Translations under genes and position numbers: made by a program
Notes under the pieces: model-generated
Seen by the model: the letters and a program-made list of their open reading frames with translations, nothing else
Database searches by the model: none
What the model was told of the DNA's origin: nothing
In this document: piece after piece, positions 1 to 64,000 of the stretch
Numbering within the stretch: position 1 is the first letter of the stretch
Layout of the letters: the number at the start of each line of letters is the position of its first letter
Assembly (NCBI GenBank): GCA_019057795.1
Contig: JAHLWS010000082.1
Coordinates: 64,001 to 128,000, forward strand
Source of the DNA: Promethearchaeota archaeon
Lineage (GTDB): Archaea; Asgardarchaeota; Lokiarchaeia; Sigyniarchaeales; SOKP01
Length of the DNA stretch: 64,000 nucleotides
Reading direction: 5' to 3'

Positions 1-184
1 GTTTTACAACCAGATTTTCAAATTCCATCTGATAAGTGGCTAAATCCGTTCCAATAGTGATTTTCATGGGAGTAAAATGCCCCGTAACTAGTCTCTGTAT
101 CATGGTGCTTTTACCAACCCCTCCATCTCCTACAACGACTACCTTAAAAAGATATTTGCGTTTTTGCTCGCTTGGTTGCGACAT
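1..184 (-). CDS. Rab/Ras-like small GTPase, partial (runs off window start)
   Basis: Not in ORF track; manual translation MSQPSEQKRKYLFKVVVVGDGGVGKSTMIQRLVTGHFTPMKITIGTD has a G1 P-loop and G2 TIG motif. Confidence 0.9.
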   Translation of the reverse strand, partial: MSQPSEQKRKYLFKVVVVGDGGVGKSTMIQRLVTGHFTPMKITIGTDLATYQMEFENLVVK

Positions 185-272
185 AATATACAATTATTTG
201 AAATTCATGTAATTAATATATGGATAAGATTTTAATAAATTTGATTTTAATAAATTAAAATAATTCTATAAT

Positions 273-1178
273 TTATTCTCTAGCTAAATCTCGATTAAAT
301 TTTTTATTTATTTTAGTAAGATTTTCGATTATGTTTTTACGATTTTCTTCGGGCAATTTTTTCAGTAAATTTTCAAAATCAGTGTGATTAATGCTGTTTA
401 AATCTTTGTAGATAAAGATAAGTAACAAACTTGCCACTAGAGGTGAAATTATAACAATTAAAAATGATATGACGGATATACTTAATGGTTGTGAACCCTC
501 AATTCCCGTGCCTGGTAAATAATACGAAAATCTTGAAAAAGTGTTATCAATAAATAAAGTAAAACTTATATTTAAGATGTTTAGGAATATGAATGTACTT
601 AAGTTAATAATGCTTACAATTTTAAAACTCTTCAATTTTAGATGTGCGATTACTTTATCTAAATCGTTTTTAAGTATAGTATTGTTTTGTGCTTGTGTAC
701 TGAGTTTATTATTATTATTTTTCAACCTAATTACTATTTTGGAATAATTCCATACATCAATTAGTATCCAATAAAACCCGAAAGTGTAGAGAAAGTTAAA
801 AATTATGTTAAAAAATAGATCATAATATTGAATTAACTGTGGATGATAATAAGATTCTGCTCCTATCCAAAACAATAAAATTAATTGGAGTATTGATGTG
901 AAAAACAATCGATTAGCATGCTTTTTTTCTAATCCTATGGGGCTATAAGTAATTAGGGTGCTATTAGGTGTGGTTCTCCATTTATTTGTATTAATTATTC
1001 TGAAAAATACAGAATACGCAAACGTGATAATTGGAAATAACAGTAGAAATAAATTTACCCAAGATTGAGCAAGGACAAACAAATATAAAATAGTAAAAAT
1101 TATTACATCTCTAAGTAAAGTCTCATTAAGTAATTCTCTTAAAAGTAAATAGTTTTCATCAGAATTATTTTCACTCAT
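273..1178 (-). CDS. Hypothetical multi-pass membrane protein
   Basis: 301 aa ORF with about 6 hydrophobic segments; no recognised family. Confidence 0.7.
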   Translation of the reverse strand: MSENNSDENYLLLRELLNETLLRDVIIFTILYLFVLAQSWVNLFLLLFPIITFAYSVFFRIINTNKWRTTPNSTLITYSPIGLEKKHANRLFFTSILQLILLFWIGAESYYHPQLIQYYDLFFNIIFNFLYTFGFYWILIDVWNYSKIVIRLKNNNNKLSTQAQNNTILKNDLDKVIAHLKLKSFKIVSIINLSTFIFLNILNISFTLFIDNTFSRFSYYLPGTGIEGSQPLSISVISFLIVIISPLVASLLLIFIYKDLNSINHTDFENLLKKLPEENRKNIIENLTKINKKFNRDLARE

Positions 1179-1269
1179 TTTTTAATAATAAATAATAAAA
1201 AACATTTATACTCTATGATATTATTAGTTCTAAATTATAGATTAACAATAATTATCAAAATACCTTTCG

Positions 1270-3249
1270 GTGGACAAAATAAATTACCTCGATTTCTTTC
1301 CTTATGAGCAATTTAGACGCGACCAAGAAGATATCACGAAAAAAATTGAGAAAGCTTCAATTGAAAAAAAAAATACTTTACTCGCAGCTCCAAATGGTAC
1401 AGGTAAGACAATAATTGCTTTAAGTGCCTTATTGCCTTTATCAATAAGAAATAATTTAAAAATCATCTATATGTGCCGTACTCACTCTCAGAATACAAGG
1501 ATTATTAAAGAACTAACGAAAATTTCAAATTTTCTAAAAAAGAAAACCCCCCAAATCCAAATAAACGGGCTTTCCATTAGGGGAAGGAACGAAATGTGCC
1601 TTAACGAAACATTATTATCGTTAAAACTTAGACCAAAAGAATCGATGTCCGTGTGTGGAGATTTAAGAAAAAATAAAAATTGTAGATATTTTCTAAATTT
1701 AATCAAAAAAAGAAGTGAATACGATAACCCTATCGATATTGCTCCCGATTTATTAAGTGAACCGGTTGATGCCGAAGAATTAATTAACTTTTGTAAGGAT
1801 AAAAAATTATGTCCTTATTTTTTGAGCAAATTTCTTCTAAAAGAAATGAGAATAATTGCATGCAATTACCAGTGGATTTTCAATCCTTTTATACGCGAAA
1901 ATTTTTTACAATTTATAGATGAAGAGCTTAATAATTGCATTTTAGTGCTTGATGAATGCCATAATGTAATTGATATGGCAACAGAAATTAATTCCGATAG
2001 AATAACGCCGTACTCACTTAGAATATGTCTAAAGGATTTAGAAATTTTCCGGTCACCAAGTATTATGCAGAGGTTTGTAAAAGTTTTATTAAGCCATTTA
2101 GAAAAGAAGAAAAAGAGTTCAAGTGTAGCAGAAATAGAAATTAAAGCAGAAAATTTCTTGCTTCAAATTTATTCAAAGTTAGGGTTTTCGAACTTAAACG
2201 ATTTTAAGAATCTTCTTAGGGATTTACACACTTTCAGTGTTTCAATTCACAACGAAAAGGTAGCTAACGGTGATATTTCAAGAGATTTCATAGGGGCCTT
2301 AGCAGAGTTCTGGCTAAAATGGATAAGATGCTATTTATTGGATAATTACTTCTTTTGTTATAATCTAAAAAGGGTAAAAGGGAAACCGATAATTTCAATA
2401 GAAATTGTTGCGTTAGACCCACGAGATATTGTTATTCCCATTTTAAAAGAATGTTATACTAGTGTGCATCTTTCTGGAACCGTAAATCCTTATGTTTATA
2501 ACAATTTAATGGGTTTAAGAGAAAGTGGAAAAAGCTATAAAGGAATCGTTGCGAGTTCACCATTTAAAAAGGAAAACATTAAAGCATTAATTACAGAAGG
2601 AGTAGACACGCGTAGAGGGAGTCGAACAGGTCCAATGTTTAAAAAAATGCTCTCTAAAATTGACGAAGTAATTTATAGCACTCCTGCTAACATAGGTATT
2701 TTTTGTGCTTCATATAAAGTTCTAAACGCATTAGTTACGAATGGTATTGAATCAATAGCTAATAAGAATAAAAAACAATTATTTATCGAGGAACCAGGAC
2801 TTTCTGCTTCAGAAAATGCCTACTTGGTAAACGATTTTAAATCAATGGCATCACCTTCTCGTAATGGAGCTGTTTTATTGGGCGTGTGTGGAGGGCGAAA
2901 TTCAGAAGGAGAAGATTATCCGGGAGATCATATGAATTCAGTAATTATCGCTGGATTTCCGTATCATTTACCCTCCCCCCGAGTTAATGCAAAAATAGCA
3001 TATTACGATAATGTTTTTGATAAGCAAGGATGGAATTTCGCGTACCTATATCCTGCCGTTCAAAGGGCAAACCAAGCTTCTGGGCGCCCTATACGAAAAT
3101 TAAAAGATAAAGGCGCAATAATATTTATGGATTTCCGTTTTAAACAAAAGTACAAATGGATTTCTGAATGGATAAGAAAAGAACTTGAAGTTGTGCCAGA
3201 TAAGGAAGGTGTTTTAACGAAAAATTTATATCCCTTTTGGCACAGTTAA
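1270..3249 (+). CDS. xpd: XPD/Rad3/DinG-family Fe-S DNA helicase
   Basis: APNGTGKT Walker A, DECH box, four Fe-S Cys (MCLN, VCGD, NCRY, LCPY), SEGEDY and QASGRPIR motifs. Confidence 0.92.
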   Translation: MDKINYLDFFPYEQFRRDQEDITKKIEKASIEKKNTLLAAPNGTGKTIIALSALLPLSIRNNLKIIYMCRTHSQNTRIIKELTKISNFLKKKTPQIQINGLSIRGRNEMCLNETLLSLKLRPKESMSVCGDLRKNKNCRYFLNLIKKRSEYDNPIDIAPDLLSEPVDAEELINFCKDKKLCPYFLSKFLLKEMRIIACNYQWIFNPFIRENFLQFIDEELNNCILVLDECHNVIDMATEINSDRITPYSLRICLKDLEIFRSPSIMQRFVKVLLSHLEKKKKSSSVAEIEIKAENFLLQIYSKLGFSNLNDFKNLLRDLHTFSVSIHNEKVANGDISRDFIGALAEFWLKWIRCYLLDNYFFCYNLKRVKGKPIISIEIVALDPRDIVIPILKECYTSVHLSGTVNPYVYNNLMGLRESGKSYKGIVASSPFKKENIKALITEGVDTRRGSRTGPMFKKMLSKIDEVIYSTPANIGIFCASYKVLNALVTNGIESIANKNKKQLFIEEPGLSASENAYLVNDFKSMASPSRNGAVLLGVCGGRNSEGEDYPGDHMNSVIIAGFPYHLPSPRVNAKIAYYDNVFDKQGWNFAYLYPAVQRANQASGRPIRKLKDKGAIIFMDFRFKQKYKWISEWIRKELEVVPDKEGVLTKNLYPFWHS

Positions 3250-3303
3250 AATATTAGAGAGAATCAATTATTTTACATTAATTCAAGAAGTTTACCGCAT
3301 TTA

Positions 3304-5088
3304 TTATAAATTAAGATATAGATTAGCTAATTTTTTAGAAACAATGCTCCATGTAAAATTGGTCTTAACTCTTTTGTAGCAATTTTCTTTAATCTTTTTG
3401 TAGAAGTGTGGATCTAAAAGAACTAAAGACTTGATTATTTCGTCTGGAATCTGATTTACCAATTGAAGGATTTCTGTTTCATATATATTTTCTTTGCTTT
3501 TCGCTCTCTTAGAGATTTCTGCTAAAACTAAAAGAGAGATTGAAGCTTCAGCAAATTGAGAGGGATTATCTCTTTCAACTAAAACCCCAGTTCCTATTTC
3601 TGGGAAGTTTCTTAGATCAATGATGGATTCTTTTAAGCCTCCAACCTTACTTGCAATGATGGGCATTTTAGATGCCATAGCTTCTAATGCCATAATACCA
3701 AATGGTTCCCATCGGGAAAGAGATACAAAAACATCGGCAGATATATGTGCCAGATAAAAAATATCGGAAGCTACTCCGAAAATAATCCTAACATTTTCAG
3801 GATACTTTTTAACATATGTGGAATATATTTTAATTTCATCAAGGCTATAGTCCGTTGGTAAAATAAGGAAAAGAAATCGTGCATCATGAACTACCTTTAA
3901 GACCTCTGGAATTGCTTCAAAAATGATTTCAAAACCTTTTTGAGGCGATATACGACCAGTAGTTAATAATAATGGGCCACTTTCGGAAAAAGCTTTAATA
4001 TTACCGTTTTTAATAAAGGGATTTCCGTTTGATATTTCGTTTATTGTGTCAAGAACTTTTTGTGAATTAATTAAAGGACTCCGACTTAATTTTCCAATTT
4101 TGTATTCTAATAAATACTCTTTTAAATCTTTTCTTTCTATTTTTGATAATTCATTTAAATTGAGATATTCTCTTAAATCGTGGCCGTGAATTTTCAAAAC
4201 TTTTTCATATATCTCGTAATAATCCCAATCAGTTCCATCATATACAAAATCAGCCTTGAACGCTATTAATTTTTTGCCACAGTTTGGAATAATGTCTGAT
4301 ATTAAATATGATTGGCTTACTGTAGTAACAACATCTGATATAATAGCTCCAATCTTTTCAACTGTGGGTACTGTAGATTCAATACCCAATTCGTTAAATT
4401 CTTTAGATAGTTTAAATATTTCGTTCAAATTTAGTAATTTAAACCCTTCATTTAATAAGACTCTAATTGGCGTTTCGTCTATTCCACTTGCTCTATAAAA
4501 GTCGTATTCGAACCTCGGCCAAGTTAATAAGTGTATCGTTAATATTGAAGCAACATTTAAACTATTTTTTGCTAAGATCTGTTTCATTCCTATAAAGGCC
4601 AAAACAACGTGGTAATCGTGCAAATGAACAACTTCAGGCAAATAGTTCCTGTTATTTTCTATAAAGAATTCTACTAAACATTGAATCCCAATGCTAAAAA
4701 GAGATATTTTACCTTTTATTGTTTCTGGCTTATAAACCGTCTTATCATCCAAATACTTTGATGTGAAAGAATTCTCTCCAGAAACTAAAACGATGTTCAC
4801 ATTTTCCATTTTAAATTTATAAAATGAAATATAATAGCTCGCTTCCTGCTCATTTATTCCGATAAAAGAAGGATTAATTTGACCGATACAAGTGAATGGT
4901 AATTTTTCCAATTTAAATTTGTTTTTTAGATTTTCAATTTGCCCATGGGACGGCATAAATACGGTTATATCGAACTGTTCAACTAAATGTTTTGCCTGAT
5001 TTGCAGGGACCTCCCCAAGCCCTCCTACTTTAGCTACACCAGCGTACTCAAATGAAAAAATCCATACTTTTTTCTTTTTTTCTGTCAA
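3304..5088 (-). CDS. glgA: Glycogen/starch synthase (GT5)
   Basis: KVGGLGEV motif, HLHDYH, GRISPQKG, SRWEPFGIMALEAMA. Confidence 0.9.
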   Translation of the reverse strand: MTEKKKKVWIFSFEYAGVAKVGGLGEVPANQAKHLVEQFDITVFMPSHGQIENLKNKFKLEKLPFTCIGQINPSFIGINEQEASYYISFYKFKMENVNIVLVSGENSFTSKYLDDKTVYKPETIKGKISLFSIGIQCLVEFFIENNRNYLPEVVHLHDYHVVLAFIGMKQILAKNSLNVASILTIHLLTWPRFEYDFYRASGIDETPIRVLLNEGFKLLNLNEIFKLSKEFNELGIESTVPTVEKIGAIISDVVTTVSQSYLISDIIPNCGKKLIAFKADFVYDGTDWDYYEIYEKVLKIHGHDLREYLNLNELSKIERKDLKEYLLEYKIGKLSRSPLINSQKVLDTINEISNGNPFIKNGNIKAFSESGPLLLTTGRISPQKGFEIIFEAIPEVLKVVHDARFLFLILPTDYSLDEIKIYSTYVKKYPENVRIIFGVASDIFYLAHISADVFVSLSRWEPFGIMALEAMASKMPIIASKVGGLKESIIDLRNFPEIGTGVLVERDNPSQFAEASISLLVLAEISKRAKSKENIYETEILQLVNQIPDEIIKSLVLLDPHFYKKIKENCYKRVKTNFTWSIVSKKLANLYLNL

Positions 5089-5325
5089 ATTAGCTCATTT
5101 TTTAAAGAACTTAATTTACTGGAAAAAAGCTCAAGACTTATTTAATTATTAATATTTAGTTAAAGACTTTAAATATTACTTTTATTAAAGATTAATTAAA
5201 TTTATCTATTGTTTGGGTCAATCGCGGTAAAAATTAACTATATTTATTAAATTAAATAATTAAAATTTTTATTGAGTTATTCTTATAGAATTAAATAAAT
5301 AAATGAAAATTTAGAAGAAGAAATT

Positions 5326-6531
5326 ATGTGCGATACATTAGTAGCGTTAGGGGGGGCAACTAAAGATAGAAATGTAGTTTTTGGAAAGAATAGCGATAGA
5401 CCTCAATCTGAAGCCCAACTGGTAACGTACCTTCCCAGAACGCAATATTCCAAGGGAGAAGAAGTAAAATGTACCTATATTTCCATTCCACAAGTTTCTG
5501 AAACACATGAAACTATTCTCTCGCAACCTTACTGGATGTTTGGAGCTGAAATGGCTGCAAATTCATATGGCGTTGTCATAGGAAACGAGTCAGTATATTC
5601 AAGAGAAGATTATCAAGATTCGGGATTACTAGGGATGGATTTACTACGCTTAGGCGTGGAACGAGGACAATCGGCTAAAGAAGCATTAAATGTAATCACA
5701 GATTTATTAGAAAAATATGGGCAAGGAGGGGGTTGTAGTTATGGGGATCAAGGTTGGACATACCATAATTCATTTTTAATTGCGGATACAAAAGAAGCTT
5801 ATGTATTAGAAACAGCTGACAAATGGTGGATTGCAGAAATCGTTAAGGATGTAAGATCAATTTCCAACAACCTATCAATTAGGGGAAAAGGTGATTTGAG
5901 GCGAAAAGGCATAATCCAACACGCTATTGAAAAAGGATATTGTAAAGATGACAGCAATTTTGATTTCGCTATGATTTTTTCAGACCCTCAAATTCCCGAT
6001 AAATTTTCTCCTATTACACGAGAAGGGTGTTCATTAGCAATGTTAAACGAGAATAATCAAAAAATTACTCCGGCTTTAATGATGGAGTTTTTGAGGGAAC
6101 ACAATGTAGGAATATGTATGCATGGGTCGTTTCAATCAACAGCCTCTCAAGTATCACACCTAAAAAAAGATGGTAAATCTATACATTGGTTCACTGGAGG
6201 TACACTTCCGTGTTTAAATATCTTTAAACCATACATTTTTCCGGGACAAGGACAAATATTTTCTACAGAAAAACCTGGACCATACAAAGAGCTAGATTCA
6301 TCCTGGTTTTGGTCAAGGCATAAAGAATTTATAAGTCCATATAAAAAACGCTCAATTAAACCAGAAAAGCAAGAATATATCAACAGATTAAGAAAAATAG
6401 AAAAAAAATTATCAAGCGATGTAGAAAACATTACTAAACAAGAAACATCTCTTTCTAGCAACGATTTTACGAAGAAAGTTATAACTTTAAATAACAAAGC
6501 GTGGGAACTAGCGGAAGAACTAATAAAATAA
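5326..6531 (+). CDS. C69-family dipeptidase / secernin-like Ntn hydrolase
   Basis: N-terminal MCDT nucleophile, FGKNSDR, IGNE, GMDLLRLG, HNSFLIAD. Confidence 0.88.
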   Translation: MCDTLVALGGATKDRNVVFGKNSDRPQSEAQLVTYLPRTQYSKGEEVKCTYISIPQVSETHETILSQPYWMFGAEMAANSYGVVIGNESVYSREDYQDSGLLGMDLLRLGVERGQSAKEALNVITDLLEKYGQGGGCSYGDQGWTYHNSFLIADTKEAYVLETADKWWIAEIVKDVRSISNNLSIRGKGDLRRKGIIQHAIEKGYCKDDSNFDFAMIFSDPQIPDKFSPITREGCSLAMLNENNQKITPALMMEFLREHNVGICMHGSFQSTASQVSHLKKDGKSIHWFTGGTLPCLNIFKPYIFPGQGQIFSTEKPGPYKELDSSWFWSRHKEFISPYKKRSIKPEKQEYINRLRKIEKKLSSDVENITKQETSLSSNDFTKKVITLNNKAWELAEELIK

Positions 6532-6565
6532 AAATAAGAAGAAATTTAGCTTAAAATCTTAATGT

Positions 6566-7975
6566 TTATTTAATTTCATTACTAATTTTTGTTAAAAGTC
6601 TAAGCATTTCATTTTTTACAAAGTAACCACAGAGAGGGCTAAAACTTGGCACGGGTTCATAACCCCCTTCTTCAACATATTCGTGTATAGGAAATAGGTA
6701 TCCTATCCAATCTTGAGCATTTTGAAAAATAAAAATGTTATCTTTTCCAATTAAAGACGCTTTAAGAAAGCTTTCTCCTATTTCTTCAAACAATTCTCCT
6801 GGAATTGTCATTAAACTAAATTCTTTTTCCTTAGATTTTGATTTTGCCTTAACCTTGATATATTGAATAACAGTGTTGCATCTGAATTTACCTTTATTTT
6901 TATCAATGATAAAAATTGGAAAATTAGAATTTAACATTGTATATCGAGCAATGTTTAACAAGAATAATTTCTTAATTGCGTAAATCAATTTGTTTGTAAA
7001 CCATTGTTTAGAAAAATATTTGTGATCTTTCATTGGAATCCAAAACTCGTGTGCATATATTTGGAATTCTATGGTGCTAAAATAATCATTATCAGAAATA
7101 GAATTCGCTAATTTCAACGCTTCTTCAGCAATAGTATATCCAATTCTTTCTGTATGATGATAAGTACCTAGCTGATCGTATATTGGCGTTTTATCCAATT
7201 CAAATTGTTCGTACTCAGTCCCACATGTTGTTATAGGGTTTAAATCACCTGAAGCGCCATTGAAGTATATTGCTTTTACTTTATTATTTGTTAATTCGCT
7301 AATTTTCTGAATTATACGACCCGGATAATCGGCAGATAATTTATTATTTTTGTATGATAATGTAGTAGGATGGCACGCATAGTTAATAATAAAACCTAAC
7401 AATTCATTTTCTTCTAAACTTTTAAAAGTAATTACTCCTAAATGAGGAAGAGTCTTCCTAGAGGGGTGTCTTCTGTTGATTACGAGGTCTGGATTAAAGG
7501 GTTCCTTTTTCCACGCAATTTTGCAAGACTTTAAATTACTAAATAATCCTTCGACCATTTTCAGTATTTTATTAGTGAACCATACGATGTATTTATCATT
7601 CTTATTCGCACCAAACATAATACCTCTCATTACATTTAGAGCACCTCCAGGCCAATAAAACTCGCCCGTTAAATCAAAAGCAGCGTGAGTATGAGTGGCA
7701 TGCACTAAAATTTGTTCAAATTTTAATGAAGGATATTTCTTAATTATTTTATTTCTAATGTATTTTGTTATAGATAAAGGAACTTTTAACAAATCTAAAG
7801 ATATTAGAAGCAAAAAATCTTTAGTAGAAGCTACTGAATTGCTTTCAATTAAAACGCTATGAACATAAATGTCATCTAACTTCCCTAAACAGGGGTCTTT
7901 ACGAGTATATCCTGCCAAAGGTTTACTAACATATTCTTTGGGAGTAATATTTAACTTACTAAAAGCAACTTTCAT
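6566..7975 (-). CDS. Neutral/alkaline ceramidase-like amidohydrolase
   Basis: PLAGY, ATHTHA, NYACHPT, SADYPG, GASGD, PGELF, GGYE motifs. Confidence 0.82.
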   Translation of the reverse strand: MKVAFSKLNITPKEYVSKPLAGYTRKDPCLGKLDDIYVHSVLIESNSVASTKDFLLLISLDLLKVPLSITKYIRNKIIKKYPSLKFEQILVHATHTHAAFDLTGEFYWPGGALNVMRGIMFGANKNDKYIVWFTNKILKMVEGLFSNLKSCKIAWKKEPFNPDLVINRRHPSRKTLPHLGVITFKSLEENELLGFIINYACHPTTLSYKNNKLSADYPGRIIQKISELTNNKVKAIYFNGASGDLNPITTCGTEYEQFELDKTPIYDQLGTYHHTERIGYTIAEEALKLANSISDNDYFSTIEFQIYAHEFWIPMKDHKYFSKQWFTNKLIYAIKKLFLLNIARYTMLNSNFPIFIIDKNKGKFRCNTVIQYIKVKAKSKSKEKEFSLMTIPGELFEEIGESFLKASLIGKDNIFIFQNAQDWIGYLFPIHEYVEEGGYEPVPSFSPLCGYFVKNEMLRLLTKISNEIK

Positions 7976-8108
7976 TGGATAATATTAAAAGTAATTTACT
8001 CAAAAAGTTTTCTTTTTAAAAAGTTAGATTAAAAGAACGACTTTTACGAAAAATTTTTATCTTTTTCAATATTTTTTCTAATAATTCATTAATTTAAATA
8101 GTTAACAA

Positions 8109-8414
8109 ATGGTTTTTTTTATGGCTTTGAGTAAATTAGATGTATTAGGAATTGAAGGCACTATATCAAATTATAAGCAAGGGCGTCATACAATACACCT
8201 TAAACATTGTATTATCGTGTTTCCAAATGTTAAGACTAGAAAAGAGGCTAATAAATTAATTGGAAGGACAGTAGTTTGGGTAAGTTCTACGGGAAAAGAA
8301 TTAAAAGGTATCATATCGCGCGCACATGGCAACAGTGGAGCGGTTAGAGCCCACTTCAAAAAAGCTGGCGTCCCTGGACAAGCATTAGGTACTAAAGTGA
8401 AAATTATAAAATAA
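8109..8414 (+). CDS. rpl35ae: 50S ribosomal protein L35Ae (eL33)
   Basis: GIISRAHGNSGAVRAHF and PGQALG signature; true start may be the second Met. Confidence 0.95.
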   Translation: MVFFMALSKLDVLGIEGTISNYKQGRHTIHLKHCIIVFPNVKTRKEANKLIGRTVVWVSSTGKELKGIISRAHGNSGAVRAHFKKAGVPGQALGTKVKIIK

Positions 8415-8571
8415 CTATTTTTTAAGTATTGTTCTCACGAATTATAAGGACTTCTTTCGTAATATTTCAATAACATACCTAAATTAATACTATATTTTCA
8501 TCTATTTCTGTTGATAAAGCGATCAAAAATAGTTTTTTTTTAATTTAAATAGGTCGGGTTTAAAATTAAAT

Positions 8572-10677
8572 ATGTCGGAGCAACACTTCCAAATATGTCA
8601 TTTTTGCCAGCGAAATGTAAAGATAGCGTATTATTGTGAAAAATGTGGCGTTAGTTGTTGTTCTGATTGCCTTCACGAAGAAAAAGTCGATTCTTATGTT
8701 TGTCAAGATTGCAATTCAAAAAATATTGCTCTCTCAGGATCAAGTAAGCAAAAGATTTGTAACGATTGTGGAAAAGAGAATATAATCAAAACGAACCAAC
8801 TTTTAAAATCTTGTCCCAAGTGTCATTCTCATCAAATTATTAATATCTACGAAAAGAAGGAAGATTTAGAAAAACAATTTTTAGAATTAATTAAAAACGC
8901 ACGCTCCTTTATTGATCCATTTAGGGATATAGTAAATTCCCTTTATATGATAAGACAGAGAGTATTTGATGCAAGAGCGCCTCCTATAAGGTGTTTTCAT
9001 TATCCTAAAATGGAATCCGACCTCTTAGCGCTCTTTAAATTATTTATATATGCAAAAGAAAATCTTCTTGAAAAGATACACAATCTAATCCAACATTTAT
9101 CTATAAATAGAGAATATTTTTTTAATATTTACACTCAACAGAATTCTAATATAAGAATTATAGAAGACATTTTAGAAAATTTAAATAGAAGCTATAATTC
9201 TATAACTGATTTTATTCAAAGTAATGTAAAAACAATAAATACTAGCATAGATAACCTATTAAAAAATCTTATTTTCATAGACAAGATCGCATTTTACTTC
9301 AAAAACTATATTAAATTTCTCAATTTAGCAGAAGATGAAAAACCCGTTTATGCGATATATGCAAAATTAGCGAATGGTCTTAACACAGAAGATAAATACA
9401 AAAAAGATAAAGGTATTCTGTTCATTACTAATTTTGACTTATCATTTGTTCATGAATATGGAAGATTAAAGAGAAAGAAAAAAGGTATTTTTAAAGCGCC
9501 AGTTAAAGATTTAACTAGCGTTAAAATAAAAGGTAAGCTGTTTAAAAAACTTTATATCGAATTTCCTTATGGTAGATATGAATTCACACTTCCTACAAAT
9601 TCAATTTCGCGAGTATTAGATTATATTCTACTAGCCAGAAGTTTTGATGAAACTATTGTGTATGATAAAGTGGCAGCGAAAAAACTTTACGATATTGATG
9701 TCGATTTGAGCGATTTAACCAATTATATTGAGGAGACGATAAATTCTTTCTTTAGTATAAAATGCCAATATAATAATGTTAATTCAAATAATGTATTCGT
9801 TAATCTTCACAATGCTAACCCATTATTTAATCAAAATCTAAGGAATGTACCTAATCAAATTTCACTTCAAGCCCCATATAATCAAAATCAGCCTACTTAC
9901 CAAAATAATTTTATTTATCCATTTAATAATTATCAAAATATGCCAAGAAATCCATTGCTTTATCAAAAAAATAAAGGATTTTCTAATCAAGGATTCGGCC
10001 AAATTCAAACTCCTGAAGAATTAAACCATTACAACAACACAGTAAGGCACTACCTACCGCCAAATTACAATCAAAATGAATTCTTCTTGCAAAATCTAAC
10101 TGAGACCGGTAGGATACAGAATTACGATCCTATAAGGTCTAACAGCGGATTTAAAAACAATTTTTCTAATGCTGAAGAGAAAAACTTTTTAATGAGAAAA
10201 TTAGAACAATTGCAAAGATACGGCGCCCCTTCTTCTAATCCATTGTATAGAAATAATTTTGACGAACGATCGTACGAACCTGCCTATTATCGATTGAATG
10301 AAAAAGTTAGACAAATGCCACAATATAACGAATACTCGAGGAATCATCTTTCAGAATTGTTTAATAATGACCATATGTCAAATCAACCGAATGATCTCCT
10401 AAGACCTAATTCAAAGAAAATGAATAAAACGAGACGTAAAAAAATGTTTGAATTGAAAAAAGAAAAATATAGTCTCGTAGAAACGTTAAAAACATTAGAA
10501 TCAAAATTTGAATCTGGAAATATTTCTGAAATTGATTTCTTTAAAAATTTTAAGAAATTACAAAAGGATTTCTATACAATTGATAAAAGCATTGAATCGA
10601 TCGACGAAGAGATGCAAGAAGAAGATTTTTTAAGAAGAAATGCCAAAAAATTCGATAGAAAAAGATATTTTACCTAA
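8572..10677 (+). CDS. Multidomain protein: B-box-like/Zn ribbons, coiled coil, PH(GRAM/GLUE)-like domain, N/Q/P-rich region, C-terminal steadiness-box-like hairpin (ESCRT-I-like candidate)
   Basis: CHFC-x9-CEKC-x4-CSDC-x-H plus three more CxxC; GILFITNFDLSF; NQ-rich tract; EKYSLVETLKTLESKFESGNISEIDFFKNFKKL. Confidence 0.6.
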   Translation: MSEQHFQICHFCQRNVKIAYYCEKCGVSCCSDCLHEEKVDSYVCQDCNSKNIALSGSSKQKICNDCGKENIIKTNQLLKSCPKCHSHQIINIYEKKEDLEKQFLELIKNARSFIDPFRDIVNSLYMIRQRVFDARAPPIRCFHYPKMESDLLALFKLFIYAKENLLEKIHNLIQHLSINREYFFNIYTQQNSNIRIIEDILENLNRSYNSITDFIQSNVKTINTSIDNLLKNLIFIDKIAFYFKNYIKFLNLAEDEKPVYAIYAKLANGLNTEDKYKKDKGILFITNFDLSFVHEYGRLKRKKKGIFKAPVKDLTSVKIKGKLFKKLYIEFPYGRYEFTLPTNSISRVLDYILLARSFDETIVYDKVAAKKLYDIDVDLSDLTNYIEETINSFFSIKCQYNNVNSNNVFVNLHNANPLFNQNLRNVPNQISLQAPYNQNQPTYQNNFIYPFNNYQNMPRNPLLYQKNKGFSNQGFGQIQTPEELNHYNNTVRHYLPPNYNQNEFFLQNLTETGRIQNYDPIRSNSGFKNNFSNAEEKNFLMRKLEQLQRYGAPSSNPLYRNNFDERSYEPAYYRLNEKVRQMPQYNEYSRNHLSELFNNDHMSNQPNDLLRPNSKKMNKTRRKKMFELKKEKYSLVETLKTLESKFESGNISEIDFFKNFKKLQKDFYTIDKSIESIDEEMQEEDFLRRNAKKFDRKRYFT

Positions 10678-10735
10678 GAATTCCAATACTAATCAAAATT
10701 GATTGAAATTGGTAAAGAGAATAAGTTTAAAAAAA

Positions 10736-11386
10736 TTAACTTTCTAATTCTTTCCTAAGTTTGTTGATTTCGTCTTCTAATTTTGCTTTCGTTTTTATTT
10801 CAGTTTCTTCTTCCATCTCGTCAAACTCGCTCAGATATTGTAAGTCGTCGGCAGGTACTTCTGGCATTTGGCCACCTTGTTCTAAAAGCATTTCGGTTTC
10901 TAGTTGGTTTAACTCATCAGTTACATCGATTGCTAAATCTATTTCGGGATCTCCGGCAAGAATATCGGCAGACTCCTCTATTTCTGCAACATATGCCTCA
11001 GAATCTTCGGCTATCTCTGCAATCTTAACAGGAGATGCCTTCGTTGCAATTACTTTTAATTCGTCCCTAATTCCCCCCATTAAATCGCCCGTCGTTGATA
11101 TCATTTGGCCCTCCAAAATTGCTTCTAGCTGACGTTCTATTCTAGCTCGAATGTTGTTCGCCCGATCTACCTTCATCTGATATTGTTTGTGTTGAATTAA
11201 ATAATTCTTAGCTCTAGTTCTTTCTCCTCTCTTTATTGCAATTTTGGCGTTTTTTCTAGCAATTTCTGCTCTTTTATTGAAAGTTTTATTTGATAACGCT
11301 ATTTTTCTAATGTGTGATTTAGCTTTAATAACTAATTCGTCTTTTTCTTTAGCTTTCCGGGGAAAAAGTTTTTTTTTTAACGCCAT
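10736..11386 (-). CDS. ESCRT-III (Snf7-family) protein
   Basis: 216 aa; basic N-terminal helical hairpin (AKIAIKRGERTRAKNYL), acidic C-half (DELNQLE, MPEVP), terminal MIM1-like helix LEDEINKLRKEL. Confidence 0.85.
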   Translation of the reverse strand: MALKKKLFPRKAKEKDELVIKAKSHIRKIALSNKTFNKRAEIARKNAKIAIKRGERTRAKNYLIQHKQYQMKVDRANNIRARIERQLEAILEGQMISTTGDLMGGIRDELKVIATKASPVKIAEIAEDSEAYVAEIEESADILAGDPEIDLAIDVTDELNQLETEMLLEQGGQMPEVPADDLQYLSEFDEMEEETEIKTKAKLEDEINKLRKELES

Positions 11387-11525
11387 TACTTCTATTCACT
11401 CCTTTTAGAGTAATTTTATTAGTATCTCTTTTATTATTAATATGATATTATTAACTTAAAAATTTGATAGAATTTAATTTAGTATAATGGTTCTTATCAA
11501 TAAATCTTTTAGAGTCCAATAATAA

Positions 11526-12629
11526 ATGAAAAAAATAATTTTAAATTTCGAAAAAAAGACCAACAATTTTAAAGATTTGGTGCAAGAAGCTTTTAACATG
11601 AATTTCCTCAATTTCTTGCTCTCTGAAGAAACTTATTCCGAATTAGAAGAAATTGAACGAATTAACACTTTTACCAAAAATATTGAAATTCCCGCTAAGA
11701 ATCTAATTTTTGCCAATCTAGAACAACTAAAAAAACAAAAAGAGTTAGGAGTAAATTGTGGTTTTTTTATGGAATTAAAATTAAAAAACGATGAAAAAGC
11801 AGTAATAAAACTTTCTAAAACCAAAGAAGTTGATTTTATAATAGTATCAGCAAAAGATTGGAAAGTTATACCTTTTGAAAACCTTATAGCCGCAATGCAT
11901 ACTAACGATACGGATCTAATTGCTTTGGTTGAAGACATTGAAGAAGCTGAATTAATGTTAAAAACCTTAGAAACAGGGGTCGATGGAATCCTTATTACTC
12001 CAAAAAATGTCAATGATATCGTTCAATTAAAATCACTGATCCAGTCTGGGATTAAAATTGAATTAGCTAAAGCAAAGATAACTAAAATACAAAATATACC
12101 TGAGAGCGAGAGAGTTTGCGTAGATAGTACTTCTTTATTACAATCTGGTGAGGGATTTCTTGTTGGTTCAACGGCACGTGGTTTTGTACTTATACATTCT
12201 GAAACATTTGAAACAACTTTTGTGAATTCTAGACCATTTCGTGTCAACGCAGGCGATGTATCAGCGTATATCTTAGTTCCTAACGATGACCCTGAAAAGA
12301 TCTATCAAACAAATTACTTAAGCGAACTAAAAGGTGGAAAGAGAGTCTTAGCTGTAAATTATAAAGGAGAAGCTCGAATTGTTTCTATTGGACGTGTAAA
12401 AATAGAGATTCGACCAATGTTGAGATTTGAATTGGAAGTTTCTGAAGGTAATAAAAAAATCCCCCTGAGTTGTATATGTCAAAATGCCGAGACAATTCGG
12501 TTAGTGGCTCCAGATGGTATAGCTAAACCTGTTGTTGCTATTAAAATTGGCGACGAGGTTTTAGTACATATTGGACCTGGAGCTACTCATTTTGGAACTG
12601 CCATAAAAGAATCAATTTTGGAGAAATAA
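11526..12629 (+). CDS. aroB': 3-dehydroquinate synthase II (archaeal AroB')
   Basis: DWKVIPFENLIA, RVCVD, RPFRVNAG, YLSEL, QNAETIRL, HFG motifs. Confidence 0.93.
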   Translation: MKKIILNFEKKTNNFKDLVQEAFNMNFLNFLLSEETYSELEEIERINTFTKNIEIPAKNLIFANLEQLKKQKELGVNCGFFMELKLKNDEKAVIKLSKTKEVDFIIVSAKDWKVIPFENLIAAMHTNDTDLIALVEDIEEAELMLKTLETGVDGILITPKNVNDIVQLKSLIQSGIKIELAKAKITKIQNIPESERVCVDSTSLLQSGEGFLVGSTARGFVLIHSETFETTFVNSRPFRVNAGDVSAYILVPNDDPEKIYQTNYLSELKGGKRVLAVNYKGEARIVSIGRVKIEIRPMLRFELEVSEGNKKIPLSCICQNAETIRLVAPDGIAKPVVAIKIGDEVLVHIGPGATHFGTAIKESILEK

Positions 12630-12681
12630 TTTTTTAATTAAATAAATTTATAATATCCTAATAAAATAAAACAAAAACCTT

Positions 12682-13932
12682 TTGATTAATATGACAATTT
12701 ATTGGGCTCCAATGCTTCATGCCTACCAACCTCCATATCAGGATGTTGGCGTTTTGCGAAAAATTAATAAGGAGTGTTATAAACCTCTCTTTTCTATGTT
12801 AGAAGAGCACGAAAATATCAAAATCAGTCTAAACATAAATAGTAATCTTATTGAAATGTTCCATGAATTTGATTTAGAGGATACACTGGAGTTATTAAAA
12901 AATTTAGTTTCTGAAAACAAAATTGAAATTCTCGGAACCGCAAAATTTCATCCTATTCTTCCCTTAATACCAGAAAAAGAAGCTCAAAACCAAATTCGAT
13001 TAAATGAGGCGATTAATAGGTTGGAATTCCAAAAATGGGAGAGAAAGGGTTTTTTTCCTCCCGAAATGTCTATTAACTCTAAAGTTGCTAAATTTCTTCA
13101 ACAGTTAGGCTATAAATGGGTACTAATGAGCGGAATTGCTTGTCCAGTAAAATGGCCCTATGATTACATATATTGTTCTCCAAATGGATTACAGCTTTTT
13201 TTTAGAGACGATATTTTAAGTAACAAAATTTCGTTTAATAATATTAATGCAAAAGAATTCGTCAAAGATTTAAATGATATTTTTAAAGACAAAAAAGGAA
13301 TTAAGGATAAAGACAAATATGTTATCACTGCGATGGATTCTGAGACATTTGGTCATCATATAAAGAAATATGAAAGAACTTTTTTGAGTAAAGTTTTTGA
13401 ACTTATTAACTCTCAGAAAGAAATCAAGATTGTATTTATATCCGATTTAGATAGATATTTTCCGATTCATAAAGAAAAAATAATTCCACGAGATTCAAGT
13501 TGGAGCACAACTCATGAGGATATAAAGGCGCACATTCCGTTCCCATTATGGGATCATCCTGATAATAGCATCCATAAGTTATATTGGAAGATAATGAGAA
13601 GCTTAAATAATTTAATGACCTTGTTAGAAAACCTAGATTTAACTCAAGATTGGGAAGTAGAAAATTACTATAATACAGCTAGATGGTTTTATGATAAAGG
13701 AATTTGTTCAGATAGTACATGGTGGGCTAACCCTATTCGAGGGGCATGGAGTCCTAACTTGATTTATAAAGGAATTGAGTATCTTATGAGATCTGCTCTT
13801 AATGCTCAACTAGCATTAGTTCACGCTAATCAATCTGATTTAGGAGAAGGATATTTTGATTCGATATCACTTTATCATAATCTATTACTTATGGAAATTT
13901 ACTCAATAACTAAAAAAAAAAAAAATCTTTAA
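12682..13932 (+). CDS. Glycoside hydrolase family 57
   Basis: HAYQP, HPILPL, FFPPEM, DSETFGHH, SSWS. Confidence 0.88.
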   Translation: MINMTIYWAPMLHAYQPPYQDVGVLRKINKECYKPLFSMLEEHENIKISLNINSNLIEMFHEFDLEDTLELLKNLVSENKIEILGTAKFHPILPLIPEKEAQNQIRLNEAINRLEFQKWERKGFFPPEMSINSKVAKFLQQLGYKWVLMSGIACPVKWPYDYIYCSPNGLQLFFRDDILSNKISFNNINAKEFVKDLNDIFKDKKGIKDKDKYVITAMDSETFGHHIKKYERTFLSKVFELINSQKEIKIVFISDLDRYFPIHKEKIIPRDSSWSTTHEDIKAHIPFPLWDHPDNSIHKLYWKIMRSLNNLMTLLENLDLTQDWEVENYYNTARWFYDKGICSDSTWWANPIRGAWSPNLIYKGIEYLMRSALNAQLALVHANQSDLGEGYFDSISLYHNLLLMEIYSITKKKKNL

Positions 13933-14056
13933 CTACTATAACTTCCCCGTTTGTTTACAATATTACTTTGATTGTTTCAAATAACAATAAACTATATAAT
14001 TTTTAGTTTATATAATAAACTAATTGCGCTTTGGTAGAAATTAATGCCCTAATTTT

Positions 14057-15178
14057 TTGAGTATAATGTCAAAAGAAAATGAAAAACAGCAAATAGTAAA
14101 ACATTGCGTGTACTGTGGGACCCGAATTGAAGAAAACAAAGTCTATTGCCCTAAATGTGGAAAACTCGTAGTAAAAATCGAGCCAAGCAAAGAAAAAAGT
14201 CGTCTTCAGAAAATAGGGGCAAAACCACCTCAAAAAAAAATTGTTTCAAGAAAATGTTCTGGTTGTGGTTCAATAATAACCTCTTCTGTATTAGAACAAT
14301 GCCCTATATGTAATACTAAGCTAGAAAAGATACCACAACTTCAAGAAGCAAAATCAAGTGAAACACCTCTAATTAAAACAGGCTATGTCTTTACGAATAA
14401 AAAGTTAGTGCCAGAACAAAAATTTATAATAAAAAAAGATACTTGGAATTTTAGAGAGGGTATTAGCGTTTTTGGTAACTCCCTTATGGCATATATCATC
14501 ATTCGATTGCTAATTACTATGTTATTAGCTTTCCCATTAGACGCCTCTGATCCAATTGATTTAAATATTACAACAATACTATTAAGTCAAATTCCTGACA
14601 TAGTATTCGGGGTGTATCCCTTATGGTACATTTATTCAAAAAAACATAATTTTCAAAAATTAAGGTTAAATTTTAAAGCAAAACCATTTTTAATTGCGCT
14701 ATTAATTGGCATAATCGGCAGTATAGGATTAGTAATTATTGATAATTTCTCTTCAGTATTAATACGTTTTATGTACGACTCCGGAATAAATTTTTTTGAT
14801 ATTTTTTCTTATTTAGATGAGCAATCTCTGGTACTTCAAAACGCAGATTTAATCTGGGTAATCTTGCTTATGGTTATTTTATCTTTATCTGCAATTTCAA
14901 CAGAATTAGTATTTAGAGGAGTATTACATAATACTCTAACAGAACGTTTTGAGAACGATTTACTAGGGAGGTCTTCAGTAATTTTAATAATCGCGCTAAT
15001 ATACTCAGTTCTTTTTCTATTTTTTACTTTACCAATAGGAATATATTTCTTTTTAGTGAATCTCATGGTTTTTATTTTTTTAGGTATACTATATGAAGTT
15101 AATAAAAATATTCTCACCACGATATGCGCCAGCATCATCTACAATATTGCTCTTATTATCTTGATCGTGTATTTTTAA
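14057..15178 (+). CDS. Double zinc-ribbon + CPBP/CAAX-protease-like membrane protein with degenerate catalytic motifs
   Basis: Four CxxC pairs at the N-terminus; TM region with STELVFRG (EExxxR-like). Confidence 0.7.
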   Translation: MSIMSKENEKQQIVKHCVYCGTRIEENKVYCPKCGKLVVKIEPSKEKSRLQKIGAKPPQKKIVSRKCSGCGSIITSSVLEQCPICNTKLEKIPQLQEAKSSETPLIKTGYVFTNKKLVPEQKFIIKKDTWNFREGISVFGNSLMAYIIIRLLITMLLAFPLDASDPIDLNITTILLSQIPDIVFGVYPLWYIYSKKHNFQKLRLNFKAKPFLIALLIGIIGSIGLVIIDNFSSVLIRFMYDSGINFFDIFSYLDEQSLVLQNADLIWVILLMVILSLSAISTELVFRGVLHNTLTERFENDLLGRSSVILIIALIYSVLFLFFTLPIGIYFFLVNLMVFIFLGILYEVNKNILTTICASIIYNIALIILIVYF

Positions 15179-15296
15179 TTTTAAGATCACTTTTCATTAT
15201 CCTTTAATATAAAATTTTATAATAAGAAAAATCACATATCTCTAGTGGTATTATTAGTAACTTTTATTCTTTTAAATACGATAAGATCTAAACAAC

Positions 15297-16040
15297 TTGG
15301 AGAAAGAGAGATTGGGTAAAAGGTATTACACAAATAAAGGAAGCAAGGACAATATAATTTTGTCAATCGCCGGTCCTCACGGAATCGGTAAAACGACTAT
15401 TTTTAATCTTTTAAAAAAAAGTTTGGGAACCAATAACAAATTTAAATTTTTTCCAGAAAGATACATAAAAATCCCTCCTTTTCCATTTGGTTCTTGCGAC
15501 AAACAAATTGGTTTCCGCAGCGAAATTCATTTTCTTCAACAGTTAATAAAGAGAAATAAAAATATCACGAATTTTGATAACCAATATAATGGTAGAGTAA
15601 TCATTTTAGATAGAACACCTATCTGTGTTTTAGTTTATTCAAAAAGCCTTTATCTTAAGGAAAAGGATTATAACCTTATCCTTGATATGTATAAATCAGT
15701 TAAATGGAAAGAAGATTACATCGTATATCTTACAGCTCAATCGGATACGATATTAAAAAGAATTATTCAAAGAGGCTCTATTGATAAAACCAGAAAAGAG
15801 TGGAATGAAAGCGACAAAGAGTATTTGTTAAAAATTCTTTCCTATTACAATCAATTTCTATTATCCAAAACTCAAACTAAAAAAATATTCATAATCGATA
15901 CAGATAAATTGACCACAGAAGAGGTTGTAGAAGAAATTAAAAAAATAATAGCCAATTTATCTGGTTATTCGTTCAATAAACTTATTAACTCTCCCTCTAC
16001 GCAAAATTCTACGCAAAAGAATTTAAATGATTTTATGTAA
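15297..16040 (+). CDS. Deoxynucleoside/thymidylate kinase-like P-loop kinase
   Basis: GPHGIGKTT, IILDR, lid region LKRIIQRG. Confidence 0.75.
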   Translation: MEKERLGKRYYTNKGSKDNIILSIAGPHGIGKTTIFNLLKKSLGTNNKFKFFPERYIKIPPFPFGSCDKQIGFRSEIHFLQQLIKRNKNITNFDNQYNGRVIILDRTPICVLVYSKSLYLKEKDYNLILDMYKSVKWKEDYIVYLTAQSDTILKRIIQRGSIDKTRKEWNESDKEYLLKILSYYNQFLLSKTQTKKIFIIDTDKLTTEEVVEEIKKIIANLSGYSFNKLINSPSTQNSTQKNLNDFM

Positions 16041-16146
16041 TCAATTATAATAAAATATATTAGTATAGATTTTATGATATAAATTAAGAGAATATAATAT
16101 TATTGATTTTTAATTAACTTTAACTAATAAAGCAGTTTGATTTAAA

Positions 16147-17127
16147 ATGTCGTCCCTTGTGCAAGGTATTCGCGAAAATATGATGAAAATTTTGAGGATC
16201 GAGGAAGATAAAACCGATTTAGAAAATTTAGCTGTTTTATCTAGAGTTGGTATGAAAGTAGCTTCTTCTACTTCTTATGAACTTGATGCAGATGCAACTT
16301 CCGCATCGAGTACTGCATTGATAGATTTGGGGTTGAGGTTAAGTGAAGCAACAGCTCATGGCGCTTTAACAGAAATTATTCTTCATAATACCTCTGGGTA
16401 TAGTATCATTTTAGCAATTAACGACGAATATCTTGTATTTGGTGGTTTAAAAAATGTATACCGAATAGGTTATTACCTTGGTTATTTACGCGAATTAGCA
16501 TTAAAGTTGAATATATTAATCTCAGGGGAAGAAATAACTGAAATGACTCTTTCTTTAGAGGAATCCGAAAGAGCTAAACTAAGGGAAGAGCAAGAAAAAG
16601 AGGAAGTAGTTGCAATAGTTAAACCTAGTGTCGAAGAAGATAAGGCGGCATTAGACGGCTTATTAGGGTTTTTAGACAATTGGGAGAAAGAAGGGGGCGA
16701 TATTGAGGGCGTTGAAGCTAAAAATGAAAATAACATTGTTTCGATCCCATCATCTCTTGGCTTAGAATATGAAAGGCAATTAGAACACGCCACTGAGGGC
16801 ATGGAAACTCATGTGCCGATTTCTCCAACGACTCAAAGCTTTGAACCACAATTTAAAGTTTATGACGACGAAATTCCCCCAGTACCCCTTGAAGATTATA
16901 CTCCGATGGAAATCGAAGAGGATCCCAGTTATCAAGAACCTCAAATCGTACGGGAACAGCCTTTACAGGATGGCTTGCTTTCACTCGAAGATCTTCCTAC
17001 ACCCGATTTTAATTCTGAATTTGTAGAAGGTGCTTCAGAGTATGATACTGAATTTGTGTTAGAAAAAGAGTCAGCAACCTTTGAAAATGTTTTAAAAGAC
17101 CTCGGATGGGACGAAGAAGAAGATTAA
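16147..17127 (+). CDS. Roadblock/LC7-domain protein with long acidic disordered tail
   Basis: N-terminal ~125 aa alpha-beta-beta-alpha-beta3-alpha pattern (AVLSRVGMKVASS, GALTEIILHNTSGYSIILAI); E/D/P-rich C-terminus. Confidence 0.75.
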   Translation: MSSLVQGIRENMMKILRIEEDKTDLENLAVLSRVGMKVASSTSYELDADATSASSTALIDLGLRLSEATAHGALTEIILHNTSGYSIILAINDEYLVFGGLKNVYRIGYYLGYLRELALKLNILISGEEITEMTLSLEESERAKLREEQEKEEVVAIVKPSVEEDKAALDGLLGFLDNWEKEGGDIEGVEAKNENNIVSIPSSLGLEYERQLEHATEGMETHVPISPTTQSFEPQFKVYDDEIPPVPLEDYTPMEIEEDPSYQEPQIVREQPLQDGLLSLEDLPTPDFNSEFVEGASEYDTEFVLEKESATFENVLKDLGWDEEED

Positions 17128-17274
17128 TTAATTTGAAAATCTATTCTTCTTCATATATCTAATAAACCTAAATTTTTCTTGAATAAGTTTCTTTATCTTC
17201 CCTATACTTTAGGATGAAAAACTATTAGAGTTAAGTAAAATAAAAAAATAAAAAAATATTTATTATTAGTTCCT

Positions 17275-18615
17275 TTACTCCTCAAAATCAAGTTTTATAA
17301 ATTTTCTTGAAAAGAAATAAGCACCTATCAATATTAATGAACATATTGGTCCGAATACTAATAAACCTAATGAAAATGGATCTCCAGTTCCTACTACTAT
17401 ATCGGGTAATGCCACAATCATCCCCATAATGATTAGTCCAAAAAATTGGAAGATATTTAAAACAATACTGGGAAAACCTGTATAAATACCTGCTTTTAAT
17501 TCTCCTGTTGATTTTTCATCATCTTCAGCGATATCTGCATACATTATGCTAGGAAATAAGAACCACCCGCCCATGCATGCGGTTATTCCAAGGATAAATA
17601 TTATACCAAATATAAAAGTTGATTCCATTGGTAATAATCCAAATAAAGAAAATGGAAGAAAAATTATTGCTGTAAGAAAAATATATAAAAGTCTACGTTT
17701 TCGCCCTAATTTTTCTATCAATTTCCTCCATATTACTAAGAAAATCAGAATACCAAGCATAAAAACTATTGAAGCAATGAGATTAGACGTACTATCAAAC
17801 TGCAGAACCTCCGAAATATAGACTAATATTAATGAACCAATCATTATCCAAGCTATACTAGCAATACCTTGCATGACTGTAACCAATAAAAAATTCTTAT
17901 TTTTTAGGATCGTCTTCAAGTTATCAATCATATTAGAATCAATCTTAAAGTGTGGTTCTTTAGGCATCAATATTGTTATTAAATAAAATAATATCAATGG
18001 AATAATAGCAAATATTACTACACTATATAAAAATACCGGTGGAATAATATCTGATGCTTGTATTTCCTCATTAAAATCTGTTAAAACTACCATTGCAAAA
18101 ACTGTCATTATTGCAGTTCCAATAAAACCAAAAAGATTCTGAAACTGAGATACTTTAGGACGCTCATCAATAGTAAATTGTTCAGCCATCCAAGCGTTAT
18201 ATGGAGTAGTAACGCCATAACTAATATTAAACATTATATTCCATATTAAAAGCCATATAAAAACGGATGAAACATCAGTAATGTCTATAAAAAAGCTTGG
18301 TAATAGCAAGAATATGAAAGTTATGGCAAGAAACAGACTTAAGGTTACTAAATACGGCTTTCTTCGACCCCATCGAGTATATTTAGCATCACTAATCCAT
18401 CCAAAAAAGAATTGAGAGGCAGCAATAGTTAGCTTTCCTATACCTAAAGCAACCCCTACTGAGAATGAGTCCAAACCATATCCTAGGTAATAAAGAGAAA
18501 ATAAAGCGAAATCTACAAATCCCATTAAAATAGAAGTACCTAACTTTGGAACTCCAAAAAGCAAAACTTTACTACTTTTACTTTTACTTCTTTGTATAAT
18601 TTCATTTTGATTCAT
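17275..18615 (-). CDS. MFS transporter, GPH/MelB-like
   Basis: GWISD...WGRRKPY, YADIAEDDE...G...AGIY; about 12 TM segments. Confidence 0.9.
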   Translation of the reverse strand: MNQNEIIQRSKSKSSKVLLFGVPKLGTSILMGFVDFALFSLYYLGYGLDSFSVGVALGIGKLTIAASQFFFGWISDAKYTRWGRRKPYLVTLSLFLAITFIFLLLPSFFIDITDVSSVFIWLLIWNIMFNISYGVTTPYNAWMAEQFTIDERPKVSQFQNLFGFIGTAIMTVFAMVVLTDFNEEIQASDIIPPVFLYSVVIFAIIPLILFYLITILMPKEPHFKIDSNMIDNLKTILKNKNFLLVTVMQGIASIAWIMIGSLILVYISEVLQFDSTSNLIASIVFMLGILIFLVIWRKLIEKLGRKRRLLYIFLTAIIFLPFSLFGLLPMESTFIFGIIFILGITACMGGWFLFPSIMYADIAEDDEKSTGELKAGIYTGFPSIVLNIFQFFGLIIMGMIVALPDIVVGTGDPFSLGLLVFGPICSLILIGAYFFSRKFIKLDFEE

Positions 18616-18809
18616 GATGATTTCACTACTTATTTATTTAAGTTTCTTAATTTGTATTTTTAATTTAATAATTAAATAAGATAAACATCTATTTTAATGT
18701 ATATAAAATTCCTTTATAACATTCTAATTAAAAAGTCAGAGCAATATAATTCTATAATAAAATCATCTTTTTTTTTAATTTTTTTAATAGTTATTTTAGT
18801 TAATTGAGC

Positions 18810-19001
18810 AAGATCATTAAAAACAAAAGCAATACCTAATTATTTTACTATAGTATGGATATTTTTGACAAAGTTTTTGAGATTTACCAAGAATATTACA
18901 TTTGCCCACATTGTTTAGGCAGAATGTTCTCCTTGTTAGGGACTGATACAACCAATTACGATAGAGGTATATCTCTCTTGCTGGCAATTACTATGGAGAA
19001 T
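18810..19001 (+). pseudogene. Duplicated promoter and 5' end of pus10 (copy of 22521-22712)
   Basis: 192 bp with 8 mismatches to 22521-22712 by manual alignment; ATG at 18855 encodes MDIFDKVFEIYQEYYICPHCLGRMFS... Confidence 0.95.
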
Positions 19002-19168
19002 TTCACTCGAAGATCTTCCTACACCCGATTTTAATTCTGAATTTGTAGAAGGTGCTTCAGAGTATGATACTGAATTTGTGTTAGAGAAAGAGTCGGCAAC
19101 CTTTGAAAGTGTTTTAAAAGATCTCGGATGGGACGAAGAAGAAGATTAATTAATTTGAAAATCTATTC
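19001..19168 (+). pseudogene. Duplicated 3' end of the Roadblock gene (copy of 16979-17146)
   Basis: 168 bp with 4 mismatches to 16979-17146; joined out of frame to the pus10 fragment. Confidence 0.95.
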
Positions 19169-19312
19169 ATGTATCAAAAGAATCCAACTTTTTCTAAATA
19201 ATGATTTTTCTTCAGTTAAATTGATAATAAATATTAAATACATTCTTCTCTAATCTATAAATGTTATTAATTTAATAATAAAAGCAAATTAAAAAATAAA
19301 ATTTGAATCGTT

Positions 19313-20659
19313 ATGAGTGATACAGAATTAGAAAGAACTGAAACTACAAAGGGAAAGAAAATTATATTCGGATTTCCAAGGTTAGGTACATCATTAGTAT
19401 TAGGAATCGAAGGATTTGCTGTATTTACGCTCTATTACCTAGGATATGGTTTGAACTCATTTTTAGTAGGGCTTGCTTTATTTATGGGTTATTTGAGTAT
19501 TGCTGCGGGACAATTTTTATTAGGATGGCTTAGTGACGTCAAATATACTAAATTAGGAAGAAGAAAACCATACTTAATAATATTTGGACCTTTATTAGGA
19601 ATATCATTTATATTTCTGTTGTTACCAGCATTAGTTTTGCCAGATATGACCGATAAAAATAGTTTATTTATATGGTTATTAATTTGGGATGTAATTTTTA
19701 GATTTAGCTATTCTGTAACAACGCCTTATCAAGCATGGATGGCAGAAGTATTTCCTGCTTCTGAGCGCCCAAATGTGTCTCAAGTCCAAAATACCTTCAA
19801 TTTTATAGGAAATGGGTTAATGGCAATCATCACTTTACTTGTTTTTACAGGTGTGTTTGAAAAGGTAGCAGCTGATCCTAATGTTATTCCTCCTGAATTT
19901 CTATCGATTGTAGTCGCATTTGGCCTTATTGCTTCAATACTTTTTATTCTAATTGTATTAATAATGCCAACAGAACCAAATTATAAAATGGAATCTAGTC
20001 TATGGGATAATTTAAAAACAATAGTTAAAAATAAAAATTTTATGAAAATTGTTCTCATGCAAGGAATTTCAGGCTTTGGATGGTCAATAACAGTTGCAGT
20101 GATGTTAACTTATACTGAAGCTGTATTATCATTAGGTGGCACAGACTATATCATTGTCGCACTTATATTTCTTCTAAGCATCTTTGTATTTTTATTCTTA
20201 TGGAGAAAACAGATAGAGAGAATAGGGAAAAAGAAAACACTTTTATTAATCTTTTTAATTGCAGTAGTTTTTCTACCAATAACATTACTAGGTTTAATTG
20301 AGGCAATTCCCAATTTAATACTTGGAGTATTCTTTATAACAGGAGTTGGGTTAATTTTAGGCGGGTGGTTCTTATTTCCATATATTATGTATGCAGACAT
20401 TGCCGAAGATGACGAAAAATCTACTGGAGAATTAAAAGCAGGTATTTATACAGGTTTTCCGAGTATAATACTAAACATTTTCCAAGGAATTGGTGTTTTC
20501 TTGCTTGGTCTTATGTTAGGATTGCCTGATGTTACGGTAGGAACCTCAACTTTTTCAATGGGGTTGGTCATTTGGGGTCCAATATGTTCTCTCATCTTAC
20601 TGGTTTCTTATTTCTACACAAGAAAATTTGTCGAACTAGATTTCGAATGGGAAAAATAA
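19313..20659 (+). CDS. MFS transporter, GPH/MelB-like (paralog of 17275-18615)
   Basis: GWLSD...LGRRKPY; shares MYADIAEDDEKSTGELKAGIYTGFPSI with the upstream paralog. Confidence 0.9.
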   Translation: MSDTELERTETTKGKKIIFGFPRLGTSLVLGIEGFAVFTLYYLGYGLNSFLVGLALFMGYLSIAAGQFLLGWLSDVKYTKLGRRKPYLIIFGPLLGISFIFLLLPALVLPDMTDKNSLFIWLLIWDVIFRFSYSVTTPYQAWMAEVFPASERPNVSQVQNTFNFIGNGLMAIITLLVFTGVFEKVAADPNVIPPEFLSIVVAFGLIASILFILIVLIMPTEPNYKMESSLWDNLKTIVKNKNFMKIVLMQGISGFGWSITVAVMLTYTEAVLSLGGTDYIIVALIFLLSIFVFLFLWRKQIERIGKKKTLLLIFLIAVVFLPITLLGLIEAIPNLILGVFFITGVGLILGGWFLFPYIMYADIAEDDEKSTGELKAGIYTGFPSIILNIFQGIGVFLLGLMLGLPDVTVGTSTFSMGLVIWGPICSLILLVSYFYTRKFVELDFEWEK

Positions 20660-20677
20660 AAATCCTTTTTTTTTATG

Positions 20678-22493
20678 AGGTTGCAAGTTAATCTTTGTCA
20701 TCGACAAAAACAACCTCTCCTTTTTTTTGTACATTTTGATGATAGTCGTTTTCTGAAGCAATTGTAAGTCCCTTATATTCCCTACTCCTGGTGCGCCTCG
20801 TCGCAGTTGATTTTTTTATGCTCTCAGATAATTCTGCTCTTAATTGCTTGATGAGCTCCTCGGAATATTCTTTCACAATATCAGATCTTAATTCTTCGGT
20901 GGTACAGTGCTTTATACGCAGGTAGTCCTCACCTCGTGTCGCAACCATGTGAGCCACATTAGCTTTCGCAACTCTATTGAACAATGCTTGCTTTTCCTTC
21001 CCAAAACCTTGCTCAAGTTTCATGTTTGTTTTTATAATTTCTGGAAAACCATAATACTGAAACAATCCGGGCAAATAGGACGCCCACAAGCGGCACCATT
21101 CACCCATGATCTCTATAGCGGTTCTTTTTTTACTAGGCAAGAATGACTTGCAATCCTCTAATTGCAGTGTAGAATCCATCAACTTGGCATCACGGAGTAT
21201 TTGGGAATATATATCGCCAAGGCTTGCTTTCTTCACCGTTTTAGAAGTTTTATTATCACCAAACACACCCCGTATTTGTTGAAAGTTACGAAATAAGGGG
21301 AGCGAATGCTTATAATTTTCCTTTACTTCGTGCAATGCAATTTTTAGAACGGCTGCGGTTCTCACGGCTATTTTCGTGAATCGAAAGGTCGGGTCTAAAT
21401 CTTTTATAGTCTGCTCCATGTCTTCAACATACCCTTCTAATGTCTCGTAAAGCCACATCCCTCGCAATTCCTTAAATGTTTTATTACGGACCTTTATCAT
21501 GGCTTGAAAGTCCTTATCAACGCTCTCAAACACCTTTCGAACGGATATTTTTCCAACATTTTCAAAGTAGACCTTAGTGCTTTTAGATGCTGAATGGATG
21601 TATAAACCGTTAATGACCTTTCTAAGGGCTAAATACACGGTGCTATCCAGAGCGACCAAGTGGTTCCACGTATTTCTCAAGAAATGATATTGACAGTATT
21701 GATGCGGAATTTCAAGATAAAAAGTATCATGGCATTTAGTAATCACGTTTTGCTTATCGCTGACCCAGCCGATGATCTTAACCCCGTAAAGCTTGAGGAT
21801 TTCTTCAATAGTATTATATAAGACTTCATGATTGAACGAATCAAACTTGCGGGTGGCTAAGATTCGATTACTAATCAGGTCCATGAAACACCAAATCGAT
21901 GGAGCGTCTCTGCCAGGATCTTGGCCGTCTAGTCCAAGTAAGATATAGCCCTGCTCTTGAATGATTTCTAACGTCTTCTCATCTATCTTTAATGATTTTA
22001 ATTGTAAAATATCATCACACATTCGAGCAATCGTAGCGCTTGAAATGTCTAATTGATAGCTCGTGATCAATCGGTGGTGAATTTGGTCTGGTTTCTGATT
22101 AAAGAGTAAAAACTCATCTGCAACTAATCTAAAAACATCCGCTCCAAAGTATCCATCACCATAATCAAATCTAGGGCTTGGATTAAATGCTTTCTTGCTC
22201 ATTTCACAGACTTCATCCGAACAAGCGTAATAATTCATGACTTGATAGATATCGCCTTCTAGGGTGTGGACAAGCTTGCCTCCATCAGGATACTTGAACT
22301 TTACTTTACTTCCACAGACGATACAAGCCTTATTTAACTCTTTTGGATATGAAATCCTCACGGTTTCATGGTTTTCTGAATAAGTTTTGCGATTCATTAT
22401 AATATAAAGGGTCATGCTTCTATTTCAACTTTTTGTTAGTTTTGTCGCCAACCTTAAGCTCACATGAAGGGAACTAAGATTAACTTGCAACCT
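20678..22493 (-). mobile_element. Insertion sequence (IS256/Mutator-superfamily-like), ~1.8 kb
   Basis: Perfect 18 bp terminal inverted repeats AGGTTGCAAGTTAATCTT (20678-20695) / AAGATTAACTTGCAACCT (22476-22493); T9ATGA occurs in both flanks. Confidence 0.9.
20688..22415 (-). CDS. DDE transposase
   Basis: N-terminal Cys cluster, LGLDG (D1), VSDK (D2), CQYHFLRN (CxxH), TNMKLEQ (E); stop codon lies inside the TIR. Confidence 0.85.
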   Translation of the reverse strand: MTLYIIMNRKTYSENHETVRISYPKELNKACIVCGSKVKFKYPDGGKLVHTLEGDIYQVMNYYACSDEVCEMSKKAFNPSPRFDYGDGYFGADVFRLVADEFLLFNQKPDQIHHRLITSYQLDISSATIARMCDDILQLKSLKIDEKTLEIIQEQGYILLGLDGQDPGRDAPSIWCFMDLISNRILATRKFDSFNHEVLYNTIEEILKLYGVKIIGWVSDKQNVITKCHDTFYLEIPHQYCQYHFLRNTWNHLVALDSTVYLALRKVINGLYIHSASKSTKVYFENVGKISVRKVFESVDKDFQAMIKVRNKTFKELRGMWLYETLEGYVEDMEQTIKDLDPTFRFTKIAVRTAAVLKIALHEVKENYKHSLPLFRNFQQIRGVFGDNKTSKTVKKASLGDIYSQILRDAKLMDSTLQLEDCKSFLPSKKRTAIEIMGEWCRLWASYLPGLFQYYGFPEIIKTNMKLEQGFGKEKQALFNRVAKANVAHMVATRGEDYLRIKHCTTEELRSDIVKEYSEELIKQLRAELSESIKKSTATRRTRSREYKGLTIASENDYHQNVQKKGEVVFVDDKD

Positions 22494-22565
22494 TATATTT
22501 TTTTTTTTTTTATGAAATGAAAGATCATTAAAAACAAAAACAATACCTAATTATTTTAATAGAGT

Positions 22566-23921
22566 ATGGATATTTTTGACAAAGTTTTAGAGATTTACCA
22601 ACAATATTACATTTGCCCACATTGTTTAGGTAGAATGTTCTCCTTGTTAGGAACTGATACAACCAATTACGATAGAGGTATATCTCTCTTGCTGGCAATT
22701 ACTATGGAAAATCACAGAACATATTTAGCCCGAGACGAAGACCACGCGAGTGCTATCGTTAAATTAAGAACGCTAGCAGAAAAAGCGTTATACACGCCCG
22801 CTCAAAGCGTTTTAAAGAAAGAAGGTTTTGAATATAACAAGGTTAGTATAGTTGAAAAATGTTATTTGTGTGAAGATATTTTTACCCAAATCCATAAATA
22901 TGCCAAAAAAGCAGAAGAAAAACTCCAAAATATTGAGTTCAAAAACTTTCTTGTAGGAACTACCGTTAACTCTCAAATTGTCAACAGAGAAGATAACTTT
23001 AAAGCTCAATTCACTTTACTAAATTCTGAGTCGTTTAAAAGTCATTTTAACCGAGAAGTTGGAAAATGTCTATCAATAATTATAGAAAAACCCGTAGAAT
23101 TTGCCAAACCTGATATAACGGTTGTTTACTCGTTAAATCTTGACTCATTTGAAATTAATTTGCTCATAAGATCAATTTTTATCTATGGACGATATAATAA
23201 GTTTCTTAGAGGGATTCCACAAACTCATTGGGGCTGTAGGACATGTAGAGGAAAAGGCTGTGAAGAGTGCAATTTTTCTGGAAAGCAATATAAAACTAGT
23301 GTAGAAGAAATTATTAACCCAGAATTCGTTAATGAAGCAAAAGCAGAAGGCTCAAAGTTCCACGGGGCTGGGAGAGAGGATATTGATGTGAGGATGTTAG
23401 GGGAAGGTAGACCCTACATTTTAGAACTAATAAAACCTAAAATAAGATTTTTAGAGCTAGAAAAAATACAAAAAAAAGTTAACAAAAGAAACAAAAGAAA
23501 AGTTAGAATTAACGAGTTAAAGTATAGTAATAAAGAACAAGTTAAATCTCTAAAGCTAGACGCTGAAAACACCAGAAAGGTGTATAGAGCCTTGACTTAC
23601 TCTAATGAGAAAGTAACAAAAGAAAATTTTGGAGATTTATTAAAAAAATTAAAAGATACGCTTGAAAACAAAAAAATACATCAAAGAACACCTGTCAGAG
23701 TGTCTCATCGTCGTGCAGATAAAATTAGAAAAAAAAAAATCTATCTATTAGAAGGAAAATTCGTTAAACCGGGCGTATTTGAATTTCTCATTGAAACTCA
23801 GGGAGGAACTTACATTAAAGAACTCATAAGCGGCGATAATGGACGAACAACGCCATCAATTACGGAAATATTTGGTTTTTCAATTGTTTGTAAGAAATTA
23901 GATGTTCTAAAAATATGTTAG
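22566..23921 (+). CDS. pus10: tRNA pseudouridine(54/55) synthase Pus10
   Basis: CPHCLGR, GRYNK..RGIPQTHW, FHGAGREDIDVRMLG, QRTP.RV.HRR, GGTYIKELISGD. Confidence 0.97.
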   Translation: MDIFDKVLEIYQQYYICPHCLGRMFSLLGTDTTNYDRGISLLLAITMENHRTYLARDEDHASAIVKLRTLAEKALYTPAQSVLKKEGFEYNKVSIVEKCYLCEDIFTQIHKYAKKAEEKLQNIEFKNFLVGTTVNSQIVNREDNFKAQFTLLNSESFKSHFNREVGKCLSIIIEKPVEFAKPDITVVYSLNLDSFEINLLIRSIFIYGRYNKFLRGIPQTHWGCRTCRGKGCEECNFSGKQYKTSVEEIINPEFVNEAKAEGSKFHGAGREDIDVRMLGEGRPYILELIKPKIRFLELEKIQKKVNKRNKRKVRINELKYSNKEQVKSLKLDAENTRKVYRALTYSNEKVTKENFGDLLKKLKDTLENKKIHQRTPVRVSHRRADKIRKKKIYLLEGKFVKPGVFEFLIETQGGTYIKELISGDNGRTTPSITEIFGFSIVCKKLDVLKIC

Positions 23922-24032
23922 TTAACTTGTTAAAGTTGTTAAATCAAAAAATAAATAAATTATGTTTCATATTTTGTCTAAAATACTTGATTTTATAATA
24001 AAAAATAATTCAATATAGCGAAGGGAGTCAAT

Positions 24033-24338
24033 TTGACTTTACATAAAGGTTATAGAAATAAATCGCGTCAAAGACATAGGAAAAATGTACGAGATAGAGG
24101 TTTGGGTTCTATAGAAAAATACTTAATCGATTATGAAATCAACGATAAAGTGGATGTTATTACCGACCCATCGCAACATAAGAGAGGATTTCCCCACAGG
24201 AGATATCATGGGTTAACTGGCACGGTTATCGGTAAAAGAGGGCGCTGCTACGAAGTTCAGGTCAAAATAGGAAATAATAAGAAAATGTTAATAATTGGAA
24301 AGGAACATTTACGAACTAATAGGGGAACTGCAAAATAA
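24033..24338 (+). CDS. rpl21e: 50S ribosomal protein L21e
   Basis: GFPHRRYHGLTGTVIGKRGR, EHL. Confidence 0.96.
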   Translation: MTLHKGYRNKSRQRHRKNVRDRGLGSIEKYLIDYEINDKVDVITDPSQHKRGFPHRRYHGLTGTVIGKRGRCYEVQVKIGNNKKMLIIGKEHLRTNRGTAK

Positions 24339-24371
24339 TTTATAATATTAGCTAAAAAATCAGTGATTTGT

Positions 24372-24737
24372 ATGTCTGGACGTAAAATAAGTGAAAAAAC
24401 TATTTCTATACCCGAAGTAAAAAAAATGATGGAAATAGTTAAGCAAAGAAAAGAAAAAATTGACCCTGAAGAGGGACTTACTCATTTTCAAGAAATTACA
24501 TATAATTATGTAAATAAATTTGCTAAAATGAGCGAGAAAGATGCAATTAAAATTCAAAAATTTTTAATAGACAAATATGAAATCGAAGAAATTTACGCAA
24601 TAAATGTCGTAAACATTGATCCTCATACCATCCAAGAGCTTAGAATGATTTTAGAGAAAAGTTTCATTGGAAAAACATTAAATGAAGAAAATTTGCAAGA
24701 GCTTCTCGCTCAAATAGAAGAACTAAAAACTTCTTAA
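24372..24737 (+). CDS. rpo4: RNA polymerase subunit Rpo4 (F)
   Basis: Position in the conserved rpl21e-rpo4-DUF655-ksgA cluster; ISIPEVK, YVNKFAK, NIDP...ELR; ATG at 24372 preferred over GTG 24363. Confidence 0.9.
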   Translation: MSGRKISEKTISIPEVKKMMEIVKQRKEKIDPEEGLTHFQEITYNYVNKFAKMSEKDAIKIQKFLIDKYEIEEIYAINVVNIDPHTIQELRMILEKSFIGKTLNEENLQELLAQIEELKTS

Positions 24738-24891
24738 ACGGATTCTTACTATATATCTTTAAAAAGTAAGTTAAACAACGAAGAATTTATAAATTCTAAT
24801 TGTTTTAATTTTTATTGAGCAATCCTTATTAAAAAAGGAATATTCAAAATTTAAATAATTATGCATATCGGGAAAGTAAACAATAAGATAA

Positions 24892-25551
24892 TTGGTAGGT
24901 ATGGAAAGGAATCGAGATCGATACAGAAGGCCTCCTCGCAGACCCAAGTATCAAAGAAGAGAGCCAAGGAAAAAGAAACAATTTATCAAAAAATTTCGAG
25001 AACTAGTAATACTAGATATATTATTGCACGGTCATCCAGAAGAAGATAAACCTAGTTGGAGTAAAACACCAATTGCTCAAGTTCTTACTTTTCCGGACTT
25101 TGTCCTTTATGAAGTTAAATGTAATAGAGACTCTGAGATTAAAATTCAAGAAAAAAATACTTATGAAGTGTTTTTGATACAAAACAAACTTAAAGAAGTT
25201 TTGAAGAAAATTGATTATAAAGATTTAACAAACACTTCAAAAGCTCTAATTCAACCTATTCTTGAAAAAGAAATATTAAATTACGAAGAAGAATTCCTAA
25301 ATTTCTTTAATAACTCTACATCAATAACTCCAAGAATGCACTCTCTTAAGTTATTACCTGGCATCGGTCAAAAGCACATGTGGGAAATAATAGAGGCAAG
25401 AAATAGACAAAAATTCACAACCTTTCAAGATATAACTGACCGGACAAGTTTATCTCACCCCACAAAGCAGCTTGCTCAAAGAATAATCAAAGAATTGCAA
25501 CGTGAGGGAATAAAATATTACTTATTTTCGAAGACACGCAGATACGAATGA
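24892..25551 (+). CDS. DUF655 putative RNA-binding protein
   Basis: FFN...ITPRMHSLKLLPGIGQKHMW HhH motif, KYYLF; conserved synteny; start may be ATG 24901. Confidence 0.9.
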   Translation: MVGMERNRDRYRRPPRRPKYQRREPRKKKQFIKKFRELVILDILLHGHPEEDKPSWSKTPIAQVLTFPDFVLYEVKCNRDSEIKIQEKNTYEVFLIQNKLKEVLKKIDYKDLTNTSKALIQPILEKEILNYEEEFLNFFNNSTSITPRMHSLKLLPGIGQKHMWEIIEARNRQKFTTFQDITDRTSLSHPTKQLAQRIIKELQREGIKYYLFSKTRRYE

Positions 25552-26417
25552 ATAACATGAATAAAAGAGAAACTCAACTTATTTTAAATGAATTAGGAAT
25601 AATACCTAATAAAAGACTAGGCCAGAACTTTCTGTTTGACAAAACTATTGTAAAAAAAATAATATTAGAATCGCAAATTTCAGAAGACGAAGTAATATTA
25701 GAGATTGGCCCGGGTTTAGGCGCACTAACAGAAGAACTATTGAAGTTTTCTAAAAAAGTCTACGCTTATGAAATAGATTTTAAATTATTTCAATATCTTA
25801 AAGACAAATTTTCTCAAATTGAAAATATTGAGGTCATAAATGAGGATATATTAAAAGCAAATATTCCCCCACATAATATCATAGTCTCAAACATCCCTTA
25901 TTCCATTACTGGACCTATTTTTGAAAAAGTTTTTTATAACGAAAAACCTCCTCGAGGGATTTTAATAATTGAAAATAGTATTGCAGAAAGAATATTTATA
26001 CAAAATAAATACAAGGATTTCTCACGAATAACGGTTAGTTTCAACGCTTTCATGATACCTGTAAAAAAATATAATATCTCTCGATTAAAGTTTTTTCCAG
26101 CTCCAAGGATTGATTTATCTTTAATAATTGTTAAACCTAGAGAAAATCTTAACCCCTTTTTATTATCTGACAAGAATAGGGCGTTTTTTTTAAGGTTTAT
26201 CGCTGGAATAATGCCTTACAAGAATAAAAACATTGTAAATGCAATAAGTTTGTTTCTAAAGAATGAGAAGGTAATAAATTTTCCAAAACCAAAAATTCTT
26301 CAGTATTTAAAAAATCAAAATATAAATAATGAGAAAGTAACAAAATTTAAAGTCGACGAACTCGTGAAATTAAGCAAGTTAATCTTTGAATTAATATATG
26401 AATCCCCTTCAATTTAG
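25548..26417 (+). CDS. rsmA: 16S rRNA dimethyladenosine transferase KsgA/Dim1
   Basis: KRLGQNFL, LEIGPGLGALT, SNIPYSIT, FFPAPRIDL. Confidence 0.95.
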   Translation: MNNMNKRETQLILNELGIIPNKRLGQNFLFDKTIVKKIILESQISEDEVILEIGPGLGALTEELLKFSKKVYAYEIDFKLFQYLKDKFSQIENIEVINEDILKANIPPHNIIVSNIPYSITGPIFEKVFYNEKPPRGILIIENSIAERIFIQNKYKDFSRITVSFNAFMIPVKKYNISRLKFFPAPRIDLSLIIVKPRENLNPFLLSDKNRAFFLRFIAGIMPYKNKNIVNAISLFLKNEKVINFPKPKILQYLKNQNINNEKVTKFKVDELVKLSKLIFELIYESPSI

Positions 26418-27116
26418 ATGGTGAGAACAATATACTCTTTTCCTGAACCAAAGATCAATAATGTTTTTAACGATGTATATTCGCCTTCTGAAGATAGTTA
26501 CTTAATTATGGACTATTTTAGTGAAAATATCGATGAAAATTATTTTGATGGGTTTGAATTAGCTAAAATTAGAAACATCTTGGATATGGGCACTGGAACT
26601 GGAATAATCGCAATATTTTTACAGTTAATTAAAATTATTGTTCCAAAATTTTCACCTCAAATTTACGCTTCAGATATACTTGAAAATGCAATTAAATGCG
26701 CAATTTCAAACGAAAACGCTAATAATTTAGAAAATAAAATAGAATTTATCCAGTCGGATCTGTTTAAAACGTTTCCCTCTATTCTTCAGAACTCGTTTAA
26801 CATTTTAATTTTTAATCCACCCTACTTGCCTTCTATTAAGATTAAAAATGAAGATGGGGTTAAGAAAAACACCGATTATTGTTGGAATGGTGGAAAAGAG
26901 GGCTTTGAGGTATTCCTTGAATTTATTCGAGATGTCAAATCTTTTATTGATCCAAATCAAAAGTTTTACATTTATTATATCAGTTCAAGCACAACCAATT
27001 TAAAAAAATTGAACGATAATTTAAATATACAAGGCTTTAAGAACACAATTTTAAGGAAAAAGCATGTTTTTTTCGAAGATATTATTTTGAATCGTTTGGA
27101 AAAAAGATATGATTAA
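26418..27116 (+). CDS. HemK2/Mtq2-like methyltransferase
   Basis: VYSPSEDSYL, LDMGTGTG, FNPPYLP, WNGG. Confidence 0.9.
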   Translation: MVRTIYSFPEPKINNVFNDVYSPSEDSYLIMDYFSENIDENYFDGFELAKIRNILDMGTGTGIIAIFLQLIKIIVPKFSPQIYASDILENAIKCAISNENANNLENKIEFIQSDLFKTFPSILQNSFNILIFNPPYLPSIKIKNEDGVKKNTDYCWNGGKEGFEVFLEFIRDVKSFIDPNQKFYIYYISSSTTNLKKLNDNLNIQGFKNTILRKKHVFFEDIILNRLEKRYD

Positions 27117-28393
27117 AATGGCCTTCTAGTTCTACGTTTTTCTAATAATGAGACTCCATAGCTATTTAAAGTTCTTGATAAATTATTAAATAATAAATTA
27201 ACCTCGGCAGGTTTAAAAACAGCTCTTCTATGAGCTTCAATTTGAGGAATAGGTAAACCATAGTATTCATTTAAGCTAGAGATAGGCAAGAGGATAGACG
27301 ATATCAAATCGGCTTTTTCTGAAGCATCTTTTAAAGAGTGTTTCTCGTCCATAAAAAACTCAATTCTACATGGAGTATCATGAAGCGTGGTTTTAAGGTA
27401 AAACGCATAAAAACTAAAGGGAAAATAATATGGTATTTCTTTCTTTATACCGGTATCCCTAATTTTGTCAAGTTCCTTTTTACAATTGAAGATACAGCTT
27501 CTTTCTGATTTCTTTAAAACTCTATTGAATAAATCTAAATCGGAAAAATAGTCTACTATTTGGCGATAATTGATTTTTATAAAATCTGTTAATTTCGTAG
27601 TGCTTGGCTTCAACATCTGAATGGAATTCCTTATTAAATGGGTTAGTGCTGAAGTTCGCGTATCTTTTATTGAGCCTATTAATATTATTCCCTTTTCAAT
27701 ACAATTAGAATATAATGTTTGATATTCTTTCAATAATTTATCATATTTTATAGAAATCTCAAGATCTTTGGAAAAGATTAAATTTATAGGCATAATAACG
27801 ATTGAGCCATCTATAATAATTAAATCTATTGAGTTATTTTTTTCAATTAAATTATTTAAGAGTTTAATTTCCATAAAGGTCATATCCATAGAAACCTTAG
27901 TTTCCACAGCATTCTCTTCACAGTTTATGTAATTTGCTTTTACCATGTAATTATTAAACCCTGTTATGTCTGGAAAATAATCTATTTTAGAAATATGATT
28001 TTTATAGAAATAATAATTCACAGCTATGGCTTTCAAAAAGGAAAAATCTACATTCATGAACTTTTTTACTACAGAACTTCCATCGACGCTAACAACATTT
28101 AAACCTCTTATGTTTGAAGATGATATTTGCTTTTTAACTAGATTTTCTTTAATATTGTAATTAGGGTATTTTATAAATTCTGAAAAATCTAAATTCTCAC
28201 GATTATCAAGTAAACTTTTAGTAAATTTATTTTTTAAACGTTCAATTTCTAAGTATTCTTGAGCGATTATTTTTAAATCTATCAATAATAATTGTTCTTT
28301 TGTTAAACCTGATTCATTAGAACGAGTGGTATTTTTGATATATTGATTGGATTTGGTAACATTTGAATTTGAAAAATTATCTCTAATAGTCAT
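27113..28393 (-). CDS. nurA: NurA-family nuclease
   Basis: VDGS, IIIDGSI, GSIKD, RIEF, GLPIPQIEAHRRA. Confidence 0.85.
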   Translation of the reverse strand: MTIRDNFSNSNVTKSNQYIKNTTRSNESGLTKEQLLLIDLKIIAQEYLEIERLKNKFTKSLLDNRENLDFSEFIKYPNYNIKENLVKKQISSSNIRGLNVVSVDGSSVVKKFMNVDFSFLKAIAVNYYFYKNHISKIDYFPDITGFNNYMVKANYINCEENAVETKVSMDMTFMEIKLLNNLIEKNNSIDLIIIDGSIVIMPINLIFSKDLEISIKYDKLLKEYQTLYSNCIEKGIILIGSIKDTRTSALTHLIRNSIQMLKPSTTKLTDFIKINYRQIVDYFSDLDLFNRVLKKSERSCIFNCKKELDKIRDTGIKKEIPYYFPFSFYAFYLKTTLHDTPCRIEFFMDEKHSLKDASEKADLISSILLPISSLNEYYGLPIPQIEAHRRAVFKPAEVNLLFNNLSRTLNSYGVSLLEKRRTRRPF

Positions 28394-28489
28394 CTAAATT
28401 TATAATGAAGAGAGTTAATATTAATAACGATGAGAGATTAAATTTTATAATTTTTTTCCAATTCGAATCATTAGAACTCTTTAATAAAA

Positions 28490-29143
28490 ATGGCTATTAA
28501 TTTAGGAAGAGATCCATCGTTACTAATCGTTATTACATTTTTCGAGATTTTCTTAATCCTTATACCTGCTTTAATTGCTTCAAAAATAGAAAAAAGACCA
28601 ATTATCGAAGAATTTAGAGAAATGGGTTTTCAAAAGAAACCAAATAGTTTAAAAAATTTTTCCCTAAAAATTTTCCTTGGATTACTAATTGGAACCTTAT
28701 TTTATTTCTTTAGTAGTTTTGTTTTATCTTTTTTTACAAATTTTATAGTGCAAACTTTGTTTGGAACGCAATTTGTTGAGCAGGGGGTAGAAAATGCGAT
28801 CATTACAGCGCCTTTTAATCCCACAATTACCCAATTGATAATTATTATAACGATTCAAATAATTATTGTTGGTCCGTGTGAAGAAGGCTTTTTCAGAGGT
28901 TTTATTATAAAAAAAAGCCAGAAGAAAATGAAGCTAATATATTCAGTTATATTATCCACATTCATTTTCACAATTTATCATGTTCCTCCTTTCCTTGTCC
29001 CAGTATCAACAATTATTACTTTTTTCGGATATTTCTTCACGCTTGGAACTTTATTGGCTCTAACTTTCATATTTTTTAAGAATTCTTTACTCCCGAGCTC
29101 TATCGCTCATTCTATATTTAACATACTAATTCTAATATTATGA
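28490..29143 (+). CDS. CPBP/CAAX intramembrane metalloprotease (intact motifs)
   Basis: EEGFFRG, FTIYH, HSIFN. Confidence 0.9.
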   Translation: MAINLGRDPSLLIVITFFEIFLILIPALIASKIEKRPIIEEFREMGFQKKPNSLKNFSLKIFLGLLIGTLFYFFSSFVLSFFTNFIVQTLFGTQFVEQGVENAIITAPFNPTITQLIIIITIQIIIVGPCEEGFFRGFIIKKSQKKMKLIYSVILSTFIFTIYHVPPFLVPVSTIITFFGYFFTLGTLLALTFIFFKNSLLPSSIAHSIFNILILIL

Positions 29144-29316
29144 GTTTATGTATAATTATGATAAAATGTTTAAAAGTATTGAAAAATAAATAAAAAACAT
29201 ACATTTAAAAAATCTTGCAAAGATAAATATAATTAGTTCAATCGAAAACAATATTAATTAAATTTAAGGATCAATAAAACATAAAATTAAAAATAATTAC
29301 AAGTCGCTTATACGGG

Positions 29317-29856
29317 TTGAGGAAATTGACGGACTATGATTATACTTGGAAGATAATGATGTTAGGTGATGCAGCTGTTGGCAAAACCTCACTCACTATC
29401 AGATATATCTCTGGATTCTTCCTTTCTGACTTAAAACTAACCATTGGAGTAGATTTTTATTCCAAAACTACCAACCATAAAGGAAAAAAAGTCAAATTAC
29501 AAATATGGGATTTTGGTGGCGAGGAACGGTTTAGGTTTCTACTCCATCAATACTGTAAGGGTGCAAATGCAGCATTCTTTTTATACGATATAACTAATCG
29601 TCTTTCGTTAGATCACTTGCCAGACTGGACTCAGATCATTCGAGAACATGCAGGAGACATTCCCATTATGTTAATTGGTTCGAAGCTTGATTTAGAGGAA
29701 TTTAGAGCTGTTCCAAGAGAAGAAGGGATATTAGCGGCCAAGAAGTATAATTTATCGACATTTATAGAACTATCCTCCAAAACGGGGGAAAATGTTGAGA
29801 ACGCGTTTGATGGTATAACAGATACTCTTTTTGAAAAATATAAACCAAATGTTTGA
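29317..29856 (+). CDS. Rab-like small GTPase
   Basis: GDAAVGKT, TIGVDF, WDFGGEERF, GSKLDL, SSK. Confidence 0.93.
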   Translation: MRKLTDYDYTWKIMMLGDAAVGKTSLTIRYISGFFLSDLKLTIGVDFYSKTTNHKGKKVKLQIWDFGGEERFRFLLHQYCKGANAAFFLYDITNRLSLDHLPDWTQIIREHAGDIPIMLIGSKLDLEEFRAVPREEGILAAKKYNLSTFIELSSKTGENVENAFDGITDTLFEKYKPNV

Positions 29857-29949
29857 GCTTGCGTATTTATTTTTTTATAACGCCTATATAAAAAAATATA
29901 GACAAATAAAGATAAATAAGAAATAATTTAGAGAGTTAATATTTAATTT

Positions 29950-31981
29950 CTTGAGTTTATAAGTTATCATTCATTCAAAACTTTTTCGCTCTCTAACTTT
30001 AAAAGATGACGTTCTCTTAGGGTGCTATAAAAAAGTTAGTGACCATAAAAAATTTAGATTAAAGGAATTCATCAAGTTTTAAAAATTTAGACAAATTCAG
30101 AGCTTCTTTTGAGATTTCAACCATTTTTTTAATACTTTTTGTAGTACCCTCATATTTTATTATAGCTAATTCGATTTCTGAGAGAGTCTCTACAATCTTA
30201 GGAAGGCTCATTTCTTTATATTTACGCCGAACTTCTCGTGTTAAGAGAGTTAAGAGCAAAAGACCGAGAACACAAGTGAAGGAATGACCCCGAATGCTAT
30301 CGTCCGTGTGACAGTATAGGGGTCTAATCGAGAGCATTGTAGGTGCTTTAATATAGGAAAATGCGCGCTCCACCGTGTATTGTTGCCTGTATAACCATGC
30401 TACTTCAAGAGGCTTCATGGTCGGATGGTTAGTAAGAATAAAAGTCTTACCAAGCGTATCTAAATGAGCACCCAATGCATCTTTATCGATTTCAACGGAA
30501 TATTTAACTTTTGCGTATTCCCCTGAAACCGAATACGTAATCCAATTGAAATATGCCTTAGTTTTTATGATGTCACGAATTTTTTTCTCGACATTTTTAG
30601 GCTTCCTCCATTTATTTACGTTTAACCTGTCCTTAAACCATTCATTCACGTCTACCAGTCGTTTTTCAAGCTTTTTCTTAAGATTGTTTTCCTGCCACTC
30701 TCTCTGATTCGGATTGTATACCGCAAAAAGTCTATGATTTTCCCCGTATTTTTTATGTTCAAATTCAAGCGCACCGACCTTCTTTCCGTTAGGGAGCGTT
30801 TCAAGGGTAAACTTACCTGCCGGCAACTTGAGAAGGTTTTTTTGCGTACTGGGACGGATTGAACAAATAAAACGAATGCCCGAATCATTAATCTGTTCAA
30901 ATGCTTTTGGAGAGATATTTCCCTTGTCAAATACCAAACATAATTCTTCGTTCTTTACACCAATATCCTTTAGTCGTTTAAAGATACGCTTTAGTTCGTC
31001 CCGAAAAAGCGGAGCGTCCTGAACGTTTCCGGGATATACCTCATGCATTATGGGAAGTCCGCCATCTTGAGTACAGAAAAGGGTTAACCCAACAAGGTTA
31101 AGTGTAAATCGCCCATCCTTAGAGCGTCCGTGGTTAGGAAGCTCCATATCGAGTTTGGGATTGATGTAAGTGAAAAAATTGGTAGGATCGTAGAATAAAG
31201 ACTTCATTTCCACACCGAATTTCGTTATGAGTTTTTCGTGAATGCGGGTTTCTATCTTATCAATAACTTCCGGAGTTAAATATTTGAAATGGTTAGTGTA
31301 CGCCATTGAATCCAAATACGTTTCAATCGGGGGAAATTCATCAAAAAGTGCGGTATGTTCAAACCACCTGCGGATTTTTGCCTTAGAAGTAGGCTTCACG
31401 CAGCGGTTTAGCGCCGCCAATACGATATAATGTCCTAATGATAATCCTTGAGCTCGTTTATTCGAGCAATCGTTGATTATTTCGATGAGATCGAGTTTTT
31501 TTATGAGTTTCATTAGAGCAAGTGGGAGCCCAAAGTCGAGAGTTGTAATAGTATATTCGGGTCTTGTCAAGGGTTTAAAGAATTCTTTTATCTTGTCTTC
31601 AGGACCAAGATATTTTTGCCATAGCCTTTTAGATTTTCCGTTGATCCAGGCTCTTTCCTCAAGATAAAGGTATGTATTACCTTTCACAATCTTTTTTACT
31701 AAAAACACCATCTATATAATATTGGGGCACAGAAATATTTAAATATAGCGGTAAAATATTTTTATATCTTAAAATTATCTTATATCAATAAACGCTGGTT
31801 GGTGACCATGATAACAAAATAAACCATATCGTCATTTAACATATGAATAAGGTGAAATTTTAATTTGGGTGGTATGCAGATCTTAAAAAAGTATTCCCGA
31901 AAAATAAAAAGATTTGTCGGTAATAAATATTGAATAAATTTAAGAAAAAATTTTAAAAAAAGAATAACTTATAAACTCAAG
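29950..31981 (-). mobile_element. IS1634-family insertion sequence, 2032 bp
   Basis: 18 bp TIRs CTTGAGTTTATAAGTTAT (29950-29967) / ATAACTTATAAACTCAAG (31964-31981); 5 bp target duplication AATTT at 29945-29949 and 31982-31986. Confidence 0.93.
30059..31711 (-). CDS. IS1634-family transposase
   Basis: YDPTN, GRSKD, YPGNVQD, VFDKG, YRQQYTVERAF..IK, IRPLY. Confidence 0.92.
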   Translation of the reverse strand: MVFLVKKIVKGNTYLYLEERAWINGKSKRLWQKYLGPEDKIKEFFKPLTRPEYTITTLDFGLPLALMKLIKKLDLIEIINDCSNKRAQGLSLGHYIVLAALNRCVKPTSKAKIRRWFEHTALFDEFPPIETYLDSMAYTNHFKYLTPEVIDKIETRIHEKLITKFGVEMKSLFYDPTNFFTYINPKLDMELPNHGRSKDGRFTLNLVGLTLFCTQDGGLPIMHEVYPGNVQDAPLFRDELKRIFKRLKDIGVKNEELCLVFDKGNISPKAFEQINDSGIRFICSIRPSTQKNLLKLPAGKFTLETLPNGKKVGALEFEHKKYGENHRLFAVYNPNQREWQENNLKKKLEKRLVDVNEWFKDRLNVNKWRKPKNVEKKIRDIIKTKAYFNWITYSVSGEYAKVKYSVEIDKDALGAHLDTLGKTFILTNHPTMKPLEVAWLYRQQYTVERAFSYIKAPTMLSIRPLYCHTDDSIRGHSFTCVLGLLLLTLLTREVRRKYKEMSLPKIVETLSEIELAIIKYEGTTKSIKKMVEISKEALNLSKFLKLDEFL

Positions 31982-32029
31982 AATTTATATTTTATTAAAA
32001 TAAATAGAATTTTTCAGGAATGATACAAA

Positions 32030-33999
32030 TTAAATTGATTTGTGCCAAATTTGCATTTTATCTGCCCCCCTATTACTCCACGCAAAATAGGGTATTGCTA
32101 TGAATATCTCGTTGTTTGAATTTTTTCCTGTAATGATATTAATTCCTCCTAACAGTTCTGGTTTAAATTTAACAATAAATTCTTGATTTCTTGGGATAAT
32201 AGTCTTAAAAATATCGAACTTTTTATTATCTTTCTGTTCTAGACAATAGATTAAAGGGCCGTAAGAAATTGCCGCTCGACCTCTATTATCCTTGATTCTT
32301 GGGTCACTTTCAATTAAATTTGGTTTCATTTTAAAAGTAAGCAGGATAATATCGTTATCTAACCAATTTCTTAATATTTCCACATATTTTCCTTTAGAGA
32401 GCCCATTAGAATGTTTTATACCATTAACTTTTAGCTCAGCGTCGATGCTCCAATTTGGAATTCTAAGGAATATCGAAAATTTTTGACTTTTGCTTAAATT
32501 AAGGTGAATCTCTACCTTCCCTTTCCACGGAAAATGACTTATTTGGTTTATTTTAATTAAATTTGAGCAGAAATTAATATTCATCGCATTGCCAATGTAT
32601 TGATGAACCCAAATGCCTTTTTCTGATGTACTATAAATACATTGCCCTAAAGATGAAATTGTACGAGCAACATTAGGGGGGCAGCACGCACAAAGAAACC
32701 ATTCTTTCCTTTCATCTTTACCATGCGAAATTAAAGGGTTGTCGTATGTGTATTTTTTACCATCTATAGATTGCCCCACTAACATCGCGTTGTATAACAA
32801 TTTCTCGATTAAATCTGCATACTTACAATTACCCGTTATTTGAAGCATCCTCCAGTTCCACATCATGTTTCCAATAGCTGCGCATGTTTCAGAATAGGAA
32901 TCTCTATTTCCTAAGGCAAAATCTTTTCTAAAACCTTCGGTACTTCTTTCTGAACCAATTCCTCCCGTAATATACATTCTTGCCTTATACATTTTTAACC
33001 AAATTCTTCTGAGAGATTTCAGTAAAGCGTCTTCACCCGTCTCAGAATAGAGGTCTGCCATACCACAATAAAGATACATCGCTCTTACGGCATGTCCAAC
33101 AGGTTCAAATATGCTCCTCACTGGTTTGTTGGATTGAATGAAATTACCGTTAAAATTTTCGCGAATAATTCTTATAAAATGCTTTATGGTAAGTCCTGAT
33201 ACAAATTCGGCAACTTCACTCTTTTGTATACTCGAAATATCTTTTCCTTTAACTTCTTTTTCGTGCTCTAGATTTTTTTTCTTAGCTAATTTTATAATAT
33301 ATCCCATATTTAGATATTGGTTTAGAATGTATATTTTAAAATTGGAGATTTTACCTCTTCGATTAATGAATTCTTCAGCGAGTTCCAAGTAACTAGATTT
33401 ATTTGTTAATCTGTATAGTTCAATTAGAGCTAATTCGATTTCTTCGTGTCCTGGAACCCCCTTCCTTTTTCCTCCTAAAAATGTTTTTACGAGCAAATCA
33501 GCAAATTTAATGCTACATTTAATAGCGATTCTTTTCCTGTTGCAATGTTATGGGCTACCGCAGCTTGAATTAAATGACCCGCACAATAAAGTTCGTGCAT
33601 AATATAAAGATTTGTGAACCTCTCTTGAAGAAATCTCGTCGAATAGAAAGTGTTTATGTACCCGTCTTCAATTTGACTTTTGTTTATTAGATCAACGATT
33701 TCACTCGCCTTTAATTCCAAGTCGGGATCGCTGTGTGTGTGTAAAATATAACTCGTTGCCTCCAACCATTTATATAAATCTGAATCATAGTAAAACTCAC
33801 CTATTTGAATTCCTTTTTTAACACCTCCAGCAACTCTAAAATTGTCAATGTGGTGATCTTGCTCTAGTTTTTCATGTTGTAAGTGAATTGACACATCTCT
33901 ATTGATCTTTTGCCTTTTTGACCAAAAATTATCGTTAATTTGAACTTTATAGAATGGAACGTAAGAAAGTTTGTTATAGGGGCGTTTTATTAAGTCCAT
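32030..33999 (-). pseudogene. GH127 beta-L-arabinofuranosidase-like gene split by a 1-nt frameshift near 33505
   Basis: ORF 33487-33999 (DSDLYKWLEA, HELYCAGHL) and ORF 32030-33496 (GHEEIE, GHAVRA, YSETCA, CCPPN) join as VALKFADLLVKTF if one base is restored. Confidence 0.88.
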
Positions 34000-34029
34000 A
34001 AGTCTAAAAATTAAACATTAATAATTTAA

Positions 34030-35462
34030 TTATTTATTATTCTTTGAACTAGATAACTTTTCTTTTAAACGATCAATTTTCTCTATATGTAAAATACTTA
34101 CTTGTCGTTTCATCTCTTTATATTCCTTACTAGCACCATCAAGCGGATAATACCATAACGAAATTAATCCAACTACAATAAAAATAGCCGGAATTAGCCC
34201 ATCAATAGTTTTATTCCAATAACAGCGCTTGTTGGCTGAGTTTCACCTACTCCTAAATTTTGATTAAAATTAGTAAAAGCGAATATAAATCCTGAAATCA
34301 TCGCGGAAACTGATTGGGCTGGTTTTGTAACAAGCGCATTAATCCCAAAAAACGCGCCTTCTCTTCTCTGTCCCGCGTCTAATTCGTCTTTATCAATGAT
34401 ATCTGCCAATAATGTGTAAACCAACAAAGTTTGACCTGAATAGCCAAATCCAATTATCATAAAAGAAATATTAGCGAAAAGTGCGTCGTTCGAAAAGGTT
34501 ACTAGTATAAAACCAAAAACTACTATTATCGAAAGAATAAATAGCGCTCTTTTATTTCCTTTCTTTTTATTTAGATATAAACCTACGGGATATCCAAAAA
34601 TAGAAAATATAATAAACATTAGTAAAGGGGTCGAACCAAGTATGTTGTCGCTTGACACCCCCAACACGTCAGCCATATAGAACGGTAAATTCGATTGAAT
34701 CGCAAATACTACATAAGTCATCATGAAATTAAATATCACAAAAGTTAAAAATGCCTTATTTTTGAGCGTCGTTTTAGTACAATACCACATATTTAGTTTC
34801 TCTGATTTTTCTGGCAAAAATTCAGGACGTTCTTTAATACCAAATGCTGGAAATGCTAAAAATATCGCCCCAAATATGGCAAGAATCAATACAATATAAT
34901 AGAACGCTGATAAATTTTGAGAAAAAGGAACGGCATCTAAATCAATAAATAATATAGGAAGAAGGTATGTAATGGAAATCCCAAAACCAGAACCTACGCC
35001 CGCAAATAAACTCAATTTAGCGCGCTCGTCTGGATCGATAGTTAACTCTGCCATAAGCGAATTAAAGTTCAAACCAATTATCGTGAAAAAACTATCGTAA
35101 ATAATTAAAGTCGTTAGTAACCAGACGAAATAAACCCATTGTTCGCTAATCGTGGGAGTAGCATATAGTAAAATGAAGCTTAACGATAACAACGGACCGC
35201 CAACCATTAAATACGGGACTCTCCTTCCATATTTAGTGTGGGTTCTATCAGACAACAATCCAAAAAGGGGGTCGTTGACGGCGTTCCATATCAAATAGAC
35301 AAGCCAAGACAAACCCCATAACAAAGGGTTTAAACCGATCATTTTGATGTAAAATATTAGCGTCCACGCCCCAAATAGCCCCGTTGTTAAATTAATCCCG
35401 AACGACCCTAGACCGTAAAAAGTTCTTGTTTTCAGAGAGAGTTTTTTGTATTCGAATCCCAT
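34030..35462 (-). pseudogene. GPH-family MFS sugar transporter with a 1-nt frameshift at ~34198-34200
   Basis: WNAVNDP.FG.LSDRT..KYGRR.PY, RREG.FFG; restoring one G continues LIPAIFIVVGLISLWYYPLDG... to a stop at 34030. Confidence 0.85.
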
Positions 35463-36165
35463 TTCTCAAACAACTCTATTTTAAAAATATACTATATAGA
35501 ATTATAAACCGAAATTAAAATATATTCTATTTCTAATGAAAAAAAGTTACAATAGTACTGGTAGCAAAATAATGAAAATTAAGAATAAACTTGTACAAAC
35601 AATTTAATATCTAACGAACTCCATCTCGTCATTGGTATCAGGATCTACTGTCGCCATGATAATCTTTTAATGATTCCAAATTACCTTTTAGATAATTGTT
35701 TAAATTATAATATTTATATTTTCTCCTAAAAATTCAACCTATTTCAAGTATCAGAGTTTTAATGGCAATAACATTTTTTTTCAAATTTATAGCCATTTAA
35801 AATGCCAGTAAACATTCATCTCATGAATATTTAAATCTTATTGCCCAAAATCTTTTAGCTACTAAACAATTTATTGTTTCAGCGTTATAAAACTTAATCA
35901 AACAATATTAGAGTTGACTCCCCAACTAAGTAAACCTCATCATTCGAACTCAATTTTTGATCATATCTTATGATCCGATTTTGCTATTAATTTTTTTTTT
36001 TCTTATCAACAATAATTCTTTTTGTCGACCAAAATTGGATGATAAAATCACTCGGATAAACTACGATCAACCAACACATTTAAATATAAGTAATCCTAAA
36101 TTAAATATAATTACCATCGTAATTATAAAAAAAATATTTAAAAAATTAGTGGAGGAATAAAAATT

Positions 36166-36372
36166 ATGGCAGCATTCGCATGGAGTCCTTTAAGGGCTTT
36201 AATGAAAAAGGCCGGAGCTGAAATCGTAAGTAGAGCCGCAGTTGATAAATTAATGGATTATTTAGAAGAATACGCTAAAGAATTAACTGGTTGTGCTTTA
36301 AGTATTGCTAAACACTCTGGTCGAAAGAAAGTAACTCAAGGCGACATGAAAATCGCAATTAACTTAATTTAA
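36166..36372 (+). CDS. Archaeal histone (HMf-like fold)
   Basis: 68 aa; LMKKAGAEIVS, AKHSGRKKV..GD; SD-like GGAGG upstream, T-tract downstream. Confidence 0.95.
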   Translation: MAAFAWSPLRALMKKAGAEIVSRAAVDKLMDYLEEYAKELTGCALSIAKHSGRKKVTQGDMKIAINLI

Positions 36373-36450
36373 AGCGATTTCTTGAAAGCTTAATATTTTC
36401 AAATTTCTTTTTTCTTTTTTTTTAATCGTCAACAATACATATTTAATTCG

Positions 36451-36912
36451 TTATATTATTACTTCCTTTTTTTCCGGTCTTTTTTCTGCGTAAAAGAATC
36501 TTCCCGATCCCATGACATCAACGTGTCTAAAGTAAATTTCGTTAAATTCAATTTTTTGAGATTTGATTCCTTCTTGTTCCTTAACTTTTTCAAAATCTTC
36601 TCTGGAATGAGAATTAACGATTTTTTCTACCATTTTGCCTAATTCGGAAGCTAATAGTTCTTCTTCAGATGGGTAAAATTGGCTGAAATCTGCTCCAATT
36701 GCGATATTACCTTTCCGATATCCACCAGGGTTTTTAATAGCTTTCTTAATGTATTTTTTAAAGTATTTTACAATCCTTTTCAAATTTCCAGAGCTCAACT
36801 CTCCAACTTCTGCAAGAATGTCATAGACTTTGCTTGCCCCCCTCAAATAATCTTCAATTGTATCGGGAGTTATTTTTGGTTCGTAATCTGGAAATAAATT
36901 TTTTTCGCTCAT
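36451..36912 (-). CDS. Hypothetical protein
   Basis: 153 aa ORF with plausible composition; family not recognised. Confidence 0.65.
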   Translation of the reverse strand: MSEKNLFPDYEPKITPDTIEDYLRGASKVYDILAEVGELSSGNLKRIVKYFKKYIKKAIKNPGGYRKGNIAIGADFSQFYPSEEELLASELGKMVEKIVNSHSREDFEKVKEQEGIKSQKIEFNEIYFRHVDVMGSGRFFYAEKRPEKKEVII

Positions 36913-37043
36913 ATTTGATTATATTTAAAATCTAAAATAAATTTTTTTCAATTTGCGATATAAAGATTTAAAACCGATTATAATGTTTATTTCTAGAATG
37001 CATTAATTTTTATTACACTTTATTTAGCGGTTGAAGCTTAAAG

Positions 37044-37619
37044 ATGTTAGAACAAGAAGTCCAACCTTATTATATATTTAAGATATGTCTGCTGGGTCAA
37101 GGTGGTGTGGGAAAGACGTGTATATCAAGAAGACTATGCTTTGATGCATTCGACGCAAACACAAGACTCACTATAGGAATTGATTTTTACACTTATGACA
37201 TCCCTCTTGTTGTAGATGGCGATAAAACATATATTCGATTGAGTATATGGGATTTTGGCGGTCAAGAACAGTTTAAAAAAATGTTTAGTTATTATATCAA
37301 TGGAGCAAACGGTATTTTTATGGTATTTAGCCTATTCAACCTTAATAACACTCTACTTGGCTTAGATTGGTGGTACGAGCATCTTATTAAGCAAAAACAA
37401 AAAAATACTCCGAAATTATTAATTGGTTGTAAAAGTGATTTAGCTGGTAGCCTTGGAAAAATAGATGAGTTAGTAATAGAGAATTTTAGGAAGAAACACA
37501 AAAAAGTACTGTTTATTAAGACTTCTGCGAAAGACAATGTTAACATTAAAGAAATGTTTGTAGAGATGATAAAACTAATCATGGATACTAATAATTTTAA
37601 ATACGATAAAATTCTCTAA
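37044..37619 (+). CDS. Rab-like small GTPase
   Basis: GQGGVGKT, TIGIDF, WDFGGQEQF, GCKSDL, TSAK. Confidence 0.93.
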   Translation: MLEQEVQPYYIFKICLLGQGGVGKTCISRRLCFDAFDANTRLTIGIDFYTYDIPLVVDGDKTYIRLSIWDFGGQEQFKKMFSYYINGANGIFMVFSLFNLNNTLLGLDWWYEHLIKQKQKNTPKLLIGCKSDLAGSLGKIDELVIENFRKKHKKVLFIKTSAKDNVNIKEMFVEMIKLIMDTNNFKYDKIL

Positions 37620-37691
37620 AGATACTTTCAAAACAATTTTGAGATTTTTTAGAATTTAGATTTAAACTTTTAATTTGATAGTTTATCTTAA

Positions 37692-38681
37692 CTAAAATAA
37701 TATTAAGATTATACCAATAATCGTCAATATTATTCCTAAAAAGCTTTGTATTGATAATTTCTCCTTATTCACCCAGTAAGTTAGAGGAAGCGAAAATAAT
37801 GGGCTTGTGCTAGCTAATAAAGCCATAACAATGGCACCAGCAGTTCGAGTAGCTTCAGTATATAAATAAGCTCCTAAAGAGGTGCCAATAATTGACGCTA
37901 AAAGCAAAATTAACCATGTCTGAGAGGGTTTTTTTAGAGAAGATAAAGTTTGATTACGATCGGTAGCATTATTTTCTCTCCATACCATTAATATTAAAAT
38001 CGCTAAAGCAAATGGAAAACGAATTACATTACTAATGATTGAAGTAACACCTTCAGCATTTAAAATTAGGTCAATCTGGTTTGTTGCATAGTCAAGAATA
38101 ACTATACCAATAGCCCATCCGAGGGATGCGGCTAAGCTATAGCCAATAGCTTTAATAGAGGTATGCGCTATTATCTCATGTAATTTATTTTTCCATAGGA
38201 AATTTTCTGAATTTGTTTTTAATGAATTATTACTTTCAGCTTTGATTTTATATTTTCCAATAATTATTATCCCCAGTCCAATGAAAATTAGCGACAGAAT
38301 CATCTTTATTTCAAAAGGGCGATTCAGAAAAATTAATGATAGAATAAAAGTAAAAAGAGGAAAAGTCATAGAAACTGCTAAAGCAATTGTCGTACCAAGC
38401 TCTTTTTGTGCTTTAAAATAAGCAGTATCACCGATTACCTGGCCAAAAAGAAAACTAACGAATAAAATTACCCACAATTCCCATGGGAGTAAAAAAAGAT
38501 AAGGAAGGATTCCTAAGACAACGGCAACAAGGAAAAATGTTATAGTGCCGAGAGCAGTACGAAAGAAATTAATAAATGTAGGGCTCGCATAACGCTCTGT
38601 CTTTCGATAGAGCACATTTGATCCTACAAAAGTTAGGACTGCCAAAATTGCTAGTAATTCTCCAACCATAAAACTGCACAT
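37692..38681 (-). CDS. DMT/EamA-family transporter
   Basis: Two 5-TM repeats; GDTAYF, PLF...EK motifs. Confidence 0.88.
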   Translation of the reverse strand: MCSFMVGELLAILAVLTFVGSNVLYRKTERYASPTFINFFRTALGTITFFLVAVVLGILPYLFLLPWELWVILFVSFLFGQVIGDTAYFKAQKELGTTIALAVSMTFPLFTFILSLIFLNRPFEIKMILSLIFIGLGIIIIGKYKIKAESNNSLKTNSENFLWKNKLHEIIAHTSIKAIGYSLAASLGWAIGIVILDYATNQIDLILNAEGVTSIISNVIRFPFALAILILMVWRENNATDRNQTLSSLKKPSQTWLILLLASIIGTSLGAYLYTEATRTAGAIVMALLASTSPLFSLPLTYWVNKEKLSIQSFLGIILTIIGIILILF

Positions 38682-38754
38682 TCTCTAAATTTTTTTTCAA
38701 AAAACTAAAATAAACCTTTTTGAGCAATATTATAAGATTTATTTCCCTTGAACA

Positions 38755-40224
38755 TTAATTAATTTTACCACACAACTGTTCTCTCTTCTGACCATATTTA
38801 TATAAATTTAGGAAAGATTTTGCAGCACTTTCTATTGAGGGATACACTAAAAATCCATCTTCGACTAGCTTATCGTGGAATATTGCTCGAGATTCGCTTG
38901 GGTATTGATGAAGAATAATGATAAAAACTTTTTCTAAGGATTCAGCATACTTTTTTATACCATGTAAATTGTTGTAATAACCCTTAAACCTAGCATCGTT
39001 TAAATCTCTCCAAGCGTCGGTTTCTACTATAATTAGATCGATATCATCATCTATCGCTACTTTGCACACCTCTAGAAATACTTTATCCGCAGTAACCCAT
39101 GGCATATCAAAAGGGTTAGATAAACTACCGATCTTGATAGGGTAAATTTTTTTCAGTTTTTCTAACTTTTCCCCTTCGAACAATGGTAATTCTAAGCCTA
39201 ATTCTGTTAAAGTATCGGTTGCCAATATTCCAAATCCTCCGGACCATAGAACAACTAAAGCGCGTTTACCTGATGGATAGATAACTTTTTTACTTAATTT
39301 TTTAAACTTTTTTATATAATTTGAAAAAAGGTAAGCGTAATCAATCAGCTCATCTAACGACGGTGGTATTTCGATAATCGTTGTTTGGTTAAAAATCGCA
39401 TCCCAAATCTTGCGTTTAGACGCCATTGAGCCGGTATGAGTTAAAACTGCTGTCTGGCCTCGTTCAGTTCTGCCCCCTCGCATAAAAAGTATTGGTTTTT
39501 TTGTATCTTTAAACGCTTTTAGTAACCTTTTCCCTTCATTTTCGTGCAAAGTGGATAAACCTTCGAAGTAAACACAAACCAAATCAGTCTCGTCGTCGTC
39601 GTTGAAATATTGTAGAAGTTCAGAAACTTGTATGTCAATGCAATTACCTATGCTTACTCCTTTTGAAAATCTTAAGTTGTACCTTCGAGAACTAAATTTA
39701 ACCATTTTGGAATGCAAATCTCCCGATTGGAAAATTAAGCTAATATTCCCGATTTCAACTGGAAAGGAGGAGTAATACGCTATTTTTCCGCGTGGGCAAT
39801 ATAACCCCATACAATTTGGTCCTATGCTTCTGGTTCCTGGATAACTCATTATAATTTCTTTTAAATCCCGTTCAATTTTAAGTCCTACTTCGTCAGATTC
39901 TCCAGTTCCAGCAGTAAAAATATGAATATAATTTATTTTCTTTTTAGATAATATATCTTTTAAATTTTGAACTACAAGCTCTCTTCTAATGGATAAAATC
40001 AGTAAGTCTATCGTATCGGCTGGAACATCGTCAATAGATTTATAACATTTTATTCCTAAAAGTTCATCTTCTTTGGGTGAAACTAAGTAAAGTTTTTCTA
40101 AATCAAATCCTTGTCTAATAAAGCCTTCAATAAAAAAAGCAATTTTTGGTTTCGCTTCAAAAATTAATACATTTCTTGGTTTAAATAATAGTTCTAAAGA
40201 ATTTGTATTACTTTTTATTTCCAA
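38755..40224 (-). CDS. Acyl-CoA synthetase (NDP-forming) alpha-like CoA-binding protein
   Basis: IGPNCMG, QSG, SIGN, THTGSMA (phospho-His), SGG.G, NPFD. Confidence 0.88.
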   Translation of the reverse strand: MEIKSNTNSLELLFKPRNVLIFEAKPKIAFFIEGFIRQGFDLEKLYLVSPKEDELLGIKCYKSIDDVPADTIDLLILSIRRELVVQNLKDILSKKKINYIHIFTAGTGESDEVGLKIERDLKEIIMSYPGTRSIGPNCMGLYCPRGKIAYYSSFPVEIGNISLIFQSGDLHSKMVKFSSRRYNLRFSKGVSIGNCIDIQVSELLQYFNDDDETDLVCVYFEGLSTLHENEGKRLLKAFKDTKKPILFMRGGRTERGQTAVLTHTGSMASKRKIWDAIFNQTTIIEIPPSLDELIDYAYLFSNYIKKFKKLSKKVIYPSGKRALVVLWSGGFGILATDTLTELGLELPLFEGEKLEKLKKIYPIKIGSLSNPFDMPWVTADKVFLEVCKVAIDDDIDLIIVETDAWRDLNDARFKGYYNNLHGIKKYAESLEKVFIIILHQYPSESRAIFHDKLVEDGFLVYPSIESAAKSFLNLYKYGQKREQLCGKIN

Positions 40225-40819
40225 TGTGTTCCCCTAACTCGTTTGTTAAAAGATTATTACAATTATAGCAGTATTTGGGAACTGAATTAAATACTGTTCC
40301 ACAATTCTGACAAGTTATTTTACTTTGAAGTTCAATAAGCTTTAAGTTTTCTTTTTTTGTTTCTTTACTAAAATGTTTAATGAATTTTAAGATTAACGAT
40401 AACCCTATCGAAATAATTACGATCGTAATACCCAAAATGATTGTTTTTATAATAAGTGAAGGAAAAAGAGCATTAAAATATGTTTCTGAGTACCGGTAAT
40501 AAAAAACATAAAAGAAGAAGTTAGGAAAAAAGAATGCGAGCAAATTCATAGAATAAGCTTTCTTGAAATCGTTAAAAATAAAAATTGGTATTAGTGATAC
40601 TAAAATCCAAGTAAAGTATATGTACATAAAACTAAAGTTATTGTTATACATAATATAATTAGAAAGAAGTTGGATTATCAACTTTCTTTCCATTGAAATT
40701 GAGCTAGTAAACTCGATTTGAGAGTTATATTGAAATATAGACATTAATAAACTTAAAATTAAGATTTGAATAATGAAAAGCACTAATTTACTTTTAAAAT
40801 AATTCTTTATCTTCATCAC
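40208..40819 (-). CDS. Membrane protein with C-terminal zinc ribbon
   Basis: Four TM segments followed by CQNCG...PKYCYNC. Confidence 0.75.
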   Translation of the reverse strand: MMKIKNYFKSKLVLFIIQILILSLLMSIFQYNSQIEFTSSISMERKLIIQLLSNYIMYNNNFSFMYIYFTWILVSLIPIFIFNDFKKAYSMNLLAFFFPNFFFYVFYYRYSETYFNALFPSLIIKTIILGITIVIISIGLSLILKFIKHFSKETKKENLKLIELQSKITCQNCGTVFNSVPKYCYNCNNLLTNELGEHIGNKK

Positions 40820-41005
40820 TAATTAATTAAAAATATCCATAAATTAAACTCTTTGATATAGATTAATAAAAGAAAAGATAAAAAAATGCCTAATCCGAAA
40901 AATTTTTAATATTTGCTTGCTTAAATTCCTTATAGTGCAGAACTTGTTAACTTATTCTTTATTGTATTATATTGTTAATCTAAATTCTAATGGTGATTTG
41001 GGTTT

Positions 41006-43978
41006 ATGAGCTATTCGTTTAGTCGTACTAAATTAATTGATAAAATCAAATTCGGGCTGTTGAGCCCCGATGAGATTAGAAAAATGTCTGCTGCAAGAAT
41101 AATAACAGCCGACACATATGATGAAGATGGACTACCCATACCTAGTGGGCTTATGGACCAACGTTTAGGAACTATTGAGCCAGGACAGAGATGTCAGACT
41201 TGCGGTAACCTCGTAAGTAACTGTATGGGACACTTTGGGCATATAGAACTCGCCCGCCCCGTAATCCATGTCGGATATGCGAAAAAAGTATTGAAAGTTT
41301 TAAGAAGCATCTGTCCAGAATGTTCGAGGTTAATGCTGACAGAAGAAGAAATGGAAGGTTTTAGAGAAGAACAAACAAAACACAGAAAGATTTACTCTGA
41401 AGCGGATGAAGAAGCAACTAAGATGGTATTCAAGCTTGCGCGAAAGGGTAAAATTTGTCCTTATTGTGGAGCTAAAAAGAAGAAGATTGTTATCGAAAAA
41501 CCTACAACTTATTACGAAGAGGAGGAAAATAAGGGTTCTCATAGAATAACTCCTATTGAGATTTTAGAACGCCTTAAAAAAATGACTGATAACGATCTTA
41601 GGATCTTAGGAGTATCTCCTGAAAACGCAAGACTTGAATGGGTTATCTTTACAGTATTGTCTATTCCCCCCGTTTGTGCGAGACCTTCAATTACATTAGA
41701 TAGTGGAATCAGATCTGAAGATGATTTAACTCATAAATTAGTTGATGTTATTCGTATTAATCAAAGATTAAGAGAAAATATTGACGCTGGTGCCCCTCAC
41801 TTAATTGTTGAGGATTTATGGGAATTGCTCCAATATCACATTACTACTTATTTAGATAACCAAGTGTCAGGAATTCCTCCAGCAAGACATCGCTCAGGGA
41901 GGGCATTGAGAACACTCACCCAAAGATTAAAAGGAAAGGAAGGGAGATTTAGAAGCAACCTTAGCGGGAAAAGGGTTGATTTTTCCGCGCGATCAGTAAT
42001 ATCACCATCTCCTTATATCAGTATTAACGAAGTTGGTGTACCAATTGCCATTGCTAAAATCTTAACTATTCCAACTAATGTTAACGATTGGAATATTGAA
42101 GAAATGAAACATTTAGTTTTAAAGGGACCATTAGACCATCCGGGAGCTAACTATATAATTAGAACCGATCGTAGAAGAGTAGACCTGCGATACGTTAAAA
42201 ATCGAGAAATTATTGCTGAAATGCTTGCTCCTGGATTTACTGTTGAGCGCCATTTAGCAGACGGCGATCTGGTATTATTTAATCGACAACCTTCTCTTCA
42301 TAGAATGTCTATTATGGCTCATGAAGTAAAAATCATGGAAGGTAAAACATTCCGATTAAATTTAACAGTTTGTCCACCTTATAATGCTGATTTTGATGGT
42401 GACGAAATGAATTTGCATGTTCCCCAAAGTGAAGAGGCTCGAACGGAAGCTGAATTATTACTCAAGGTTCAAGAGCATATTTTATCTCCACGATTTGGCG
42501 GACCAATTCTTGGAGGAATTCAAGATTTTATTTCTTCAGTTTTTCAGTTTACCAGTTTAAATTCACTTTATAACAAAAAAGATGCTTTAAAGTTATTATA
42601 TTTAGGAGATGTTTTTGAGTCTAAGCCCGATTTTAATTTAGAAGATTTGACTCCCATAACTACAGACCCTGAACCGCTCTACTCCGGAAAACAAATTTTT
42701 AGCACTTTGTTTCCTAACGATTTGAATATAAAAGTCAAATCAAAATTTTGCAAAAAATGCGATGTATGCGAACAAGAAGACTGTCCGTACGACGCCTATG
42801 TCGTAATTAAAAACGGCATATTATTAGCTGGAACAATTGACGAGAATTCATTTGGAGCTATGCAACCTAATAGCATTTTGCAAAGAATAATTAAAGACCA
42901 CGGAAACGCTCGTGGAAGAGCGTTTTTAGATAGCGCTACAAAAATGTTATTGTATGTTATCCGACAAAATGGAATGACAATGGGTTTAGATGAAGTATAT
43001 GTTCATGGAGAAGCTTACGAAAAAATTCAAAAAATATTGGAAGATGCTAACAATGAATCACAAAAATTAATAAAAGCCCTATTCGAAAATGACACCACCG
43101 TTTTAAAAAGAGCCCCTGGACGCTCAATGCGCGAAACGCTAGAACTTAGAATTCGACAAATACTTGCAGAAGCGCGGAAAATGGCTGAAGAAACAGCATC
43201 TGACTATATCGGAGATGAGGCTCATTCTGTAATTATGACAAAATCAGGTGCGAGAGGAAATATATTAAATTTAGGACAAATGTCTGCCGTTGTAGGCCAA
43301 CAAGCGATTAGAGGCGAAAGAATTAATCGAGGATATATTGCAAGAGCACTCCCTCATTTCAAAGTAAATGATTTAAGCCCTCGAGCTCGTGGTTTTGTCG
43401 AATCTTCTTACCGAAAAGGGTTAAAACCAGCGGAATTCTTCTTCCATGCGATGGGTGGGAGAGAGGGCCTTGTAGATACGGCAGTTCGCACATCCACAAG
43501 TGGATATATGCAAAGAAGGCTTGTAAACGCTTTACAAGATATGATAATTGAAAACGATGGGACTGTAAGAAATAGTGACAAAAATATTATTCAGTTTAGA
43601 TATGGTGATGACGGTATAGATCCTATGCATACTGACCATTCTGCAGCTGTTAATCTTGATGTATTACTGCTTAAGGCTAAAGCACTTGATATTAATCAAA
43701 TTCGAGAAGAAATTAAAGAATCGCCAAAACTCAAAACAACAACAAAAAAACCTAAAGCAACAACAAAAAAACCTAAAGCAACAACAAAAAAACCTAAAGC
43801 AACAACAAAATCTAAAAAACCAAATATTAAAAAACAACCCGAACCTGATCAAAAAGATCAAATTCTTAGCGACGAGGAATTAAGGAAATTATATGAAAAA
43901 AACACAGGAAAAAACGCAGAGTGGCGAGGAAAGCTCACAAAAGGATATTTAGAATGGAAGAAAGAAAAATTAGGATAG
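41006..43978 (+). CDS. rpo1N: DNA-directed RNA polymerase subunit A' with ~90 aa C-terminal extension
   Basis: NADFDGDEMN active site, GHFGHIEL, GKRVDFSAR, GGREGLVDTAVRT. Confidence 0.99.
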   Translation: MSYSFSRTKLIDKIKFGLLSPDEIRKMSAARIITADTYDEDGLPIPSGLMDQRLGTIEPGQRCQTCGNLVSNCMGHFGHIELARPVIHVGYAKKVLKVLRSICPECSRLMLTEEEMEGFREEQTKHRKIYSEADEEATKMVFKLARKGKICPYCGAKKKKIVIEKPTTYYEEEENKGSHRITPIEILERLKKMTDNDLRILGVSPENARLEWVIFTVLSIPPVCARPSITLDSGIRSEDDLTHKLVDVIRINQRLRENIDAGAPHLIVEDLWELLQYHITTYLDNQVSGIPPARHRSGRALRTLTQRLKGKEGRFRSNLSGKRVDFSARSVISPSPYISINEVGVPIAIAKILTIPTNVNDWNIEEMKHLVLKGPLDHPGANYIIRTDRRRVDLRYVKNREIIAEMLAPGFTVERHLADGDLVLFNRQPSLHRMSIMAHEVKIMEGKTFRLNLTVCPPYNADFDGDEMNLHVPQSEEARTEAELLLKVQEHILSPRFGGPILGGIQDFISSVFQFTSLNSLYNKKDALKLLYLGDVFESKPDFNLEDLTPITTDPEPLYSGKQIFSTLFPNDLNIKVKSKFCKKCDVCEQEDCPYDAYVVIKNGILLAGTIDENSFGAMQPNSILQRIIKDHGNARGRAFLDSATKMLLYVIRQNGMTMGLDEVYVHGEAYEKIQKILEDANNESQKLIKALFENDTTVLKRAPGRSMRETLELRIRQILAEARKMAEETASDYIGDEAHSVIMTKSGARGNILNLGQMSAVVGQQAIRGERINRGYIARALPHFKVNDLSPRARGFVESSYRKGLKPAEFFFHAMGGREGLVDTAVRTSTSGYMQRRLVNALQDMIIENDGTVRNSDKNIIQFRYGDDGIDPMHTDHSAAVNLDVLLLKAKALDINQIREEIKESPKLKTTTKKPKATTKKPKATTKKPKATTKSKKPNIKKQPEPDQKDQILSDEELRKLYEKNTGKNAEWRGKLTKGYLEWKKEKLG
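43730..43810 (+). repeat. 21 bp in-frame tandem repeat (CCTAAAGCAACAACAAAAAAA; PKATTKK)
   Basis: Two full copies (43751-43792), one partial copy and one degenerate leading copy. Confidence 0.95.
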
Positions 43979-43986
43979 ATTTTTAA

Positions 43987-45210
<1,224 letters not shown>

Positions 45211-45424
45211 TATACAATATAGCTATACAGCACGAATTATAATCATAACCAACGGTTTTACCGCATTTTAAACACAAAAAAATAAAAACACAAAAAAAAA
45301 AATTTAGAAATCCTTAAGAGTAAGAAATAGGGGAACAAGCGATAAAATTTTATATTATTATGAATTTATTTTATTACTTTATTATTGATAATTAAAACGA
45401 ATACTATTTGAAAAGTCGATATCG

Positions 45425-45802
45425 ATGGCAAGGAAAAGCAAAAAGATGATAGAATCACTGGATTTATCTCGAAAGAAGATTAAAGTATTTGATGTCGATA
45501 CTAATATTAAAGTTGCATATAAGACGGGTACTCTGGTATATGGTAAATCCCAAGTTCTTAGTCAACTAAGGCAAAAATCCTTTAAGATGCTTATCATCGC
45601 AAACAACTGTCCGGCCGAATTAGACGCTCAATTAAGTTATTATAACTCTCTTATGAACAATATTCTCTTCATTCACAGATATCATGGCTCTTCGTGGGAG
45701 TTAGGACTAGCAATGGGCAAACCTTATATGATCTCTATTATTGGAGTCAACGATTTTGGAGATTCAGACTTATTATCTTTAAAAACCAAAAGTAATCAAT
45801 AA
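45425..45802 (+). CDS. rpl30e: 50S ribosomal protein L30e
   Basis: KTG.LVYG, IIANNCP, ELG..GKP, GDSD; conserved synteny. Confidence 0.95.
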   Translation: MARKSKKMIESLDLSRKKIKVFDVDTNIKVAYKTGTLVYGKSQVLSQLRQKSFKMLIIANNCPAELDAQLSYYNSLMNNILFIHRYHGSSWELGLAMGKPYMISIIGVNDFGDSDLLSLKTKSNQ

Positions 45803-45806
45803 ATAC

Positions 45807-46295
45807 GTGGAATATAAAAATATGTTACGCAAAAGGATCAAACTAGATCGTCAATCAATGGAATTAATTTCGCTATTTAATAATATCTCCGGTGCGATTA
45901 TTAAAGATTGTTTAATATTTGAATCTCCAGAAAATAATTCTGAGATAATCATTTTTTTAGTTAAAAAAGAAGATGTAGGGAAAGCAATTGGTAAAGCTGG
46001 AGAACATGTGAAGGACCTCATGGCCAAACTTCAAAAAAAGATCGATGTAATCCCTTGGTCAGAAAATCTCGAGCAATTCATTCAATTTATTTTAAATACT
46101 ACTAAGAATTCAATTCAAGTTCAAAATATTGAAATTAAGGAAAGTAGAAACGAAAAGAAAACCGTGATTATTTCCGTGCGACCTCAAGATCGTGGAAAAG
46201 CAATAGGTAAAGAAGGTTCTATGATAAGAAAAATAAAATTGCTTGTGCTCCGCCATTTTGAGATTGATAATGTAATAATCAACACAAAAAATTAA
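45807..46295 (+). CDS. nusA: Archaeal NusA (two KH domains)
   Basis: GKAIGKAG and GKAIGKEG GxxG motifs; synteny. Confidence 0.93.
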   Translation: MEYKNMLRKRIKLDRQSMELISLFNNISGAIIKDCLIFESPENNSEIIIFLVKKEDVGKAIGKAGEHVKDLMAKLQKKIDVIPWSENLEQFIQFILNTTKNSIQVQNIEIKESRNEKKTVIISVRPQDRGKAIGKEGSMIRKIKLLVLRHFEIDNVIINTKN

Positions 46296-46396
46296 ATATC
46301 TAATTCTCTAAATTCAAAAATTTTAAGTTTAAAGAGATATTTAAATCATATAATAAATACGTAAGAACAAATATAAAATTTTTAAGGTATCTTTCA

Positions 46397-46831
46397 ATGG
46401 GAAAAACCAAAGGATTGTATGCAGCTCGTAAGCTGAAAATGAATCGTAAGAAATTTCGATGGAGCAAAACAAAGTATAAAAGAAAGAAGCTTAAATTAAA
46501 ACAAAAAGTAGATCCCATGGAAGGCTCACCACAAGCTCTAGGTATCGTACTACAAAAAGTAGGACGAGAAAGCAAACAACCTAACTCAGCTATTCGAAAG
46601 TGCGTACGCGTTCAGTTAAAAAAGAATGGCAAAACTATAACTGCGTTTCTTCCTGGAGATGGGGCTTTGAACTTCATTGATGAACATGATAGAGTGATTG
46701 TGGAAGGAATTGGTGGCGCAAAGGGTCGTGCAGTTGGCGATCTCCCCGGAGTACGATGGCGGGTTGTGAAAGTAAACGACGTATCACTTCAAGCCTTGAT
46801 TGCTGGCAAAGTAGAAAAACCAATGCGATAG
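46397..46831 (+). CDS. rps12: 30S ribosomal protein S12 (uS12)
   Basis: [22 protein letters not shown]. Confidence 0.99.
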
Positions 46832-46841
46832 GTGAATTAAC

Positions 46842-47459
46842 TTGAGTAAAACAAAAAAAGATATTAAATTATTTAATAAATGGTCGTTTAACAACATTGA
46901 AATTAAAGATTGGACTCTTGAACATTACCTAAACTTAAGACCTGTTATCATACCGCACACTGCGGGAAAGCATGAACATAAGCGCTTTTGGAAAACTACT
47001 AAAATATCCATTGTTGAACGATTTGTAAACAGATTACTAGCACCTGGATTCATTGGTAGTAAGATTAAAGGGCATAAGAGCTCGTACGGCTCAGGAAAAA
47101 AAAGTAAATTTTTAAGGAGTTTAGAAGATGCGTTTACTTTGATAGAATTGAATACAGGCGTGAATCCTATCCAAATTTTAATTGAAGCGATTTGCAATAC
47201 GGCTCCAAGAGAAGAAACGACAAAGATTGCTCGAGGTGGAATTTCTTATGCGTCTGCTGTTGACATAGCTCCACAGCGCCGAGTAGATTTAGCAATTAAA
47301 TATTTAGTACAGGCTATTGGTGCAAGATCTCACTCAAACGAACGGCAATTTGCAGCGAATTTGGCTCAAGAATTAATATTAGCTTCGAATGATAGCCAAG
47401 AATCAAGGGCAGTAAAAAGAAAAGACGAAATTGAAAGGATAGCAGTATCAGCACGCTAA
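46842..47459 (+). CDS. rps7: 30S ribosomal protein S7 (uS7)
   Basis: NPIQIL, APREETT, AVDIAPQRRVDLA, ERIAVSAR. Confidence 0.98.
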   Translation: MSKTKKDIKLFNKWSFNNIEIKDWTLEHYLNLRPVIIPHTAGKHEHKRFWKTTKISIVERFVNRLLAPGFIGSKIKGHKSSYGSGKKSKFLRSLEDAFTLIELNTGVNPIQILIEAICNTAPREETTKIARGGISYASAVDIAPQRRVDLAIKYLVQAIGARSHSNERQFAANLAQELILASNDSQESRAVKRKDEIERIAVSAR

Positions 47460-47741
47460 AAAACCTTCAATTCGAAAAATTATTTTGTACTCTTTTTATA
47501 AGTTATTTATTATGTACTTAATTTCATTAAAATCGTTTCTCTATGTACTAAAATAATTATAAATCCTCTTTAAAGAGTCAGAACAAGAAATTCTTTTGGA
47601 AAATTAAAAATTATATTGAATTTTATCACCTACATAATATCTATTCTCATTATGGTCTGTAAAATTCCTAATTTTTATATACCTCTTATATAATATTTAG
47701 TTAAGCAGAAATAATAATATTCAAGATTTATTGAACTTAAA

Positions 47742-49733
47742 GTGGATTCCGACAAAAATATTGATGTTCTAGAGAAACAGCTAAAAATACTAGGTCAAAA
47801 AATAAGAATTGACATTTTGAAAAAATTAAATGTCTGTCGTAATCCTTTATCTTATTCAATGCTTCAAAAAGAAGTTTTAGGTGCAAATCCAAACTCAGTT
47901 AATTTCTCTTTTCATTTAAAAGCGCTAAAAAATGGTAATTTAATATCAACTTCCGAGAGTGGTTATACTTTAAGCACATTAGGGAAACAAATTTTAAAAA
48001 ATATCGTATCGATGGAACAAATCCTCAACGATCAAAACAAACAGATTATGATAAGGACTTCTAAATACTCGAAAGAGCCTTTTAATGCGAATAAAATCGA
48101 AGCTTACTTGATTAAGGAAGGAGAGTTGGAGAAATCTTTAGCAATACAAATATCAGAGGAAGTAAAAGAGCGTCTTTCTAAAGCTAACATTGATTACTTA
48201 ACAACACCCTTAATGAGGGAATATATTAACGCGATTCTATTAGAAAATGGGCTAGAAGAAATAAGGCACAAATTAACTCGATTAGGGACTCCTCCTTTTG
48301 AAGCTTTTAGTTTTTTTGACAGAAACTTCAACCCCGAACAGTTTATCTCTAAGTTAGGATCCGATGTGTCTGAGCAATTTCTTTTGTTAAATTTGCTCCC
48401 TAAAAACTTAGCGGACTTATATTTATCAGGAGAGGTAGCTTTGTTAAACTTAAATTATTGGAGTTTAAGACCCTTAGGCTTCTATCTTGACTCAAAATCA
48501 ATAGTAGAGTATATCACCAAGCAGTCTTCGATTAATCTTAATAAATTGGATAATAATGTAGACTTTATTAATTTAATAATGAATTTTTTCGATATCTTAA
48601 CGAAATTCAAGCCTTATTTTTCTGAAGATATATTATTAGGCAATTTTAATAATTCCTTTTTATCTTATTTTAATTCTAACAAAAATACATCAAATATTCT
48701 TAATATCATAATTTCCCAAATTTTAAAACTCAGTAATAGGCAATACGATGAGAAACCTCACCTTTCTTTAGAATTCTCATTTTTGGATAATATTAAAAAG
48801 AATAATGCAGAAAATTCGAAAACTCATTTTTGCAACGACTTTTTAAAGAATTTAATCTATCAAATTAGCCTAAATAATGACCTTATATGTCCTTTAATGC
48901 TATACGATTATTCCGACTTTCTTAGCTCTAAAAGCGAGTCTGATAATTTAATAAAAGTTCTCACTTCAAGTTATCGTAATAATATTATATTCTATAAGAA
49001 CAACCATTCAAACTTGCTCAATTCAACGCTTACAAATGTCCACAAGCAAAATAAAAACGACGAAGAAAGAAATAAAATCGTTTTAGACAAAATTCTGATA
49101 AATTTACATATGATTGCTCAAAAATCTAACCAAAAAGATGACGTTTTTTTCGAAAATTTGCACGAAAAACTAGATTCTGTGTTTGAATTCTTTGTTAGTA
49201 AAAAAAAATTAGTAGATCGAAAATTAAAATCTTCAAATCATTGGAAGAAAATAATTTCCGAATTTTTTGAGCCGAAAAATGGTGATTGGATTGACGAGTC
49301 TTTAAAATCCATTAGTTTTTTTGGCTTAAATGAAGCTGTAAAAACGCATTGTGGTATTGAAATAGATAGAAACGTAAATAGCGAGGTTTTTGCCCAAAAA
49401 GTCTTAAATTTTATAATAGATATTATTGATGAAAATAATCAACGAGAGCATGGAAACTATATTTTTACTCAACCTCATAACGATAATTACCTATTTAATA
49501 AAGATTATAATTATCAACTTAGTTTAGGAGATAAAACTAAACGTTACAACATAGATTTGATTAGAGATGAATCAAAATTATCTTTCGAGAGAAAAATTGA
49601 ACTTCATAAGAAATTCGAAAAAATCCTAGACGGAGGGAGCATTTTTACATGTAATTTAAATAACTTACATTTACTTGAACATATAGAGATTTTAATAAAA
49701 TCAAAATTAAACGCGTTTTCAATTAGAGCTTAA
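47742..49733 (+). CDS. ArsR-like HTH + ATP-cone + degenerate class III ribonucleotide reductase (NrdD)-like domain
   Basis: IRIDILK...FSFHLKAL..GNLI (wHTH); LTTPLMREYINAILLENGLEEIRHKLTRLG (ATP cone); INLHMIA, SISFFGLNEAV, KILDGGSI (NrdD barrel); no glycyl-radical C-terminus. Confidence 0.75.
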   Translation: MDSDKNIDVLEKQLKILGQKIRIDILKKLNVCRNPLSYSMLQKEVLGANPNSVNFSFHLKALKNGNLISTSESGYTLSTLGKQILKNIVSMEQILNDQNKQIMIRTSKYSKEPFNANKIEAYLIKEGELEKSLAIQISEEVKERLSKANIDYLTTPLMREYINAILLENGLEEIRHKLTRLGTPPFEAFSFFDRNFNPEQFISKLGSDVSEQFLLLNLLPKNLADLYLSGEVALLNLNYWSLRPLGFYLDSKSIVEYITKQSSINLNKLDNNVDFINLIMNFFDILTKFKPYFSEDILLGNFNNSFLSYFNSNKNTSNILNIIISQILKLSNRQYDEKPHLSLEFSFLDNIKKNNAENSKTHFCNDFLKNLIYQISLNNDLICPLMLYDYSDFLSSKSESDNLIKVLTSSYRNNIIFYKNNHSNLLNSTLTNVHKQNKNDEERNKIVLDKILINLHMIAQKSNQKDDVFFENLHEKLDSVFEFFVSKKKLVDRKLKSSNHWKKIISEFFEPKNGDWIDESLKSISFFGLNEAVKTHCGIEIDRNVNSEVFAQKVLNFIIDIIDENNQREHGNYIFTQPHNDNYLFNKDYNYQLSLGDKTKRYNIDLIRDESKLSFERKIELHKKFEKILDGGSIFTCNLNNLHLLEHIEILIKSKLNAFSIRA

Positions 49734-49753
49734 ATTGAAGCGTTTACTACGAA

Positions 49754-50689
49754 TTAATCTGATAAAAGTTCTGCTAAAATAGCCTTTCTCATAGGGATTC
49801 CATAGTACGTTTGTTTGAAGTAAATCGCTTTTGGTGAATCATCAATGTCAGGAGAAATTTCTGTAACTCTGGGTAGAGGATGCATAATTTTAAAATCGTC
49901 TTTAGTTTCCTTTAAATCTTTTTTTGTAAATACATATATATTTTTAACTCTATCGTATTCTTCAATGTCGGCAAACCTCTCTTTCTGAATTCTAGTAATG
50001 TAGAGAACATCCAAAATGTTTAAGATATCTCGATATTTTTCAATTTCTTTATATTTTGCTTGTCGTTGCCGTAAGAATTCCTTATCTCTTTTTCGCATCA
50101 TTAGCTCTTTAGGACTTATGAAATAGATGTTTACATCATAATTTGAAAGTAATATCGACAGAGAATGAACAGTCCTTCCGAATTTTAGGTCGCCCATTAT
50201 CCCAATATTTAAACCGTCTAACTTTTGACACTCTTCGGTAATCGTTAATAAATCTAACAAAGCTTGAGTTGGGTGCTCACCGCTCCCTGATCCCGCGTTT
50301 ATGATTGGTATTTTTGCAAATTTTGTGGCAAGTCTTGCTGATCCTTCTAAATTATGTCTTATAACAATGCCATCGCTATAATTTTCTACGGTTCGAATGG
50401 TGTCTGCGATGCTTTCTCCTTTCTTTATAGAAGAGACATCACCAGAATGGAAGCCAATTACGCTCCCCCCTAATCGATGCATTGCTGATTCAAAACTTAA
50501 ACGAGTCCTAGTCGAGGGTTCAAAAAATAAAGTCGCTAAAATTTTCCCCTTAAGGAGTTCTGAACTTTTCTTATTCTGAATCATTTCCTTGGCTTTTTTT
50601 AAGATATGATCGATATCTTCCCGCGAAAAATCTTTTGCTGATATGATTCCTTCCCTAAATTTCTCTTTGAATGACATAATTCTTAACAA
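49754..50689 (-). CDS. pyrB: Aspartate carbamoyltransferase catalytic subunit
   Basis: FFEPSTRTRLSFE, HPTQALLD, GDLKFGRTVHS, RIQKERF, HPLPR. Confidence 0.98.
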   Translation of the reverse strand: MLRIMSFKEKFREGIISAKDFSREDIDHILKKAKEMIQNKKSSELLKGKILATLFFEPSTRTRLSFESAMHRLGGSVIGFHSGDVSSIKKGESIADTIRTVENYSDGIVIRHNLEGSARLATKFAKIPIINAGSGSGEHPTQALLDLLTITEECQKLDGLNIGIMGDLKFGRTVHSLSILLSNYDVNIYFISPKELMMRKRDKEFLRQRQAKYKEIEKYRDILNILDVLYITRIQKERFADIEEYDRVKNIYVFTKKDLKETKDDFKIMHPLPRVTEISPDIDDSPKAIYFKQTYYGIPMRKAILAELLSD

Positions 50690-50826
50690 AAGTTTTAATA
50701 AAATTAGGTTATTACTACTTAAATTATTTTTTATCTATATCAATAAAAGAGTTATTCAGAACTAATAAAATTTAAAATTTATAAATAATTAATTAGTTTA
50801 ATTTAAAATTTGTAGTTGTTTGAAAA

Positions 50827-51108
50827 ATGAAATTTCCACGTACGATAAATCGGTATTGCCCAAAATGTCGCTCTCATACAAAGCACAACGTGACACTCTA
50901 TAAGAAAGGGAAGGAAAGAGCGATGAACCATGGACGAAGACGCCTAGAAAGAAAGAAAAAGGGCTACGGTAGCTTTCCTAAAGAGATATTTCATAAAAAC
51001 GCGAAAATGAATAAAAGATCTCAGCCAATATTAGAATGTTCTGAATGTGGTAAAAAACAATATTCAAAATCATACCGCGTAAAAAAATTCGAATTACAAG
51101 AAGTATAA
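50827..51108 (+). CDS. rpl44e: 50S ribosomal protein L44e (eL42)
   Basis: YCPKC..HT.H, YKKGK, GYG, LECSECGK. Confidence 0.96.
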   Translation: MKFPRTINRYCPKCRSHTKHNVTLYKKGKERAMNHGRRRLERKKKGYGSFPKEIFHKNAKMNKRSQPILECSECGKKQYSKSYRVKKFELQEV

Positions 51109-51122
51109 AATTGTGAAAAATT

Positions 51123-51329
51123 ATGCCAAAGAAAAAAAGACCAAAGGATTTAATTCCCTATCCAAAAAGTAGGTTTTTACGTGTAAAATGCCTAAATTGT
51201 GGCAATCAGCAAATAATTTTTGGGTGTTCTTCTACAGATGTGGAATGTTTAGTATGCGGAAAACTATTACTTCAATCTACTGGTGGTAAAGCACGAATTC
51301 TAACCAAGATTTTAGAAGTGCTCTCCTAA
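51123..51329 (+). CDS. rps27e: 30S ribosomal protein S27e
   Basis: [24 protein letters not shown]. Confidence 0.97.
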
Positions 51330-51369
51330 CTAACTTTCACCTTATTTGAGTTTTTATCTATTTATTTGA

Positions 51370-51397
51370 TCGTGAAACCACTCTTATTCTATAAAAT
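51370..51397. other. attL-like recombination site
   Basis: TCGTGAAA-CCACTC-TTATTCTATAAAAT (host arm, 6 bp core, element arm). Confidence 0.8.
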
Positions 51398-51726
51398 CTC
51401 ATATCAAATATATGAAACATAATTTCAAAACAAAATTTATTAAGAATTGCGAAAAATCAATATTTTTAATTATTTAAGACCAATATATCAATTTTGAGCA
51501 ATCTAAGAATCATAGTTCATTGTATCAAGCAAAATATATTATTTCTATATTAAATAAGAGAAAAGAAGCTATTTTTTAAAAATTAACGAAATTGTTAAAT
51601 GATATAATTATATTATTACAGATTTAAGGGTATCATTACTGTATCTGATATAAATGTATCATAAAAAATCAGCTATGATATTTTTATAACTTAGTTTAAA
51701 TAGATTTTGTAGTAATTATTTGTATA

Positions 51727-52044
51727 ATGTCTGTTCCAGAAAAAATTAGTGAAGTTTTAAAAAAAGAAAGCCGATTGAGTATTGCGGAAATTACTGAAAG
51801 GTTGAATGAAACAAGAAAGAGATTAGTTAGAGAAAGCGTATATAGACTTTTAAAGAGAAAGATTATTGTTAAAGACGGTAAAAAAGGAAAGGCTTATTTA
51901 TATTCACTAAAAGAGAACGCTATAGAACCAAAAATATTATTAAAAGAATTACATTCGATTATGAATAAAAGAATGGATTTTGTTGAAAAACCGAGCGAAA
52001 ATGAAACAAATACTATTAAAATAATTGAGGAAATGCTAAAATAA
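51727..52044 (+). CDS. Winged-helix DNA-binding protein
   Basis: LSIAEITERL...VRESVYRLLKRKII...GKKGKAYLYSL. Confidence 0.75.
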   Translation: MSVPEKISEVLKKESRLSIAEITERLNETRKRLVRESVYRLLKRKIIVKDGKKGKAYLYSLKENAIEPKILLKELHSIMNKRMDFVEKPSENETNTIKIIEEMLK

Positions 52045-52319
52045 TGACCTTGTTAGATAAATTGGAGAAATTCAAAAAAAAAGATTCTCTTCAGGGAGAG
52101 AGAAAGATTTCTACTGAAAGAAAAAAAATTATTATCTCAGAGCAAAAAACCCCGAAATTAGAAAGATTGAATGAAATTCCAAAGATTAACAAAAATCTTG
52201 AATTAATCCTAATAAAAAGCGTTTATGCTAACAGATTCGGTTCTACTACTAATAAATTAAAATCAGATATGCAAAAAGCGATAATAAATGCTTGGAAAAT
52301 AGAATATGAGAAGGGATGA
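52044..52319 (+). CDS. Hypothetical basic protein
   Basis: TAATG stop/start overlap with the upstream wHTH gene, preceded by GAGG. Confidence 0.65.
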   Translation: MTLLDKLEKFKKKDSLQGERKISTERKKIIISEQKTPKLERLNEIPKINKNLELILIKSVYANRFGSTTNKLKSDMQKAIINAWKIEYEKG

Positions 52320-52548
52320 TTGATTTTTACGTGTTATTACCTCAATTTACGGAAGCATTTAAGAAAAATTTAGAAAAACTGAAAAAATAGTATATTCTTT
52401 TTTTTAAGTTTTTTAGAATAATTAAAGCGTTTTTTAGATGTTTTTGATATTTTTATTGTATATTATACCATATCTAAAATAAAGATTTTTATCGGCTTAA
52501 AATTTTGGAATTTTATAGCATATCTCCGAATATCGTCTAAACTAAATT

Positions 52549-52902
52549 TTAGTAGTTTTCGATATTGAATTTCTTTTTAGATTCTCTGCGGAAACCAGCA
52601 ATGTTTTTTAAATTTTCGCCTCTACCTGTTCCACCGATAACGCATTTCTCAAGCAAACGGTTCTCCCTATCAATAGTTTTTAAATCATCTAATAGGACTT
52701 CCCCCTTTGTATAAGGTTTTGCTTTGTTTTTGGAATAAATTTTGCTCCAATTAGACATCCACGGTACAGTACATTTCTCTGGAGTTAACAGATAATCGGA
52801 ATATGCCTTTGTCTTAGCTCCTGTTTTGGTTAAGGGCTCAGTTCCTGTATCCTTTCTGTATTTTTCTTGAGTTTTTTCTTTGGTCATTTTTTTCACTTCC
52901 AA
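52549..52902 (-). CDS. Hypothetical basic protein with a motif resembling the Rpo1N C-terminal mini-domain
   Basis: KYRKDTG...GAKTKAYSDY; likely start is the second Met after SD-like GGAAGTGA. Confidence 0.6.
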   Translation of the reverse strand: MEVKKMTKEKTQEKYRKDTGTEPLTKTGAKTKAYSDYLLTPEKCTVPWMSNWSKIYSKNKAKPYTKGEVLLDDLKTIDRENRLLEKCVIGGTGRGENLKNIAGFRRESKKKFNIENY

Positions 52903-53395
52903 TATTTTATTTTATTTGTTTTTTGATTTATCATTGTTCAATTACCTATTTAAGTCTTTCTATTCGCTTCCCAGCATTGAGGTTTCAATTTCAGAAAGGC
53001 AAAAAGAGAATTGAGAAAAGCTCTAAGAAGTATGAATATTCCCCGAAAACCAAAAATGATATTCTCAAAAATTTTTATCGGGATGTATGGAAAACCACTA
53101 AGGCAAGAATTAAAAATCGTAGCAATTTAATAGATTTCTGATATAATCTATATAGGTTGTTCAAAACGCTTTTTCAGTATTATTACTAAAAGTTTAAATG
53201 GGTGAAAAACTATCGTTTAAATATGGTTGAAAGCGTTGAAAAATCGGTTTCTGAACGGTTGGAAAATTGAAAAACAACCAATAAAAGTAAAAGGTGTGAA
53301 AATTGCACTTATTACCTTGTTATCAAAACCGACTAAAAAACTTTTTTACAACTAAAAAAACGCAATAAAAAACCCATAAAATAAAGGAATTAAAA

Positions 53396-54259
53396 ATGTT
53401 AAATGAAAATCAAATAAATAAGATTAGAGAAATGCGGGAAAAAGGCTTAACTATTAAGGAAACGGCAAACGCACTTGAAGTTTCAGAATCAAGCGTTAAA
53501 AAATACACTTCAGAAGACTACGAAAAAGATAACGAACTTGATGAGAAAACGGGAAATTCGTTAACGAAACAATTTGATTTAGAAGAATACGATTTTCAAG
53601 ACGACATAGCTCCGTTGGTTTACAAACTAAAAGACCAAGCAAACGAAATAAATGTTACTCTTCACGATTACCTAACCGATATAAGCAATACCATGAACAA
53701 ATTCCTAAGAATAACAAGTAAACCACAATGGTTTTATTATGTGTTTTGCGAATTAGCCAATAGTTTTTCTCTAATAAACGAACACATAGACGCAACAAAA
53801 TTTATGGAAGCCGTTGATAATTGGTATGAAAGGGAAATAGATATGGAAGAGAGCGAGAAGTTTATTATTGATATTGAAACAAAAGCAGAAAAATTAGTTA
53901 AAAACGCTAAAGAAGAATATAATATTTGGCAAGAAAAAATCGACAATGCCCAAAAAGAATACGAAAAAATAACCTCTCTCCATACTGTTATGATAAATAA
54001 TCTATTAGAGAAACCAAATTTAGAGAAACTACAAAAAACAGAAAAGAAGTTAATAGATGCGGAAAATAGACTAAAAGAATTAGAATTATCAAAATTGATT
54101 TTGATAGAAAAATGTAAAATACTCGAACAATCCGATAAAGATAACAAGATTGCCAAAAAAGAAAATATATTGTTAAAAAAAGCGTTTAAAAAACTTAATA
54201 AACTTTTCCCTCAAGAAATAACCGTTATAATCCAAGAGATTGAAAATGAAATCCAATAA
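53396..54259 (+). CDS. HTH + coiled-coil protein
   Basis: IREMREKGLTIKETANALEVSESSVKKY HTH; K/E-rich heptads in the C-half. Confidence 0.78.
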   Translation: MLNENQINKIREMREKGLTIKETANALEVSESSVKKYTSEDYEKDNELDEKTGNSLTKQFDLEEYDFQDDIAPLVYKLKDQANEINVTLHDYLTDISNTMNKFLRITSKPQWFYYVFCELANSFSLINEHIDATKFMEAVDNWYEREIDMEESEKFIIDIETKAEKLVKNAKEEYNIWQEKIDNAQKEYEKITSLHTVMINNLLEKPNLEKLQKTEKKLIDAENRLKELELSKLILIEKCKILEQSDKDNKIAKKENILLKKAFKKLNKLFPQEITVIIQEIENEIQ

Positions 54260-54545
54260 TCGTAACGAAAGGAAAAAATTTGTGTTGTCTATCATGAGTT
54301 ATATGGTACATCCATATACTGCAAAAGAGATACACGAATTATGCTCCGTGTCGTTAGGTTCGATATGTTCATCCCTAAAAAGATATTGTTCTCAGGGTTT
54401 ACTAAAAAGAAAAAAAAATAATGCCAAAATATTTGAGTATAATATCACACAAAAAGGAATTGAAAGGTTAGAGTACTTAATGGGGAGTTTAAGTATTAAA
54501 GAGCAAATCCAGTTGTTAGTTCGAGAGAAAATTAGATTGTTATAA
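54240..54545 (+). CDS. Winged-helix (PadR/MarR-like) protein
   Basis: TAKEI...SLKRYCSQGLLKR...YNITQKGIERLEY. Confidence 0.75.
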   Translation: MKMKSNNRNERKKFVLSIMSYMVHPYTAKEIHELCSVSLGSICSSLKRYCSQGLLKRKKNNAKIFEYNITQKGIERLEYLMGSLSIKEQIQLLVREKIRLL

Positions 54546-54898
54546 CACGCTTATTGCGGAAGAGAAAGGGTTTTATGGTCAATTTTTCCCTTTCTCTATT
54601 CTCGGTATTTCTAATTTCTATAAAATATGCTTTAAATGAATATTCTTAAATAGTTTTATTCACAATTATTATTTGGATTTGGCATTGACAAAATAATCTT
54701 TAAGCCTTTTTTTTCGCCTTAAGGAAGCTCGAAAATTCAATTGTGTTGAACTCCTTCTCTAAAATCGAGCTTCCTAAATTTTTTTCTTTTCATTATTAAT
54801 GTTAATCTATTAAACTTTTCGCTAATTCCTCTCTTCGATTTTTATCGATTTAGTAGAAAAACGCTTAAATAGTTAAAAAACTATTCTAATTCAACACA

Positions 54899-56065
54899 AT
54901 TGAAAAAAGTGAAGAATCTATTATTCTAAATACCGACAATAATATAATAAAGAGTAATAAAGAGAAATTAGTAAAAATTTTAAAACATCCACCAAGAAAG
55001 TTTCTCTCAATTAAGGAGATAGTAGAAAAAACTGAAATTAACATTAAAAACATCGGAAAATATCTTAAAATCTTAGAAAATGAAGATAAAATAACAATAA
55101 AACACGGAATAACTGATAAACGGAAAAAGCTAATTAAATTTAAACCAAAAAGGGTTCTCTACTTCTTTAAATTTGGAAATAAATACCTACACCATACTCG
55201 CACGAAGCTCAAAAAAGAAGATTTTAAACTTTTGAATATAATAAATGCGAAAGAACCTCAAGATTTAAACCTCCCTAATGATATAGTCAGAATTATAATT
55301 TCCGTATGGGAAAATCAAGAAAAGATTATTGAAGCGGATTTAGTTAATTTTGAAATAGGATTAGGCGGAACTCCGTCCAGAAAGAGAAGTACAATGTGGA
55401 GACCAGAGTTCTTTAATCTTTTCAGTAAACATGCGTTAGAAAAACTTAAATCAAAATATACCATTCACATCTATTCGTTAAAAGAAATCAAATATATGAG
55501 AAATAAAAAAAAATTCCAAAATAAAGCGTATAGACACATCTTTCACGATAAAGAATGGGTTAATTTACTCATAAAAAAAGAAAAGCGTGAAAGATATATC
55601 CCTACTCCGTTTATCTACTACGATTATTTTATATTACGAGTAAATGATATATTACGAATTGAAAATAATGTTATTATTGAACATGAGGGAGAAGAAAACC
55701 AAACAAGGATACCAACAACACGAACGCTTAATATGTCCGTAAAAGCGTTCGAATATTATCATTATATCTATAATTTCATTAGTTTTCACACTACTATTTA
55801 TACTCAAAATGAGCGTGAACCAAATAAAGAACTTATGAGAGAAATGGATATAGTTGTCATGACAAAGGAAATGAATAGAATAGATGATTATTTAGGAATG
55901 CCCACACTCCCAAATTATGAGGACTACATTGACATAATAATTAGTCGTAAGCAAATAATTCCAAAAATTTTATTCGCCCCCCCGCCAAACAATACTACAA
56001 CCCACTCTAATAACATTTTTAAAAAAAAAAGTACTTTCTATTACCCCCATATAAGTATACTATAA
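54899..56065 (+). CDS. wHTH-containing protein, possible replication/regulatory protein (extended from ORF 55232-56065)
   Basis: Frame is open from 54890; the added segment LSIKEIVEKTEINIKNIGKYLKILENEDKI is a wHTH; only ATT/ATA codons are available as starts. Confidence 0.6.
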   Translation: MEKSEESIILNTDNNIIKSNKEKLVKILKHPPRKFLSIKEIVEKTEINIKNIGKYLKILENEDKITIKHGITDKRKKLIKFKPKRVLYFFKFGNKYLHHTRTKLKKEDFKLLNIINAKEPQDLNLPNDIVRIIISVWENQEKIIEADLVNFEIGLGGTPSRKRSTMWRPEFFNLFSKHALEKLKSKYTIHIYSLKEIKYMRNKKKFQNKAYRHIFHDKEWVNLLIKKEKRERYIPTPFIYYDYFILRVNDILRIENNVIIEHEGEENQTRIPTTRTLNMSVKAFEYYHYIYNFISFHTTIYTQNEREPNKELMREMDIVVMTKEMNRIDDYLGMPTLPNYEDYIDIIISRKQIIPKILFAPPPNNTTTHSNNIFKKKSTFYYPHISIL

Positions 56066-56098
56066 TTATATGCTAGGTATCAAAAGTACTTTTTTTTT
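56022..56098. repeat. 16 bp inverted repeat A9GTACTTT / AAAGTACT9 spanning the gene end
   Basis: Arms at 56022-56037 and 56083-56098. Confidence 0.75.
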
Positions 56099-56522
56099 CC
56101 TTAAATCTCTTTAAATAAGAGTTTCAAACGCTCTTCTCATATCCGACCTTTTTGTCAAACTCTCAAAAGCCTACGACTATTTCTCCTCTCGTTCCAATTA
56201 CGATAGAAGCCATCTATTCAAGCTCTTAAAAATCAGCGATTAGAACTTCTCTATTCTTAATTTATAACGATTCTAATTTTTAATTTATCTCAAGAGTAAA
56301 ATAATAAGTCTAATTTAATGTTTTAAACAATTGTTTAAAAACGGTTTTTTTTGTTTAAACCTTTGACAAAAAAAGAATAAAAAAATTATTTTAATTTGAG
56401 TTTTTTTATAGCTTCTAATATCTTATCTAATTTCCCTGTAATATGATGAAGATATTCAATCTGTATTACTTGTAATATATTATCATCTAAATCTCCTTTA
56501 GTGAGAATATTTGTGTGTTTTT

Positions 56523-56771
56523 TTAAATAATCTCAATTTCTCTCAGCTCTTCGTATATTTTATCCATCCATATTTTTTGTATTTTTCTTCTTTTTAAATC
56601 TTTTTTTTCTTCTTCTAAAATATTTCTTAATTTATAAGGAGCTTGGTTGAAATATAAGATTAAATATCTAATTAATTTAGATTTATTTATTTTATTATTA
56701 TCGCTAAATATTTTTAACATTCTATCAGTTTCTTCATCCAAACTTAAAGTTACTCTAACAAATTTTTTCAT
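56523..56771 (-). CDS. Ribbon-helix-helix (CopG-like) protein
   Basis: VRVTLSLDEETDRML......INKSKLIRYLI. Confidence 0.82.
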   Translation of the reverse strand: MKKFVRVTLSLDEETDRMLKIFSDNNKINKSKLIRYLILYFNQAPYKLRNILEEEKKDLKRRKIQKIWMDKIYEELREIEII

Positions 56772-57020
56772 TTATTTTTCCTCTATTATTTTATTTATAT
56801 TATATTTAATTAAATATAAGAATGTTTCATAGCTATAAATAGTTGATTAAACTGATTATATATTTATATATTTATATAATTATATAATTATATAACTTTT
56901 CAGTTAATAGATTTAATTCGATTATATTATTGAAAGTTCTTATAGATATTATATTTTTTAAATAAATATAAAACAAAAATAAGAAATAAAAAAAATTATT
57001 TATTATTACATCTTCCGTTC

Positions 57021-57218
57021 TTAAAAAGTAGTGGCAGGAAGTTGTCCATCTATTTGAAGTGATTTAGCCATCGAAAGTAATACATCCATTAATACATAAT
57101 TCTGAGTTGTTATTTGTTTTAAAACATCTAAAATATTTATAATATCAGCAGATTTAGTATTCTTTTTATGATGTTTAATTAAATCTAATGCTTGATAATA
57201 AAATTCTTTATTATCCAT
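57021..57218 (-). CDS. Small hypothetical protein
   Basis: 65 aa ORF with TATA-like TTTATAAA upstream. Confidence 0.5.
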   Translation of the reverse strand: MDNKEFYYQALDLIKHHKKNTKSADIINILDVLKQITTQNYVLMDVLLSMAKSLQIDGQLPATTF

Positions 57219-57372
57219 AATAATAAAATTAATTCTATGAGCTTTATAAATATATCAAAATTAACAAAATAAGAAAAGAAATAATTATTTCAATATGAAT
57301 TAAATGGTTCAATTTGTATAGATTGATTCAAACATTTAACCTTAAATACTATTTGTTGTAATAATTATTAAT

Positions 57373-57498
57373 ATGTCAATTGAAAAAGAGAATGCAGAAA
57401 ATTCTGAAATTCTTAAATCATTGATTTTAAGTTATGAGAATATGGAATCTAAATTACTTAGTATCAATGAAGAAATTAAAAAATTAGAAGTGGATTAA
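57373..57498 (+). CDS. Small acidic coiled-coil peptide (41 aa)
   Basis: MSIEKENAENSEILKSLILSYENMESKLLSINEEIKKLEVD; below the ORF-track cutoff. Confidence 0.35.
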   Translation: MSIEKENAENSEILKSLILSYENMESKLLSINEEIKKLEVD

Positions 57499-57507
57499 AA
57501 AAAAAGA

Positions 57508-57678
57508 TTATAATTGAATATCTTGATATGGAAACCATTTATCAAATAATTCAATATATTGTTTATAATTCATCTTTACATAGGATTCCACATTAACATC
57601 TTTAACCTTATGATTTAAAAGAATTTTTCGATCTTCTACTGGGCATCCCATTAATTGTCTGAAAGTATTTAATGTTCT
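57508..57678 (-). pseudogene. Relic 3' end of a second tyrosine integrase
   Basis: RTLNTFRQLMGCPVEDRKILLNHKVKDVNVESYVKMNYKQYIELFDKWFPYQDIQL* differs at 8 of 56 aa from the C-terminus of 60000-60914. Confidence 0.93.
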
Positions 57679-57970
57679 CTTTTAATCTCATCACCTAATA
57701 ACGTGGAATTTTTTTTTGGAATATCAGTAATCTCTTTCTCAATTGGAAATCATCATAAAGATTCTATCCATTATTGAAAAATGCTGTAATATTTAACAAA
57801 TTAGCTTTTAGGAAAAAAGATATTAAATAGAAATATATATTAATTATAGATAAACATTAATCAAAAATTTTTAAAATTAAGAGATTAAAATTACTTTTTA
57901 AAATATCAAATTATATATGTTTTTAAATAATTATATTTAAAAAATCAATAAAATATCATAAAGAATAGAA

Positions 57971-58708
57971 ATGATTGATTATAATGAAGTTTTCGATAAT
58001 CCATTATTAGTAGAAGTAGTTATTGAAGCTAGATTTCCTCTTTTATTAAAGATTCCTAGAGACATTGCAGATTTTCAAGAAGCTATTAGTGAAGAATTTC
58101 CTGAAACAAATATAATTTATGATAAAAAAATATTTTTTGATTCAAAAGAAGGTTCAGAAGAAATTAGTGAAAAAGCATGGGAATTCGTAAATCCTGAAAA
58201 TAAGACAAAATGCCAAGTTTTTAATCATAGATTCTCTCTATTTTCTAATACATATAAATCATGGGAAGGATATGAATCAAAAGAGGGATTTCTTGATATT
58301 TTAAAATTTAGTTTGAATAATTTTATAAAAGTATATGGTATCAAAAAATTCAACCGTTTAGGTTTAAGATATATTAACAAAATTGAATTAGAAGAAAAAA
58401 ATTCTAAGTGGTTTAAGAAATATTTCATTCCTTTATTTAATCACGATAAATATAGGATTGAAGATCTTTCTCAGAATTCAGTGCGTTTAAGAGTAAAAAA
58501 ACCGAATTCAGCAGAATTAACAATAATGAGTGGTTTTTTAAAACAAGATAATAAAGATTATTATATGTTAGATTTTGATGCTTATTCTCTTAATATTTTA
58601 CAAGAAAATCTATATGAAACTCTTGAAAAATTACATGAGACTATATTAAAAGAATTCCATTCACTAATAACAGGAGATTGTAGAAAAAAAATGAGAGGTG
58701 AAATTTAA
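57971..58708 (+). CDS. TIGR04255-family protein
   Basis: PLLVEVVIEARF, YKSWE..F, RLGLRYINKI, LDFDAY, LHE....FHSLIT pattern. Confidence 0.85.
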   Translation: MIDYNEVFDNPLLVEVVIEARFPLLLKIPRDIADFQEAISEEFPETNIIYDKKIFFDSKEGSEEISEKAWEFVNPENKTKCQVFNHRFSLFSNTYKSWEGYESKEGFLDILKFSLNNFIKVYGIKKFNRLGLRYINKIELEEKNSKWFKKYFIPLFNHDKYRIEDLSQNSVRLRVKKPNSAELTIMSGFLKQDNKDYYMLDFDAYSLNILQENLYETLEKLHETILKEFHSLITGDCRKKMRGEI

Positions 58709-59343
58709 TTTTAAAGACAATACATACAAGAAGAATAATTAAACCATCTGCCGAGAAGGGAATTACTGGACAAAAAGATATTCCTGAATGGGCTGATGTT
58801 ACTAAACTGTTAAAAAGAAGAGAGACTAAAAGTGAAGCGTGGCATGTTTCTTCATATAAAACTATTGCTTCATTAGGGGATATTAAATCTGCGGGATTTT
58901 CTATAGAGGTTTTCCCTGAAGAGAGTGCTTATGTCAGATTGACTCATATTATTAGACCATCTAAATCTCAAGAATTTGAAGGATCTACTCCTGAATTTGA
59001 GCCTTTTCCAGTTATAGATTTATCAGATACTGAATATGTTTGGATAGACATAGAAGAAGCCGATTTTTTTAATGAAATTGATTTTTTAAATCATCAATTA
59101 TATGAAAAAGAGGAAATTATAAAAGATCTTGAAATTCAAGTCAAAGTATATAAAAATAAATTAAAGAGATATAAAAGAAAAATCCCCAAATTTGAAAAAT
59201 TGAATCGAATAATTAAAATTAAAAATAAAATTATATCTAAGCTTGAGAAAGATATTATTGTTTATAAGGAGAATATAGATCGGTTTACTATAGACTTTTC
59301 CTTACCAGAAGGTTATTATGGTAATGAAGAGTTTAATGAATAA
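58708..59343 (+). CDS. Hypothetical protein with C-terminal coiled coil (extended from ORF 58939-59343)
   Basis: Frame is open from 58702; SD GAGGTGA lies 6 nt before ATT at 58708, which overlaps the upstream TAA. Confidence 0.6.
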   Translation: MLKTIHTRRIIKPSAEKGITGQKDIPEWADVTKLLKRRETKSEAWHVSSYKTIASLGDIKSAGFSIEVFPEESAYVRLTHIIRPSKSQEFEGSTPEFEPFPVIDLSDTEYVWIDIEEADFFNEIDFLNHQLYEKEEIIKDLEIQVKVYKNKLKRYKRKIPKFEKLNRIIKIKNKIISKLEKDIIVYKENIDRFTIDFSLPEGYYGNEEFNE

Positions 59344-59357
59344 TAGGCGAAATTTGT

Positions 59358-59996
59358 ATGGATTTAATAAAAAGTACTCCATTTCCAGATATATTTTGTG
59401 AACCAGAAAAGAAGAATCATATTTTTCAAGGAGATATAATAAAATATACAAATTATATAAATACAAAACAAGAAAATCTAGGATTTATAATTTTATCAAA
59501 TTCCTGTGATTTAGAAAATTTAAAAAATAAAACAATAATATCTATTGCCCCAATATTTCCTTTTAATTTTGTTTTTGACGATATGCTCAGTGAAGCGTTT
59601 AATAGAACTAAAAAGAAAGTGGAAACATTAAAATCTTCTAAGGAAGTAATAGAACACTTTACAAATTTAGTTAGTCAATATATTTATGATGAATCAAATT
59701 ATAAGAAAAAGTATACATTTCTTATTTCTCCTTTATCTAAATTCGAAAATAATCCAACAATTGCTCATATAGAACATATAACCTCAATAAAAATAACAGA
59801 ATTGAAAATAATTCTTCAAAATAGAATAATATCAATTAAACCACCATGGAGAGAAAAATTGGCATTCAAAACAGGATATATATATAATAGAATCGCAACA
59901 TATACCCCTAAATTCAAAGATATAAAGAAATGGTGGATTTCTACATATAATGAAATTTTTGAAATTAAGAAAAAGGAATTGAAAAAATTCATATAA
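59358..59996 (+). CDS. QGD...SxxCD-motif protein, putative MazF/PemK-like fold effector
   Basis: FQGDII, IILSNSCDL, ISIAPI, RIISIKPPWREKL......YNRIA. Confidence 0.5.
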   Translation: MDLIKSTPFPDIFCEPEKKNHIFQGDIIKYTNYINTKQENLGFIILSNSCDLENLKNKTIISIAPIFPFNFVFDDMLSEAFNRTKKKVETLKSSKEVIEHFTNLVSQYIYDESNYKKKYTFLISPLSKFENNPTIAHIEHITSIKITELKIILQNRIISIKPPWREKLAFKTGYIYNRIATYTPKFKDIKKWWISTYNEIFEIKKKELKKFI

Positions 59997-59999
59997 AAT

Positions 60000-60914
60000 T
60001 CAGAGGTTTATATCTTGGTATGGATACCACCTATCATATAACTCTATAAATTGCTTATAATTCAACTTCACATAAGATTCTACATTTACATCTTTAACCT
60101 TATGGTTTAGCAGTATTTTTCGGTCTTCATTTGGACAACCCATTAATTTTCTGAAAGTATTTAATGTTCTCCTGAATGTATGACATGTAATTGTTTTCTT
60201 TATTTCTAAATCATCTAAAACATGCTTTAAATAAGCATTAAACTGTCTTTCTGTATATCTCTTAGATTGAGTTGATAAAAATAACGCTTTTGTTTTAACA
60301 TTTTTTAATTTGCGTTCTTTAAGATAAAGTTTTAGAAATTTAGCTAACTCTTTAGAAATATAATATACCTTTTTTCCTGTTTTACCCATTGTTTTAATAA
60401 ATCTCTTTTCCAAATTTATTTCATTGTAATCAATATTTATTAATTCTCCTTTTCGCATTCCTGTTTCAGAAAAAATCCTAAATATGAGATAATATTTGAA
60501 ATGTCGTAATTTTAAATAATCTAAAATATCTTTTACTTCCTCTTTAGTCATTACAATATCTTTATTTGTTTCAGGTTCTTTATGATTAATCCCATTCCAA
60601 TTAATTGAATGTTTAGGTATAATGACAATAAATTTATATTTTCTATAATATTCCATGCAAAAGTTAAGAAAGCTAATTATTAATGTCCATTTTGTCTTTT
60701 TTGTTCCTAAGCTGATTGTTTCAAGATGTTTTAAATAATCAAAATAATCTATAAGAATATCTGTATTAATATCAAAGATATGTCCTTTATGACCAAAATA
60801 TTTAGGATTAAAAAAATAGTTTAATGATGATTTTCTTGTTTTAACTGATTGATTAGAATGTCTATAATGATTAAGATATTTGCTTATTATTGTATTATTC
60901 ATAGGTTTATTCAT
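60000..60914 (-). CDS. Tyrosine recombinase/integrase (Xer-like)
   Basis: Catalytic set: TGMRKGEL (R), GKTG (K), HTFRR (HxxR), LLNH (H), ESY (Y). Confidence 0.95.
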   Translation of the reverse strand: MNKPMNNTIISKYLNHYRHSNQSVKTRKSSLNYFFNPKYFGHKGHIFDINTDILIDYFDYLKHLETISLGTKKTKWTLIISFLNFCMEYYRKYKFIVIIPKHSINWNGINHKEPETNKDIVMTKEEVKDILDYLKLRHFKYYLIFRIFSETGMRKGELINIDYNEINLEKRFIKTMGKTGKKVYYISKELAKFLKLYLKERKLKNVKTKALFLSTQSKRYTERQFNAYLKHVLDDLEIKKTITCHTFRRTLNTFRKLMGCPNEDRKILLNHKVKDVNVESYVKLNYKQFIELYDRWYPYQDINL

Positions 60915-61411
60915 TTCAGTTTATACCTCCCTCTTGGTGTCAGTTCAATTAATCCTTCTTCATGTAATTCAGTAATTATAGAAAATACAATTTCTTTATC
61001 CAAATTAGTTTTTTCAATTATTTCTTTTGGGTTTAATGTATTATGAGCTTTCAATAAATTAATTATAGTATCTTTTGCTGTAGAATCTGCTTTTATTGAG
61101 AATTTCTTAATCAATCTTAAAGTATTATTCATTTCGTTAATCTTATTTGTTCTTTCTAAGGTTAATTCTTGTAATTCCATAATCTTTTTAGTATTCTGAG
61201 TTAATTGTTCTAATATTACAGGATTAAACTGAAAATTTGATGTAGTTTGAAATAATTCGGGGTTCTCTAATTTCCGAACATAATCAAAGATAGCTATGCG
61301 ACAAAAATCAGACATACTAGTATGCTTTTCTTTAGCTAAATCGTTGATTTTATCTTTCTCATCCTGACTCAGAGAAATCTGAATAAAAATTCTTTTATTT
61401 CCATTTGACAT
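60911..61411 (-). CDS. RHH + wHTH regulator, translationally coupled to the integrase
   Basis: IQISLSQDEKDKI..LA......MSDFCR (RHH); LNPKEIIEKT...ELHEEGLIELTPRGRY (wHTH); ATGA overlap. Confidence 0.8.
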   Translation of the reverse strand: MSNGNKRIFIQISLSQDEKDKINDLAKEKHTSMSDFCRIAIFDYVRKLENPELFQTTSNFQFNPVILEQLTQNTKKIMELQELTLERTNKINEMNNTLRLIKKFSIKADSTAKDTIINLLKAHNTLNPKEIIEKTNLDKEIVFSIITELHEEGLIELTPRGRYKLK

Positions 61412-61477
61412 TTTTTTTAAACTCTAAAATTAATTTTTATTATAATAATAGCAACACACTCATATAAATGTTATGAA

Positions 61478-61505
61478 AATTTATATGATAACCACTCTTT
61501 CACGA
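61478..61505. other. attR-like recombination site
   Basis: AATTTATATGATAA-CCACTC-TTTCACGA (element arm, 6 bp core, host arm). Confidence 0.8.
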
Positions 61506-61535
61506 ACTTAGATCATATATTAAAAATATTTTAGT

Positions 61536-62549
61536 TTAGTCGAAATACGTCTTTACAGCGTGTACAAAAGATTTTATGTTTTTTATAGGTGTGTCTCCAG
61601 TAATTTCACATCCTGGTGCGACTATAAAGCGTGGATCACCTCTACTTGCATTTAAAGCTGCGTGAACTGCTACTTCAATTTCTTTTGGTGTGCCAGATGG
61701 AAGTAATTTAACATGATCAATATTTCCAGCCACACCTATCTTATGATCAAACAATTCTTGGGTTTTAGTAATGTCAACATATGGTCCAATGCTCAATGTA
61801 TTTAACCTATCAATTTTTTTAAGATAAGGCGCAACAACATTTAGATGTGACGTTATCTTTCCACACATATGAAGGATATTATAGTCATACACATTAAGGA
61901 TCTCAGGTAGATAATCTATACTGAATTCTTTTACATGAGTAGGTCTCAACATCTGAAGATCATGTTCACAGATTACAAAGATTGTTGCTCCAGCTTCTTT
62001 CAAAACAGAAATGTACTCCTTAATTATTTCAATAGTTCGTTTGACTATTTGGTGTACAAAATTAGGGTTTTTTACTAGCCTTCTTATCAAAGCTTTATAA
62101 GGCATTAGCTGTAAGCTAAAAGTTATTGGTCCCGTCATGAAAGCTGCTACAGGGACATTAGCTTCCTCGGCAAGAATTCGCGTGCCTTCAATCAAAACTC
62201 TTGTACTTTCTGTTAACATGAAATCTGGTATTTCTAATCTTTCTAAATCACTCTCTGATTCAATCACATATTTGGTAATCCAGGGGTTTTTATTAGGCGG
62301 ATAAGTAACTTCTGCCCCACAAGCTTCGGCAACCGGCCAGCTTGGTTCAACCTGAATTGTTGTTATATCATAACCATACAAATCCAATGCTTTTAGGTGA
62401 GCATTTGCAGCTTTTTTCGCATCCTTATACATACTATTATAAGTCAGCCTATTTATGATCCCCGCATGATCCCCGATTTGGGGAAATACTGGTGGTCGAT
62501 CAACTGAACGACCTTTCAAAGCAGCAAAAATACGATCAAATGAATCCAT
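61536..62549 (-). CDS. URO-D family / MtaA-CmuA-like methyltransferase
   Basis: VDRPPV, AEACG, TGP, ILHMCG, AGNID, IVAPGCEI...TP.KN. Confidence 0.85.
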   Translation of the reverse strand: MDSFDRIFAALKGRSVDRPPVFPQIGDHAGIINRLTYNSMYKDAKKAANAHLKALDLYGYDITTIQVEPSWPVAEACGAEVTYPPNKNPWITKYVIESESDLERLEIPDFMLTESTRVLIEGTRILAEEANVPVAAFMTGPITFSLQLMPYKALIRRLVKNPNFVHQIVKRTIEIIKEYISVLKEAGATIFVICEHDLQMLRPTHVKEFSIDYLPEILNVYDYNILHMCGKITSHLNVVAPYLKKIDRLNTLSIGPYVDITKTQELFDHKIGVAGNIDHVKLLPSGTPKEIEVAVHAALNASRGDPRFIVAPGCEITGDTPIKNIKSFVHAVKTYFD

Positions 62550-62658
62550 TATGTATAATATTCACTTTAATTTATAAAAATAAAAATTAGAGACTAAATA
62601 AATCTAATATTTTTAAATAATTAAATATAAAATATTCTGAAGTTTTCTACTTCTGAAG

Positions 62659-63219
62659 ATGCCATTCTTTCAAATAAAATATGACGATGTTTATTTTGAT
62701 CCTAAAGTTCAGGAGATGTGTATTTCACCTAGTTTTAAGTGTCCTTTTTATGAGCATTCGTGGAGTTGTCCTCCAAATTCACCTTATCTTGAAAAAGCTA
62801 TGTCAACTTACACAGAATTTTATTTAATCTACTCTACATTTGATCTAGAAGAATACATAAAGAAAGAAAAGGAAAAGACAAACAGATCAGAATTTTTCAT
62901 TAAAAACACATTTTTGCTCACCAAAAGTTTCGAATTAAATGATTTGGAAACTGAATTCGATAAATTCTTAACCCAATATAATAAAAAGTATAAAAAACGA
63001 CTTCTTTTGTACGATGGGACATGTAAATACTGTAAAATTCAAAACGCGGGAAATTGCACCTTTGATTCTGGCGAACCATGCCGTTTTCCAAGAATGATAA
63101 GATATTCTATGGAAGCTGTAGGGATTGAAGTTATAAGGACAGTACTTGAACTGAATTTGGATGTTAAGTATCCCTCCAATAAATATTCATTTAGATTTGG
63201 CTTAGTTTGCTTTAAATAA
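62659..63219 (+). CDS. DUF2284 predicted metal-binding protein
   Basis: C....CPFY..SWSCPP, G.CKYC...C......CRFP...RYSMEAVGI. Confidence 0.85.
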   Translation: MPFFQIKYDDVYFDPKVQEMCISPSFKCPFYEHSWSCPPNSPYLEKAMSTYTEFYLIYSTFDLEEYIKKEKEKTNRSEFFIKNTFLLTKSFELNDLETEFDKFLTQYNKKYKKRLLLYDGTCKYCKIQNAGNCTFDSGEPCRFPRMIRYSMEAVGIEVIRTVLELNLDVKYPSNKYSFRFGLVCFK

Positions 63220-63242
63220 AAAAAAAAATAAAATTAAAGTAA

Positions 63243-64000
63243 TTAATATTTTCCGTATTCCATTACAGCTTCAGTCATCGCTTTTACGTTTTCTACTTTC
63301 GCGTCGCCCATTCCATTAAATTCGGTTGTTACTATGTAACCCCCGCCAGGTTTGTACTTGTTTATCGTTTCTTTCATGTGATCTTTGACCTGTTGGGGCG
63401 TTCCACTAATGAGAAGTGATGAAAGGATGCCACCAGCGATACAATATTTATCTCCTACAACTTCTTTTACTTTTGATAGGTCTGTTTTATCAAACCAAAG
63501 AATTACTTTCCCTTCCGGAAGTTCCGTAAGAGTGTCTAATAAATGATCCATACGGCCTTGGAAGCATAAAAGAGGCGTAAAATCTGCTTCAATTAATTCG
63601 TTGACAATTCTTTTTATATAAGGGAAATGGAATTCCCTATATTGTTCAGGTGATAAATATGTATTATACCACGTCGGGCAGAACACCCTACGAGAGCCTG
63701 TTGTTTGCTTTGAGATAGCACCTGTCAATTTCCCCACCGCTGCTAGTACGCCAGTTAAGGCATCACAAGCTGCTTTGACTTTCTCGGGCATTCTATAGAG
63801 ATCTAATGTAAGTTTATCAAAATCTCTTAACCATGCTCCAATAAAATCTAATGGATTTGGAGTCAAAGCTAAATACCATGGAAGCCAAGCCTCTTCTTTC
63901 ATTTTCCCAATAAATTCCCCGAAAAAAGCTGGAAATTTAGCAAGTTCTTGACCCATCTTTAATAAAGTACCTACTCCTGTTGGAGAATCTAAATTTGCTA
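63243..64000 (-). CDS. URO-D family methyltransferase-like protein, partial (frame open to window end)
   Basis: DLYRMPEKV, LSPEQYREF, CIAGG, GTPQQVK, PGGGYI, ENVKAM. Confidence 0.85.
   Translation of the reverse strand, partial: ANLDSPTGVGTLLKMGQELAKFPAFFGEFIGKMKEEAWLPWYLALTPNPLDFIGAWLRDFDKLTLDLYRMPEKVKAACDALTGVLAAVGKLTGAISKQTTGSRRVFCPTWYNTYLSPEQYREFHFPYIKRIVNELIEADFTPLLCFQGRMDHLLDTLTELPEGKVILWFDKTDLSKVKEVVGDKYCIAGGILSSLLISGTPQQVKDHMKETINKYKPGGGYIVTTEFNGMGDAKVENVKAMTEAVMEYGKY

Follow-up and report, generated by a model that had tools for sequence, protein, structure and literature searches.

Two convergent genes occupy positions 8572 to 11386 of the window (the whole 64-kb stretch of DNA that was analysed). 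The first, called ZCPS here, is not a chance open reading frame: Lokiarchaeia contain over 260 full-length homologues, with identities of 50–92%. As the first-pass annotation had described, it encodes a 701-aa multidomain protein and ends 58 bp from a Snf7-family gene, in a tail-to-tail arrangement. The parts of the locus are as follows:

8572..10677, + strand: Znr_CC_PH_SB gene (ZCPS), an ORF of 701 aa with homologues in Lokiarchaeia, of the family described in PMC10936438
8572..8844, + strand: zinc module, aa 1–91, with six CxxC pairs and three predicted Zn
8845..9336, + strand: long helical, coiled-coil region, aa 92–255 (AF2 helices)
9337..9654, + strand: PH domain of GRAM/GLUE/bPH type, aa ~256–361, net basic (VIA, Foldseek, Pfam on family members)
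9787..10407, + strand: disordered N/Q/P/Y-rich linker, aa 406–612 (composition, pLDDT <50)
10408..10665, + strand: helical hairpin of steadiness-box type, aa 613–698 (AF2, Vps23_core, hhalign, VIA)
10678..10735, no strand: A/T-rich spacer of 58 bp between the two stop codons, read directly from the sequence
10736..11386, - strand: ESCRT-IIIB gene of Vps20/32/60 type, encoding 216 aa that include a MIM2-like MPEVP (Pfam Snf7, PDB match, tree)

Inspection of the spacer by eye revealed no notable hairpin.

The architecture of ZCPS, which had not been recognised at first, matches a published Asgard family, asCOG cog.011556 "Znr_CC_PH_SB" (also Znr_PH_CC_SB). This family is regarded as a likely Asgard ESCRT-I component and comprises, in order, three zinc units, a coiled coil, a PH domain and a steadiness box (Makarova et al., 2024, mBio; PMC10936438). 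The window protein has three zinc-ribbon-type units, a coiled-coil region, a PH domain and a C-terminal steadiness box in the same order. For Lokiarchaeum GC14_75 (As_004-p_01543), the entry in Table S2 of that paper gives the gene order PepD-L35Ae-Znr_CC_PH_SB-MetE-Vps20(-)-DHQS-GH57-CAAX. The window shares this neighbourhood, including the convergent Vps20-type gene, except that MetE is missing between the two ESCRT genes and one ceramidase-like gene lies upstream of L35Ae; within the genes given in that entry, nothing essential differs. Judged from the matching domain order and the gene order of this entry, the window protein is an orthologue of Znr_CC_PH_SB. The candidate role of the family has been in print since 2024, and the window copy is thus a confirmation, not a discovery.

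The protein begins directly at the first CxxC pair. The six pairs are located at C9, C22, C30, C44, C63 and C81, and all 12 cysteines are conserved phylum-wide. The zinc module is modelled as a domain consisting entirely of beta-hairpins (pLDDT 82.8). Pfam DZR matches 28 of 30 family members, and zf-B_box matches 27 of the 30 N-termini with a best E of 3.8e-6; one relative, P0239, exceeds the Pfam zf-B_box cut-off, and the window protein itself scores 0.068. The top Foldseek matches of the N-terminal model are the zinc ribbons of Rpb2, Rpb12, MetRS and MCM, all weak, and Foldseek returned no match with E ≤1e-3 for either this model or the full one. When the N-terminal model is compared by VIA (Z ≤3.9), matches to RING, ZZ, B-box and ribbon structures are mixed. 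The TRIM-like reading proposed earlier is not supported, since Pfam finds no RING match reaching threshold in ZCPS and the B-box similarity is no better than that to a double zinc ribbon. The module is followed by AF2 helices at residues 92–113, 115–135, 147–188 and 194–255, with pLDDT mostly 70–90. The coiled-coil character of aa 92–255 was judged from these long helices, for which VIA returned generic long-helix matches only.

The motif GILFITNFDLSF falls in a beta-rich segment (residues 281–339) that is followed by a helix in the AF2 model. This domain resembles the PH domains of Avo1 (VIA Z 9.8, rmsd 2.0, 75 aligned residues) and Sin1 (Z 9.2) and the GRAM domain of MTMR6 (Z 9.2), and nearly all of the top 50 Foldseek matches of ZCPS are chains containing PH. 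Among 28 family members searched with Pfam, bPH_3 was found in 17, GRAM in 13 and Vps36 GLUE in 12. A GRAM/GLUE-type PH domain, as suspected from the motif, is supported by both fold and family matches; it is net basic, with 20 K+R against 9 D+E. ZCPS shares with Vps36, a subunit of ESCRT-II, the combination of such a PH domain with zinc fingers, but the zinc units are inserted in the PH domain of Vps36, whereas they precede that of ZCPS. No Pfam match to an EAP30 or tandem winged-helix core was obtained in ZCPS; this core is present only in a variant from family f26 (L098/P0227).

Residues 406–612 form a linker of 207 aa, composed of 20% N, 9% Q, 8% P and 8% Y and modelled by AF2 as disordered (pLDDT <50). 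It contains conserved islands with columns invariant in the family, namely FFLQN..R.QNY at 503–518, a helix at ~533–550 and NHLS.LF at 591–597. The helix within the linker (EEKNFLMRKLEQLQR) was considered as a MIM1-like element; its fit to the consensus, assessed by eye, is imperfect, and no MIM1 is claimed. In other Asgard classes, the linker is only ~30–40 aa long, and the long form is specific to the Loki order.

Two predicted C-terminal helices (612–647 and 653–698, pLDDT 80–85) make up the hairpin that had been taken for a steadiness box. Of 30 members, 26 show a match to Pfam Vps23_core with a best E of 8.6e-4, all of them, the window protein included, under the 26.8-bit cut-off. The ZCPS family profile retrieves UEV+Vps23_core proteins. 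One protein of this kind, P0259, exceeds the Vps23_core cut-off itself (28.6 bits), aligns with the ZCPS family in hhalign (probability 93.9%, E 1.6e-7) and, when searched against the whole genome of the window, has a single match, the ZCPS C-terminus (32% identity, E 4.2e-5). In VIA, the hairpin aligns with yeast Vps23 over 65/65 residues (2f66_A, Z 8.7; 2caz_D, Z 8.4), but the helical hairpin is a common arrangement, and designed hairpins score as high as Vps23. A search of PDB sequences with the full-length profile gave weak zinc-ribbon matches only and no TSG101/Vps23, and NCBIfam yielded no useful match. Judged from these sequence comparisons, the steadiness-box assignment stands, and the hairpin is taken to be homologous to that of Vps23, with significance at the profile level. 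Vps23/TSG101, of ESCRT-I, has this C-terminal hairpin in common with ZCPS; its N-terminus is a UEV, instead of which ZCPS has the zinc module, helices and PH domain, and Pfam finds no UEV or UQ_con match in ZCPS.

The neighbouring gene matches Pfam Snf7 above the cut-off (E 5.5e-10) and the PDB entry 9fn1_U, "Vps20/32/60-like protein (ESCRT-III)", with E 2.9e-91. It was placed in the B clade of the ESCRT-III tree, whose A/B split has a support of 100/100, and a MIM2-like MPEVP is visible in its sequence. The genome contains only two Snf7 genes, one each of the IIIA and IIIB types, and its Vps4, ESCRT-IIIA and Vps22 genes are on another contig (C38 for Vps4 and ESCRT-IIIA). In agreement with the earlier annotation, tblastn detected no Vps4 within the 64-kb window, nor a second Snf7 gene. 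The suggestion of a non-canonical module with a dedicated extra ESCRT-III is rejected, as the neighbour is the sole ESCRT-IIIB gene of the genome.

The pairing of ZCPS with an ESCRT-III gene is conserved. Of 80 lokiarchaeial loci, 69 have a convergent Snf7 gene downstream of ZCPS, the misses being mostly contig ends. Beyond the family of the window genome, 44 genomes were assessable, of which related ones are not independent samples; a convergent ESCRT-III gene lies within 700 bp of ZCPS in 31 of these and within 8 kb in 36. The ZCPS and ESCRT-III genes are on separate contigs in eight genomes. Adjacent pairs occur in families f3, f11, f19, f20, f21, f28 and f31, and convergent pairing thus extends to 8 of the 15 Asgard families sampled (the own family and seven further ones). 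The f31 neighbour is a divergent ESCRT-III gene, found by Pfam search and not by phmmer with the window Snf7. In several families, ZCPS sits inside the Vps25-Vps4-ESCRT-III core cluster, with the layouts Vps25-Vps4-IIIA-IIIB-ZCPS in f11 and Vps22-Vps25-Vps4-IIIA-ZCPS in f31. The neighbours on the other side vary by lineage (L35Ae, TldD, metallophosphoesterase).

This conserved linkage supports a role in the ESCRT system. It is conceivable, if improbable, that ZCPS serves a different process as a zinc-finger/coiled-coil scaffold and that its adjacency to ESCRT-III reflects inherited gene order of no functional meaning. Among Lokiarchaeia, the conservation of Snf7 is equalled by that of the neighbours L35Ae, DHQS and GH57; the two genes, being convergent, are not co-transcribed; and every domain match is weak for the window protein alone. 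However, seven more families, in which the other neighbours differ, retain the pairing, and the steadiness-box homology is significant at the profile level. In addition, the head of the protein has been joined to an ESCRT-II core in f26. There, a Zn-CC-PH head like that of ZCPS (hhalign 98.3%, E 1.3e-14), with a PH region matching Vps36 GLUE, is fused to an EAP30/Vps36-type core in place of the steadiness box. With its different architecture and EAP30 C-terminus, L098 is not a member of the ZCPS family and was excluded from the counts.

ZCPS is probably an ESCRT adaptor, anchored to the membrane and acting upstream of ESCRT-III. The PH domain, possibly aided by the zinc module, would bind membrane or cargo, comparable to the GLUE/NZF head of Vps36, and the helices may dimerise or serve as a stalk. 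The hairpin could dock with Vps28 and Vps23-like proteins through their steadiness boxes; it would thereby stand in for Vps37/Mvb12, which are missing, and relay the signal to ESCRT-IIIB as the initiating polymer. The long N/Q-rich linker would be a flexible tether found in the Loki order only. An ESCRT-I subunit is expected to have vps23 and vps28 as partners. Linkage of the ZCPS gene with ESCRT-III and Vps4, and not with these two, weakens the assignment of ZCPS to ESCRT-I.

The same linkage fits a direct recruiter that resembles CdvA, which does such work for CdvB in Thermoproteota and whose gene adjoins cdvB and cdvC. ZCPS would then bypass ESCRT-I and ESCRT-II, bind the membrane through its PH domain, perhaps polymerise via its helices, and recruit or template ESCRT-III. 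Structurally, the hairpin matches the CdvA filament of S. islandicus best (9s9g_A, VIA Z 9.4, rmsd 1.0, 72 residues), Pfam CdvA has matches in 3 of 30 members, and the steadiness box has been treated as related to the hairpin of CdvA (PMC10936438). Yet CdvA has a PRC barrel, for which Pfam finds no match in ZCPS or its family, and the Asgard ESCRT-III proteins considered here (~200–240 aa) leave no room for the additional winged helix bound by CdvA. The similarity to Vps23_core is also more consistent (26 vs 3 of 30 members), and CdvA-like recruitment is possible but rather unlikely.

For the step that brings Asgard ESCRT-III to membranes, the Znr_CC_PH_SB family is the strongest candidate on genomic grounds. 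The pairing with ESCRT-III across families, the head-EAP30 fusion of f26 and the Loki-order linker are added here to the published description. The pairing, the placement in the core Vps4 cluster and the Vps36-like variant sharpen which interactions come first for consideration in cultured Lokiarchaeia. A more far-reaching proposal, which we consider unlikely, is that ZCPS is the ancestral nucleator by which Asgard ESCRT-III is targeted to membranes, a single chain with the function of CdvA or ESCRT-I/II, and that the f11 layout represents the ancestral locus. The Zn-CC-PH head might then be the source of the eukaryotic Vps36 GLUE/NZF head, an origin suggested by the fusion of this head to EAP30 in f26.

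The architecture that the first-pass annotation did not recognise in the 701-aa protein has already been published and is not new. Makarova et al. 2024 (PMC10936438) described it as the Asgard-specific cog.011556, spelled "Znr_CC_PH_SB" or "Znr_PH_CC_SB" (here ZCPS), and gave its parts as three Zn ribbons, PH domain, coiled coil and steadiness box; in their view it is likely to belong to ESCRT-I and was probably already present in the ancestor of Asgard archaea. A literature search for papers on Znr_CC_PH_SB after that publication found none. Table S3 of PMC10936438 offers no HHpred evidence for the family, and for this reason each domain was tested afresh here. A search of a clustered protein collection with the 701-aa protein returned 262 proteins, the best 120 of which are full-length homologues with 49–92% identity. 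Every named homologue is from an Asgard MAG, Loki-type or other, and several bear the NCBI label "B-box zinc finger protein". Across an alignment of 30 members (A1), residues 1–400 and 620–701 are strongly conserved. Searched alone, the full-length protein gave weak Pfam hints (PH_SLA1, E 0.068; DZR, E 0.88), and NCBIfam yielded no useful match.

The N-terminal zinc module contains 12 Cys in six CxxC pairs, which are conserved in Lokiarchaeia and out to the remotest members of the family. The B-box-like pattern read here earlier could be either a B-box or a zinc ribbon: of the 30 isolated, diverse N-termini searched against Pfam, DZR matches 28 (best E 1.6e-7), zf-B_box 27 (best E 3.8e-6) and an ANCHR-like B-box 17 (best E 1.9e-5). 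The model of residues 1–100 is confident (pLDDT 82.8), but its matches are all weak: no Foldseek hit is better than E 0.15, the leading ones being zinc ribbons of Rpb2, Rpb12, MetRS and MCM, and in the VIA structure comparison RING, ZZ, B-box and ribbon chains are intermixed below a top Z of 3.9. The window protein has no RING, and a TRIM-type protein is therefore without support.

The proposed GRAM/GLUE-type PH domain is supported. Residues 280–360 of the full-length model (mean pLDDT 59, lowered by the disordered linker) align with Avo1 PH (Z 9.8, rmsd 2.0, 75 residues), CCM2 PTB (Z 9.6), Sin1 PH (Z 9.2) and MTMR6 PH-GRAM (Z 9.2), and almost all chains in the Foldseek top 50 contain PH. When the PH regions of 28 diverse members were aligned on their own, the Pfam matches were bPH_3 (17 members), GRAM (13) and the Vps36 GLUE family (12). 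PDB sequence matches of the region are few and weak (bacterial PH domains, BBS5 and yeast Vps36 GLUE, 2cay). The region is net basic (K+R 20, D+E 9). The N/Q/P/Y-rich linker (residues 406–612; window 9787–10407) is variable in A1 apart from short islands: FFLQN..R.QNY, a helix EEKNxLMRKLEQ around 533–550, and NHLS[DE]LF. Within the Loki family all three show little or no variation; they are missing where the linker is short, and could act as short motifs for docking.

Residues 612–698 form a confidently predicted helical hairpin, and its identification as a steadiness box is supported. Pfam Vps23_core matches 26/30 members, every match lying under the Pfam cut-off. The family profile, run against 1.8 billion representatives, finds UEV/UQ_con + Vps23_core proteins, including P0259 (E 7.9e-7); hhalign pairs A1 with P0259 over residues 621–678 (93.9% probability, E 1.6e-7), and the reverse search of the own genome with P0259 gives a single match, the ZCPS C-terminus (32% identity). 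The hairpin aligns with yeast Vps23 (2f66_A, Z 8.7 over 65/65 residues; 2caz_D, Z 8.4). Because designed hairpins reach similar scores, the fold alone is not decisive. ZCPS would most likely be a membrane-anchored adaptor feeding into ESCRT-III, as we infer at every step. For its hairpin, one of two readings is an ESCRT-I one, in which it would dock on Vps28 and Vps23-like proteins; in the other it would act on ESCRT-III as CdvA does, in keeping with its alignment to the CdvA filament (Z 9.4, rmsd 1.0).

PDB 8whn_A, the OST1/ribophorin I cytoplasmic domain of Ca. Prometheoarchaeum syntrophicum, is as good a structural match for residues 615–686 as Vps23 is (Z 9.4, rmsd 1.5, 17% identity). P0270 (395 aa) combines DUF4062 and TIR with 57 C-terminal residues matching the steadiness-box part of the profile (E 2.3e-6), so that, unexpectedly, a defence-type domain is joined to an ESCRT-I-type hairpin. 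P0226 (222 aa), with a bacterial-type PH domain (bPH_3) and a Vps23_core-like end, resembles a family member pared down to PH domain and steadiness box.

The ORF list and Pfam agree with the earlier observation that the gene ends beside a Snf7-family gene; the two are convergent, with stop codons 58 bp apart.

6566–7975, minus strand: 469-aa gene between PepD and L35Ae, weak match to the neutral/alkaline ceramidase N-terminal domain
8109–8414: L35Ae
8572–10677, plus strand: ZCPS gene, 701 aa (ORF list)
10736–11386, minus strand: Snf7 gene, 216 aa (ORF list; Pfam Snf7 above threshold)

Other neighbours are 3-dehydroquinate synthase II, a GH57 enzyme and a CAAX protease. Table S2 of PMC10936438 gives the locus of Lokiarchaeum GC14_75 as PepD, L35Ae, Znr_CC_PH_SB, MetE, Vps20(-), DHQS, GH57, CAAX protease; the window has the same order minus MetE and plus the ceramidase-like gene, which that list lacks at this place.

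The closest solved relative of the 216-aa protein is 9fn1_U, "Vps20/32/60-like protein (ESCRT-III)" (E 2.9e-91), and the neighbour is an ordinary ESCRT-IIIB, not the "dedicated ESCRT-III" first supposed. The own genome has only two Snf7 genes, and the other is on contig C38, where Vps4 and an EAP30 gene are its neighbours; the window pair is therefore a detached part of the normal system rather than a second one. A Vps28-like gene is on contig C73.

A convergent Snf7 gene follows the ZCPS gene in 69 of 80 Lokiarchaeial loci, directly or past 1–2 inserted genes (about 1.1–2.4 kb), and the misses are mostly contig ends. L35Ae, DHQS and GH57, however, are conserved there as neighbours to the same degree. 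The family profile matches 312/400 Asgard genomes, counted as profile matches rather than full-length proteins. Outside the order holding families f1 and f3, ZCPS has ~500–620 aa and a linker of ~30–40 aa (~90 aa in f6). Gene coordinates could be compared in 44 genomes beyond the own family: the nearest ESCRT-III gene is convergent within 700 bp in 31, within 8 kb in any orientation in 36 (including those 31), and on a different contig in 8. Adjacent pairs occur in f3, f11, f19, f20, f21, f28 and f31, and the genes flanking the far side of ZCPS vary by lineage. In a tree of 41 ESCRT-III proteins, which splits into clades A and B (support 100/100), f1, f3, f11, f19, f20, f21 and f28 have a B-type partner; the one in f31, adjoining Vps4, is A-type, a call that carries a caveat because long branches lead to both f31 groups. 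Families f11 and f31 have the gene orders Vps25-Vps4-IIIA-IIIB-ZCPS and Vps22-Vps25-Vps4-IIIA-ZCPS, respectively.

B-type ESCRT-III also stands beside a variant gene in f26 (G298, L098:8401-10206, plus strand), convergent at 636 bp and in the same locus position as ZCPS. Its 601-aa product has the length of P0227 and the Zn-CC-PH head of ZCPS (hhalign 98.3% probability, E 1.3e-14, residues 6–367), but differs in ending with an EAP30/Vps36-family core; its PH region has a sub-threshold match to Pfam Vps36_ESCRT-II (Vps36 GLUE). These features suggest a Vps36-like Asgard protein.

In an f21 genome (G119), the ESCRT-IIIA and ESCRT-IIIB genes are separated by a 1017-aa HerA-like ATPase gene (L090:3863-6916, plus strand) and a 345-aa gene with no family assigned. 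The ESCRT-III gene adjoining a family member at G115:C2:13987-14702 (minus strand) matches Snf7 in two separate pieces, which suggests that it has a frameshift or is split.

Follow-up and report, generated by a model that had tools for sequence, protein, structure and literature searches.

The window analysed here, a 64-kb stretch of DNA from Promethearchaeota archaeon, contains a 10,114-bp element whose boundaries are set by two att sites. On its left, the host genes rpl44e (50827-51108, plus strand; PF00935, E 3e-24) and rps27e (51123-51329, plus strand; PF01667, E 7e-21) lead up to attL (51370-51391, no strand), which is composed of a host arm TCGTGAAA, the centre CCACTC (51378-51383) and an element arm TTATTCTA. 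At the other end, attR (61484-61505, no strand) has an element arm TATGATAA, the same centre (CCACTC, 61492-61497) and a host arm TTTCACGA, and is followed outside the element by a URO-D family gene (61536-62549, minus strand) that is missing from the locus in the two closest relatives. Both sites include the 10-nt repeat AACCACTCTT (51376-51385 and 61490-61499), of which the window holds no further copy (0.08 expected; none of 100 shuffles reached two). The outer, host arms form a perfect 8-nt inverted repeat, and the inner, element arms are symmetric at 11/14 positions, with a symmetry that extends to 25/33. The element has a GC content of 25.2%, against 31.5% in the remaining window, and lies below all 180 same-size sliding windows along its contig. 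No tRNA gene was found within the 64-kb window.

On the element side of attL lies the P' arm region of attP (51384-51430, plus strand), an imperfect inverted copy (25/33) of the attR-adjacent region; a TATA-like stretch within it is read as a putative promoter. Two small genes (51727-52319, plus strand) encode a 105-aa winged-helix protein, with weak wHTH matches (HTH_9, Penicillinase_R and ArsR-type), and a 91-aa protein of unknown function. They are followed at 53396-54545 (plus strand) by the gene for a 287-aa HTH_7 and coiled-coil protein (PF02796, E 1e-6), overlapped by that for a 101-aa wHTH protein (Lrs14/MarR-like; NF040939 and PADLOC WH, both weak), and at 55232-56065 (plus strand) by the gene for a 277-aa protein of unknown function, unmatched in Pfam, NCBIfam, PHROGs and PADLOC. 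An 82-aa RHH protein (56523-56771, minus strand; PF12651, weak) is encoded beside a non-coding AT-rich stretch (56772-57020, no strand; 18-20% GC) with an 8-nt unit repeated five times in tandem at 56855-56895. This stretch is a possible origin or promoter region, its function being inferred only. At 57511-57690 (minus strand) we detected the C-terminal 60 codons of a second integrase, 80% identical in amino acids and 85% in nucleotides to 60010-60171 and carrying two stop codons; this remnant makes the element a mosaic. The cargo (57971-59996, plus strand; phrog_4575 match, function unknown) comprises three genes, for a TIGR04255 protein (57971-58708; E 2e-29), a coiled-coil protein (58939-59343) and a 212-aa protein (59358-59996), and no relative carries the same cargo. 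Searches of the element in Pfam, NCBIfam, PHROGs and PADLOC gave no match to a capsid, terminase, relaxase or primase, nor did they reveal any recognisable gene for replication, transfer or virions. Likewise, no double jelly-roll capsid protein or packaging ATPase was matched in Pfam or PHROGs, in a search at the level of sequence and not of fold.

The right end of the element is occupied by two minus-strand genes, for a 166-aa RHH and winged-helix protein (60911-61411), kept beside the integrase throughout the family, and, 3' of it with a 4-nt overlap, for a 304-aa Xer-like tyrosine integrase (60000-60914). The integrase matched PF00589 (E 3e-22, 79.5 bits) and keeps the full catalytic set, invariant in the alignment (R154, K178, H245, R248, H271 and the C-terminal Tyr); its gene is unsplit and lies ~580 nt away from att. 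Its best family and structure matches were XerA and XerD, the closest solved structure being XerA. It scored 79.7 bits on XerA_Arch (cut-off 220) and 34.9 bits on the integron-integrase model (cut-off 265), and is no XerA orthologue; another Xer-type recombinase gene of the genome is located on contig C56, separate from the element. Relatives of the integrase were absent from IMG/VR, and comparison with deposited phage and archaeal-virus genomes returned bacterial integrases only, at less than 31% identity. The RHH-wHTH protein, co-transcribed with the integrase, is most likely a regulator or directionality factor, a role inferred here. Next to attR, the P arm region of attP (61440-61491, minus strand) holds the motif CATAACATTTATATG on the minus strand, at a constant distance from the centre in relatives, and is the likely promoter of the RHH-integrase operon, although the promoter role is again inferred. 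The attP arms of the clade (GATAA / GAATAA) showed only a weak resemblance to the attB arms (GTGAAA). This is unexpected of a simple two-domain recombinase, which suggests that a helper is involved.

Rejoining the outer arms predicts an empty site, and TCGTGAAA-CCACTC-TTTCACGA was found exact and uninterrupted ~40 nt downstream of rps27e in relatives, with one copy in each of 18 of the 41 other genomes of the genus. Alignments with relatives end at 51385, the final base of the repeat, and the left flank is 76-94% identical up to that point. The intergenic DNA around the site has diverged while the 22-nt palindrome has been kept. Beyond 8 nt the arms extend only as a weak WGW; a perfect 11-6-11 repeat occurs at the rps27e site of a single genome (G014) and is not general. 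On a metagenome contig (L085), a sister element is inserted at the same rps27e site, with a flank 90% identical and in the opposite orientation: the end bearing the integrase points towards rps27e, and relative to that integrase the centre is inverted. Having found both the catalytic set and direct repeats that rejoin to the empty site of relatives, we conclude that this is a site-specific integrative element. Its excision has not been shown, and neither the circle junction nor the empty site of the 10,114-bp element is present in the assembly; present-day mobility is an inference. These results uphold most of a preliminary description made from the sequence alone. It had claimed shared ends and rebuilt attB and attP sites (8-nt perfect outer and 11/14 inner symmetry, both confirmed), an intact integrase coupled to an RHH-wHTH protein, the absence of capsid, terminase, relaxase and primase, and integration outside any tRNA gene, all of which held in the searches above. 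Moreover, the test that it had set in advance for its own refutation, a mismatch between the predicted attB and the empty sites of relatives, was passed, with an exact match past rps27e.

The rps27e site is not alone. The source genome holds 10 exact and 2 one-mismatch intact copies of TCGTGAAA-N6-TTTCACGA, and two further palindromes are occupied by elements. The centre was always 6 nt when spacings of 0-30 were tried, and a reversed-pattern control gave no hits. Palindromes were present in all 41 other genus genomes and in 113 of 131 other family genomes, at 1-12 sites per genome, scattered singly without arrays, and identical centres reappear in other species and genera. Conservation of position was examined at three sites only; at these loci the same site was recovered, with flanks that were either diverged or conserved. 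What is targeted is a dispersed family of palindromes and not the rps27e locus itself. That sites and centres recur across genera, with the same site at three loci, may reflect an as yet unknown function in the host or maintenance by the elements.

Other roles for the palindrome were considered and rejected. The hairpin of the empty site folds well (z = -6), but this is expected of any palindrome, and Rfam gave no match there; a function as an RNA 3'-end hairpin is unsupported, the polarity of the flanks being independent of the upstream gene (on contig C34 a tRNA-like gene, here rps27e). The two halves of the parS consensus of bacteria, once their order is swapped, are identical to the arms. 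We treat this likeness as chance, as neither a ParB N-terminal domain nor a canonical parS was found in the genome. An integron is ruled out by the integrase score given above and by the single palindromes, which form no attC-type arrays.

The same genome has a second complete element, of 16.4 kb, on contig C22; it is bounded by a 14-nt repeat, has the centre GAAACG and is integrated in another member of the palindrome family. Its RHH gene overlaps an integrase gene whose product is 51% identical to that of the 10.1-kb element, and its cargo includes a D5-like primase-helicase and more genes than the latter. The rebuilt C22 site is intact in five relatives and has one mismatch in four more, with contiguous flanks in G040. 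In G005, an integrase relative (72% identity) is accompanied by GAATAA-TCCCGA-TTTCACGA where the source genome holds an intact TCCCGA palindrome, the flanks being 90% identical; another relative, in G042 (75%), has the centre GTTCAG. The attL of these two relatives was not found, and G005 has lost its own. Among 57 metagenome loci, NCGTGAAA occurs 560-705 nt before the integrase in 16 (0.6 expected); ~40 lack the half-palindrome, some being free forms and some belonging to a clade with another site type. Whole free attP sites (arm-N6-arm) were detected at L081, L084, L119, L109, L077 and L078, and 4/7 centres match intact palindromes. Where a half-palindrome accompanies a relative of the integrase, it lies ~600 nt away and its centre differs from case to case; overall, 14 of the 20 distinct centres found next to integrase relatives are identical to those of intact chromosomal palindromes. 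The integrase family is tied to the palindrome family, and centres match between the partners. A clade at 53-56% identity (L088-L100) has a different conserved sequence in the expected position.

The remaining points of the preliminary description can be judged from these comparisons. The layout predicted for attP, with ATAA-N6-TTAT flanked by inverted arms, held and is seen directly in the unintegrated L081, and half-palindromes and free attP sites were found near homologous integrases. The term dif-like held in part, for the layout only, since there are ~12 copies per genome and the element has its own integrase, which is not an XerA orthologue. Insertion downstream of rps27e is correct for this element, but a locus-specific target is not, the sites being dispersed. 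The label excisable stays an inference, and the internal integrase remnant marks a mosaic. Finally, in the suggested CRISPR check, 23 spacers from the genome's own arrays gave only chance-level matches of at most 17 nt to the element, the C22 element and contig C33.

We consider it very likely that the 10,114-bp element was integrated by its own integrase into a centre-addressed family of palindromes. In the proposed mechanism, a circular form with the attP site TATGATAA-CCACTC-TTATTCTA would be recombined by the Xer-like tyrosine integrase of the element with its chromosomal partner, the 22-nt palindrome ~40 nt past rps27e. Strand exchange would take place within the shared 6-nt centre, putatively at its edges. 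The constant arms would be read by the integrase family, while the centre, necessarily equal in attP and attB, would pick the site, and its polarity would set the orientation; retargeting through exchange of the centre is inferred. A bolder reading, towards which we lean by a narrow margin, is that a whole family of Loki-type archaea shares a chromosomal set of landing sites in which one type of integrase reads the arms and the centre serves as an address and orientation code, as in a natural multiplexed lox-like system, with retargeting by a swap of centre and not by a change of enzyme.

The alternative that deserves most attention is that the element arrived site-specifically and is now a trapped, decaying mosaic unable to move alone, either because two related elements were fused by a deletion or because a cassette struck the integrase gene. 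The integrase remnant with its stop codons speaks for it, as do the lack of any recognised replication, transfer or virion gene, a cargo common to no relative, and the att site already gone in the G005 relative. Against it, neither att site is damaged and the two share an identical 10-nt core. The integrase and RHH-wHTH genes have open frames, with complete catalytic residues and a conserved upstream motif. In addition, helpers can move or replicate small elements that carry an integrase. Such a state remains possible.

It is very unlikely that the palindromes are dif-like sites of a host XerA that moves the element in and out, as happens with bacterial IMEX. Inverted arms around a 6-nt centre are indeed the dif layout (PMC8371274), the G014 rps27e site has its perfect 11-6-11 repeat, and a separate Xer-type recombinase is encoded on C56. 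However, dif is single-copy, as opposed to ~12 copies with differing centres; each element in the family carries an integrase gene of its own, at a constant distance from the site; and the 11-nt extension is not general. Chance repeats, in either an unremarkable genomic island or a chimeric assembly, might be invoked given an AT-rich genome, in which short repeats are common, and a metagenome-assembled genome with an estimated contamination of 7.5%. This explanation is all but excluded by the exact empty site in many relatives, by the sister element at the same junction on an independent metagenome contig and by three other palindromes with identical anatomy.

We compared the proposed integration into centre-addressed palindromes with known systems. 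Excision and circularisation have been demonstrated for Fylgjavirus 1 (bioRxiv 10.64898/2026.02.13.705702), a 16.1-kb virus that encodes a double jelly-roll capsid protein and a packaging ATPase and is integrated in Ca. Lokiarchaeum ossiferum B36. Like the element, it has a Loki-type host, an intergenic and not tRNA insertion, an inverted repeat at the site and a tyrosine-recombinase-like protein. The primer directed outward from it ends, on the 3' side, in ...TTTTCGTGA, a hint of an arm of the same type; this is no more than a lead, as the preprint text gives no att sequence. The preprint describes neither a site family nor a role of the centre. Unlike Fylgjavirus 1, the element has no recognisable virion genes, and at the level of sequence it does not meet the capsid/ATPase criterion for a Skuld/Fylgja-type provirus. 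IMEX such as the CTX and TLC phages exploit Xer/dif and carry no recombinase (PMC9226527). The Xer/dif site has the same inverted arms flanking a 6-nt centre, but is single-copy and served by a host enzyme, whereas the element has its own integrase and dispersed chromosomal sites with 8-nt arms. Acinetobacter pdif modules consist of many sites with common arms, differing centres and variable adjoining genes, and resemble the palindrome family in all three features. In Cre/lox and FLP/FRT, symmetric arms are served by one recombinase, and an asymmetric centre must match and sets partner and orientation. Their spacer variants were engineered from single natural sites, while the many centres of the palindromes apparently coexist naturally on a single chromosome. 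The element is also unlike them in that its attB arms differ from its attP arms. Archaeal tRNA-gene elements (SSV-type, pNOB8-type and pTN3) use a tyrosine recombinase, a circular attP and a conserved host dyad target (PMC8371274), but in the SSV type the integrase gene is split on integration, whereas here it is intact and the insertion lies outside any tRNA gene. The basic kind of tyrosine-recombinase integration is already known, and what we describe is probably a new variant of it.

The entry of mobile DNA into Asgard archaea is little understood, and most of the archaeal integrases studied aim at tRNA genes. The palindrome target provides a simple rule for spotting such elements in Asgard metagenomes, whether integrated or free. 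Moreover, mutually exclusive natural recombination sites with closely related integrases are a potential genetic tool for organisms that lack one. The conservation of the palindromes across genera raises the question of a host function. For the Loki-type archaea themselves, a widespread family of elements targets a few conserved palindromes, distinguished by nothing but their centres, and these sites account for the islands of variable genes beside them.

The element, a 10,114-bp insert, lies between attL (51370-51391; TCGTGAAA-CCACTC-TTATTCTA) and attR (61484-61505; TATGATAA-CCACTC-TTTCACGA), its left and right junctions with the chromosome. As claimed in the preliminary description, and confirmed in the sequence, the two ends share a repeat, the outer arms make up a perfect palindrome (8-6-8), and the inner arms match at 11/14 positions; this last symmetry was found to extend further, to 25/33. 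The shared 10-mer, AACCACTCTT, was found in the 64-kb window only at positions 51376 and 61490, a repeat-to-repeat distance of 10,114 bp; its expected number there is 0.08 copies, and two copies were reached by no shuffle. GC content is 25.2% inside the repeats compared to 31.5% in the rest of the window, and lies below that of all 180 same-size sliding windows on the contig. No tRNA gene was found in the window.

The left flank of the element is rpl44e-rps27e and the right flank a gene of the URO-D family. The rpl44e locus was compared across 30 relatives, related contigs carrying the title Promethearchaeota archaeon, that is, Loki-type Asgard. The predicted empty site (attB), TCGTGAAA-CCACTC-TTTCACGA, was present exact and unbroken about 40 nt beyond rps27e in many genomes of the same genus, and with one mismatch in others, and the right half with the CCACTC centre was detected in one copy each in 18 of the 41 other genomes of the genus. 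Alignments of relatives to the window cross rps27e and break off where the repeat ends (51385). The boundaries of the element are therefore right: empty sites unlike the predicted attB, or boundaries lying elsewhere, would have refuted the preliminary description, and neither was encountered.

The genes found to either side of the rps27e palindrome vary among species (window 61536-63219, loci L031-L036). Genome G014 has no extra gene at the palindrome, and others have one to five to its right. In the two closest relatives, G005 and G009, rps27e is separated from the palindrome by an additional gene (318 aa), and the URO-D gene of the window is absent from this locus in both. Such varying neighbours suggest that the sites are long-term hot spots.

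The attB site belongs to a family of palindromes with constant arms and a 6-nt centre that differs from site to site. In the genome carrying the window, TCGTGAAA-N6-TTTCACGA occurs in 10 exact copies plus 2 with one mismatch, all outside ORFs of ≥80 codons according to a crude scan; a reversed-pattern control yielded 0 copies there, and among arm spacings of 0-30 none but 6 was found. All 41 other genomes of the genus contain 3-12 copies each, and palindromes were also detected in 113/131 other genomes of the family and in a few beyond it. They are intergenic, often just beyond a 3' end and in several cases between convergent genes, and their flanks contribute a weak W-G-W extension; the rps27e site of one species is a perfect 11-6-11 repeat. 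Identical centres recur across other species and genera, and the intergenic DNA around the rps27e site has diverged past alignment.

Several host functions were considered for these palindromes. A role tied to the upstream gene is not supported, as the polarity of the palindrome flanks does not follow that gene. The arms resemble swapped parS halves, but no ParB supports a parS-like role, and dif in its usual sense is excluded because the palindromes are multi-copy. No Rfam family was matched by them. Neither a simple protein-binding site nor a hairpin model predicts the recurrence of centres across genera, and the host role is unknown.

Two further observations concern individual sites. In genome G004, four palindromes lie 11-33 nt from contig ends (C61, C90, C91 and C177), and two centres are each present twice in the assembly; these breaks suggest strain-level differences in inserts. 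On contig C34 of the genome carrying the window, a minus-strand tRNA-like gene (about 23316-23421; L172 1617-1722) ends some 60 nt from a palindrome with centre TCCCGA. As it gave only a weak tRNA/tmRNA clan match and was missed by ARAGORN, it probably contains an intron.

The element encodes a tyrosine integrase of 304 aa (60000-60914, minus strand; PF00589 at E 3e-22) that keeps the catalytic residues R154, K178, H245, R248, H271 and a C-terminal Tyr. Its top curated family is archaeal XerA, but the score of 79.7 bits is far under the cut-off of 220; the nearest solved structure is also a XerA (5hxy, E 2e-8). The gene overlaps by 4 nt with one for an RHH plus winged-helix (RHH-wHTH) protein of 166 aa (60911-61411, minus strand), which adjoins attR. 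The latter protein is always co-transcribed with the integrase, and its promoter is probably a conserved motif located at 16-18 nt from the centre. From this arrangement we infer that the protein may regulate or direct integration.

Relatives of the integrase were found at other palindromes. In G005, GAATAA-TCCCGA-TTTCACGA comes after an integrase of 72% identity and its RHH-wHTH partner gene, at a locus orthologous (flanks 90% identical in nucleotides) to contig C34, the site of the intact TCCCGA palindrome. In G042, a copy with a 75%-identical integrase ends in GGAATAA-GTTCAG-TTTCACGA, and the GTTCAG palindrome is intact in other species. A second complete element of this integrase family, 16.4 kb long, occupies contig C22 of the genome carrying the window (50639-67080; part in L030), with an RHH gene, an integrase 51% identical to that of the window and a D5-like primase-helicase. 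Its two ends are marked by a 14-nt repeat within a palindrome with centre GAAACG; the rebuilt site, TCGTAAAA-GAAACG-TTTCACGA, is unbroken in five relatives and present with one mismatch in four more, and both flanks are contiguous in G040.

A scan of metagenome contigs revealed 74 further integrase relatives. Among the 57 loci with sufficient upstream DNA, NCGTGAAA was located 560-705 nt ahead of the integrase start in 16, whereas its density in the remainder of these loci predicts 0.6; it likewise precedes the integrase on several shorter contigs. Of 20 distinct integrase-adjacent centres, at least 14 also occur in intact chromosomal palindromes of the genomes searched, and for a random hexamer such a match is expected in about 2% of cases. 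The clade to which the window's integrase belongs (70-77% integrase identity) comprises nine elements with eight different centres; turnover of the centre is therefore far more rapid than that of the enzyme.

At metagenome loci L088-L100, a clade with integrases 53-56% identical shows at the att position a different conserved sequence of about 60 nt that is not a half-palindrome. Contig C33 of the genome carrying the window (L029) bears an intact palindrome with centre CGGTTA (2714-2739) and, 5.1 kb on (about 7852-7869), an 18-nt direct repeat that spans the centre, the right arm and 4 bases of flank. The interval contains PD-(D/E)XK, Nmad3 and a metallophosphatase fragment but no integrase, and may represent an island without an integrase at a further landing site. 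On metagenome contig L087, a palindrome of identical centre is occupied by an integrase-bearing element.

On some contigs the usual att position holds a whole attP, corresponding to free forms. The 16.7-kb L081 (integrase 70% and RHH-wHTH protein 78% identical) has GAGAATAA-CTCTCA-TTATTGTC, in which the attP layout predicted beforehand, ATAA-N6-TTAT, is seen directly. L084 has AAGTGAAA-CATCAA-TTTCACTT and L119 ATTGAAA-GAACAC-TTTCAAT; L077 and L078 share arms and differ in centre. Four of seven attP centres equal those of intact palindromes. Contig L085 starts with the rps27e 3' end and intergenic DNA as in the window (90% identity over 113 nt), followed by a sister element (77% identical) with its RHH-integrase end against rps27e. 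Relative to the integrase, its centre reads CCACTC, compared to GAGTGG in the window; site and arms are identical, and centre and insertion are both flipped. This is expected if, as in Cre/lox and Xer/dif, a recombinase binds symmetric arms and an asymmetric centre sets direction.

In the mechanism we propose, the attP of the circular form would pair with a palindrome of matching centre, and the integrase would swap strands across the 6 nt, leaving the exchanged region as heteroduplex in the products. In Xer/dif, the strands are cut at the borders of the 6-nt spacer (PMC8371274). A rare reaction with a non-cognate palindrome would give the element a new centre, and occasional swaps of this kind may explain the fast turnover of centres. 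No excision junction of the window element was found in the assembly, and the earlier claim that this copy is excisable remains an inference.

The rest of the element encodes small wHTH, HTH and RHH proteins and one protein of 277 aa whose function is unknown; nowhere in the element did sequence comparison recognise genes for replication, transfer or virions. An AT-rich non-coding stretch of about 250 nt (56772-57020, 18-20% GC), in which an 8-nt unit is present five times (56855-56895), might serve as the element's origin of replication or as a region of divergent promoters. Facing the integrase, a compact cassette of three genes (57971-59996), formed by a TIGR04255 protein and then two proteins of unknown function, gave no PADLOC match; it is conceivably a defence or addiction module. 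A defunct C-terminal remnant of another integrase gene, with 85% nucleotide identity to 60010-60171, occupies 57511-57690. Its source could be two tandem elements joined through a deletion, or a cassette that took the place of the end of the gene, and under either origin the element is a mosaic.

The targets listed in a review for archaeal tyrosine recombinases are mostly tRNA genes, with a few intergenic sites (PMC8371274). Fylgjavirus 1, which a 2026 preprint reports as an active provirus of Ca. Lokiarchaeum ossiferum, resembles the present element in its between-gene integration, inverted repeat at the site and tyrosine-recombinase-like gene. The end of one outward primer for it, TTTTCGTGA, hints at the same arm type, but no att sequence appears in the preprint text. 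In the literature searched, we found neither an account of the palindrome family nor one of the centre serving as an address. The overall interpretation in the preliminary description held and the finding is real: it represents a known kind of element with a target system that is new.
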